DNA from: the human T2T-CHM13v2.0 reference genome, Homo sapiens
Direction of reading: 5' to 3'
DNA: 64,000 bases
Assembly (NCBI GenBank): GCA_009914755.4
Contig: CP068257.2
Coordinates: 13,376,001-13,440,000, forward strand
Numbering within the stretch: the first letter of the stretch is position 1; each line of letters starts with the position of its first letter. Below are positions 1 to 64,000 of this stretch, piece after piece. The position numbers and the translations under genes were made by a program. The notes below the pieces were generated by a model. It did no database searches. It saw nothing but the letters and a program-made list of their open reading frames with translations, and was not told the origin of the DNA.

Positions 1-815
1 AAAGACATGAAATACTAGTAAAATCACAATGAGATCACATTACACACTCACTAGAATAGCTATATTAAAAAAAAAAAAGACTGAAAAAACTCAAAGGTTG
101 GGGAGGACAGGAAGAAACTGAAACTCTCCTCCATTGCTGGTGAGAATGTAAAAATGGCATAACCACTTGAAAAACAGTTTGGTGGTTTTTCAAAAAGTTA
201 AACATACATGAATGTATAACCTTGCAATGACCCACTAATTGTACACTGGAGTACCTAAGAGAAATGAAAAATATATGTCCACAAAAAATCTGTCTACAAA
301 TGGTGATATCAGCATCAATCATAATAACCAAAAACTGTAAACAAAACAAATGCCCATCAACTATTAAAGGCAAGCATAAAGTGTAACCAACAAAAAAAGG
401 GAATGAACTAATGATTCACGTCACCAAGGATGAACCTCAGAAACTTAATGCTTAGTGAAAGAAGCTAAATACGAAAGATATCTATATTGTATGATTCCAA
501 AAAGATATCTATATTGTATGATTCCATTTATATATGAAATGTCTTAAAAAGCTGAACTGTATGTAGAGAAAGCAGATCACCTCCTGGGGCAGGAGAGGAG
601 AACAGAGATTGGAAATGGGCATGAAAGACTCTGTGAAGACATGAAAATGTCCTAACGCCGGACTGTGGTGATGGCTGCAACATCTGAGTGCATTGACTCA
701 AAACCTTCCAACTGAACACTTGCAGTGGATGAATTGCTGGATACATGTAAATTATACCTAAATAAAGCCATGAAAAACAAAAATAAAAATGATATATTAC
801 ATACAAAATCATAAA
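1..815 (+). mobile_element. Ancient LINE-1 (L1M-type) 3' end fragment
   Basis: Matches the L1M ORF2 C-terminus and 3' UTR motifs, for example ...cattgctggtgagaatgtaaaaatgg...cagtttgg...ttcaaaaagttaaacata... and the A-rich terminus near 800. Confidence 0.7.
474..527. repeat. Near-perfect 27-bp tandem duplication (aaagatatctatattgtatgattccaa, 2 copies) inside the L1M fragment
   Basis: Two adjacent identical 27-mers read directly at 474-500 and 501-527; they differ only at the last base. Confidence 0.85.
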
Positions 816-897
816 TTTATTTAAAATGAGTCCGATGTGCTGACAAAGGTCTCATATCCAGAGTTTACAAAGAGTTTAAATAAATTTACAAGAAAAA

Positions 898-1748
898 AAA
901 CATTAAAAGGTGAACAAAGACATGAACAGACAGTTCTAAAAAGAAGACATTCGTGCGGCCAGCAAATATAGATATAAAAGCTCAACATCACTGATCATTA
1001 GAGAAATGCAAATCAAAACCATAATGAGATAACCATCTCATGCCTGTCAGAATGGTGATTATTAAAGAGTCAGAAAACAACAGATGCTGGCAAGGTTGTG
1101 GAGAAAAAAGAATACTTTACATTGCTGGTGGGAGTGTAAATTAGTTCAACCATTGTGGAAGACAGCGTGGCAAGTCCTCAAAGACCTAGAGGCAGAAATA
1201 ACATTTGACCCAGCAATCCCATTACTGGGTATACACCTGAAGGATTATAAATCACTCTATCATAAAGACACATGCACATGTATGTTCACTGCAGCACTAT
1301 TCACAACAGCCACGACATGAAATCAACCCAAATGCCCATCAGTGATAGACTGGATAAAGAAAATGTGGTACATATATACCATGGAATACTATGCAGCCAT
1401 AAAAAGGAATGAGATCATGTCCTTTGCAGGGACATGGATAGAAGCCACTATCCTCAGCAAACTAACGCGGAACAGAAAACCAAGCACTGTATGTTGTCAC
1501 TTAAAAGTGGGAGCTGAATGATGAGAATACATGGACACATTTCTGGGGAACAATACACACTGGGCCTGTTGGGTGGGAGGTGTGGGGGGAGGGAGAGCAT
1601 CAGGAAGAATAGCTAATTGATGCTGGGCTTAGTATCTAAGTGATGGGTTGATCTATGCAGTAAACCACATGGCATATGTTTACCTATGTAAAAAACTTGC
1701 GCATCCTGCACATGTACCCCAGAACTTAAAATAAAAGTTGAAGAAAAA
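898..1748 (+). mobile_element. Primate LINE-1 (L1PA/L1PB-type) 3' end: ORF2 C-terminal remnant plus 3' UTR
   Basis: ORF 1084-1320 translates to ...CWWECKLVQPLWKTAWQVLKDLEAEITFDPAIPLLGIHLKDYKS..., which is recognisable L1 ORF2p C-terminus. The 3' UTR motifs gggaggtgtggggggagggagagcatcag...cacatgtaccccagaacttaaaataaaa are present, with an A-rich end at 1745. Confidence 0.85.
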
Positions 1749-1861
1749 AATGAGTCTGATGTAAAATACACTGCCACTTCTCTCATTATTTTAAATAACA
1801 ATCATACTTTAAGATAAACCTAATGTATTACAATTACTCTTTGGAGAATGCAAAAGTAGAA

Positions 1862-2445
1862 TTAAGATGACTATCCACCTTCTTCATACACTACTGGTGG
1901 GAATGTAAAATGCAGTGTAGCCACTAAGGGGAACAGACAGTTCCTTAAAAAGCAACATCAAGTTACGACGTGACCCAGGAATTCCATTCCTGTGTATATA
2001 CAGAAGGGAAATAAAAACCTGATGTCCATCCACTGATAAGTAGATAAAATGTGATAAATCCATACAGTGAAGTATTATTTAGTCACAAAAAGGAATGAAG
2101 TGCTGACACATGCTACAACATAGTCAAACTTTATTACGCTCAGTGAAAGAAGCCAATCACTAAAAATCACGTGATCCCATTTCTATGGAATGTACAGAAT
2201 AGGCAAATTAATCTAGACAGAAGGATCGGTGGTTGTCTAGGGCTGGGGTGGGAAGGGATGGAAATGGAGAGTGACAGCTAACAGGTGTGGAGCTCCTTTT
2301 AAGATCATGAAACTGTTAAAAAAAGACTGTGGTGTTGGTTACACACCTATGTGAACATAAAAACTACGGAACTGAACACTTTAAACAGGTGAATTTATAG
2401 TATGTAAATTATATCTCAGTAAAGCTATAAAAATGACTATTCACC
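1862..2445 (+). mobile_element. Second ancient L1M 3' end fragment
   Basis: ...tggtgggaatgtaaaatgcagtgtagccact...ggctggggtgggaagggatggaaatggagagtgacagctaacaggtgtggagctcc...gaactgaacactttaaacaggtgaatttatagtatgtaaattatatctcagtaaagc is canonical L1M 3' terminus. Confidence 0.75.
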
Positions 2446-2879
2446 TAATACTTATTAAAACATCAAAAGTAATTTCAGGGTAAAAACCTAGATCTCTAAT
2501 CTTACTTGTGTGCTTTTGAAGTTATGTCACATTTATCAGAACAGTTTGTTAATATTCAATTAATTCTGGCTAAATATTAGAATACTTTTTTTAAATAAAA
2601 TCAACTGTATTTTTGTACACCAGTAACAAACAGAAAACAACATTTAAAAAATATCCAACAGCAAAGCATACCTAGGAAGAAAAGTAACTTGTAAATACTG
2701 CATGCTCAATATAAATAAAATATATTGGAAGGCATTAACAACGAAACCTAAATAATCCAAATAAATGGAATGACACACCATGTTTATTATATAAATACTC
2801 AGTATCGTAAAATGACAATTCTTCCCAAATTAAACAAATGCCTTTAATGCAATGCCTATCAAAATGTAAAAGGTTTAAT

Positions 2880-3722
<843 letters not shown>

Positions 3723-3751
3723 TATACACACACACACAAAACTTTGGTATC

Positions 3752-3786
<35 letters not shown>

Positions 3787-3799
3787 TGTGTGTGTGTGT
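3723..3799. repeat. Compound dinucleotide microsatellite (CA)n...(GT)n replacing the Alu A-tail
   Basis: acacacacacacaaaac at 3723-3740 and an uninterrupted (tg)n run of about 22 copies at 3755-3799. Confidence 0.9.
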
Positions 3800-3944
3800 C
3801 CTATAACATTTTAATTAAAAATGGGCAAAATAGAGAGGGGGTAGCCCTAATAAGAGGAGTCAGAGAGCTCAAGCAGGATGAGGTTGGTGTCACTGTGGAG
3901 TGGAAGAAATGATGTGGTATGGGGAATTCGAGCCCAAGCTCTAG

Positions 3945-4180
3945 ATCTGTATTGTTCTTGTTATTGTATGTGTTATTTTAAAATTTTAAAAAATTTAAGA
4001 CATAAAAGTATTTAATGTAAAGTTTTAAGTATATAATGTACGAAAGGTATGAACTCGCATTTCACGAAAGAATACACTAATGGTGAATAATCACATGAAA
4101 AGATGTCTAACCTTATTGTCAATCACAGAAAAGCAAATCAAGACCAATAAGATGCCATTTTGCATCCAATAAATTAAGAA
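3945..4180 (+). mobile_element. Ancient L1M ORF2-end fragment
   Basis: ...catgaaaagatgtctaaccttattgtcaatcacagaaaagcaaatcaagaccaataagatgcca... compares to L1 ...catgaaaagatgctcaacatcactaatcatcagggaaatgcaaatcaaaaccacaatgagatacca. A paralogous copy lies at 5330-5560. Confidence 0.5.
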
Positions 4181-5329
4181 AAGGGTGGTTTGAGGTGAGC
4201 AGGATGACAGAGAAGTCCTTGCACAGGAGTGGTCCAGCACTGGGTATCAATGCCCAAGTTGGAGCAGAAGGGCATCCACAAAAAGATGCACTGTGGTGTG
4301 CAATGTAGAAATCGATGTGGGGTGAGAACGGCTTCCACATAAAGGGGCTTTGAGGCTCAAGTAAAACTAAGGGGCAGGGTGAGGGACAGGAGAAATGGCA
4401 GATTGACTACATACAGGGAGAATGATCAAATAAAGTAACACTAAGGATCATGGTAGTCAGGTTTCTCACTATAAGAGGAGGTACAAAAAGGGAAGGAAAT
4501 ATAATTGAAGCCTATAGGATTGGAATGAAATTAGAGATATCAGTATGATCAAGGGATGACATGTCAAAAAGATACTGAAGGGGGTACTGCTGGCAAAATC
4601 AGGGACAAGATGGGCACCAAAATAAGTTACAATAGTAACGGATTACAGCTCACTGAATAAAATACGGGCTCATAAGCACACACTGATACAAATAAATTAA
4701 CTAAAACTGTGATCAGGAAAGGGATTTTACATAGTTTCAAAGCACCTGCATGCAAAATAATTATTAATTACAGAGGGAAAATGAGTAATTTCACAGTAGA
4801 TGAAATTAGCAGACACCATCTTAATCAAGTAATCCCAGTGAAAAGTCAACAGTAATGGGTCAAAATGAAATTGTATGCCACCGCAGAGGATGCAAAGAGA
4901 AGACACAGTATCACTTCTGTGATATTCCTGCTCAATATTCATAACATGGATCTAATCATGAGGAAACAGAAGACAACCCTAAAGGAAAAGATATTCTACA
5001 TAATTACGGGCCGACATGGTCTTCTAACATGCCAGTGTCTTTAAAGTCAAAGACTGAAGAACTGTTCCAGACTGTGGGAGACCAAAAAGATGAGACAATA
5101 AAATGCAAAGTGTGATTCTAAATGGAATCCTTTTGCTGAAAAGGACATTATCGGGACAACCTGGAAACTTGAATGAGCTCTGACGATTAGATAGTAGTGA
5201 TGATCAATGATTTTGATGGTTTTGTTGTGGTTTCCAGGACAAGGTCTTGTTTCTTTCTGGGAAACACACACTTGTTTATTCATGGGAAATAAGTCAACAG
5301 AGGAAAAAAGTTCCACTGTATTGTACGTG

Positions 5330-5560
5330 TAACTTTTCTGTATGTGTTACTTTAAAATTAAAAATATGTAGAATACAAATGCATAAAAAAACAGTTTTGA
5401 GTACATAATGGGCATAGGACATAATAAGAATTTCATAAGATAGTACACCAATGATGAAAAAACACATGAAAAGATGTTCAGCCTCATTCGTTATCACACA
5501 GAAAAGTAAATCAAGATCATAATACGATGCCACTGTATCTACTAATTTGGAAAAAGTTAA
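5330..5560 (+). mobile_element. Ancient L1M ORF2-end fragment (paralogous to 3945-4180)
   Basis: ...cacatgaaaagatgttcagcctcattcgttatcacacagaaaagtaaatcaagatcataatacgatgcca... The flanks are also shared with the 3945 copy (gtgttactttaaaatt...). Confidence 0.5.
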
Positions 5561-8073
5561 AAAGTCTGACAATTCTTAGATCTGACAATGATGTAGCTCA
5601 ACAGAAACTTCTGATATATTATTAATGAAATGTAAACTGGTCTGATAACATTGGAAACAACTTCATATTATTTCATATAATTGAGCATTCTTTACATATC
5701 TACTCTTGGGTATATACCCTAGAGTCTTGCACATCTTCTTCAGAACACATATAAAAGAACGTTGACATCAGCAATGCTTATAATAGTCATACATATGTGT
5801 GTAAATATAAGTACACCTATATATGTATGTAAGTATATCAACATAGGTATATCAAAAACAAAACAAAACAAAACAATAACAAACAAACGAAAGGACCCAG
5901 CAACCATCCAAATGTCCACACAGAGGGGAAGAAATAAATACACACAATGGAATATTGCCCAGGAGTGGAAATAAATGAACTATACCTACATACAGCAGTA
6001 TAAATAAATTTCAAAAAACCAATATAAGTTGAAAAAACAAGTCTCATAACTGTACATATTAAATAACTTAAAGAGTGTAACTGGGTTGTTTGCAACTAAA
6101 TGTATAAATGCTTGAGGGGATGGACACCTCATTCTTCATGATGTGCTTACTTCACATTGCATGCCTGTATCAAAACATCTCTGTACCCCATGAATATATA
6201 CACTTGTACCCACAAAAACTAAATTAAAAAAAAATTTGAAACAGCAAGTATCCGAAGACTTCATACAGAATGCTACCATTTTCGCAAAACAAAAACATAA
6301 AGTAACATATTACTTAAAGATTAATGTAAAAACCAGTATTATTTAAAAGGCAGTAAATGATTAACACAAAATTGAAGAAAGCGGTTGCAAGACACCAGGG
6401 GCAAGGAGAGCAACATATCGACAGATTCAGCTGTGGTAGTTAAGTCTGATTCTATGCTCGATGGTAGGTTCTTGGCAGATCACTGTCATATTGTGCCTCA
6501 TAATTCAAATACATTCCTGTTTATACCAAGGGTTACTTACATAACAGAAAACAAGTGGCTATATTGTGGCAAATCAGAGCTTTGACAAGTATCTTGTTTA
6601 GGTAAGCATCTTAATAATTTTCACACATGAACAAATGTTAACTGTTAGGTGACAGATTTTCTTTATTCTCCTTGTTAGAAACAAAACCAAAGGAGTATAT
6701 AAAGAGATACACTCAAAAGAATTGAAAAACTGACTGGCAGATAAAAACTTATAGCTTGGTCAATCAAAGAATGAGGCTAATTCATATCTACCACCACTTT
6801 GGTCTCAAATAAAGCTAACATAAATGCTTGCTTACTTAATTACTGCGAACTTCAGAACTGTCTGATGAAAGATGATCATTTTGCAAAAATTACTTAACAT
6901 GAGAAATAGGTAAACTGGAGTAATTCAATACACTTCAGGTTCTTAACAAAATGCATTTTCCCTCTAAATCTAAACGGGCTTTTTTCTCTCTACTTGGTCA
7001 CACAGGCCAGCAATCATATATTCACCATGACAGCCAAAACTGTGATGAGAAATACTTAATCCATTTTAAAGAGCAAAGTTTACTTGCACAATAAATAACT
7101 CTTTATATTTATTATATGGTACTTCCATCTAAAAAAAATACAATTCAATTTTCTCAACAACCTTGCATTACAGGTAAAGCACACACTGTTAAGCAATAAC
7201 CACTGCATGTAGTATAATACTTAAAAATATTTTAAATAAGTTAGAAATGTGAATGATACTCTAAATCAAATTTGCTATCCAAATACTTCTTGAGTATCTA
7301 GCATGTGAAAGGTACTTTATAAGGTGCTTTTTTGGCATTTTATGTGATGCACACGGATTGAAAATCTTAGCTACGTGCTGCATTCTTGTTAAATGCAAAT
7401 GAGTACAATAATCTTGTTAAAAGACATCTCACACTAATTCCTCTTCAAAAGAAAGGGAGTGAGAAGCCATTCATCCTGATAAACTTGCATAAGATATACT
7501 GTACTGATTCTTTCTCTGGGCTTGGATTTCTTTTTAATGATGTGCTTGCACATTAACTACAGGCTACACAATACTGAGGAAGTTGGAGTGGGGTAAGATC
7601 GCCTATTTAATAACACATTTCCTTTAGAAGGATCATTGCTTCACGTTACAGAGGAAACAGTCATAAAACTACATCCACACCATTAGTCCTTGGGTTGTAT
7701 TTCTTTTTGTATGTATATTTTTTACAAGGTTTGGGGCTGAAAAATCAGGCACTGATTCAAAGATTAAATAGATTTAATATGCAATTTTTAACACTAACGT
7801 AGGCACTAAATAAATGTACAGTGTACAAATGTTTATTTGAATACTCTTATTTTAAAATTACTTCCAGTGTTTCCCTGTGTTGTTCAATGGAACATAAAAT
7901 ATCCACTCCATATAACACTTAATTTTTCTATTTCCTATTCTTTATTGTTATTATTGAAATTACATACTTTTAAAAGTCATTTCCTATTATTAATGGTCAA
8001 TATCGTTCTTTTAAAAAATATACATTGGTCCAAAAAGTATTTATATAAACAAGTGTTTATCTGACATCCCCAT

Positions 8074-8862
8074 TTGGAGGTCTCCAAGCATTTCAAGTTT
8101 AATATGTCAATAACTGAGTCCCTGTTATTCCTAATCTCAGATCAGCTCCATTCTTCCAATTGTTCAGGCTGCCATCCGAGATGCCTCTCTTCCTCTCACA
8201 CCCACATACAATCTTTTAGCAAATTCTGCAGGCTTTACCTTGGAATCCAGAATCCAGAATTCAGCTACTTCTTACTGTCCCCATTCAAGTCATCTCCTTC
8301 TCTCCTGAATTATCATAATGGCCGCCTCACTGGTTTCCTTGCTTCTGTTTTTGACACCTCTTTGGTCTACTTAACACAACTGCTGAAGCGATTCTGCTAA
8401 AACATGATATTGGGCCACTCTTCTGCTCAAAACTTTCTAGGGGCTTCCCCCTCTGACCTCATCTCCTGTGACCCTCCCTCACTCACCCCACTCCAGCCAC
8501 AGGAACTTCGACTGGAATACTCTCCTTCCCAGAGGGCTGCATCACTAGCTCCCATGCTGACTCAGCCTCTACTCAAGTCACCCTCCGAGTAAGGCCTTCC
8601 CTGGGTGTCATCTAAAACTTCCTGGACATCTCCCCTGCCCCTGCCCTCAATACCCTCCATTCTCCTCTCTTTGCTTCAATTTTTATTTAGCACTTAATAA
8701 GATACCATAAATTGAATTGCTTTATCTTATTTGTCTATCTCACCAATAAAATGTAAGCTCCAGGAGGGTAGCAATTTTTTTTCTCTTTTGTTCACTGTTC
8801 TATCCCCAGGACTTAGAAGAATAACCGAAATACAGCAGGCACTCAATAAATATGACTGGGTA
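8074..8862 (+). mobile_element. LINE-2 (L2) 3' end
   Basis: Long colinear match to the L2 3' terminus: ...ctcatctcctgtgaccctccctcactcaccccactccagccaca...aggccttccctgggtgtcatctaaaac...tttatttagcacttaataagata...ctatctcaccaataaaatgtaagctccaggagggtagc...ccccaggacttagaagaataaccgaaatacagcaggcactcaataaatat. Confidence 0.75.
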
Positions 8863-9036
8863 GGGTGCATAGTTCACACCCATAATCCCAGTGCTTTGAG
8901 AGGCTGAGGCAGGAGATTGCTTGAGCCCAGGAGTTTGAGGCTGTGGTGAGCTATGCTAACCCCACTGCACTCCAGCCTGGGCAACAGAGTCCCTGTCTCC
9001 AATAAAGGAAAACAAATAAATAAATAAATAATAAAC
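8862..9036 (+). mobile_element. Alu-family monomer-length element (FLAM/FRAM-like, about 140 bp) with (AAAT)n tail
   Basis: gggtgcatagttcacacccataatcccagtgctttgagaggctgaggcaggagattgcttgagcccaggagtttgaggctgtggtgagctatgctaaccccactgcactccagcctgggcaacagagtccctgtctc, followed by aataaaggaaaacaaataaataaataaataataaa. Confidence 0.8.
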
Positions 9037-9982
9037 ATGTCTGTACTTTGTGATCTCACCAGAGAGTCTGCAGAGATGAGCAAAACTCATATCCTCACCA
9101 GCTGTGACAAACACTGCAGTGACCTCCTCAAAAACACACTGTCCTCTTCCTTATCCACCTGTAGAAACTCACCCTCTTCCCCTCAGGAGGTGAATCCCAA
9201 TTAAGTAAAGCCACTTGTGACAAATAATGTCTACTCTGATAGTAAGAGGCAGGGCTTAGGCATGGGTATATGATTTAATTATGACCAGTGAAGTTGACAA
9301 GGAAATGTGGGAAAATAGCCATCTTTCAACCATGAGGAGTGACATCACCAAGTCACTCAAGATGGCAGAGTAGAAAACAGAAAATACCATGTGGGACACT
9401 AATAAGATCATTATGACAATTCATTAACTGCCAATACTCCAAATTTTTTGTTGAGTGAGAAGATACACCCTTACTGTTTACTTTACTTGTAGTAAGGCCT
9501 TCTATTACTTATATTTTTATTAACACAGAAAAGTTTTTACGAATATTCACACAGTTTCCCACACTGGGTTAAGTCAAACTAACACGAAGTTGGATTGATT
9601 CCTCTGGTAGAAGTCAGGGGTTTTCCCTTTCTTCATGCTGCATGCCTAGACAACATGTCACATGACAATAAAACAAGATATTTCAATGGAAATCATATTT
9701 TCTCATAGGAATAATATGTTACAAACAGGGTTTCCTCTTAATTAAGAATTGAAAATAAACATATTACCAAAGCAAAGGCAGTACAAATATAGAGTTCTAA
9801 TAAGTTAAATGGTAAAATTATGCTCCCAATGACTACATATTTAACAATGTTCTACAGAATAAGTGCTCACTCAGAGGGAGGAAAACATGGAAGGAGGGAG
9901 AGAGGAGGATAGGTGGTAAGGAGGGAAGAAGGGAGGTCCCAAGGCCAAATAAATTCAGGAAATGATGATTTAAGTTAAAATA

Positions 9983-11240
9983 GATCACGACATTCCCTTT
10001 CTATGTGTATACACTCTGGAAGGCGGTTGGAGGATCACTACCTTCCCCTTCTATGTGTGTACACTCTGGAAGGCGCTCGGAGGATCACCACATTCCCTTT
10101 CTATGTGTGTACACTCTGGAAGGCACTCAGAGGATCACCACATTCCCTTTCTATGTGTGTACACTCTGGAAGGTGTTCAGAGGTTCACCACATTCCCTTT
10201 CTATGTGTATACTCTGGAAGGCGGTTGGAGGTTCACTACATTCCCTTTCTATGTGTGTACACTCTGGAAGGCGCTCGGAGGATCACCACATTCCCTTTCT
10301 ATGTGTATACACTCTGGAAGGCGCACGGAGGATCACCACATTCCCTTTCTATGTGTGTACACTCTGGAAGGCGTTCAGAGGTTCACCACATTCCCTTTCT
10401 ATGTGTATACACTCTGGAAGGTGGTTGGAGGTTCACCACATTCCCTTTCTATGTGTATACACTCTGGAAGGCGGTTGGAGGTTCACCACATTCCCTTTCT
10501 ATGTGTATACACTCTGGAAGGCGCTCGGAGGATCACCACATTCCCTTTCTGTGTGTATACACTCTGGAAGGCGCTCGGAGGATCACCACATTCCCTTTCT
10601 ATGTGTATACACTCTGGAAGGCGCTCGGAGGATCACCACATTCCCTTTCTATGTGTGTACACTCTGGAAGGCGTTCAGAGGTTCACCACATTCCCTTTCT
10701 ATGTATATACACTCTGGAAGGCGGTTGGAGGTTCACCACATTCCCTTTCTATGTGTATACACTCTGGAAGGCGCTCGGAGGATCACCACATTCCCTTTCT
10801 ATGTGTATACACTCTGGAAGGCGCTCGGAGGATCACTACATTCCCTTTCTATGTGTATACACTCTGGAAGGCGCTCGGAGGATCACCACATTCCCTTTCT
10901 ATGTGTATACACTCTGGAAGGCGCTCGGAGGATCACCACATTCCCTTTCTATGTGTATACACTCTGGAAGGCGCTCGGAGGATCACCACATTCCCTTTCT
11001 ATGTGTGTACACTCTGGAAGGCGTTCAGAGGTTCACCACATTCCCTTTCTATGTGTATACACTCTGGAAGGTGGTTGGAGGTTCACCACATTCCCTTTCT
11101 ATGTGTATACACTCTGAAAGGTGCTCAAAGGACACCACATTCCCTTTCTATGTGTGTACACTCTGGAAGGCGCTTGGAGGATCACCACATTCCCTTTCTA
11201 TGTGTATACACTCTGGAAGGCGCTTGGAGGACACCATCAT
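9983..11240. repeat. Minisatellite (VNTR): about 25 tandem copies of a 50-bp unit, consensus cacattccctttctatgtgtatacactctggaaggcgctcggaggatcac
   Basis: Period about 50 bp read directly (actctggaagg recurs at 10261, 10311, 10361 ...). Variant units cgctcgg / cgttcag / cggttgg / tggttgg recur in a higher-order order. There are two CpGs per canonical unit. Confidence 0.95.
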
Positions 11241-12129
11241 TCATCTGAGATGCTCCCACTCATCTCTGAAGTAATCCTAAGTTCAAAGTGGAGGAAGGAA
11301 GTAGGTCAGTGATAGTTTGACCCAAAGGGGTAATTTTGAGTCAAAGGGTTTTGATTTTTAGCTCAAAGCCAAGCCATTAATAACAAAGCCAGAACTATGA
11401 CTATCCAAAACAAGAACTCTTCAAATTCTCACTACAACCACCTAACAAACCACACACTGCCTCATTATAAAAGTCTTAAAAACTTTGAAAATTCTAATAA
11501 ACTCCTTGTACTATCAAGTAACTTACTGTAGACAAAATAGAAGATATTTTTTAAAACTTTCCTATAGGATAAACCTAACTCTATCCTTAACACAGTATCT
11601 GTAATATACAGTAATTGTTTAGTTATCAGTAGTTTTAGTAGCTGTCATTTTTGAAAAAATATTTGGATAAATGATGGCTCTAAAAAAAAAAACCGTTCGA
11701 AGTCACTGAAAAAAAGTAGGTATTTCCTTCAAAACCTTCTCACCATATTCTCTAATAGTAAACAAAGGCTTAAAGTTATTCTGTTGGTAAAACTTCAAAA
11801 AGCAGCAACTGAATCAATTTAACTAAGGACTTTAGTCCAGAGAGGATGTCTTGCTCATTGTAAGGTTGACTACAGAGGTCTACTGATTTCAGATCCAATC
11901 CCTGCTTCCTTCTGCTCTCCCCTGGTCACACTACATTCAGGAAATGAAGCAGGAGATGCAGCAGAAGGGTGAGTTAAGACTGGAATTAAAAGTCTGAAGC
12001 CACAGAAGGACCAAAAGATGTGTGTGATGTAAAAATGATTTTACAAAAATATAAAGTAGTCTGTTTGATTTCAAATATGGTTCTTTTAAATAATGGGCCA
12101 CTGAGAAAGCTGAAAAATTAAAATGATCA

Positions 12130-12461
<332 letters not shown>

Positions 12462-14727
12462 TTAACGTAGGCTTAATTCCTATATGGTAATTCTCAAATA
12501 ACTCTATGAATTTATTTCCATTTTACAGATGAGAACACTGAGCCTTAGGGAGGTAAGGTGATTTGCCCACAGTCAACAATAGTAAGTAAGTGGCAGAGTT
12601 GGGGTTCATACCTAGATTATCTGGTCTTGTTCAAAACCACCACATCACAGCCTGTGTCAACTTCAATCCATTTACCCATAAACACTACTTTGGCTGAAAT
12701 GCAGTTTCTTAAAGATTTTAAGTAGCCTCAAGTATACTTCTATACTGTAATGGTGACTTTCAACATGGAATGTAAGTTTTAAAACAATTATCGAGTGGGT
12801 TATTGTCAGTTATCATTATTAACTTTATTAATTAGACACTAGTAAATACCTGTTACAATACTGCTAAGACATACATTATTTCACTTAATCATTAATTGTA
12901 AAATAGATACTATCCAATTTTACAGATGAGGCTGAGAAGTTTGGTGACTTTCTCAGTTAAGGGGTAAATCTGGGATTCAAACTCAAGTCAGTGTGTTTCA
13001 CAGTAAGGCATTCCACAATCACTCCCCAGTAAACCTCAACAGTGTGAGATCAATTGCCTTGGTCACCTGGTCTCCTGATCATTTCATGAAAAATTAACCA
13101 TCTGTTTACAAATCATTCATCAAATTTCTTGTTCCTGGAGCTATGCTAAAGACACAAATATAATTACAAGTCCTTGCTGGACCCCACTAGACTCTTTAAA
13201 TAAAAATATGTTCCTAGGGTCATCTAGATTCTGGCAATTTCTATTGCAAATTCACCAAATCCCTTGCTTTTGTTACTACCACAGGATAAACACCCTGAAT
13301 TTCCCTTACTGGAATAAAGCCTGTTAAAACTTTTTGCAGGAAAATCTCTAGGACTTTTTAGGTATCAAAAAGCTGAGGAAATGTTGGTACTTTAAAATAA
13401 ATCCTGACCCAGTAAGAACTGGCACTGAGCCTTTTATTTTCTTGCAGTCAGCAAAACTACAAACCTATAAAAATTCAAATAGTAGTTAAGGGGCATGCAT
13501 TTTGAAGTAGTTCCATATGTGGTGAGTCACTTCCAAACTCATGCTTTATACTGAAAACTTTTTTTAACCTGGATATGTAGGCAGAAATCACTTTTAAAAC
13601 CTATCACAGCCATACTATGAAACGAAAAGCAAGTCCATGTGGGAGTTTACTAATTGTTTCCCCTGAAAACTGTTTTCCTGGGGGGAAAAAATGAATATTA
13701 TTATTGACTCCTATGTACCACCTTGCTTTATAGTTCAAACAAATTCAGAAACTGTTTTTCCTAACCCAGTATTGATCTAGATATTTGCAAAAATGAAATG
13801 AAAGACAGGTTAATCATCCAACAAACATAATACACAAGTGTGTATGAGGAGAGGAGAGCTGGAGGAAGTGGAAAGAACTAGGTCAGTAGGTGGCAGATGT
13901 TAAGTGGTTCAAACTTGAAAGGAATCCTAAAAGCATGGACCGAGGTTTGTGGAAACTCTTAAAAGTAAATGAACATAAAAAATAAAAAATAAAAATAAAA
14001 ATGTGTGGAAGAAAGGTTCTAATTAGAAGGACATGGTGATTAAGTAAAACAGTGATCATCCAAAAACCTATTTTCTTTGTTTTGAAAAATACATTAGAAT
14101 TAACAATATTGTCCATAACACATTATCTTTCTATAGCATTACACTGATGCACTTTATGTATTTCCTCATTTATTCTGCATAATATTCTTATGATGTAAGA
14201 TGTATCCTCATCTTACAGATCAAAAAACTGAAGCTCAGGTTAACTGATTTACTAAGAGTATATGTGAAGATGCAGGGCTCAAATATAAATCTTAGGATTC
14301 TAAAGCCATCATTTTCCATACTATTCTATTTAACTGTGGCTGTGACAGTAGCTGCTCTTAATGCCTACTCAAGAGGTAAAAGAGAAATATACCCTTTGTT
14401 TTAAATTTTTTTAAAAAAATAACAATTACCTCTGCTTTTTCTGAAGAGAAAACAGGAATCCTTATATCTCAAATAAATGTTTTCTTTTAAAATACAAGTT
14501 TACAAGGTAATAAGTAGTATTCATGTGATAAGTTTATCAGAAACAAGTCTAAATGCCTGAGCCAATTTAAATAGTTCACATTTATTCATTTCATACAATG
14601 TTGCTATAAAAATAAAGTCTGTATAATTCTCATTTTACATTAAAGTAACCAAGATGAAGAGAGGTTATACTAATAAAAGGTTTAAAACTAAGAAAATAGC
14701 TTTCTGTGGTCACCAGACTAAGTTTAA

Positions 14728-15023
<296 letters not shown>

Positions 15024-18000
15024 GATGTATATGACTTTCTAACAAATACTGTAATGATGCTATTCATCCTTAATAGAAATCCATGGGAGTATTTAAATAA
15101 TACAATAATGTTAACGATTTCTTATTTTCTGAAATTACTGCGAAAATGGCAAATTAGCAGTAACTCAGTAGAGGAGTATCACTATTAATACAAACTGCAT
15201 GCCCATGTTTTTAAAACACTTACAAAAGTAACTTTAATAACACTCCTTGTGAGGTTATATCCATTTCTATGACAATAAACAGGCTGTCTTTCAGAATTTT
15301 TGTTTGTGATATGAATAAAGCCAGAAGATCAATATTTTTTTAACCTACACTGGAAAAAAATGCTGAATATTTTCTAAACTTTATGCCCTAGATAATAAAG
15401 GGCTGTGTATACTGCCCACATAATCTAGATGGCCAATAAAGTTAACTTCCCAAACCTATTCAGTTGCCAAAAGGGTATCCCAATTGCACATCATATTTTG
15501 TTACAGTAAAGAAGATTGAGAAACTATAATCATTTCCTCCTCCCAAATTCAGTTTCTGCTACTACTCCGTGTCACCAACATCTCAGCATTTAAATACATA
15601 AAACCACAGTCAGCCCAAATGTTCAGGGTCTATGTATGATTACAGAATTCATCTTTGCTTATGCTGCTGATTCTATGAAACTCATTTCCTCCTTTAACCT
15701 TTTACCATTTCTTTCTGTGAACTAAATTTACACCCACTACCCAGATATACATGATCTTCAGATTTTGGGGGTTTTTTTGGAGGGGGGGATATCTCTGAAA
15801 GTCAAACTTATTTCATTCTTAGATACTGTTCTTAGCACGAGAACCATGCCCTAATCAAATAAAAAAAAAAGTCACTATCCCCAATTCAGTCCCATTTAGA
15901 ATCTCCACTAGCCAGGCAGGCTACTTAGCAATATTTAAAAAATACTCTTAAGAAATAGAATTGAAAAGGTTGGGTTTATCTTGAAGAAATTTAGGGAAAT
16001 CTGTGAAATGATTCTTTTTTAAAAATATACTTTACCCCAATGTGAATTAAATATGAAAAACTAAGGATAAATTTTGGGAAGTTAACAAAACTTTTATCTT
16101 TGAAATTGTTACATTCTAAGCAGGTAATTTATTACTTTCACCAAAAGCGTTTGTACTTTCCCTCTTGATGAACAGCAAAGAATATTAAGTCTATAGTAAC
16201 TTATAAGGAAATAATAAGCAAAATTTAAGCAAAATAATAAGCAAAATTTGTTTAGCTAACATATTAAATAAATTTTGCTTATTCAGGTAAGGAACATTAA
16301 AAGAGCATTCTACATATCACAGTAAGTTAAGTCAAAGAAATGTACATATTCAACAAAATAAAGTCTGAGTACTGTCATAATTACCCATATCACACTTTGC
16401 AACCTGTAAATTTCTAACACACATGATATCATTTCAAGTCTTCATACAAAGCACATGAAAAAACTGTTGCACAAATGTAAGTAACTTGCGTAATATAACA
16501 AAGATGAACTTTTATCTTTTTTGATCGTTTCTAAGCTTTAAAATTATATCAGGACACACTCTGGAGTTGTGTTTCACCAATACTTTGATTTATCACCCTA
16601 TATGTGGGAGGCATCAAGTTGAGTGCTTTGTAAGTCACAAATTTATAAAAGATACAACCCCCTCCATCTAGAAGTTTATAATTTTGCTGCAGCGATGAAT
16701 GAAACGCTATGAAAAATAAAGGCAGTGTGAATGGCATTCATCAACCACTAGGAGAAAGTAGATGGGAGCACATGTTCCCTTCTGTCCGAGTGATCATACA
16801 AATCACAGGATGGATGGCCTTTTGGTAAAAGAAAACTAGTAGGGTTCAAAAGACATCTGAGCTGAAGATAGCAAAAATAATGTGGCAGAATAAGAAATGT
16901 GCAATTAACATGCTTAAGGAAGGGGCAAACCAAATATTTGATCATGAGATATGCAAGGAACCAGGTAGAAATAGGACTTGTCTTATCTTGTGAGCAAAGG
17001 TCTTTGTTCAGGGTAATAATAATTTTCTGCAGAAAGTTTTACTTTGCTGTGTAGAATGTATTGGGTAATAAAAACTAAAAGGCAAAAGACCAAATAGAAA
17101 GTTACTGCAGTAACTATCTAATAACTATCTAATAATCAGAACGTAATAAAGCCTGAATTTGGAAAATGGCAGTGGAAAGACAAAGAAACCAAAACTCATA
17201 ATTCTTCCTGTTCCAATGAAAATGATTATTGACATAGTCATAATTAGGGTTGACTGCAATCAAATGTTAAATATGTAAAGGTGTAATATAAAACCAAGAA
17301 CCTGCCAACAGACTTTCAGGAAAGACTTTGATCACATTTATCATCTCATATTTATCCTACAATGTAACAAACATTATAATGTCCCCTTTGAATGTATTCT
17401 AGGGTACCATATACCATAACTTGGTATGTCTTTAATTAAATTTTTGTACTATTTTAAAAACATTTATTGTAGTTGACCTAAAAATAAAACTTTGAGAACT
17501 ACAATTAGATACCACCTGTATAAAATGAAAGCCAAACTATACTTCTCTTTCCAAAGAGGAAATTTGGAAAAATTACTTTCCAAAACCTTTTGAGCTCTGC
17601 CTGATCTATACTAAGATACCAAAATATAATGTATGTCTCCTATATTTTACAGAAACAGAAGAAATCTTTTATAAATGTACTTCTCAGACTGATTACCAAC
17701 ATAATTTTATTATCCAAATGAAAAAAACACATATTTATACCTATAAGAAAAATTACCTGACCATAATAATAAACCCTATTTTTTGAAAACTTCATATTTA
17801 CATATTACCTTTCAAAGGGATGTGTATGTCAGTTTGATGAAAAAAACTACTTTCAAATTATTCAAATCATCCAAATGTATTCTTATGCTTATAACTTACA
17901 ATTTTTGTTTTCATTTCCTTTAAATATTCCCTGCCCCAGAAAACCTATAAAGGCAAATTTTCAGAAATAAAAAAAAATGTGTATCTTCTCCATGCATTCA

Positions 18001-19249
18001 ATAAATAACTAGTCTATAAACAGGTATGTCCTCCTTCTAGATGCTCAGCCTCAGACTAGCTTCTTCAGATTTATTAGTAACGAACGCAACAGAAATTCTT
18101 GCCTTCAGGGAGTCCCAATTTTAGAAAGATTAAACAATAAATAAACTATACTTTAAAAAGAAACACAAATTTCATTGTATTTTTAAAGGTGTTAAGTGCT
18201 TGGAAAAAGAGAACAGCATAAAGGAGAGAGGAAAAAGAGGAGGCTTCCGTTTTGAATTGTGTGGTCACCAGGGTGGGCTTCACTGAGAAGACGCCTTTTC
18301 AGCTAATGCAAGGACTTTAGTTTTATACCAAGTGAGGTGAAGGCTTTTAAGCAGAGAAATGATTTTCTTTTCTTACTACCCAATAAGAATTGAGTGTCAA
18401 CAAGAGTACCAATTTCATTTAAGAGTGTGGAGGTAGTATTATCAAAAATGTGTTGGGGGTAGGGCTATAAAACAACCACTGTATCCCAGATCTGGGAACC
18501 AAAACAAGCACTAAAGTGTGATTATGCCGTTTATTTCTCAAAGGGCTATTCCCTCCACAATAAGTTTCCATATTGACTGTTCTCACAGGTCAATAGTCCC
18601 TTATCCACATTCCCAATTTTGAATACCAAGAAGCTTTAAAACCCAATTTGGTGGCAAAATCAAACCCACATTAATGTGAGATGGTTTATAGTCTTGATTT
18701 ATCCCATTTGGCAAAAATAAACATGAAGAAACATTAACCCTCAAAATTTAGGTAACCTTTAAATATCCTAAGTAATGAGAAGTCATAGGCACATCTATAT
18801 GTACACATACAAACTATCTGTAAACTTCCCTATTTTATTAAATATGGTGGAGTTACAGCATACAGCAATTTATCACATTCAATTAAGCCAGCCATGCTTT
18901 TGAAAAAAGAAAAACACACTTCCCCTAAAAGTAAAATTCTACCTAGTATAATAGAAGCTGGAATAAGATGGAAGATATGAATCTACTGTTACAGATTTTG
19001 ATTTTTTAGTTTAAAGATATGTATCTGTCATTCAACATGCCCCCTAAACACTGGCTAATTGATTTATCTGATGTTCAACCAAAGAAAATGCTACTTATTC
19101 CAAAATAGAAGGAAAAATAGGCTGTTTGAAACTTACTGAAAGATGGTACTTCAGCATTTGACATGGCACCTTTCTACTGGATTTTTAAGGGTAATTTTAA
19201 CTAGTCATGAACTTGACTAAAGCACTGTCTTTTAAAAACCCAAAATGTA

Positions 19250-19600
19250 ACTCTATAGCTGTGCTGTCTAATACAGCAATCACTAGACACATGTGGCTAC
19301 TGTGCACTTGAAAGATGACTAGTCAGAATTCAGAGAGCTGTGCGTCAAAACACACACCAGCTTTCAAAAATTCAGTACAGATTTACATTATTTTTCAATG
19401 CAAAATATCTCATAATTTTATATTGATTATTCATTGAAAGGATAACATTTTGCAGATACTGGGTTAAATCAAATATATTATTAATTTCACCAGTTACTTT
19501 TAACCATAGCTACTAGAAACTTTAACATTTAAAATTTAAACTTACATAATGTAGCTCACATTATACTTCTAGTGAACAGCACTGCTCTATAGGAAAGACC
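19250..19600. mobile_element. Non-autonomous DNA transposon (MITE-like) with terminal inverted repeats and a CACATGTGGCT core
   Basis: Ends ctatagctgtgctgtctaatacagcaatcactagacacatgtggctac ... gtagctcacattatacttctagtgaacagcactgctctatagg are inverted complements. The same family recurs at 47810-48190. The exact family name is not resolved. Confidence 0.45.
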
Positions 19601-21651
19601 TAGAAAAAGATTAATTTTTCAAATACTTATATGCTAGAATGAATAATATCAATTTTAATCACCAGAATAATAAAAACACAAAGGTCACAAGAAACGCTTG
19701 TCAGGAATGCTGAAATAAGTGTTTTGTGACTCAAAAGTATCTATTACTTTAAATATTCAAAGAGGTGTCCAAATATTCAACTAATAAAAAAAGCCTTCAA
19801 TACATGTTATGCCTGATTTGCTTCAAAATCCACTTTCAGTATTTCAATCATACGATCATAAGTACATAGAGGAGGATATTGTGTCCTAGTTTCATTCACT
19901 AGGGTTAGAACAAACCCAGGTTTTGTGAGCCAAATACATATTATAATGGAATCAGAAAATAGGTAACTTATTTTTTAATAGATGGGAAAATTTAAATAAC
20001 TCCTAAGAAACAACTTTAGAGTTTACATTAAGTCAAAGAAAAATAAGTCTCTCTAATTATAAAACCTACCATTAACAAAAGACACACTGATTGACATTTC
20101 CTAAATATTCTTAAAAGCACTGTAAGTACCTATTACTCTAAACACATGCACATCCCACCACCCAGCAGTTCCACTCCCATGCTTACACTGTACTCATGAG
20201 AAATGAAGGCTTATTTCTACCAAAAGACCCAAAAAAGTTCACAGCAGCCTTATTTGCAGACACAAACTCGAAAGAAAACTAAATGTCCACTTACAGTGGA
20301 ATGGATAAATGGTGGTATAATCATAGAATAGAACATAGACAATTTAGGGGGAAAAAACAAATAACATACACAACATGGATGACTCTTACAGACATAATGT
20401 TGATAAAAAAAGACACTGATGAGTTCATACGACATGGTTCCAACTTTATATAGTTTAAAACAGGCAAAACTAATCTATAGTAAAAGACGCCAAAGACTAT
20501 TCCTGTTAGGTAGAGGCAGGATCGATTAGAAAATACACAAATTACAATAAGCCTTCTGGAGTAGGGTGCTAGTTACTCAGACTATACTTACATAAACAAC
20601 AATCAAGCTAGCAAATAAGGGTGTCTATTTGATTACATGAAGTTACACTTCAGGAGGTTTTGTATAAAAATAAGAAACTTCTTCTTAAAAGGACCTTATG
20701 CATTATGATTTCTTTTCAAAATAATTACTTAAAACTAATTCCTATCTTGAATATACATGGGAATTTGTCGATTTAATCCTTCAGCTAAACTTTCAATTTC
20801 TTTGCAGTTTCTTTTTAATAAGAATAACTATCAACTCTATTGAAACATACCTTTAATTTTGAGATATGATAACCTTTCATGAATTGATAATTCATATTAG
20901 CATTAAAATTATAACTTCCATCTTTATAGCTAAGTGTGAATGTTTATACGAAATATTTATAATAGTTCATTCTCATCTTTAATTTGAAAAGATAACTCTG
21001 AATTCCATAAAATCCAGTTTCTGATCATATAATTTATTTTACTGATAAAGTATATTTTAAATTTAATTTTTTGGGTTCATTTACAAGTTCTTTCACAGAC
21101 CTAATTTGCTTATTTACATTTCTTATTTGCTTTTGCCTTTCCCCCGTAACCGACAAAAAGAGGAAGAATATGCTGGTTTGCCAATAAATAATAATCTTAA
21201 ACACAGAGTTTCCATTTTAAAAGTTCAATGCAGCATGCTGGGGAGACTTATTAAAAGACTGTATTCAACCAACCCTAGAAATTCACACTGCTTGACAGTG
21301 ATTAAGAAAATCGGTAAAAACCAATTTTTGTATTATTTCATATGAATAAAAATCATGAATATTCAGCTAATAAAGTTACATCTGTATTATAGTAAAAGAA
21401 GGTGGCCAATTCACTATAATCTTAACAAATACATTATTTTATTGCATGTATTTATGCATCCTTCCTTCATCTGTTTCTATCCCAAGCAAGACAGCTGGCA
21501 AAAGTTTTTGAGAAGGAAAACACAAGATACAGAGGAGGTATAAGGTCGAATATTAAGAAGGATGCCTTGGATATAGATCAAGAAGACTATGTTCACCACT
21601 GACATTAGTCAAATTGGCTGGCATATCCATATGTGATCTATGAGGTATGCT

Positions 21652-21995
21652 ATGGCCTGAATGTTGTGTCTCCCCAAAATTCATAAATTGAAACCATATT
21701 TGCAATGTGAGGGTAATTTGGAGGTGGGGCCTTTGGTGAGTGATTAGATCATGAGGGCAATGCCCTCATGAACAGGATTAGTACCCTTATAAAAGAGGTC
21801 CCAATAATTCTCTGGCCACCTCCACCCATGTGAGGTTACAGTGAGAAGTCAGCCATCTATGAGGAACAGGCCCTTACTAAACATTAAATCTGCTGGCACC
21901 TTGGTCTTGGACTTCCCAGCCTCCAGAACTGTGAGAAATAAACCTCTATGGTGTATAAGCCTCCCATCTATGGTATTTGTTACAGCAGCTCAAAT
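21652..21995 (+). mobile_element. MaLR solo LTR (MLT1/MST-type)
   Basis: tggcctgaatgttgtgtctccccaaaattcataaattgaaaccatatttgcaatgtgagggtaatttggaggtggggcctttggtgagtgattagatcatgagggcaatgccctcatgaacaggattagtacccttataaaagaggt...ccatgtgagg...ggacttcccagcctccagaactgtgagaaataaacctctatggtgtataagcctcccatctatggtatttgttacagcagc is the canonical MaLR LTR architecture. Confidence 0.8.
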
Positions 21996-22930
21996 GGACT
22001 AAGATAAGGTACAAAAGACAAAGCACAAAGTGAGTAAGTTTCTCAACAGATGATTTTAACATAACCTTCCTTCCTAGTAATATGTCACATGTCCTGACAC
22101 TCTGGGCCTACAAGCAGATAAATTATTATGCTATACCAATCTATCCACAAATGATAATGCAAAGAGAGAATTTCGCAAATGGATGTTCGGAGGCAAAACC
22201 AGGTGGCCTGGCTGAGTCTGTCCACGGACTCTGATGACAGACTGATCCAAATGCAGATGGCAGCTGATCCCTACACTAGAAGGTAGAGCTGTCACAGGCA
22301 GGAAGACTTTTAAGACTGCCTGAATGTTTCAGGTATACTTCACACTGTCTTAGATAAAAAGGAACTTTATGTATCTCATTTTCAAATCAAGACATTCTTT
22401 AAAATAGTTCTATAGTAGTAAAGTAAAATGTAAATACCTCAGTGTTTAAAATAGGTAAAACTGGTTTACTCTAAACCAGACGTTTTATTCGCTTACACAA
22501 AATTTTGATTTACCAAAATTGAAATATAACCTTCTTTGTGACAAATGGCAAGGTAGTTTATCCATATCTAAAAGTTAAAGAAAAATAACAAAATGTGGCA
22601 TAACAGTCTTACTTTTCTACAATTGGAAAGGCTTGATAACATTTTTAAAAGTGGGGCAATGAGACAAAAGACAATACCTTCTGGCTGTGTTTCTCCCAAA
22701 TGTTAAAATAATGAGTCCTGAGAACAGTTCTGAAATAGCTCACAATCCAAACACTTCCTGAAAATTAAGAGAAATAAGTGTTACTTCAAGTGCACCTTAT
22801 CTCAAAGATTTGTTTTACAATGGAATTTTAACTACTAACTAAATCATCTCAAAAAACAACAAAAAAGATGTATTACAAGGTAAAAAAAAGTATTCATATT
22901 CTTCATGATACATGCTTTCTTTGGACATAG

Positions 22931-23350
<420 letters not shown>

Positions 23351-23984
23351 TGATGTAAAAAGTTAATGTCAAAGATAAAGAGGAATTTCAGTCAAGGATT
23401 CTGGGAGAAAAAGTATTAGAATTATTTAACAGTCATTGCAGAGTTTGAAACACCTCATTTCTTTTCTGTACCACTAGGAACAGAAAATGTTAAACTCAGA
23501 ATTAGAACCATACTAGATATAGAATGACACTGACGTGGAAAAGTTCATACTTTCAGGAACAAAAGAGTGGATCAAAGTTTTTGGCCAGCAAGAGATGTAG
23601 CAAACAATTTAACATTGTGGTGGCTGAGGAAACTTTATTTTGGTCAACAGGCCAATGGACAGTGAAGCTAGCGGTGATAAGGGAGGTACCATGCGAACTC
23701 CCTGATACCACCATAGCAGCATTCCATTTCTATCAGCCACGCCACTTAGATCTGACTTATACTTCTAGAACTCTCAATTCCTAGCCTATAACCTATGATC
23801 AGTTCTCACAGATTATAGCTTTGAATAAAAATACATCTGTAAACCTGAATTCTAACCTCCCAAAATAAAGTAGCTATTTTTCATTTTCATTTCATTTTAC
23901 TGGGGGCCCTTCAGTCTCCTTAAAACCACTTAAAGATAACAAATTGCTTAAAGTAATACTTCCCCAAAATCCAGCTCTTCACCA

Positions 23985-24110
23985 CTATACCTGTAGGTCA
24001 CTTAGTCTGTATCTTGCTTATTGTTATTCTCCCTGTGTCTGTGAGCCTTCAATACCCAGCATGGTGCAAGGTATACAGCTGGTACTCAGTAAATGTCTGA
24101 TAAATGACAT
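23985..24110 (+). mobile_element. MIR/L2-type 3' tail fragment
   Basis: ...cagcatggtgcaaggtatacagctggtactcagtaaatgtctgataaatga compares to the MIR tail ...cagtgcctggcacatagtaagcgctcaataaatgttagct. Confidence 0.45.
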
Positions 24111-24709
24111 CAATTAATCACAGAGCCTTAATCAATTAATATGCCAGGCTTAAGTAAAAATATAAAAGAGAAGACGGTAGTTTTATATGGACCAACTACA
24201 ATGAAAAATATATGCCTTTAATTACTACACACACATGCACATTCTCTCTCTCATCCACTCATTCACTGTCAGTTCTTCATCAGTAAGACTCCTCCAGTAT
24301 CTTATTTCAATGCTCTCCTAATCCCCCCGGCCCAGACAATCAGCCTGGTTGGGTGGTAGGTGTCCATTCTACCCAGATGAGTTGGGACTCTAGTGTCGCT
24401 GTCTGACGTCCTATACCAACCAGCATGGTACTCAGGCATTATTAATACAAGTCTCTAAGCACATAAAGGCATACCTCAGAGATATAGTGGGTTCCATTCC
24501 AGATCACTAAAATAAAGCAAATATCACAATAAAGCAAGTCACACAAGTTTTTTGGTTTCCTAGTGCACATAAAAGTTATGTTTACACTGTACTATAGTCT
24601 ATTAAGTGTGCAAAAGCTTTATGTCGAAACAATGTACATACCTTAGTATAAAAATACTTTATTGCTAAAAATGCTAACAATCATGTGAATCTTTAGAGAG
24701 TTTTACTCT

Positions 24710-25009
24710 TCAGTGGTGGGCACCTTGCCTCCATATTGATGGCTGCCAAATGATCAGGCTTGTGGTTGCTGAAGGTTGGGGTCTCTGTAATGATTTCTTA
24801 AAACAAGACAACAATGAAGTTTGCCACATCGGCTGATTCTTCCTTTCACAGAATAATTCTCTGTAGCATGTAATGCTGTTTGATAGCATTTTACCCACAG
24901 TAGAATATCTTTCTAGATGGGAGTCAATCCTCTCAAACCCTGCCACTGTTTTATCAATTATGTTTACATGATATTCTAAATCCTTCGTTGTTATTTCAAC
25001 AATGTTCAC
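24710..25009 (-). pseudogene. Degenerate Tigger1 (pogo-like) transposase C-terminal remnant
   Basis: The 99-aa [60 protein letters not shown]...[22 protein letters not shown] lies inside Tigger1 on the strand where its transposase is encoded. It resembles the Tigger transposase C-terminal region as I remember it. The rest of the reading frame is broken. Confidence 0.55.
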
Positions 25010-26219
25010 AGTATCTTCAATCAGGAGTAGATTCCATCTCTAGTAACTACTTTCTTTGCTCATCTATAAGGAGTAACTCCTCATCCGTCCATGTTTTCTC
25101 ATGAGATTATACAAATTCAGTCACATCTTCAGGCTCCACTTCTAATTCTAGTTTTCTTGCAATTTCCACCACATCTGCAGTTACTTCCTCCACTGATGTC
25201 TTCAACCCGCCAAAGTTATCCATAAGGGGTGGAAGCAGCTTCTTTCAAACTCCTATTAATGTTAGTATTTTGACCTCCTCCCATTAATCACAAATGTTCT
25301 CAATGGCATCTAGAATGGTGAATCCTTTTCAGAAGGTTTACAATTGCCTTTGCCCAGATCCATCAGAGGAATCACTATCTATGGCAACTACAGCTTCACA
25401 AGATGTATTTCTTCAATAGTAAGACTTGAAAGTTGAAATTACTCCTTGATCCACAGGCTACAGAATAGATGTTGTATTAGCAGCCATGAAAATTAACATT
25501 AACTTCCTTGTACATCTCCATCAGAGCTCTTGAGTGACCAGGTGCGTGGTCAATAAACAGTAATATTTCGATAGGAATCTTTTTTTTCTGAGCAGTTGGT
25601 CTCAAGAGGGGGCCTAAAATATTCAGCAAACCATGCTGTAAACAGATGTTCTGTCATCCAGGCTTCTTCTTCCATTTATACAGCATAGGTAGAAGAGATT
25701 TAGTATAATTCTTAAGGGGCTTAGGATTTTTGGAATGGCCAAACATTGGTTTCCACTTCAAGTCACCAGCTGTATTATCCACTAACAAGAAAGTCAGTTT
25801 GTCCTTTGAGGTTCTGAGGCCAGGCATTGGTTTCTCCTCTCTAGCTATTAAAGTCCTAGATGGCATATTCATCCAACAGAAGGCTGTTTCATTTACACTG
25901 AAAATCTGCTGTTTAATGTAGCCATCTTCATCAATGATCTTACCTAGATCTTCTGGAAGCTTGCTGTAGCTTCTACATCAGCATTACCTGCTTCATCGTG
26001 CACTTTTATGTTATCCAGGCAGCTTCTATCCTTAAACTTCATGAACAAACCTCTGCTAGCTTCCAACTTTTCTTCTGCAGTTTCTTCATCTCCTCTCGGC
26101 CTTTGTGGAATTAGAGTGAGGCGCTGCTCTGGATTAGGTTTTGGCTTAAGGGAATGTTATGGCTGCTTTGATTTTCTAGGCAGACTACTAAAATATTCTC
26201 CATATTAGCAATAAGGCTG

Positions 26220-26917
<698 letters not shown>

Positions 26918-29889
26918 GGCTGCTTTGTGTTCTTATCATTCATGTGTTCACTGGAGTAGCACTTTTAATGTCCTTTAAGAACTTTTCCTTTTACATTCAC
27001 AACTTGGTGAACTGGCACAAGAGGCCTAGCTTTCAGAAGAGCTTGGCTTTTGACATGCCTTCCTCACTGAGCTTAACCTTTTCTAGCTCTTGATTTAAAG
27101 TAAGAGACCTACAACTTTTCCTTGCATTTAAATACTTAGCCATTATAGGGTTATTAATTGGCCTAATTTCAATATTGTTGTGTCTCAAGGAACAGGGAAT
27201 CCCAAGGAAAGGGAGATGAGATGGGGGAACAGCCAGTCTGTAAAGCAGTCAGACCACACTGAACAAGTTCGCCGGCTGATATGGGCACAGTTCATGGTAC
27301 CTCAAAACAATCACAATAGTAACATCAAAGATCACTGATTACAGATCACCATGACACATATAATAATATGAAAAAGTTTTATATATTGTGAGAATTATCA
27401 AAACATGACCACAAAGACACAAACTGAAAACATGCTGTTGAAAAAATGGTACTTGCTCAATGCAGGGCTGCCACAAACCTTCAGTTTGTAAAAAACAAAA
27501 TTATCTTCAAAGAGCAGTAAAGTGAAGCACAATAAAATGAAGTATGCCTACACATCAGCAACACCAAAGCTACCCTACATCATTAACAGGGTATGTCACC
27601 TAAGTGTATAAGTCAAAGATATCTAGAATCTTAACTACAGGCAGGATGTTCCCAAAATCTTAGTCGACAGAAGGCATCTCCTCAAAATAGAGTTTATAAT
27701 CAGACAAAAACAAACAGAACCTGAAGAGACCTCCAGGTGATAAAGGAAAAACAAAAAGCATTATCATTTCCTATTAGGACATTACTTTTTTAGGAGCTAA
27801 ATAAAAACATTACCAAATCATTTTATGTAATAAAATTTAACCTTATTTTGACCTTTCTCATAAAGCAAATAAACCTCTCTATCCAATAAGGTTCCATCTG
27901 AACTATGTAAGATGATAGGCAATACCTTAATTGCATTCATTTACATGACTCTGAAACTATTCTGGGCTGAAGTCACTGACCGCAAGGTCACAGAATACAA
28001 AAAAGTAGAATGTGTGTAATTTACCAAGGAGAAATGATCCACTTAGACAGTGTGGCAGCACCTTTTCCATCCTTCATTAGGGGATACTAAATGCTTAATG
28101 CAATCAACAGGTGTAGACATCTCCATTTAAAATATATCATACAAATACATACACACACACACGTATTCATTTTACAAATATATAAATAACACTAAAATAT
28201 ATATTTGAATAAGTCCATCATATATTATGGCTTTCTTCTTAAAATTAATCTGCCTAAATAAAGAACAATTCTATACCCTAATAGCATTTAGAAGCAAAAT
28301 ACAATATAGGGCCATTATTTTCCCATTGTCTTATAAAATTTCTAACACCTAATATTCAGGTTACAAAGCTATAGTTTTAGGAAAAGAATTTAAAACACAG
28401 GATGCCAAGTATGTTAAGAGTTCTTGCTTTCATTTTTTATAACCTAAACACGAATATATTCAACTAATTTGCTTAGAGAAGCATAGTTTACATGTCTCAA
28501 ATCCAATAATACTATATTAATAAAAGAAAAGAGGTACAATAGATTGACAGATTAACAATCATAGATTACAGGGGATAATGTGTATTCTCCAAAACCTCAA
28601 GAGTATATCAAAACACACACACACAAAAGTTAACCCTACAAATTATTTCCCTTTAGCTTTGTAAAATGCAATTGTAACACAAACAAGGTATTATTGGCAC
28701 TTGAAGTTACTGGAGAAAAGAGAAGGAACTCAAAAGAATAGGATTTAGGGTACTTTTTAAATGTTTATAATATTAGTACATATGCAGACTGTGAAGTATT
28801 TGTTTCAGGTTTAATACAACATCACCAAAAGATTCATTTAAACAGTTTCCACACATTAAATTAGGTAAATCTCTCACATTTAATTTACTATCCAAGCACT
28901 TTTACACTACTCAAGCCAATCTTTTGCAACTTACAAATGATTTAATGAAAAAAAAGCTATGATATTATAAAATTCATGCTTCTTCATTTTCTCTCCCTAT
29001 AGAGAAGGGCAAAACTTTTCTTACGTAAATCTATATTAGATCCAAATCATTTCAAGAGATGCTACTCCACAAAGAACACACAGATGGACATATATTTAAT
29101 TAATATATTCCTAAAAAACTTCAATACATGATGTCACTTTGTCCTTTGTAAATGAGAAATAAAATTTCTCAATGTCTTCTTATAAGTTAAGCCAATTCAC
29201 TTTGGATTAGCTTAGTTTTAAAATAAATGCATACATATACATAATAAAATACTAATTCCTATTGTTATCTACATATAACTTTCAGTGACCACATCTTGGT
29301 ATTTTAATTTTCTTTCTATAAGAAACAATTCAGAGTCAGACATGAAATATATGTGTGTAACTAGGTAACAGGCAATATTTGGTTCCTATTCTTTGACAAG
29401 GATAAGCTATTGAGACCAATCAGAACCTTCCAATGTGTTTCCAATGTTCTTGGCTACATTTCTACTTAAACTCAAACCTCAGGAAGAATATAATCTGTTA
29501 AGATAACTTTTGTTTTTCTCAAACATTCTCTCTCTGCCTATCCCAAAAGAATCAATCAATGCTTTATGTTACTAAGTTCACTGATTATGAGGACAATGTC
29601 TGAAGATTTCATACACATAATATTGGGATCTTCCCTTTCCTTGAATTTCAGAATATGTTGGAGCCAATTTCTATAACCAAAACGTAGTATTTGTGTATCT
29701 TTAAATGAGCTACAATCCAGAACTGAAAATGAACTATACTAATGGCATCGCACTTAACAACTTTCAATGAAGAAAGAAATAGGTTAGAGTCTAAGTTCAA
29801 ACACACTTCAAACTCACGTGACCACAGTAAATCCTACCCTTAAAGCAAGTACATATGTGTGTATTGTTTATGTTTCTTATTTTCTGTAT

Positions 29890-30440
29890 ATTATGATGGT
29901 TTTGACTCCTTTCTGGCTGGGAAGAGATTGCCCCTCTAGGGGCCAGCCAACGCTTAGAGAAGGCAAAGGACTCAGCGTGCCTTTCACATGCAAACTAAAC
30001 AATCCACAGCGATACCTCCTCTACCTGACCCATACACCCAGGAGGCAATATTCCCCTGCCTGGTATCTACCAGGCAAACTAGGGATCACTCTTACAGTTT
30101 AGAGCCTGTATACCTATAACTTATTCAAAGCTACTATTATTACACACCTATAGCTTATTAGTAGTAGTAGCAGTAGCATTTACCTACAGCTAATGCAAAC
30201 TAGCGAATCCTAAACTTGGTTACCCGCCCTGCCTTGCCTTTCCCACAGATACTCCAGAAACGGCTGCAGCCCGGTCTCTCTTCTAGCTCCTGCCCCTTTG
30301 GCCCCTAGACCAACACTGGGGCTTTCTCATGTGGCCCTGAATGGCATGCTGTGCCTCCGAGAACTCATGAGTATAATAAACTTTGTTTTCCTGAGCCCCT
30401 CCTGGGTCTCCTTTTCACATGCACCTGACTGACCACATAA
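29890..30440 (+). mobile_element. Probable ERV solo LTR (family unresolved)
   Basis: GC-richer block ending in the LTR-like R/U5 signature ...gagaactcatgagtataataaactttgttttcctgagcccctcctgggtctcc, a TATA box plus AATAAA. The boundaries are not verified. Confidence 0.35.
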
Positions 30441-33400
30441 AAGAACACAGAACTCTGTGTGTGTGTGCGCGTGTGTGTGTCATTTTCATTTTATTTTCCC
30501 TTGTTCAGGTGGTCAATAAAAAATTATTACACCTTTAAAAAGAGGTACCTAAATAAACAAACCTACCAATTCTGTATGCAAAATTAAATCCTGGACTGGC
30601 AGTGTTGCTCAGATAACACTCAGAAAAGAACAATGTGACTGAAACTGTAAGGAACAGGTCAAAAACACTCCATTTAAAATGTGAACACCTGCTACAGAAT
30701 ATTTTGATTCACAAGTCCATCTAGGAAATATTTTTCTTCCTCCCTCACCTGTTCCCCCACCTATCTTGCATTCAACACCATAAACAGCACTTATCCCCCA
30801 TTATAAAACAGTTGACGGTTAAAACAATGAGCCAACCAAGAAAGTATAATACTCTATAACTGACATTTACTGCATTGGCCTTGGACTTCTAATCTTTACC
30901 AGACGGGCACACAAATCAATCCATCAGCTCATAAAGGTGTGCTTTTTTAACCTCTAAAACAGATGGGATTGGCCAGAAGTGTCTGGCATGTCAAACTGCT
31001 AATCACTGCTGCCCTTTGCACAAAATAACCCACTTAAGTTGAGGCATGGTTGCACTGTAACCGACATTAGTCTGTGGGAAACCCATTTAACTGTCACACA
31101 CTCCTGCCACTCCTGCTCTCCCTTAATTAAGCCTAATGCCTTATGCTTTGACCTTTTGTTCTAGCCTATTAACCCTATCTAGTACAAGTTCAATTATGTT
31201 AAGCTAAAAACTTTGCTGTAAAATATTAAATGCCAAGCTCAAAAAATCATAAGGGACATCCTCTCAGCCCTAAGTTCTATTCACCCTGATACTCAATACA
31301 TTTGAAAGTAAAACCTCACTTTCGAAGTAACGCTGATACTGAAGCAAGGAGATGTTGAATGACTCACCCATTTCATAGCTTTTCCGTGGCAAAGCCTCAC
31401 TAAAACCTATCTAATCCCTAGCTCCAATTCTTTAATCTCCATGGTGCTTCTGATTAATAGTTAAACCACCCGGAAGTATGTTAAGGATACTAACATTTTC
31501 ACCCCGAAGTATTATCCTTCGCCATCCTCTAGAATATGCTATGCAAAGAGGCCTAAAACAAAATAAACTGCGACTTCAGCAGCTGAGAAGTAATGATTCC
31601 TTTCCCCTCCCACACATCAAAACTTCCTATCCTATCCCCTCACTACTTTTTTTCCTTTTTAAAAGTAACAATGGTCATTGAGAACTACTAAATCCTGCAA
31701 CACTCACAAGGTAGTATGTACAACCACAGTTTTCCCCCGCGATACTTCACTGAAGTATTCAATACAGCCAATGACTTAAACTACAGAAGGTAATTACAAC
31801 TTGCTACTTATCCTCACTGGACAAATTCACGCAGCATATCTTTTCAAATACGTCTTTTTTACACCTATATGCATATGAATTGCTGCTCACATTTACCAGA
31901 ATTCCAAAAAACACAATGAAAAACACTTCCTAATTCACTGTAAAATAAAACAAAACGTAGTCCAAAGTAACATGCTATCATTAAAGATAGTTTTACCACA
32001 GTGATGTATACTGTTATTTTTCCTTCCATTTACTTCATACAATTAAAAAAAAGGTTCCTACCACTCTCACTGTGACACATAAACAACTTAAAGATCAGTA
32101 ACATAAAACAAAATTTGAATTTCTGATTGGTATAAAGAAATCCATATTAATTTTAGATTTTCAAAAGATTTAAAGTCAGATTTTAATTTTACTTTTGTTG
32201 ACTGCCCAAAGGCCCATTTTTACCTATTCTCAATATTAACAAATATTGTCAGCTTTTGCCTTTAGCAACCCTAAACTTTACAGTTTTAAAGTAACATGCC
32301 ATTAAACAGAATATACAATGATTTTGCAAAAGCAAGATCGTTTAGAGTACTGCCAAAACAATGAATAATCTCAATGAGATAATTTATTAAAGGAGGAAAA
32401 AAGAGAACGAGAGTTTAAAATTCACAGTGAATGTGTTTGTGTTGTTAGAATGATGCCTGCAAAGGAAAGCATTCCTTGGCATTATCGGGAGGAATACCCA
32501 TGGATGTGTAAAATGTAAAATAAATAGATAGATGTATGGTCAAAGCTAAGCAAACACTTGTATCAGGGGCAACTACCAGGAACTTTAGTTTTATTCACCC
32601 TTTTCATTGCAAAGGATAATAGTGTTAATTTTGATCAGATGTCATGCCTTAGCTACAACTTTTAGTTCATGAAATAAAAATTAAGTTTGGGTGTCTGCTG
32701 AGGAATCCAACAGTGGGAAATTCACACTCACAACTAATTTATAGAAATTCACACATTTCTATAACATACCGACTGACACTAATGAACAATGAGGGAAAAA
32801 ATTGTTCAGGAATTCAGGATAAGTAAGCACTGGAGGAAAGCACACAGTAGAACACAGTGCATAAATAGTAAATGTGCTCATTTTTCTGCCCTTTTACTTC
32901 ATATATTAGTCCATTAGCTTGTTCCTTTTTGCTATGATTTACAAGCAGGTGAATACACAGAAATATGAGCCAAAAGAAATATACTGTCAAATACTCATGA
33001 AGTTACCTTTGTTAAACAAAAAAGAAACAACAAACAACTTTGTCTTCACAAAGCAAGAAACTAGGTTAAAGTTATTTTAAGAGCATCTGTTAAAAATCAG
33101 TGTTATAAATATATATCCATATAATTTATTTTCTATTAGCATTTTAAAATAAATTTCTCGTCTAGAAATCTCTGAGCTCCATTTCAAAATAATTTTATTT
33201 TCTGTCTCTTACCAGCAGTTATTAATGTAGTTGAATATGACTCTTAGAAAAGAGTCAGGAAATTCACCTTCAGTGAAGAGCAAATCCTAATTTTTAAAAC
33301 ATAGATGGGCTTCATATACTACTTAATCCCATAACTTACCAAGTTCTGAATCATCAACTGTTCTTGATACCCTCTTAACTTTTAAGGTTACTGCACACCA

Positions 33401-36400
33401 AAATGAACTCTGGATGTGAAATGTTAAGATTTCCACCTTACCAAGCCGTCAAATCCAAGGCAGTTAAGTGTGCCCAGCTGGCGGGTCCCTTTGACTACAG
33501 GAAGTGATGCTAAGGAAACTGCCTAGTAGGCTCCAGAAATATTTGTATTCATTTCCTTACAAAAAAAATGTTGCCCCCAAAGATTTTGCTAAACGTTTTC
33601 TAATATAATTTGCGTATTACTGAAGAAATGTAATATTACAAAACAAATTATTTCAAGTACCAATTAATTATAATGTCAATAACAGTCAGTTTCACTTTTT
33701 CCCTCATAATTAGTATGCCTGGAAAGAAGAAGATACATTTTAAGGAAAAAATATTGTTCCTTTTAAAAGTCCTAATTTAAACAGACTAAAGAAAAAACGT
33801 GGAAGAGCTTCCATTATTCATAAGTTACACATAATAATTAACAACTGCTATGCATAAATACATAAAGGTTCTACTGCTGTGCCAAATTTTGCCAGTGGTT
33901 GGGACTGGTACAGTTCAATTTAACAAATGCTTATAGACATCCTTCTGTGTGCCAGACACTTACAGGACCAACAGTACACTGATGAATAAGCTCCTATTCA
34001 TGGAGTTCTACCAAGGAAAACAGCTATAACACAAGTTTAACTTTTACAATCAGGGCGTACACAAAACTGTGAAAGAAAATCTGATCTTGTTAGAGGCTTG
34101 GGGACAGAAGTAAGCCTACAAACTCCCTTGCCCACTGTCCCATGAGGGAGAATATTCCTTTCCAATTTGTTTCACCAACATCAGGAACGTGGCCAGTGTG
34201 TGGTCCATGAAAAGGTCTACACATAGGTTTCTTCTCTCTTGCTCTCTTTTCTAGGGGTGTAGACCAACGTGCACTTGGTTCATGGCACATTATCACCACT
34301 GGTCCACACAGTGCCCCCTCATCTTATTTGTTACCTTTCTCAAGAGAATAGAGGAATGGGGTCCATAAACTTTGAGATATGTTTCCAGTTGAACCAACAG
34401 ACCCAACCACCTACATTAATGGTGTTGGAATACTACTCATCAGTAAAAAGTAGAGCTGGCCTGTGAGTGTTCTGGTCAACTAAAGGTATCTGGCTCTCTT
34501 TGTCTGCAAATAAATAGCAAGTCTCCCTACTTCTTTTTAAATAAAATTCCAAATGTACGTAACATGTAAAACAATGCCACTGCATGAACATGTACATAAC
34601 TGTACTATTCTTTTTTTAAATTCTCAGCCTGGAAATTACATTTCAAGTACTAGAATATTCAACAAATCCTAAGACTTTTATGAAGACCATGAGAAGAAAA
34701 TAAGGTACTAGAACAAAAGTGATGCAGCCAGCCAATTCTCGTTTCATGTCTCAAGACCCAGTTCTTATTATTATAGATCCCTTTGTGGGGTTAGCTTGGA
34801 TTTTACTGCGGGATCCATCACCAAAGGTTATTAACTATTCCTTAACACCTGGTACACAAACCCCTCTTTCTGAGACTGCTTTGACAAAAATAAACAAAAA
34901 AGTGTGAAATAAATCAAGATTTGACTGACCATCCTAGGTCTACCCAACTGCTAGCTGAATGACTTTCAAAACGTCTTTAAATTCTTAAGGACTCAATTTC
35001 TTCCTCCGTAAAATGCAGATAGTAACTGTTTTGGGCATTTTAACTTAACAGCAATAACAAAAACTACAGGAAGATAAGTAATTATTGACCCCATTGTATC
35101 ACATGGATCCCCTGGCAATTAAAAAAAAAGATGAATGAGATATTAAGAAATAAAAAGGAAAACAGAGTAAAGACAAAACAGAAATAAAGAAGGAAACCCA
35201 AAAGGAAAGAAAATGGCACATAAGCACTAAATGGTAGCATTTTATCATTATTTTATTTATAGTCTACACTAACTGTGTGCTCTTCCATACAAAAGATGCA
35301 TCTAAAAACTAACTTGTTTGATAAATGGGGGGAGGACAAGGTGCCTCTAAGATAGGTGTGCTTAAATCCAGAGCAGCCGTAGCTTTTATCAAATTCTCTT
35401 CCAACCTGAAAAATCTAACGATTCTATGAAATAACTTCAATTTGTGAAAGCCCAAGCAAAAGAAATTCAAAGTTAAAAAAAAAAAAAAAAGAAAATGTGA
35501 CTTTGACTCAGGTCAGTCAAGTATTACCAGGATAGATAAAAGTAGATTTTTAGCAATACAGTTAACAATGGGTCTTGCCACAATAATAGCAAACATCCAG
35601 ATATTGGAAAGGAATCAGATGGTAAATTTAAAAAAGACTGTTTTCAATCCTTATATTTGGCTTCACATAGATTCAGTGTATTTTAATTCATTTTTTTTTA
35701 AAAAGCATGGATCAGTTAAGGAAATAATATAAGTTCATTCTGATCTTTAGGAAGACATTCTTCCCCCCATATTGTTCACTTTGACAATTTCTCTTTTTTC
35801 TTATTTGGCCAAAATATAACGTATTCTCTAAACAAAACACAGATGTTTCCTTTGCAGCTTTTATACAAATCTCTTGCTTTTCCAACATGATTTGGCAACT
35901 CAAAATCCAAAGCACCCTAGAAAATATTATGTTTACACGTCTTATTATTCATCTTTGTGTCTCCAATATAGTTTCAATTTGACTATACCTTTCAGTGTAT
36001 AGGGAACCACTCAGCTTGAATCTTTTAGGTTCAAAAATTCCATAAATTTTAAATGAGGCAAGTAAAAGGAGGTGGAGAAGCTCATAACTCCATTTCTTAT
36101 GGCTTTAACAATAAAAGAACGTACCTGGTATGTACTTAAAAATGTACTATGTGCCACAAAGCTCCCCCACTCAACAATCTCCCTCCTGACACAGTCTACC
36201 CTCAAAATAAAGTCAACTACTCCTCATCTCTCTGCTTCCACTTCCTTCCAATTCACAAATACATTGTTAATTTCCTCTTTGCATTTCAGAGAGCAGTTTA
36301 TCAGCACAGGATAGTCTTTAACAAAATTGTTGTGAGTGAAGATAGGGTAATTAAAAAAAAAATCATGTTAAGAACTGTTAATAGTCAAGAGTTGTAACTT

Positions 36401-36904
36401 TTCAACCAGGAAGAGCTATGGTTCTGAATTTGCTACAACTGCTCCTTGAAGTGGACAAACATAACTAGCCTTGGGAACACTCAGTTTAAGACCATGACAA
36501 GCTATTTCAATGAATTATATAAAGAAACATAGTTGCTTTCACTGCCTCAAATAACACCGCAGTAATTCTGTGATACACTTCAGAAGAGTTAGCACTGGAG
36601 GGAAAAGAGCCTGTGCGGCAGCCCTTGGTGACTACATTTCCCTCCAGCGCAATGCAGGTAGCAGGACATCAGCGCTTTGAGAACTAGCATAAGCTGCTGC
36701 AGAATCATCGACTGGCAACAATGTGCCTTCCCAGAGAGCCTGGTCTTGGAGAATCCAGGCTATGAGGCTTGCAAATGCTGCATGAGTTTTATGGCTACCA
36801 GGTTGGGAGCAAGGTTTTTTAACGGCTTCCTGAATGTCAGATGGCAACTGGTTTTTTCTTCAAACAATGGCATATTCTTTAAGAAAATCAAATTATCAAT
36901 GAAA

Positions 36905-37080
36905 TTTGCCATGTGACCACAGGCAAGTTAACTATTCTTGCATTTTTCAGACTAGGTTTCCTTATCTCTAAACTAGAGAAAATGATACCTACATGTCACA
37001 GGGGAACTGGAAGGATTAAAAGACAAAATGTGTGTAAAGCTTCCAGCACAATGTCTGGCACAAAACGGTTGCCCCAAAAA
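36905..37080 (+). mobile_element. MIR SINE
   Basis: gccatgtgaccacaggcaagttaactattcttgcatttttcagactaggtttccttatctctaaactagagaaaatgatacctacatgtcacaggggaactggaaggattaaaagacaaaatgtgtgtaaagcttccagcacaatgtctggcacaaaacggttgcc is colinear with the MIR core and tail consensus. Confidence 0.8.
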
Positions 37081-38699
37081 GTTCAATACTCTTCCTTTCC
37101 CTGCTCCCCCTCCCAACAAAACAGGAAAAGGCAACAGCCAAGTAACTAAACAACTTCTTAATATTCCAAGTTTCTACCCAATCATCTCTTCTTCTTTTAA
37201 AACCACAGGCTTGAAATCTTTACTGTTTACTGTCAACAACGGCATATACTGCTGTACAGTCAGAATTTTAGAATTTAGAAATCAAATATAACCCCCTTAT
37301 TCAACAGATGCTGCCGGGGGAGATAAAAGGGCTTTCCTTTTATCTGTATCATCTTGATTTAGTAGCAGAACCTAAACTCGAAAAATAAACGTGGAATAAC
37401 AGGAATACTATTTTTTAACATGTTTTTCAAAAATCAAACCTGAGCCTACATAACCCATTGTGCAAACAGTCCCTTTAGGAGAAAAACTGCAACTGTGATT
37501 AATTTCTCTCAAGAATATTTATTTCCCATTTGGAGAGTTTCACATGTTTCCAAACATATTTTCTTGATGTCCTCCATGTCATTGTGTATTCTCTCCTTCC
37601 CTTAATTTGTTTCTTTTCCAGTGTATAAATCTATTGCTCTATTATAGATTATTATAATATAAACTCATAAATTCAGGAATTTAAAAAAAATCTTTAAAAG
37701 CATGCTTCTCAGAAATCATTACACTCTGTTAAACACTTGCTATCTCTCAACTTCTAGATAGATTCCTCAAGAGAGAAGTCCTTTTTTCATTCTGAACTTC
37801 TAATTCTCAAATTTTGATTGTGTCCTGTTAGTTACCAAACACACCATTATACTACTACTCTCATTTCAATATTGTACATAAACGATTCCCCATCTTACTA
37901 ATGAAATGCTTTTTTAAAGCAGTAACATATTTAACATGTGCACATGTTATGAAGAGTATAGGCAAACTCAACTATTAAAAACATGTAACTATAAGGAAAG
38001 CCATCTTAGACACTATATGTGACTACAGCTAAGCTTTTCTCTTAAGTATCTAAAGCAAATCACCAGACTTTTACATAGTACCCTCACATAGCTAGATAAG
38101 AAAGTAAAAGTAAAATAATGAAAGCAGACTCTAAACAGCAGAAGCTCCAAACTCCTTAGTTTCTCTGTTGTGCTCAATCCTTTAGCAAATTACAGGCCTG
38201 AAAACAAGGAGTAGCTCTATCACTTAACAAGTGACTAAGGAATGACTTTGTTAATTAGAAGTCCAAGGGTGAGAGGCTCCTTTCCACCAAAGCTCTGAAT
38301 AAACATCAACATCAGGTCAACCAGAGTTGTCTTGGTCCCAGGAGTAGCTTAAGCGGATGACTCAAATTCCCAGCAGAATTCTAGTTTAATATTTATTGGA
38401 ACTCCGAGCTTAGTCACACAGTGACTTGGAATTTAAGACACATGGGGTCTCTTCTTTCCATCCTTAAAGATATTTTTGCTAAGTGACACAAAGTTAAAGA
38501 GGCAAGATGGGTTTTAATTTAGAGTTTTTATTCCCTGAGGTGTAAGAAATTAAAATTTTATTTTCTGGGGAGAGTGAACCATACTAGCTCTGAATTTCAA
38601 ACACAACTATTAACCCTGTCAGATAATTCTATTATCAAGTTTTACAAAACTGTTTACTATTATTATTTTTTTTTGCTACCCCAGCCCTATGTATTGAAA

Positions 38700-38756
38700 G
38701 TGGAAAGAAGGAAGGGAGGGAAGGAGGGAAGGAGAGAGGGAGAATGGATGAATGGA
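38700..38756. repeat. Purine-rich (GGAA/GGGA)n low-complexity tract
   Basis: gtggaaagaaggaagggagggaaggagggaaggagagagggagaatggatgaatggatg. Confidence 0.8.
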
Positions 38757-41700
38757 TGTATGTCACAATCACCTTTCTAGCCAAAACTGCAACATATGCT
38801 GGAGTTCTTGAAATTATTTCAACCAAAAAAAGAATCACAGGACTCATAATTTGTTTAGCAGGTAATTATTTGCCCCATTATCTTCAAGAACAATCTATCT
38901 TAAAACTGTGTATAGCTTTTTAAGAAATCTTAATACTAAGAGGATCCTTTTTTTCATAACCCCAAAGAGTGTTTTCTTCCTCTATTTTTGAATTGCCAGC
39001 CTTCTCAATTCTTTAAATCTGATTCACATTATACTACTTTTAGAGTTCTAGGCTAAATGTTTATCCATAGCATGATTCAAGGTATTAATTTCAACAAAAT
39101 ACTAATATAATGATAAAATGTATCACATTTATTTTCAACTCTTTCCTATTCTTCTGATTTAAGAACTTAAAGAAAAATATTTTATGTTTCGGGTGCATTT
39201 TGATAAGCTAAAATACCACAACTTTTGTAATTCTTCATTTGTAATATTTGCAAGATAGTGTAGGGATCAATTTGAATTTCAAGGTTCATGATATAGAGTA
39301 TGTACCATAACAGTGAGAAAAGTTAGTATAAATTCCTACTCATCTCAGTTTCTATATTTATTGCAACAAATTAAAACTGCATTTCATAACTCGTAGTAAA
39401 ACAAAAGGAAAGTTCTGTTTTAAATAAACTCCAACCTTCAGAATCCTATACATTCAGTATCCATCAACCTGAACACTAAATTTCAAGAAAAAACAACAGA
39501 TGGGCATCCATATAATAGTTTGCAAAGAAACCCTGATAAGACTTCAGGAGTTTCTGTGGTCTCTATTTTCCCCCTACCATGAATCATAGGTAATGTGCTT
39601 AAATAAAGCATTATTTCTGCAGTTATTTACATGTTTATCTTTATCAGAGATCCTATAAAAGAATTATCCAGTTCACCACCCAAACTTTAGCACTCAGAAC
39701 ACGGTTTTCCCTGTTGATGAAGACCCTTGTAAAATTCCAGATCTTAAAAGATTAAAGAAAATGTGATCTAATATTAATTCATTTTCCTCCAAAGTATAAC
39801 TCCTGATTCCATGCTGGTACCCAATTTTGATCCTCTACTTTAAAGATATCTCAGAGACATTCAAAACAAAGTGTGAACATGCACAAAAGGGGAACTTGTC
39901 GTTTCTCTCCCTCAAACAACCACTATTTATATAATATTGCTGGCCTCCTAAAAGAGAATAGAATCCATTACCATCAGCAATTCATGTCTCTGCTTCAGCA
40001 TCAGATGCAAACAGGATACAGAAACTAGATCTCTCTCCTCCATTTACTTTTTGTTCATTCCAACCTCTCGACATAATCTTCAGTTCCATTCCAATGGCCT
40101 GTTTCACCATCTGACACTCCTGGTTTTTACCTTCTCAAGTCTTAGTGGCCATAGTGGTGTTACATTTCTCTAATTGTTGTGTTATCTAAATACTACAGGA
40201 TGAGCCTGCTCATTCCCCCTCCCCCAAAAGTCCCTGAAAAAACTACAACTTAAGGAAATGCAACTTGAACCTTTTTAGTTCACAGATTCAAACTCATATC
40301 CTGCAAGACCCTAGCATATCTTGTTGAAAATTTTCTTTGACTTTTCAACAGTAGTCAAGATTATTTTAATGAAAATATTTCTCCAGTTGGAAGACATGGG
40401 TATACAGGACTTTGCTAGAACGGCAAATGCTTTTTCCCAGTCTTCATCCGTGTAACAGTAAATCATTATTAAACAAACACACAGAACAAAACCCACTCTG
40501 ATTGTGTATCAATCACCTGAAGGGGCAGAAGGGAAAAGTACAAGAGTGAAGAAACTTCTCCCCACCCACAGCCAAGAAGGAACGCTGCAACTAAGGCAGT
40601 TTTTCATGGAAGAAAATATCCAAAGATCTAGACAGTGTTTATTTTAGAAAAGGGGAAGAGAGCAAGGGAGGGAGGGAAATGGTAGGGAAGGGACTACCAT
40701 TTCCTCTTACTAACCTACATTAAAAACTAATTGTATCAAGCAATCTCAAATGCGAAAAGCAAAACTGACCCTAGCACAATTTAAAGTGAATAATGTTTTC
40801 CTTGACAAAAATTCGGTATTTTAAACTCATTCTGAGCAAAATTATCTTTTAACCTGATACACCAAACTATTACTGCTTTTCCCAAACAACAGTTAGAACA
40901 TGAGCTTTTGAGTTTCTTACATTCTTTACGTTTTAAAATTAAAAGCCAAATTCCTTTAACCTCATATATCCTAAGCCACTCTGATTTAAAATTACTTCTA
41001 TGTCATTGTCTTCTAGCATTGGTCTGCAATAGAATCTGTGCAATTAACAATAATCTTCTTCCCTCTGATCTTTCTAGAGTCAAGGATGGCATATCTCCTT
41101 ATCTTATTTGTTCCATTAGATTGGCATATTTTGCCTCATCTGTCACCTTCTATCAAACTCTGCTTTCAGATATGCGTTAATTCATTTTTAGTTGTCCTCA
41201 ATGTTCTAAAATAGTGATGTTTGACAGAATTAATACAGTGCTCTAGTTCTTTCTGTTCAACTGGTATTTAATTAAAGATCTTGGAGGCCATCTTTCTCTC
41301 AGGCTACACCACTTAAAGGAGGAACATTACTTCTTCCATGGACAATGTGATAAGCCACATGGCAACAAAGCTGCCTCCCTAAGGTCTCTCATTTAATAGA
41401 CTGCTTTACCACATATAAACTACCAGCAAAACAGATTATCACTTTAATTCACATTGATTTTACTCTTCATATCTCTGAATCACAACTCTGTCATGGGCTG
41501 CGTTCTCTCTTAACTTCTGAATTTCCAGAATTTCTGTAGTTGTAATGCTCTCCTGTATTTTTGCTTTTGTTTCATCTGGACTTCAAAAAGTTCTAATGGC
41601 ATCTGATTGGGAAGATTTCTTGAATCTCTGATAACAACGCAGAAGTCTTTAAGCAATCAGAACTGCCTTGGCGCACAAACTGAAAACTCCGTTTTAAAAT

Positions 41701-43299
41701 CTTCTGAATTAACATCTTTTGGAGAATAGCCCACTCAACTTGATATGTCATAATTTTCAATTCTAAAGGTGGCACGGATAATTTAAAGTGGCACTTGCTA
41801 TTTATTACTTAAATAATTGTTCTCTTGGACGGGCTTTTGAAAGCTAGTACTTCTTAATCATTTTCGACTATATCAGAACTGTAACAGACATGTCAATTTA
41901 AGCAAACTTCATGAGCAATAAACTAACAAACAGACTCTAGGTGGTGGTATAGGTTATTTTTTATCATGATGTTTTGCACTTATAACTGCAAGAGTCAGAA
42001 AAGCCTTTAGTCTCTTCACACACTTCTTTAGTGCAAAGTTAACAATATTTTAGGGTGTTAAAATTAGCAAAATCCAAGTTCTGCAGAGTTTAGAAATGCA
42101 TGTAAAAGAGGCATTAAACCTGGTTTTCAACTAACTTCCCACAGGCATTAAACCTGGTTTTTCAACTAACTCATTTGAATAAAATCAACAACGAACAGTC
42201 CTTTTTTTTTTCTGTTATGTTCTGATGTATATTTTACTCACACTCCTAGGGCACTTTTAAAGGTAAGTTTGGAAAGAGGTCTTTCTCCACCAGAGTATGA
42301 AACAGACTAGAACAACCAATCCTACAACCTGCAGGGCAGTAGCCGCTCCACTAATTGATTCTCCTTCTTTGTCTCTAGGAACTATGCCCAGGCAGAAAAA
42401 AAGTTACTGTAGGTGATGAAGCCAGTGCTCCCTGAACCAAATAAACCCTATCGACGTTACCGAACTGCCGGGCAAAACCAGAGCAACTCACTTACTTGGA
42501 AGGTGAAAAACACTTCAACATACTCCAGGCGGCAACCGACACTTAGGGGCCAGGCAGATGAAACACCATTTGTTTAAAAAGTCTATTATTTCACTGTCTC
42601 TTCAACAAAGGTGGAAAACTGATGATTAAACACTGAATAATGCCACCCACTTACTAAACCTATGATTCACTAATAAGCAGGTTCAATGCAATTCATAACT
42701 TTAAAGAATGAATTACCGAAGCCCCTTGCTTCACAAATTCCCCCAAGAAACAGAAAGAGCATTCATCACATATAACCCGACAACCATTTTTACTATGGAC
42801 ACCTACAGATGGCTTCTCTTCCTCTAAGGACACAATTTCCTTCACAATCCCACATGTAATCATTTACAATACCAGAAACAAACTCCAACTCAGTTCCACC
42901 AACTGGGTTTTTAAAAATCCTTGTGCCTAAGAACGTCTTTTTTCCCCAAAGTAAAATGTGCCATTAAAAAATATTTTTAAAACGCAAAAGTGCTTATCAT
43001 TCCGTACTTCTTTTACTACCTTCAGCAGCCAATTATTGACGTGATAAAAGGTAGAAACTCCTGGAATGCTTCAGAGATCAACATGTGTCACAGACTCCCA
43101 GCCTGTCCGCCTCTAAGACACAGTTGGTTCCTTTGTTCCTTCTGACTGAACACCAACTCCTGATCAAAATTGGGAAACTACTTTGGAAGGGATGGGAGGG
43201 TCTGCAGAATACATCCACGGAAACCTTCATAAAACAATATTCAATCGTAATAAGGTGGACACAGAAGAAGGGAGAAAAGGCAGCCTCCCGGACTTCCAC

Positions 43300-45200
43300 C
43301 GGGCTCACCCTAAATGGGGGCCGGCCCCTGGCTCCTGGTAAAATGATGGCTGAGGCCTCGGGTCCGTGAGCCTCGCCATCGGGAGGGGACCGCGAGTGCG
43401 GGCAGAGCGGCCCGGGGTCGGGTGGGGGCCGGGCGAGCTGTCCCTTTTCCTATTCACTTTCCCAGCCGGGTATCCAGCGAGCAAGGAGCAGGGAGGCACC
43501 CAGGCGAAAGGCGCCGCCCAGGATCCGGCTGGACAGCAGGACGGAGAGCGGCGAGGCGAGCGGTGCCCGGGGTTCGGGACCGAGAGGGCAAGCGAGCGGG
43601 GGCAACCCCGACCCGGCCCCCCGAGTCCGGCCCCGCTCAGGGGCCACGCGACGGCCGCCCCCTTGCCCAGAACTGGCACGGACGGGCGGGCCGACCCGGG
43701 GCCACTCCACAACTTGCCGGCCCGCCGCCCCGGCCCCCCGCGAGAACCCGGAGACTCGAACCAGGCAGCAGAGGCAGGATTTCCCCGGAAACGCGCCCTC
43801 CCCGCCGCCCCGACGCCCCCGCGGCCCTGCCAGCCAAGCGAGAGCCGACGCGGGCCGCGCTCCCGGGCCGTTTCCGGCGGCGCCGGCGGCCGCTACTCCT
43901 GGCGCCCTGGCCGCGGCCGTCACTCACCCCAGGCCGCCGCGGCTCCCAGCCTCCGGCTCCGTCAGGCTCGGTCCGCGAAGGCGCCTGCCGCCCCGTCCTG
44001 GCCCGGCGCCCCGGCGAGCTCTTCCCTCCGACCAGCGGCGCTCACGGCGCAGCGGCGGACGCGAGGCCACGGGCGGACGGGCGCGCGCGGGTGGCGGGCG
44101 GGCGTGGGGCCGGGTCGTCCCTGCGCCTCGCCGCCGCCTCCTCCGCCGCCGCCTCCCGAGTTCGGGGCTCTGCTGCAATGTCTGCGAGGCTGACTTTGAG
44201 CGCCTCGCTCACCGCCCGCCCGCAGCCGCGCTCCTCCCTCCGCCGCCGAGTCCGCCGCGGCCCAGTCCCTCCCCTCGCCGCCCCACGCCATTCAGCTCTT
44301 CAGCCAAGTTTCTTAACCCTTTTCTCCCCCTCCCTCCCATTGTCACCCGGTCAGGAGGAAGCCGCGCGGATCCGGGCGGCTCACAGGAGCTGCGGAACCC
44401 CCTCTGTTTCGTGGATTTCCTTCTCGCCTGCTCTCCGGGTGTCCCAGACGGGGCTGCAAGACCCGGAGGCAGCGAGAGGACCGCGTCCCCGAGAGAGGGG
44501 CTGCACGGCGCGCCCGGGCCGTCCCCCGGGCTCCCAGCTCTGTCCAGCCGCCCGCGACCGCTGCAGGCGCCTGGACAGCTCCTCCTGGGGACCGGGGAAA
44601 GCGCTCTTGGGACCCAGGCCGAATGCTCCCGTTTGGGCACAGCCTGGGGGCCGGGGCGCCCCAGACGCTCCAGGGTCCCCGCCTGCCTTAAGCGTCTACC
44701 TCCTCCCCTTCACCCCACAACACGCGCTCTCTGGGCCCCCTTTCACCCACCCACCCCCAATTTCTATCTCCTTGTAATCTGTGTGTCCTGCTTTAATGTT
44801 GGGGGGCACGGGCGCGAACTCTGGGTCACTTTGACCCCACGCCCAGCACGTAGTAGGCGCCCAGCACTCGTGTGGAGCGACTCTGGGAGGAAAACTAGGA
44901 AGGAGACCTGAGGAGCGCCCCGCTCAGCTCCCTGGACAGACGTAGGACCCAGGAGCAGGGTTAATCCTCGGCTGCTTTGTCACTGCGAAGTCTCCAGCGG
45001 AGTCTGTCAGCCAATCTGCATCATCCCCGGGAAGGATCTGACCCAACAAGACAAGGGAAAAGGAGCAGGGCTGCTACTTCTTCAGCAGCTCTCCTCGGTT
45101 CGGTCTCCGAATAAGAAATAACAATTACATCACGAGGCCGGGGCGGCAGCGCGGTGGAGCCTCTCGGTTTCCTGCAGCCTAATCTCACTGAACCCGCCTC
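43300..45200. promoter_or_regulatory. CpG island (dense core about 43340-44700, GC-rich shoulder to about 45200); candidate promoter and first exon of an unidentified transcript
   Basis: There is an abrupt switch from AT-rich CpG-poor DNA to more than 70% GC with CpG at near-expected frequency. Multiple GC-box-like motifs (gggcgg / ccgccc) are present, there is no TATA, and CCAAT motifs lie at 43029 and 45012. A consensus splice donor (ctgGG|GTGAGTga) sits on the minus strand, with exon last base 43928. Confidence 0.75.
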
Positions 45201-47809
45201 TAAATTGGGGGGGCCACAGATTGGTGAAACGAGAAAGTGGAAGGAGGAGAGAGTCATACGAAACCATAATTTCCCCTTATCCTTGTATTTGCTGTTTGAA
45301 AAATCGTATCCTCAACGCTCCCCAGACATCTCACTAGAACTATTAACACCCCCTCAACACCTCCCCAGATGTCAGGTTTCTTTTTGACTTGAGCATCTAG
45401 CATTTAGTAATTCGCCATGAAAAAAATTACCAGGGGAAGCGAGTGTTGTTGCTGAAATTGTTTTTGCTTGACACAAAAAAGCTAAAGTACAGCTTAGTCT
45501 CACCCGAAATTCTGAAACGGCATGCCCGTGTTAAAACACTTATTACATAAGACAAATGAGCCGATGAGGCACTCCATTCTTATATGTAGGTTTTCATATC
45601 CTGAAGAATTTGATAGCATTTGGAAATGAAGTTGCTAATGAGCTTAAAAAACAAGAACTATCCAAGTCATGAAACTGTATTCTGTGCCTGTTATGTAATG
45701 GCTGTATTGTGTATTGCAAATTTCACTTAACCTTTAAACAATATGAATGAGAGTTTTAGAATACTGTCACAGTCTTGAAAGTGAAAGCAATTTTTCAAAT
45801 TAATGCTTAATAAATTCAGCACCCAGCACAGTGCCGGGCACATAGTGCCAATGTTTTCCTTAGTGGCAATGGCACATTTTAAAACAATTATTTTTCATCA
45901 CCCTAGTGATTGAACTATGCAATCTGTTGCCATTTTATATAGTTAAACCTCATATAATATAATACCATATTATTTGCATATACCACAATTCAAAATCTGC
46001 TCTAGGCAAAATAAAGTCTGCTGTTTTTTAGTGCATCATTTATTCAGAATTGATACAAAGCAAACCGTTTCAATTCAATGATGACCAGCATAATTGGAGC
46101 TTGGCCCTTAGTGGGGGGTCAAACTTTTTTTATGAAAATTATTTTTAACCATTATACAAAGATTTTTCTACAATGTATTGCAAATGTTTCTCTTAAGCAG
46201 TTTGTTGAACGTCATTTAGCATTTTCTTGATAATTCAATGTTAATTTTATTAAAAGTAATTATTGTAGTAGGTTGTAGCGGATTCAGTAAATATATCCAG
46301 TTCCTATTCTATATTCTTTCTAGGTGTTAGGAATGCTCCCAGGAGGTACAAAAGCTATCAGTCGCTGCACCGAAGGACTCTAGGATGCTATGACTTAGTG
46401 ATTATCTCTGCCTTTTGTAATTTCTCTCTCTCCCCCTTCACTAACTGACAATCTATTGTCCTTACTGTTACTAGCATAGCTGCCACTAACATTCTCCTCA
46501 TCTTCTGATTGGTAACTTCCAGTCTAGTGCGGACTGGGAATCCAGATAGCCTCACTTGTCACAATTCTGTCTAAAGTAAACTTAATAGGTTCTGGGTAAG
46601 GGACTAATGGGCTCACCAAGGAGTAGGGCGCACACACACCTTAGTGCATAGACTTTGGGAAAGATATTTGGACTACTCAAGTCTATCTTTTAAATACATT
46701 CCTCTTACTTCTTAACCAGGTTTTGGACCATGGAGATTGCCCAGCAGGCCGAGAATATTCCAGCCCTCCAACATTGTTGTTAAAAAGTCCACTGCTGTAT
46801 GTTAGGTGACTTCCCAAAGCTGCTCACTTCTTCTTCTTATTCTGTTTTCTCAACCCCACAAAAAATCCAATCACTGAAATCCTGAACTCTTTTGATAGTG
46901 GCATGAGTGTTAAGTAAATTGCACACCTCTTGTGGAATTCATTTTCACTTAATCATGCTAATTATGTGGAGACTTGTTTGTTGTTGTTCTTTGTTTTTTT
47001 AAGTAAATCAATACCTAAATTTCCTGGCTAACAGAGTCATTGCAAGGATACTAGGGCATTATATGTAATATAAGAATGCCTATTTGGTAATTTGTACTTT
47101 GAAGTCAAGTCTCATTTGAATCATTTGTGATGTGAAAACAATGCTGTTGGGTTTATATACTTAAACACCTAATTATTGTTTTACGTCCAGGGTTCCTGTG
47201 GGATCACATGCCTTTAGTTCAGTCTCAGTATACCTCTCCGCCACAAAGATGTAGTCTGGGTGTGTTCTCTAGCCTTTGGTTCTGTAGCCTTTGGTGTGTT
47301 CTCTAAATCTCTCCTCTATAGCATTTTCAAAAACCGTTTTGTTAGTGGGTTTTTGCTTGTCCGTATCCCACTGTAGAATGCAAGCAGTACAGGCACAGGG
47401 TCCATATCCCTCTCATTCACATTTGGGGACTTCCAGCTACCCATCCCTGTGCCCAGCAGACAACAGACATTCAGTAGATATTGGCCAACATACTGTCATA
47501 CCCCAGAGGACAGAATGTATCTTTCTCTTGGGGTCCTGGCTGTGATGTAAGGGAGTTCAGAGAACATTTTGCAGAGAAAATAATGCTTCCGCTGGCCATT
47601 AAAAGGTTAAAAGAATTAGCCATGTAGGCAAAGTGGGAAAAGGGGTTCTCAGGAGAGGACATAGACTGTTCAACAGTAGAGAGGTATGAGAAGACAAAAA
47701 TATGCACTGAGAAGTATTGAGCCCATATTTACACTATGGAGTGAACTATGACACCTGAGTAGGGAGAAATATGTGTAATATAATAGATCACAGACAAATG
47801 GAACCCCAC

Positions 47810-48190
47810 TGCAGTTACCTTATTAGTCACAGTCCCTTAGCCTCTGGAGCAGCACTGACCAATAAAAACATAAAGTGAACCACAAATGTGAGCCACATAA
47901 GGAATGTTAAATTTTCTGGTAGTTATATTCAAAAGTACAGAGGAACAGGTAAAATTAATTATAATAATGCACTTTAACCCAATACATCAAAAATTACCAT
48001 TTCATGTCTATACAACATACAGAATTATTAATTAGATATTTTACAATCTTTTACAGTCTTTAAAATCCAGTGTGTCTTTTACATTTATAGCACATCTTCA
48101 TTTGGACTAGTCTTATTCCAGGGCTCAACAGCCACATGTGGCTAACAACTACCCTATCAGGTAGTGCAGCTCCAGAGAATGTAGGAAATA
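47810..48190. mobile_element. Second copy of the palindromic non-autonomous DNA transposon family (CACATGTGGCT core)
   Basis: Termini ctctggagcagcactgaccaataaaaacataaagtgaaccacaaatgtgagccacataagg ... ggctcaacagccacatgtggctaacaactaccctatcaggtagtgcagctccagag are inverted complements. It is related to 19250-19600. Confidence 0.45.
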
Positions 48191-49490
48191 TTTAATAATA
48201 TAGTTTAAGAAAAGTTTCTTAAGAGGAAAATCTAAATCTTGTTAACTCTAAAAGCTTATGCCGATTATTAGTGTTGAATTATGCTAGGTTATAAAGACCA
48301 CCTTCTTGTGTTTAGACTTTTACGCCAATTTAGAGAATCAGCAAAGTTTGCATTTTATGTACTGTGTCTTCATTAACGATGCTGTAGTTACAACTACTTC
48401 TATCTCTATTAACTATGGTGGTGGACTGTAAATGTAAACTGTCTTTATGGCAGAAATAAAACGCTATAGATTTGGGGTTGACTAAGCTTTAAAAAAAATT
48501 CTCTCTACAGTATGAAGCTATCTCTTCTATGCAGTTACTGCCAAGCATCTTCCTAGCTGTAGAAGTCCAGGATTTTGCTCTCTAATTCTTTTATGCCCAG
48601 TTACTTGTAGATGACAAAAACCACCCTGACCTTTGTTTGAGGCAGTCGCCTACCTGAAGCTGCAGTAAGGATTTGCTGCAGCTCCCTGAGTACCAAGAAA
48701 GGTCTAAAGAGCTGACTTGAAGATGCTTAGACACCCTCTCTGCAGGTTACTGTGCAGCTTTCCCTAATGAGATTGGAGCCCTTTTGGTTTCATTGGGATT
48801 TGAGTGTGGAAGACTGGCAAATCCAGGGCACTCATTTTCTACACTAAAATGAATCTTGAAAACTGTATCTTTTTAAAAAAAGTCTGAGAATGATTGTGTA
48901 CAAGTAGCCAAACCTGTGCAAGGAAAAGGCAGATACTTTAATGAAATGCATATGTGGTTGATGCCGTCTCATTCCTTCTCAAAACAAGAAAATGTCTAGT
49001 ATAGTTACAGGGTTAGAAAAACCAAGAAGTCCCAACGAAGCAAGGAAAACCTGTCAGTTTTAATAATGTGTCAGTTTGATATGTCTAAATGATTGAGAGT
49101 AAATATCACATGAAATCTTTCCTTTTATGTAGAAATGGCGTATGCAGCTCTCATTAGGCAGTCCTGTCGTAAATGCATATGAAAGTTTCCTTTAAGGGAT
49201 TTCACAAACATAGGACCATGTTATGAATCAATTCAGTAAAAACATGATCCTATTATTTTTAGAGATATATTTAGATAGACTTCAACTAAAGAAAAGTGAA
49301 GAACACATCTGTTTTTCCAAATAATTCAGGGTTCTAAAGGGAAGAAAGATACAAAGAAAGCATGATGTATGCTTACTATTTGTATAATTGTTTGGCTCTC
49401 AAAAGAAGACATAGACACTGACCTATCTGTTTTAGATTAGTTTAAGAAACATGAAAATCTCGTGTAATTTTTCTTTTCACAAAGAATTTG

Positions 49491-49491
<1 letters not shown>

Positions 49492-49520
<29 letters not shown>
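49492..49520. repeat. (CA)n microsatellite, about 14 copies
   Basis: acacacacacacacacacacacacacaca read directly. Confidence 0.95.
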
Positions 49521-49522
<2 letters not shown>

Positions 49523-49534
49523 TGCATGCAATTC

Positions 49535-50670
49535 AATGGTGGAAAGAATCATCTTTTCAACACATGGTGCTATGATATCTACATGCAGAAGAATGAAATT
49601 GGACTCCTTCACATCATATACAAAAATTTACTCAAAATGAAATGTAGACCTAAATGTAAGAACTAAACTATTAAACTCTTAGAAGAATATATTGCAGTAA
49701 ATCCTTGTGACCTCTGTTAGGCAAAACCTTCTTAGCTATGACACTGAAAGCATGAATAACAAAAAATAGATAAATTGTACTGAAGTCAAATTTAAAATCT
49801 TGTGTGTTTCAATGGATACCATCAAGAAAATGAAAAGATAACCCATAGAATAGGAGAAAATATTTGCAAATCATATATCAGGTAAGGGACCCATATCTAG
49901 ACTATATAAAAAACTCTTACAACTCAATAATAAAAAGGCAAATACCCAGTTTTTAAAATGAGCAAAGTGTCTGCATAGACATTTCTCCGAAGAAGATGTA
50001 CATCAAGCACATGAAAAGTTACTCCATAGGATTAGCCATTAGGGAAGTGCAAATCAAAATCACAGTGTGATGCTACTTCACACTCAAGGCAAATGACTAT
50101 AATAGAAAAAAAAAAGATGAAAACAAGTGTTGGTGAGCATGTAGAGTCATTGGAACACTCAATTGTTATTCCTTATTGATGCATAGCAAATCGCTTCAAA
50201 ATTTAGTGGCTTAAAACAAGAAACACTTATTATCTCATAGTTTCTGGGGGCAAAGAATGCAGGAACAGCCTAGCTGGATGGTTCTGACACAAGGTCTCTC
50301 ATGTGGCTGCAGTCAGGGTGTTGGCAGGGCCTGTGGTCATGCGAGGCTTGCCTAGGTCTGGAGGATCGAATTGCAAGAAGGCACCCTCACATGGTTGTTG
50401 ACAGGAGGCCTCAGATTCCTGCCACATGGGCCTCTCCTCAGGCTGCTTGAGTATCCTCATGATGTGGCAGCTAACTTCCACTAGAGCAAGCCGTCCAAGA
50501 AAGGGCGAGAGCGAAGCCACAGTGTCCTTTCTGACCCGGTCTCCTAATTCACACATGGTTACTTCCATTTTATTCTATTAATTAGAAGTGAGTCCCTAAG
50601 TTCATTCCACACTCAAAATGGAAAGTCATCTTGAAGGGAGGAGTAGCAAATAATTTGTGAACAGATTTTA
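49535..50670 (+). mobile_element. Ancient L1 (L1MC/L1MD-type) ORF2 C-terminus plus characteristic 3' end
   Basis: ...aatggtggaaagaatcatcttttcaacacatggtgctatgatatctacatgcagaagaatgaaattggactcc... matches L1 ORF2. It is followed by ...attgatgcatagcaaatcgcttcaaaatttagtggcttaaaacaagaaacacttattatctcatagtttctggg..., typical of old L1M 3' ends. Confidence 0.7.
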
Positions 50671-52134
50671 AAACCACCACAGCACGCAATTCACATTTTT
50701 GCCTGTGGTCTGCCTCTTTGGTTTCCTAAACCAACTTGCATGTCCTTGTTTCCATACACTGAACAGGCTCACTGCCTCCCTCAAGGGAACAAGACTTAAG
50801 CGTCTTCTGGTTACTGCATCAAATCTATTGCTTAAGAATTCTGGGTGATATGCAGCACTCCCAGGATGCCCCGATGAGGCCCCTTGAAGGCTGGTAAACG
50901 GGCGTGCTTTCAGCCATAGCACATTTACATTTTCAACCATGAAGAAGGAACAAGATCATTGCAATAAATCTGTCCATTTGGAAAAGGAAGAATGAGGAAC
51001 ACACATTGGTCACCGTTCCATAGTAATTATCAAAACCTACTAAGCAGGAGTAGCCAGGACTCCTTTCCTTGGCAATACAGGAAGTTCCTTGATTGACCAA
51101 CCTGGTAGCCTCTGATTCTTTCTCCTGAATGTTCTCCCTCGTGCCTTGCCCTCTGCTGTTCCTGGATCTGCCTTTGAAGTTTCACATTTGACAGTTTTCC
51201 TCAACAAATGTATCTGAGACAGACACGGGGGAGGTTGTCCTTCTTGGAGACCTCTTGGATTTTGAAATATTTCAGCACAGGGATTATTTTAAAGTTTTAA
51301 CAATGAGATTATTGCAAACCAAGTTGGGGATTTCTTTGGGATGTTAATTTCTTCAGACACTTAGCAGGCTTGATTTGTTTCCATTCCATTCCATGTACAG
51401 GTTACCATAGCCAAAAGTCTTGCCCAGACATGGTTTTCAAGGCTGCAGATTCTCAGTTTTTATTTACTGGGCTCTGTACTCTGCCCATCCCTCTGGCCCT
51501 TAAATTAATGGTGTCTACCTTGAGATCATCTGAAATAATAGCTTTAGGTGGGGAGGCAATACAATTTATCACCTCTTGCTAACAATATCACTGCTGCATT
51601 ATGACAAAGCACAAGTCTTACCTCCTGCTAAGCCAGCAGTTACATGGCCACAGCTTAAAACTTCTTCAATTTCAAGTACAGAGTAGATGACTTTTTCAAC
51701 ACTGCAAGGCCCATATCACTGGACTCTTCATCAGTTGTTAGCAAGTATCGGCAGAGAATGTCTCCCTTAGAAAATCTTTGCTTCCTTCCACCTCTGTTTT
51801 CAGAATGTTTGATTCTAGTCTGAGTTCACCTAACTCAAAAGACTTTACTGAAAATAGCAAAACTATACCACCACCTACAAACACTATGAATTTATCTTTT
51901 ATTTCCCTTAACATTATGGCCTCAGTCAGCAAAAAGTCTGCTTTTCAAGGTAAGCAGTTGGCAGCTTAACCAAATAGTTTGCTACCACATTAAAAACAGA
52001 GCCCTATCACACACTGCCCAAATCTTTCTGCTAAATCAGTGGTACTTGTACCATGCAGCATACCATTACTGGTACCTACTGGCCATGGTTCCTGGTTACA
52101 GAAACAAAATTTACTCTTGCTAGTTTAGGCAGAA

Positions 52135-52163
52135 TGTGTGTGTGTGTGTGTGTGTGTGTGTTT
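52135..52163. repeat. (TG)n microsatellite, about 14 copies
   Basis: gtgtgtgtgtgtgtgtgtgtgtgtgtgtg read directly. Confidence 0.95.
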
Positions 52164-53158
52164 TTATATAACAAAATAATTAACAACATTTCTTCTAGGA
52201 CCCAGAAACCAGGCTTGGATAATACATGAGAGAAACTTCCAGTTGCACAAAGGGACTGCCGTGTGGAAATTCCACTCACCTACCATCTGCCACATGGAAC
52301 CAATAAGGATACAGACTAAATACTAGAACCTTCATTAGAACTCTACAGAATAACCATACACTTCAACCAACCACTTTATTTGCCAAGCAGCCCTATAGAT
52401 TCTGCCTTACAATGTTCATATCCGGCTTCCATGTCTTATGTAGGTGCATTTTGTTGGTGGAGACCAGGTCACATGTGAAACCTTAGCTTCATCTGAGTCT
52501 GAGAAATGCCACATTCAGCCTTCCAGTAACCTGGAAAATATACTAGGAAGAGATTAGAGTAGTATTTAGTGTGTGTCATTCTACAGTATCTGGCACAGTG
52601 GCCAAAGGTTTATTTTTGAGTTTTCATTATATTTTAACTGACATACTAAAATTTGAGGAAAGTCATGATGAAATATATAGTAAAATTAATAAATAGCATG
52701 AATTACATTGACTTACTATGTTTCCTTTTCTCTGTAGGATTCTTCTTGGTTTGAGCGTTTGTATTAGTCAGTTTTGGGTCGCTATAACAGAATACCTGAG
52801 GCTGGGTAATTTATAAAGAAAAGGTGTTTATTTAGCTCACAATTCTGTAGGCTGGGAAGTTTAAGGGCATGGCCCTGGCTTACGGAGAGGGCTTTCATGC
52901 TGCATTATAACATGGCAGAGGTCAAAGGAAAAGCAAAAACGTGTGAAGAGACAAAACCCGAGGAGCTTCTCACCTTTATAACAAAGCACTCTCTTGGGGA
53001 CTAATTCATTCCCAGGAGGACTAATCCAGTCCTACCAGAGGGAAAACTCACTACCAAAAGAATGGCACCAAGCTATTCAAGAGGGACTTGCTGCCATGAG
53101 CCATACATCTCCTATTAGGCCCTGCTTCCCAGCACCACTACACTGGGGATCAAATTTC

Positions 53159-53287
53159 TCTTCTCTTCTCTTCTCTTCTCTTCTCTTCTCTTCTCTTCTC
53201 TTCTCTTCTCTTCTCTTCTCTTCTCTTCTTTCTCTTTCTTTCTTTCTCTCTTTCTTTCTGTCCCCTTCCTTCCTTTTTTTTTTTTTT
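53159..53287. repeat. (TTCTC)n pentanucleotide microsatellite of about 15 copies, then a degenerate polypyrimidine tract, then poly-T; expanded tail of the adjacent minus-strand Alu
   Basis: ttctcttctcttctc... from 53159 to about 53229, tttctctttctttctttctctctttctttctgtccccttccttcc to 53272, and t15 to 53287. The tract lies inside the Alu TSD pair gatcaaatttc (53148-53158 and 53571-53581). Confidence 0.9.
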
Positions 53288-53585
<298 letters not shown>

Positions 53586-56500
53586 TGAATTTTGATAGGG
53601 ACAAACTTAAACCATATCTAAGCCATAGCAGCATTCTTGCTGTTGTAGTTTGTTTGGCCTACCTGTCTATTTTAAAGCCACTAATAGGATTCCAGAAATG
53701 TTTGATATATATCTCCATATGCAGATAAATCAATAACTGCTCAGTTCATCTCCACAATTTTTCATAGTCAGGTGCATGTCTTTGTTCCAGGCCCTTCCCT
53801 GGTGAAGACACAGAAGTGGAACATGGTTGTGGGGCAATAGTGAACAGTGAAGTATGGCAATAATTATGCCTGAGGATCAGAGCTCTTCAGTGGTGAGAGA
53901 AAAATATCAGCTGGAGCTAAAAGTGGCATGAAATTAAGGGAGCAGGAAAGGTCAAATATCCAGTAAGAGAGCAAAACCCAAGTTTCTGAAGCACGGGAAG
54001 TATTGTAGATTGTAAAATGAACAATAACTCACCCAATGATCATTAAATTTGGGTAAATTTTGCATTAATTGTATTTCACTGTATTCTAGTTCTTGGAAAG
54101 CAGGCTAACACTGTTAACTGGTATATCATATATTGATTTTGTTGGGATACAAAAAATGTGCTTACTCTTGGATAAGTAGATAAAACACTTTTGGTTGTAA
54201 GGAAGAGCGACTTATGCCAATTAACTTGAGAGAAAAGGAACTTCTAATTCATAAAATCCAAGGAAGTGCTGTCCCATCAATCCTCAGGAGACCATAGCTC
54301 TTCATCCTGGTGCTCCACCAATAATGTGCCTTTTTTCTCCCCTTATTCAGTCCCTATTGGTCCAATTCTCCAAAGAGAAAATTTGATTGACTTTTGGCCA
54401 GCCAGTGGACTACTTCTTTTATGGTCAGGTGTCCAGCCCTTGTCTAACCAGTGATACTGAATGGAGGTGAGGGCAAGTTCACTTAATTCAAAGGATTGAC
54501 ATTCCCAAGCCTGTGAATAGGGCTGGTAAAACTAGCAGGGTAAGACGAGTGTGGTAGATCAATAAACTAATGACTCCAGTACAGTTATTATCTTTTACAC
54601 CACATAAATTAAGACTTGTAATATTGTAACAGCATCATTAATCTTATTTACAAACCGCTTGCAAATTAATGCTTGTGATTCTTATATACAAAATACATTA
54701 AACATATTCATTCTTTCACTAATTATTTACTGGTGCCTACAAGTACCCTGTGGCACAGTGTATCAAGTTCTCTTGATGCCAAATGAACAAACCATGGATA
54801 CATTCTTTGAGGCACCACAGGAGGAGACAGCTAATATTTACTGTGATGTATTTTTTAATACAGGCATAAAGATGAATATTATGGGGAAATGAGGCATTGG
54901 TTCATATATGGGGGATTGAAGGGAAGGTTCCTTCCTTCAAGGAAATGATTTTTGAACTAGATCATGAATGATGAATTTACCAGTGTGCTTTTTTCTTATG
55001 GTCATTGCTGATTAGTGTTTATATACTTACTATAACATCTTATTATCAAGTCATATTTTACAGGTGGTATTTCCCTTTCGGGAAGTTTTGTTGATTCTCA
55101 ATGTGTCAATATATAGAGCTAGAACTGTATTTTGTCAATTGAAAGTAAATTCAGATTCCCTCACATGGGGTAAAATTGTTTTATTTTTCTTTCTTCTTGT
55201 AATTTTCTTTCCCTTTTCATAGGCATTGAAAAATCGTTTTCTAATAACATAGCTTTCATGAACGTGAGAATTTTTCAGGTGTCTAGTAGTGGTGGTGATT
55301 GTCATTTCCATAGTCTCTTCCTTGGTATCAAGGCCAGCCTTAAATAATGTTGTGAAATGTGCCAACCATACCTTTGGTACCAATACATGCCCTTTCTCTA
55401 ACACACTTTTAGTGCAATGCCCAGTAACTGCATAATAACATTGTATATTTAGGGACCAAATCTTTTTCCTCTAATGCACCATCAATTGTTTCATGTACTG
55501 TTAAGAAAGAAGATTGGAACCAACCAAATAATGGCACAATGCTTTCTTATGACATAGAATTCTAATTTTATAACTATTGAAAGGGCCCTTTTAAACTTAT
55601 TTATACATAGATTTTTAATCCTCTATCACTCATATATATAAATAAAAGGACAATATAAGTGAATCACATTCTTTAAGATATTCCTAAACATGTTCACATT
55701 GAGCTTGTCCCACAAGAATCACTTTTTGACTTCATCATCAAGGTTTATTTTTAACAAAACGCAATTTACTCTTTTGTGCCATCAAGCAGTGTTGTTGATG
55801 CAGCATGCCTTAAAAGAGTGCTCCGCTACTATGTCTGTAAATTTTTTTCCAAGCTGCTGATCTCCACTGTACAGGCTTTGATGTAAATGCACTAGCAAAT
55901 GACACCCACAGACAGTGACACGAAGACACCTTCCCATTTCCGAGATGTTAAAATATCAAATGATGAATCAATGGCATATGACATACAATTAAAGAGATAT
56001 GACACTACTTGATAACTTCCAAAGTATTAGTGCAGACCTTATGTTTCTTTATCATTATCATAATGTAAGCCAAGTTAGGTAGTCATTGGTTCTTATTTCA
56101 CAGACAAAGTACTGGATGTCCTCCAAATTAAGTAATCTGCTCCCAATGACACAAAGAAAACAAATAGTAGATTTGGTACTATGCTTGATAGTACTGGCAT
56201 ATTTTATTTATAATCCAAGGCTTTTTCCACCAATTCATGCTATTTCTGCCATAAAAGTAATGCACACTAACCAATTGCACCCTTGGGGCACCCCAATTTA
56301 TACTATTTCCCATCATATTTCTTAGATATTCATAAACCTACACTGCAACTCTCAATCTCTCTACCTGTCACTTATCCTTGCTGATTGAAAAATTTAATCC
56401 AACAGTTCACAAACTATGTCCCCCAAAATACTGTTGTTTCAAGATTTTCTGTTTTTAAATCAAGTAACAGTCATCTTTTCTCAATTTGCAGGAAAAATTC

Positions 56501-58049
56501 AACTATCAAATGGTCTTCTAAATCAAAATTTTTCCATATTTTTTGTTTAGTCCTAGTTTCTGCTATCATTTGATGATAATAGAATCTTGTTTCATATGAT
56601 ATTGAATTTACACAAAACATGATCATTTTTCATTTACCACAGCAACATTTCAAGGTATTATAAAAAATTTTCCACAAATGTTACATTTCTTGAACAAATA
56701 TGAAAACCTTTGATTTTATTCATTCTTCTGGAAGCCTGCTGTCTTCCAGATACACAGATACACTAATGGTTCAAATACACGGATCTGTGCTATTTAATTG
56801 GCAAGTTACTTTGTCAGACTCCTCAGAAGAGTCCTTAGAAAATTCATACAGAGTGAATTGAAGATTGGGAATTTGAGACACTTCATAAGACAAAGGAGTC
56901 ATTTTTTGCCAGTCAGCCTTTTTCAAATTTCTTTAATTACATAATGTGAACAAGATATTCTAATTTCAGGACAGCCTTACCTGTGACCAACACTTTTTCC
57001 AGCTAATTTTTGGGGGAGTAGGTCAATCCTGCATCAAAGAATCAAATTTACAGCTTCTTTCTACCCAGGAAAGAGCTGATGCACTTAATTAATCTTTCCA
57101 GGAAGCCAGGCTGACGCTCATTATTTCAACGCGTTGTATGCTTAAAGCATGTATAATTTAATCCTGTTTGAAAGATAAGTGAAAGAGAATTGACATAAAA
57201 TAGCAAGAAAGCTCTGAAGTGAACTGAGCTATATAATTTGGGCATAAGCATTCTTAATATCACCTTTAAAAGAACTTGAAATATATTTGATGGTGGGAGA
57301 AATTTTAGTATAGATTTGAAAACTATCAAACAGCATCTGTTGCCTTCTCCATTTTGATTAAAACATGCTCACAGGGAAAATAGTGGTTTGTCTGTTAAGT
57401 CAAACACTAATGAAACATTTGCTAAAATAATCTCTTTAATTTGGACAACATTTGGCAATAAAGTGCACTCATTGGATCATTTGCCTGTATTCTGAGGCTT
57501 CCGAGTTAACTGAGCACAGCTAAGTCTAATATGGTAATGGGCTCTTTGTTAAAACCTGGACATATGCATTTCTCATGCTTGGTTGTGTTCTCCTCTGGTG
57601 AAGAGAGATAAGAAACGTTATTTTGATGGCATTAAAGGTTTCTCATTGACATATCTAAATACCATGAGCCTGAACTGTCTCATTTCATCATGTCTCATTT
57701 CTGTATATCTTTTGAATCAAAGGCACTATGGCCATAAGGCTCAGGTGAGGAATGAGGATTAGTGGTATTAGTCAAGTCACCAGAAACAGAGTTAGTAATT
57801 AATCTATAAAAACTGTAGAAATGCTTTTTGATTAGCCTATGGGAGTTCATGTGAAACATAATATTGCTGGCATGTGAAACAAAATAAATCCAGCAGGTAA
57901 TATCAGTAGAAAATAGAAATAACTTATCACGACATACTATTGTTTTATAGAAATTAGACTAAGTGTTTTCAAATTCAAATTGGTTCTTGTTTCTAAATTA
58001 CTGTTTTAAATTTTATGTACGTGTATGTTTGCAAATATATGTATACAAT

Positions 58050-58072
58050 ACACACACACACACACACACACA
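58050..58072. repeat. (CA)n microsatellite
   Basis: acacacacacacacacacacaca. A second imperfect (CA)n lies at 58153-58175. Confidence 0.9.
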
Positions 58073-59089
58073 GCACTCTTGCACTCCACACACATAATGT
58101 GCTTCGTGTTAACATTTTCTACTCATAGTCAATTAGGCAAGTAACTAGTGGACATACACACACACAAACACAAAGTATACCTACAGCTTTGTCTTGCATC
58201 CTGCAAAACCAAAGCCTTAGTTGTCCATGTATACTTGGAAGAACTGACCTGAAATGCCCTTCCAGAAGACATATGTGTCTAGATCATTATGTTGCAACCC
58301 TTCGTTAGTTTTGAGTTTTTGCACTATTAAAAGAAGAGCAAAGTGATCACCTTTTTAGTCTCTTATTCCATTACCATAGCTCAAGATGGGCTTCCTTTTA
58401 TTCTTTGTCTATAAAAATATTCTTATCCACCTGGAGAGTCAGGCCAAATACCACTCTCTACATAAAACTTTTCTTCCGGTATAATATTTCTCTTATACTT
58501 CTTTGTTAGTATTTCATCCAGGCTTGAATATGGTCACATTTCCAGATGCCCTTTTCTCGGTTGGACTGTCAGGTCCTGGAAGGCAGGGACTTTTGACAAA
58601 TCTGGGAGCAGCTAAAGAGGCAGTGTCAGTAGAGGCGGCATTTGAGGCGCTGACCCATGACAGGAGGAGCACGGGCTACAGCCGAGGACACACTGCTAGC
58701 AGCCATAACGGTGGCAAGTGTTGAACAAGCAGAAAAGATGTAATAGTTGTGAAGTCAGAGGAGTAGTCAGCGACATTGGCCTGGGTCCTTCCGTGAGGAG
58801 CAGACTCGAATGCTAAAATACACTCCCATGCCTCTTCCCACAGCACTGCCACCACCTAGAATTAAATTTTTGACAGTAACAGCAATCGCGTGTTTTTAGG
58901 ATGTATTCTTTATTAGTAAACTTTATTATTTAATATTATTTCTCTGGGTAAATCCTTCCTCATCCCTAACACTGAATTCTAGGAAAATAGTCTCCCAGGA
59001 ATCTTCTTAGTTGAGGGTAAGGAACTCTAGCAGATTGCTATTAAACAAGTAACATGTAAGTGAATATCCTTACACATCAGTTCATTGTT

Positions 59090-59400
59090 AACAGACTATT
59101 TCTCTCCTTTTAACCAAGTATTCTCAGTGATTAGCACAGTTCCGACCACACATATAGGTGTCAATAAATATTTAAATGAGTGACTAACAATAAATAGTAT
59201 TTACTTGGGGCTTATGCATGTTGACATGGTACAAAATACTTTACAGATATTGTGTCATTTAATAGTACTGTTATTCCTATCTGATAGATAAGTAAACTGG
59301 ACCTTGAGAGTGTAAATAATTTGTTCTAAGTTGCATAGTTAGTAGGTGGGAAAATTAGGATTTGAACCAAAGAAACCTACATGCAGTGCCATAACTCTTA
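59090..59400 (-). mobile_element. MIR SINE, minus orientation
   Basis: The reverse complement reads ggttcaaatcctaattttcccacctactaactatgcaacttagaacaaattatttacactctcaaggtccagtttacttatctatcagataggaataacagtac...gcataagccccaagtaaatac...cactcatttaaatatttattgacacctatatgtgtggtcggaactgtgc, which tracks the MIR consensus. Confidence 0.7.
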
Positions 59401-62400
59401 ACCTGTATACTACATTATCTCCCAATACTGAAAACATGCAGGAATGAATGACTGAATGTCCCATACTTGATAAGAGACAATCATTCTCTGAGTTAATTGT
59501 GCATCAAGAATAAAAAACTAATTAGGAGTACAAAGATGCAGGGCACTGCCCATTCTTATAAACAATTTGTTTTGGTAACAGTAACTAATTTTTACTTATT
59601 TTTGTACTTGGGATGGAATGCGCTATCAATTTTTTAAACATTATTTTTAAACCTATCTACATGATAAAAAGAAACTTAAGATGACAACTATTTCAGCAAA
59701 GAATGATAAGTGAAGCACCAGATGCTACATATTTTCAACTGCAAAAATATCATGGGAAGCCAGCTGTATCTTCTAAAATTTCATGATGTCATTGTATGGC
59801 TTCAGGATCTATTTAGCTGCTTTATAATCTTATTAGCTTATCTCTGCTTCCAGTCATGCACTAGGCCTTAATTGCATAGGTTTGTTTATAATATTGTTAG
59901 TGTTCTGGTATCATATTTCAAGCAAGAAGCATCTTGCTTACAGGCTAGTGCACAAAAACTTGCCACCCTGAGCAAAACCTAGTGATCCATTGCAAACTGA
60001 TATCACTGTCCCATTTTTCTGAAGAGGTCATCGTTTCCTGGCATTGAGCTATCATGCTAGTGACTCAGAGTTTTTTATTTTATTCAACTTTTCCCAAAAG
60101 TTCGAGTCTAGGATGATGATTTCAAAGTGTGATGGAAGCGAAGTGTTTCAGTTCAGTGAGTTTCAATGTCACAGTGAAATTTACCACGTTTTCCAGGAAT
60201 CAGTTACACTGCCAGGTCGAGAGAGATTTCAATTATATTAGGGATGGAAATAATTTTGGATTTCTTACAGTTCTACTCTTAATTTCACTGTCCCATCTTT
60301 TTGCCCCCCAAATTTATTCATCATTTTATTGTCTCCAATCTACATTCTTTTACAGGTTAATATTTTCTCGTTACAGAATTTTAGATAAGCTATTGTCAGA
60401 TATTTTCTTGGAGATCTCATACAAATAATTGAGTTGTACCACTTTCAAAAGTTTCAAAAGTGGAACCACTGGCATTTCCTGCCCAATAAGAGAGGATGCT
60501 CCTCATGGCCCTACCAGAACTAACTTGGGTCTTCATAGAGAATGGGTGGCAAATTATCTCCATAAGACACTAGCTCTACCTATATCTACTGGTTAGTTGG
60601 GCAAAAATGAGACCATCTTTCTTTCCCTCATTGCCTTCTGTGAGTAAAACCTATTAATTAAGACTCTTCTATGTACAACCAAACAATTCAAACTGGTCTG
60701 GATGTTTGGGGAATGGGAATTGAACTGATTTGCTTCCTTAAGTGAGAAGTCCAGGAGTTTCAGGGATGGCTTCAGGTGGGGCTGGTGTAGGCAAGAGCTC
60801 CAGCAGTGCCCTGGTTTTGCTTCTTCTCAGTCCTCTTGGTGGTAGACTTAGCTCTCCACCCTTGGTATGTTAGCATCATTCTCAGCTTCATTCACAGAGA
60901 CAAGTGGCAGGAATCTCCAGCCTTTAAATTCCCCAAATTCCTAGACCAGCAGAAAAGGACAAATGATATTCCTCATAAGGACAATATAAAATTTCCCCAA
61001 AATCAATGTCACTGGCTTTGATTGGCCTGACTTGGCCATGAGCTCACTGGGAAGCAATTACTGTGGCCAGGAAAGTGTGATGCTCTGATTGGCCAGTTCT
61101 GGATTACAGGCCATCCCTGGAGTCATGGTAGTGTTTTCTCCACAGGGGCCATGAGAACCGAAACTGGAGGAGCCAGTTCCCAAATAGATCAGCTAGATAC
61201 AGTTATGAGAATAGGATGAATGGATAGTGGCAACTACTAAACAGCACCATTTCAGTTATTCATCCTACTTATTCACACGTTTGGATATTTTCTCTTTCTC
61301 TTTCTAGTTCTTTTAACAAGCATATTAAACACTCGGTCTCTGTTTTTCTTTGGGCCTGTTTGCTTTGAAGCTGTCATCTTACATCTGGCTTTTTTATATT
61401 TACTCTTGGGTCATGCCTACATTTTGCTTTGTCCTTTTTACATATTATTAAATTTTGTTATCATTGTTTTCTTTGGTTACTGTCCTGAAACATCTAATTT
61501 CAACATCTGCTAATGTATTCATTTCTTCATATTATGTTGCCTGGATTTGGGGATAAATATTGAAAAGTTGAATGAGTGGCCAGTTAGCATCTAAGTACCC
61601 CTTTACGCAGACAATATTATTTTTTTGATAGCAAAGGAGAAAAGTCAGTGTTTTGTAGTAAGTAGAGGGCACAGATGTGAAAGAATTAGGAATGAAAAGA
61701 AAAAAATAAATTAAAAATATTGAAACATCTTAATTACTCTACTCAACCTTTTCTTCATAAAACCTTTTTATTTGTGCAATTAATAACCAATAAATGTATT
61801 TGAATTTTGCCTCCTCTTTATGACCATGCCCACTGGAGCTGTTACTGAGTAGGAAAATGATTAAGAGGCAGGTGGCAGAGGAGCGAAGGATGTGAATCAA
61901 AGAGGCTAGATAATGCACAAGCTCAATAGTGAGCGCTAAATAATTGATACACAGGTGTATACAATACACAGACAGGACACTGATACACATGGAAAAACAC
62001 TATTGTTACTAATAGTCTCAGGTTAGCAGCTGCCTTTCACCAATAATGACTCTTTATAATCAATTCTTACAATAATACAGTCCATGTTTTTGAGCCAGCA
62101 GATTCTAAAATAACTTCTTCTGGAAGCCTTTGGATATATATTTTTCACTTGATAAAATAGCCATTAGACAACAATAGAATGGATACTAAAATCTGTCATG
62201 TATTTACTTCAACAAAACCATCATATATACCTATTGTTAGTAGAATGCAGTTTTTGAAACCCATAATGTCTGCATATGGTGCTACATTCAAGAGACAGAC
62301 AAGGCATACAGGGAAGGTAAGTCTTTCTCTGTCCTTCAGTTACCCAGTTCTCCTTTCCAGAAAATTGCTGTTACCTGTTTCTTATGTATCCTACTACAGA

Positions 62401-63651
62401 CAATGTTAGCATTTGCAAACATGTGTACCTCTACAAACATAAATGAATTTTTATATACATACCTAGTAACACATTATTAAGCACCTTACTTTTTCACTTA
62501 TTAACATATGTCAGAAATCTCTAATGGTTAAATTACAAACAAGGATGTTGAGGACCAGGTTTCTAATATAAATTCTGACATTTTGAAGAGTCGTATTGTA
62601 ATTGCTATGATGGTAGGCATAAAATAAGCCAAAACACCCCCTTGGCCCCCGGAATAAACATATGAAAAGAAATGTAAATTCAAATTCAAATGAGAAAATC
62701 ATTGCTACCTATCAAATAAGCAAATGATAACAACAATGAAATAGTTGTTATTTCAATATAAAATCGATAATGCCTATGGCCAATTGCTGAAGCCAGAAAC
62801 CTCAGCATCATTTCTGATTTCTTTCTCTGCTTCATCCACATTTAATCTTTCACTAAGGCCTCCCATGTCATCCTCTAAAGTATACGTATTAAATTTCTCC
62901 GGAGGACATAGCTGAGTTGCACTCGGAAACTGTAAGATAATAATATTTGCTGTTTTAACCCACCATGCTTTGAGCTAATTTGTTTCACTATGATATGTAA
63001 CCAATACACCTTTAATAGCACCTTGTTTTTTTTAGTTATGGTACTTTTTAAACTCTGTCATTGATTGTTGTGATATTTATTATCTCGTTTATAAATGCAT
63101 ACGCCAGAGAGTAAGAATCTTGTGTATTTGGTCCCCAAAATACCTGTGACATTTATTATAGTCCTGAAATTCAGTTGTTGAATAAAAGAATAAATAAATG
63201 AATTGATATTCTGGATTTACTGCCTATGGGAAAATGTAAACTGGTGTAAGCTCATTGTCTGTAAGTGAGTTTATCACTTTTGTATCAAAGATCTTAACTT
63301 TGCCAACTCTTTGACCCAGCAATTTCATTGTTAGAAACTTATCCTGGAATATGAAAATTTAGCTAGAATAAAGTTTATTGTAACTGTGTTTATAATAGCA
63401 GAATAGTGTAAACAATGCGTCCCACAATAGAGTATTCAATTACGGCGCATCCTATGTATCCATGAAAAATAATGGTATAGAAAAATATTCATTAACACAG
63501 AGCATATTCACTATATGTGGCTGAGTGGTGCAAGCAAGTTACAAATCAGAAATATAACAATAGGTCCTGTTTACTGACTGTTTAGTGTATGCCATTCACT
63601 GTGATACACACCTTACATGTGTGATGTCATATGTATAGCATATCCAGAGGG

Positions 63652-63677
63652 GTGTGTGTGTGTGTGTGTGTGTGTGT
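63652..63677. repeat. (TG)n microsatellite, about 13 copies
   Basis: gggtgtgtgtgtgtgtgtgtgtgtgtgtgtag read directly. Confidence 0.95.
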
Positions 63678-64000
63678 AGATTCAAAGGCATCAGATAGCT
63701 GCTTTTTCCAAACACTGATCTACATACTTGGAATATGTATATAGAAGGTTATGTCACTAAAATGCTTACAGTGATTATCTCCAAAAGGAAAGGTGGGATT
63801 TGTATTTTGCTTTTTGTTTCTTTCCCTCATTTTTCTACGGTGAGAAGGAACCTCAGGCCAAAATGGAGAGTTGCCAAATGATAAGGGTTACAGATACCAA
63901 ACCTAGAAAAAGGAGCCAGAGAGACAAAGAGCAGAACAGTAGACCAGGGGTTGGGCAGGAATCCAGGACATGCCTAGAATAAGGAGCTATTGTTAATGGT

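What the first reader, a model, noticed from the sequence alone, without database searches (positions are those of the whole stretch)
9983..11240. 1.26-kb CpG-containing 50-bp minisatellite with higher-order variant structure
About 25 head-to-tail copies of a 50-bp unit (cacattccctttctatgtgtatacactctggaaggcgctcggaggatcac) sit in otherwise unique AT-rich sequence. The units are not random variants. Three or four unit types recur in the same order along the array: cgctcgg...atcac, then cgttcag...ttcac, then c/tggttgg...ttcac. For example the order is seen at units 2-5, 6-10, 11-15 and 16-22. That pattern points to expansion by unequal exchange of multi-unit blocks. Arrays like this are typically length-polymorphic. 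With two CpGs per canonical unit (roughly 40-50 CpGs over 1.2 kb) it could also be a methylation-variable element. The unit has no stop codon in any forward frame, and 50 is not divisible by 3. That is why the ORF tool reports three overlapping ORFs of 370-423 aa here. They encode the same 50-residue peptide repeat and are artefacts.
Basis: seen in the sequence. Interest (0 to 1): 0.6.

Follow-up and report, generated by a model that had tools for sequence, protein, structure and literature searches.

The report
Ordinary non-coding 50-bp primate minisatellite
This is a real but ordinary non-coding minisatellite: about 25 tandem copies of a 50-bp unit in repeat-rich primate DNA, which grew by duplicating blocks of several units; its long "genes" are reading-frame artefacts.

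Summary
Tandem Repeats Finder reports one array at 9983-11242 with period 50, 25.3 copies and 92% matches. It is the strongest tandem repeat in the window.

- **Unit order:** the units fall into three types, A, B and C, ordered C AABC AABCC AAABC AAAAABC AAA. Every B sits between an A and a C (permutation p about 0.0002). Exact matches of 153 bp at lag 350 and 141 bp at lag 650 are longer than the longest at lag 50. This supports multi-unit block duplication. It is not a strict higher-order repeat, because the blocks hold 4-7 units.
- **CpG content:** There are 32 CpGs, not 40-50 (observed/expected 0.43). All 19 lost CpGs are TG or CA transitions, which suggests germline methylation.
- **ORFs:** the three plus-strand ORFs of 423, 370 and 397 aa exist and are artefacts. 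The period is not a multiple of 3, some units carry 1-2 bp indels, and no homologue was found in 5.8 billion proteins.
- **Context:** Alu, L1 and Tigger-like relics, no exon detected, and a CpG island 32 kb away.

Copy-number polymorphism, methylation state and genomic address could not be tested with these tools. Verdict: a known kind of element, of low interest.

The parts
9983..11242 (.). The minisatellite array: 25.3 head-to-tail copies of a 50-bp unit. Consensus in my register: TTCCCTTTCTATGTGTATACACTCTGGAAGGCGCTCGGAGGATCACCACA.
   Evidence: TRF period 50, score 2084. Units parsed. 50-bp spacing. Lag identity.
9983..10240 (.). Degenerate left edge. A 10-bp partial unit, unit 1 (C-like) and the first block, units 2-5 (A A' B C). 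It carries private substitutions and a 2-bp deletion in unit 5.
   Evidence: Variant table. Rare-variant load at edges versus centre.
10241..10490 (.). Block of units 6-10: A A B C C.
10491..10740 (.). Block of units 11-15: A A A B C.
10741..11090 (.). Block of units 16-22: A A A A A B C. Units 16 and 18-20 are identical to the consensus.
11091..11242 (.). Degenerate right edge, units 23-25. These are A-like units with lost CpGs and 1-bp deletions.
10552..10704 (.). 153-bp stretch repeated exactly 350 bp (7 units) downstream at 10902-11054. It is the longest exact self-match in the array.
10326..10466 (.). 141-bp stretch repeated exactly 650 bp (13 units) downstream at 10976-11116. It covers the B and C(T) unit pair.
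   Evidence: units 8-9 are identical to units 21-22
10003..11274 (+). Artefactual ORF of 423 aa. Two overlapping ORFs, 10005-11117 (370 aa) and 10055-11248 (397 aa), read the same 50-residue repeat in other phases.

Best explanation
This is a neutral, non-coding minisatellite (a candidate VNTR) in interspersed-repeat-rich primate DNA, most likely human.

A 50-bp unit was amplified in tandem. Deamination of methylated CpGs, plus a few other substitutions, produced unit types B and C from the canonical type A. Out-of-register events spanning several units then copied whole A..A-B-C blocks. These events would be unequal sister-chromatid or interallelic exchange, gene conversion, or replication slippage. 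The centre of the array stayed homogeneous while the edge units decayed.

The array has no sequence-specific function that can be shown. Any effect would come through copy number, as a change in the number of CpGs or binding sites near a gene. The three long plus-strand ORFs arise because the unit happens to contain no stop trinucleotide and its length is not a multiple of three.

Shown here: the array, the unit types and their order, the long-lag exact matches, the CpG-transition pattern, the edge decay, and the absence of coding evidence.

Inferred: the recombination or slippage mechanism, germline methylation, and neutrality.
For: - **Array and period:**
- **Ordered variants:** the label string is CAABCAABCCAAABCAAAAABCAAA, with permutation p = 0.001 for B followed by C and p = 0.0002 for A-B-C.
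- **Long-lag matches:** exact matches of 153 bp at lag 350 and 141 bp at lag 650 exceed the 119 bp at lag 50.
- **CpG decay:** all 19 CpG losses in the units are C-to-T or G-to-A changes at the four CpG columns. That is 19 of the 60 cells that differ from the consensus.
- **CpG density:** 2.54 CpG per 100 bp in the array against 0.68 in the rest of the window, but observed/expected is only 0.43.
- **Edge decay:** rare variants concentrate at the edges, 9 in 8 edge units against 3 in 17 central units (Mann-Whitney p = 0.002).
- **Non-coding:** the period is 50; units 5, 23 and 25 carry 1-2 bp deletions; there is no homologue among 5.8 billion proteins; Pfam gives only summed sub-threshold matches with no individually significant stretch; about 7-10% of random 50-mers of this composition lack stops on one strand.
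- **No special structure:** single-strand DNA z-scores are -1.1 and -0.5.
- **Primate context:** Alus and an L1 ORF2 fragment (E = 1.9e-55).
- **Literature:** the human genome holds more than 55,000 to about 70,000 such VNTRs. Duplications and deletions anywhere in the repeat are the main source of allelic difference, and 61.5% of the 467 human-specific VNTRs that paper examined are intronic (PMC8327921; bioRxiv 10.1101/2020.12.16.423078).
Against: - Nothing contradicts this explanation, but key parts are untested. There is no second haplotype or species, so polymorphism, age and the actual mutational mechanism are all inferred.
- The permutation test was run on a pattern that had already been noticed in the same data.
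- Cells in the variant table are not independent events, because variants are inherited through duplication. The CpG enrichment p-value (1e-7) is therefore overstated.
- Neutrality is assumed. About a quarter of tested human VNTRs show some association with nearby gene expression (9,422 of 39,125; PMC10234305).
Confidence: 0.9

Rival explanations
1. It is a copy-number-dependent regulatory VNTR. Each unit carries GGGAATGTG on the minus strand (CACATTCC on the plus strand), which resembles the TEAD/MCAT site 5'-TGGAATGT-3', together with two CpGs. The array would then act as a multimerised, methylation-sensitive enhancer or silencer for a nearby gene, for example the one driven by the CpG island at 43.2-45.2 kb.
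For: - CACATTCC occurs 21 times in the array and once in the remaining 62.7 kb of the plus strand.
- TEAD4 binds 5'-TGGAATGT-3' (PMC13247214).
- Thousands of human VNTRs are associated with local expression and methylation and are enriched at enhancers and promoters (10.1101/2020.12.16.423078; PMC10234305).
- CpG density in the array is 3.7 times the window background.
Against: - The motif count only reflects the unit being repeated. One 7-8-mer match among hundreds of known factor motifs is expected by chance in any 50-mer.
- The match is 7 of 8 to the cited site.
- There are no chromatin, ChIP or expression data.
- The CpG decay suggests the array is methylated, and so silent, in the germline.
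- The array lies 32 kb from the only CpG island in the window.
Confidence: 0.07
2. It is the internal tandem-repeat region of a transposable element, such as an SVA-type VNTR or a repeat inside an LTR or DNA transposon, rather than a locus-specific minisatellite.
For: - Many primate VNTRs derive from mobile elements.
- SVA VNTR units are of similar length (my own knowledge).
- A purine-rich tract (9870-9940) lies just upstream of the array.
- The window is full of interspersed repeats.
Against: - There is no unit-like sequence anywhere else in the 64-kb window.
- The flanks adjoining the array show no Alu-like, SINE-R or poly(A) parts. The nearest Alu pieces are about 1 kb away on each side.
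- The purine-rich tract is on the wrong side and in the wrong orientation for an SVA hexamer.
- The unit is 50% G+C, not the G+C-rich SVA unit (my own knowledge).
- No repeat-consensus library was available, so this rival is not formally excluded.
Confidence: 0.03
3. It is a protein-coding, or at least translated, 50-residue repeat, as the three long ORFs would suggest.
For: Three ORFs of 370-423 aa with no stop codon. Pfam DUF5949 formally exceeds its cut-off on one of them (26.4 against 22.7 bits).
Against: - The period of 50 is not divisible by 3, so all three frames read the same peptide.
- 1-2 bp indels in units 5, 23 and 25 shift the frame.
- No homologue was found in 5.8 billion proteins.
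- The Pfam score is a sum of weak repeated matches, with 0 individually significant stretches.
- A stop-free unit is expected in about 7-10% of random units.
- No exon-like Pfam signal was found anywhere in the window.
Confidence: 0.005

Closest known systems
Human non-coding VNTRs / minisatellites as catalogued genome-wide (more than 55,000 to about 70,000 loci with motifs of roughly 7-10 bp or longer; e.g. the intronic WDR7 and CACNA1C VNTRs)
   Same: The unit is tens of base pairs long and the array is about 1 kb. It lies in non-coding DNA. Internal motif variants are interspersed along the array. Growth is by duplication or deletion of units anywhere in the array (PMC8327921; PMC10234305; 10.1101/2020.12.16.423078).
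   Different: Nothing distinctive was found. Copy-number variability, the defining 'V' in VNTR, could not be tested. The locus could not be matched to any catalogue entry or paper.
Classical hypervariable G+C-rich minisatellites (Jeffreys-type, e.g. MS32, MS31A, CEB1) analysed by minisatellite variant repeat mapping
   Same: Interspersed variant repeats form a readable 'code' along the array. Unequal exchange and conversion are the presumed mutation mechanisms (my own knowledge; Jeffreys et al. as cited in PMC8327921 and PMC10234305).
   Different: The unit is 50% G+C with little strand asymmetry. By eye it lacks the GGGCAGGANG-type core. The surrounding sequence is AT-rich and has none of the G+C-rich character of subtelomeric DNA, although the chromosomal position is unknown. 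No polarity of variation was seen, and both edges are degenerate.
Higher-order repeats of satellite DNA (alpha-satellite type)
   Same: Distinct monomer types recur in a fixed order, which implies amplification of multi-monomer blocks.
   Different: Block length is not fixed (4, 5, 5 and 7 units). The monomer types differ by only 3-4 of 50 bases. TRF finds no period above 50. The array is 1.26 kb in euchromatin-like sequence, not a long satellite block.
SVA retrotransposon VNTR region
   Same: A tandem array of units of roughly 35-50 bp in primate DNA, containing CpGs (my own knowledge; PMC7697779 concerns such elements).
   Different: There is no hexamer, Alu-like, SINE-R or poly(A) architecture next to the array. 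There is no other copy in the window. The unit sequence is unrelated by eye.

Membership tests
Minisatellite / VNTR | Repeat unit longer than 6 bp (classically about 10-100 bp) | tested here: met
   Period 50.
Minisatellite / VNTR | Uninterrupted head-to-tail array, hundreds of bp to several kb long, at a single locus | tested here: met
   1,260 bp, 25.3 copies, spacing 50 bp throughout. No other copy in the window.
Minisatellite / VNTR | Interspersed internal variant units | tested here: met
   Three unit types plus private variants at 18 variable columns.
Minisatellite / VNTR | Copy number varies between individuals | not testable with these tools
   No second haplotype was reachable. The unit is absent from viral, metagenome and prokaryote collections apart from two chance 20-mers.
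Classical G+C-rich hypervariable minisatellites | G+C-rich, strand-asymmetric unit with a shared GGGCAGGANG-like core | tested here: not met
   Array G+C is 0.486. No such core is visible in the unit. The core sequence itself comes from my own knowledge.
Satellite higher-order repeat | Fixed-length multi-monomer unit, with copies far more alike than the monomers within it | tested here: not met
   Blocks of 4, 5, 5 and 7 units. No TRF period above 50. Identity is 0.947-0.958 at lags 250-350 against 0.931-0.937 at lags 100-200.
CpG island | G+C at least 0.5 and CpG observed/expected at least 0.6 over at least 200 bp | tested here: not met
   Array: G+C 0.486, observed/expected 0.433. Central units 11-20: 0.494 and 0.596. 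The true island at 43200-45200 scores 0.695 and 0.863.
Protein-coding tandem repeat | Unit length a multiple of 3, frame preserved, homologues or domains present | tested here: not met
   Period 50, with 1-2 bp indels. No homologues. Only summed sub-threshold Pfam matches.
SVA VNTR | Flanked by a (CCCTCT)n hexamer and an Alu-like region on one side, and SINE-R plus poly(A) on the other | tested here: not met
   The flanks were read directly. The Alu scans place the nearest Alu pieces about 1 kb away. No consensus library was available, so this check was by inspection only.

The most novel reading that the evidence does not exclude
The array could be a functional, length- and motif-polymorphic regulatory VNTR. 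About 21 phased TEAD/MCAT-like sites (GGAATGT), each 50 bp apart and each next to two methylatable CpGs, would form a methylation-gated multimerised enhancer. Its strength would scale with copy number, affecting the gene driven by the CpG island 32 kb away. A weaker variant of this reading is that the plus-strand transcript of the array forms a repeated stem-loop (RNA z-score -2.8 for three units).
Probability: 0.05. Interest if true: 0.35.

Novelty: already known. Interest (0 to 1): 0.12.

Why it matters
It matters little as it stands. Arrays like this number in the tens of thousands in the human genome, and TRF finds them routinely.

Its practical value is as a possible multi-allelic marker, or as a candidate expression or methylation QTL, once it is placed on a reference genome. 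Its tidy A..A-B-C unit code would make allele histories easy to read in long-read pangenomes.

It also shows how a stop-free repeat whose period is not a multiple of three produces three long false ORFs. One of those ORFs even gives a false Pfam 'pass'.

Tried and rejected
- **Copies elsewhere.** I scanned viral contigs, metagenome contigs and genome contigs for unit k-mers. These gave 0, 2 and 0 matches. Both metagenome matches are isolated chance 20-mers in unrelated sequence. No comparative or polymorphism data could be obtained.
- **Protein homologues.** A search with the 423-aa ORF against 5.8 billion proteins found nothing at E <= 0.001.
- **Literature.** Full-text searches for seven unit substrings on both strands and for '50-bp VNTR' phrases found nothing relevant. 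Of three VNTR papers checked for supplementary files, one held a single short file with no match, and the other two held none as text.
- **Locus identity.** I scanned all open segments of at least 55 aa in six frames against Pfam, leaving out the array, the Alus and the CpG island. The only hit was a weak CENP-B_N match from a Tigger-like relic, and no exon was found. Rfam and tRNA scans were empty. The gene and the chromosomal address remain unknown. A Pfam scan using raw DNA references failed because of stop codons.
- **Flank origin.** The flanks show no proto-unit above shuffled controls.
- **Structure.** Single-strand DNA folding of three units is unremarkable on both strands, and so is minus-strand RNA. 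Plus-strand RNA gives z = -2.8. That is one of four tests, rests partly on the palindrome pairing between units, and has no covariation support, so I did not pursue it.
- **Readings rejected.** Strict higher-order repeat, CpG island, coding repeat and SVA VNTR were each rejected; see the membership tests.

Full report
**1. The observation**

Tandem Repeats Finder reports one dominant array in the window, at 9983-11242. It has period 50, 25.3 copies, 92% matches, no indel columns and score 2084; the next best score in the window is 160.

Splitting the array at the invariant TTCCC(T/C)TTCT anchor gives 25 units. 22 are exactly 50 bp, unit 5 is 48 bp and unit 23 is 49 bp. Unit 25 was printed as 53 bp only because its slice runs on into the first bases of the right flank; it also carries a 1-bp deletion. 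The repeat finder sees the same 50-bp spacing.

In the indel-free core (units 6-22), self-identity is 0.93-0.96 at every multiple of 50 bp. At other lags it averages 0.24, with a maximum of 0.39. The array is therefore real and far beyond chance.

**2. Anatomy of the array**

In the register TTCCCTTTCTATGTGTATACACTCTGGAAGGCGCTCGGAGGATCACCACA there are 18 variable columns. Three unit types account for most of the variation:

- A, the canonical type: ...GCGCTCGGAGGATCAC.
- B: GTGTGTAC...GCGTTCAGAGGTTCAC.
- C: ...G(C/T)GGTTGGAGGTTCAC.

The label string is C AABC AABCC AAABC AAAAABC AAA.

All four B units are preceded by an A and followed by a C. In 200,000 permutations of the labels this has p = 0.0002 for A-B-C, and p = 0.001 for B followed by C. 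The test was run on a pattern that had already been noticed in the same data, so the next result matters more.

The longest exact self-matches lie at long lags, not at the unit lag. One is 153 bp at lag 350 (10552-10704 = 10902-11054). The other is 141 bp at lag 650 (10326-10466 = 10976-11116). The longest at lag 50 is 119 bp. Units 8-9 and 21-22 are identical B and C(T) pairs. Blocks of several units have therefore been copied.

This is not a strict higher-order repeat. The blocks hold 4, 5, 5 and 7 units. TRF finds no period above 50. The lag-identity peaks at 250-350 bp are modest, 0.947-0.958 against 0.931-0.937 at lags 100-200.

Rare variants and all the indels sit at the two edges: 9 rare variants in the 8 edge units against 3 in the 17 central units (Mann-Whitney p = 0.002). 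This is the usual picture of an array that is homogenised in the middle and decays at the ends.

**3. CpGs**

The array holds 32 in total, not 40-50.

| Region | G+C | CpG per 100 bp | CpG observed/expected |
|---|---|---|---|
| Whole array | 0.486 | 2.54 | 0.43 |
| Rest of the window | 0.362 | 0.68 | 0.21 |
| CpG island at 43200-45200 | 0.695 | 10.3 | 0.86 |

The array is CpG-enriched relative to its surroundings, but it is not an island.

Every one of the 19 CpG losses within units is a C-to-T or G-to-A change at one of the four CpG columns. That is 19 of the 60 cells that differ from the consensus. These cells are not independent events, because variants are inherited through duplication. 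Several of the changes that define types B and C are such transitions.

I infer that the array has been methylated in the germline, that deamination produced the variants, and that block duplication then spread them. The array's present methylation state cannot be read from sequence.

**4. The ORFs**

The unit has no TAA, TAG or TGA on the plus strand, and it does on the minus strand. Because 50 is not a multiple of 3, each frame cycles through the same 50-residue peptide.

A stop-free unit is not remarkable. It occurs in 10% of random 50-mers of the same composition and in 6.7% of shuffles of the consensus.

There is no evidence of coding:

- No homologue was found among 5.8 billion proteins.
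- The 1-2 bp deletions in units 5, 23 and 25 shift the frame.
- Pfam returns only scattered weak families with no individually significant stretch. One of them, DUF5949, formally exceeds its cut-off (26.4 against 22.7 bits), but only by summing repeated weak matches. It is a false positive.

The ORFs are artefacts.

**5. Surroundings**

The window is primate DNA:

- At least six full Alus and one Alu monomer-like piece.
- An L1 ORF2 3' fragment at 1066-1518, with E = 1.9e-55 to human ORF2p residues 1140-1264.
- A Tigger/pogo-like relic at about 24.7-27.25 kb on the minus strand, supported by a weak CENP-B_N match.
- A MIR-like stretch upstream of the array, recognised by eye.

Other findings on the surroundings:

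- The immediate flanks have no similarity to the unit above shuffled controls, and nothing unit-like occurs elsewhere in the window.
- The nearest Alu pieces are about 1 kb away on each side of the array.
- No Rfam family or tRNA was found.
- No Pfam-detectable exon lies in any open segment of at least 55 aa.
- The only promoter-like feature is the CpG island at 43.2-45.2 kb, about 32 kb from the array.

The chromosomal address and the host gene could not be determined, because none of the searchable collections holds primate genomes.

**6. Structure and motifs**

Single-stranded DNA of three units folds no better than shuffles, with z = -1.1 and -0.5. Minus-strand RNA gives z = 0.0. Plus-strand RNA gives z = -2.8. 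That fold comes from CCCUUUC...GGAAGG pairing around the 10-nt palindrome GUGUAUACAC, which also pairs between units. It is one of four tests and has no covariation support, so I treat it as a curiosity.

Each unit carries CACATTCC, which is GGAATGTG on the other strand. It occurs 21 times in the array and once elsewhere on the plus strand. It matches 7 of the 8 bases of the TEAD4/MCAT site 5'-TGGAATGT-3' (PMC13247214). Any 50-mer will match some factor motif, so this is a lead only.

**7. Mechanism**

The best explanation, at confidence about 0.9, is a neutral non-coding minisatellite. It grew and is kept homogeneous by out-of-register duplication and deletion spanning one to several units, through unequal exchange, conversion or slippage. 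CpG deamination supplied most of the recurrent variation.

This matches what is reported for human VNTRs in general. [quoted passage not shown] Of the 467 human-specific VNTRs examined in PMC8327921, 61.5% are intronic. [quoted passage not shown]

About 70,000 VNTRs with motifs of at least 10 bp have been genotyped. Thousands of them are associated with local expression or methylation (10.1101/2020.12.16.423078). Motif composition, as well as length, can be associated with expression: 9,422 of 39,125 VNTRs (PMC10234305).

A regulatory role for this array is therefore possible, and I give it about 0.05-0.07. No evidence here supports it.

**8. Comparison and verdict**

On every testable criterion the array is a minisatellite: unit size, head-to-tail array, single locus and interspersed variants. 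Copy-number variability is untestable here.

It is not any of the following (see the membership tests):

- a classical G+C-rich hypervariable minisatellite;
- a satellite higher-order repeat;
- a CpG island;
- a coding repeat;
- an SVA VNTR (this last by inspection only).

Its interpretation was sound and appropriately hedged. The element is an ordinary member of a very large, well-catalogued class. Interest is low, at about 0.12. It would rise only if pangenome, methylation or QTL data showed unusual instability or a regulatory effect.

Noticed in passing
window 43200-45200: A strong CpG island: G+C 0.695 (up to 0.80 in 400-bp windows), 207 CpGs, observed/expected 0.86, with negative GC skew on the plus strand. 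It is probably a promoter. No convincing coding ORF or Pfam domain was found in or near it, and the gene was not identified.
   Followed up: partly
window 1066-1518 (+): A fragment of LINE-1 ORF2 (C-terminal region), with E = 1.9e-55 to human ORF2p residues 1140-1264 in PDB entry 8sxt.
   Followed up: yes
window ~24700-27250 (-): A decayed Tigger/pogo-type DNA transposon. Open segments resemble pogo transposase by eye, and there is a weak CENP-B_N Pfam match (E = 0.01) in segment 27036-27248. An Alu at 26420-26750 interrupts it.
   Followed up: partly
window ~3440-3760, 12130-12430, 14740-15020, 22990-23320, 26420-26750, 53260-53570; partial 8860-9000: Six full-length Alu elements in both orientations and one monomer-like piece, which establish a primate origin. 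A MIR-like stretch lies at about 8640-8830 (recognised by eye).
   Followed up: partly
window 53156-53256: A (TTCTC)n pentanucleotide microsatellite of 21 copies, directly abutting the A-rich tail side of the Alu at 53260-53570. There are also dinucleotide runs: (GT)22 at 3756-3799, (AC)14 at 49492, (TG)13 at 52135 and (GT)13 at 63652.
   Followed up: no
window 10055-11245 (+), frame-3 artefact ORF: Pfam DUF5949 exceeds its curated whole-protein cut-off (26.4 against 22.7 bits, E = 6e-6), yet no single stretch is significant. This false positive arises from summing weak matches to each repeat copy.
   Followed up: yes
window 10741-10890 (+): As RNA, three plus-strand units fold better than shuffles (z = -2.8; 2 of 200 shuffles fold as well), through CCCUUUC...GGAAGG pairing around the 10-nt palindrome GUGUAUACAC. 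This is not seen for the minus-strand RNA or for DNA parameters, and there is no covariation evidence.
   Followed up: partly
window 9870-9940: A purine-rich, low-complexity tract (GGAGGGAGAGAGGAGGA...GGAGGGAAGAAGGGAGG) about 45 bp upstream of the array. Its similarity to the unit's GGAAGG...GGAGGA segment is no better than chance (score 8 against a shuffle mean of 7.2).
   Followed up: yes
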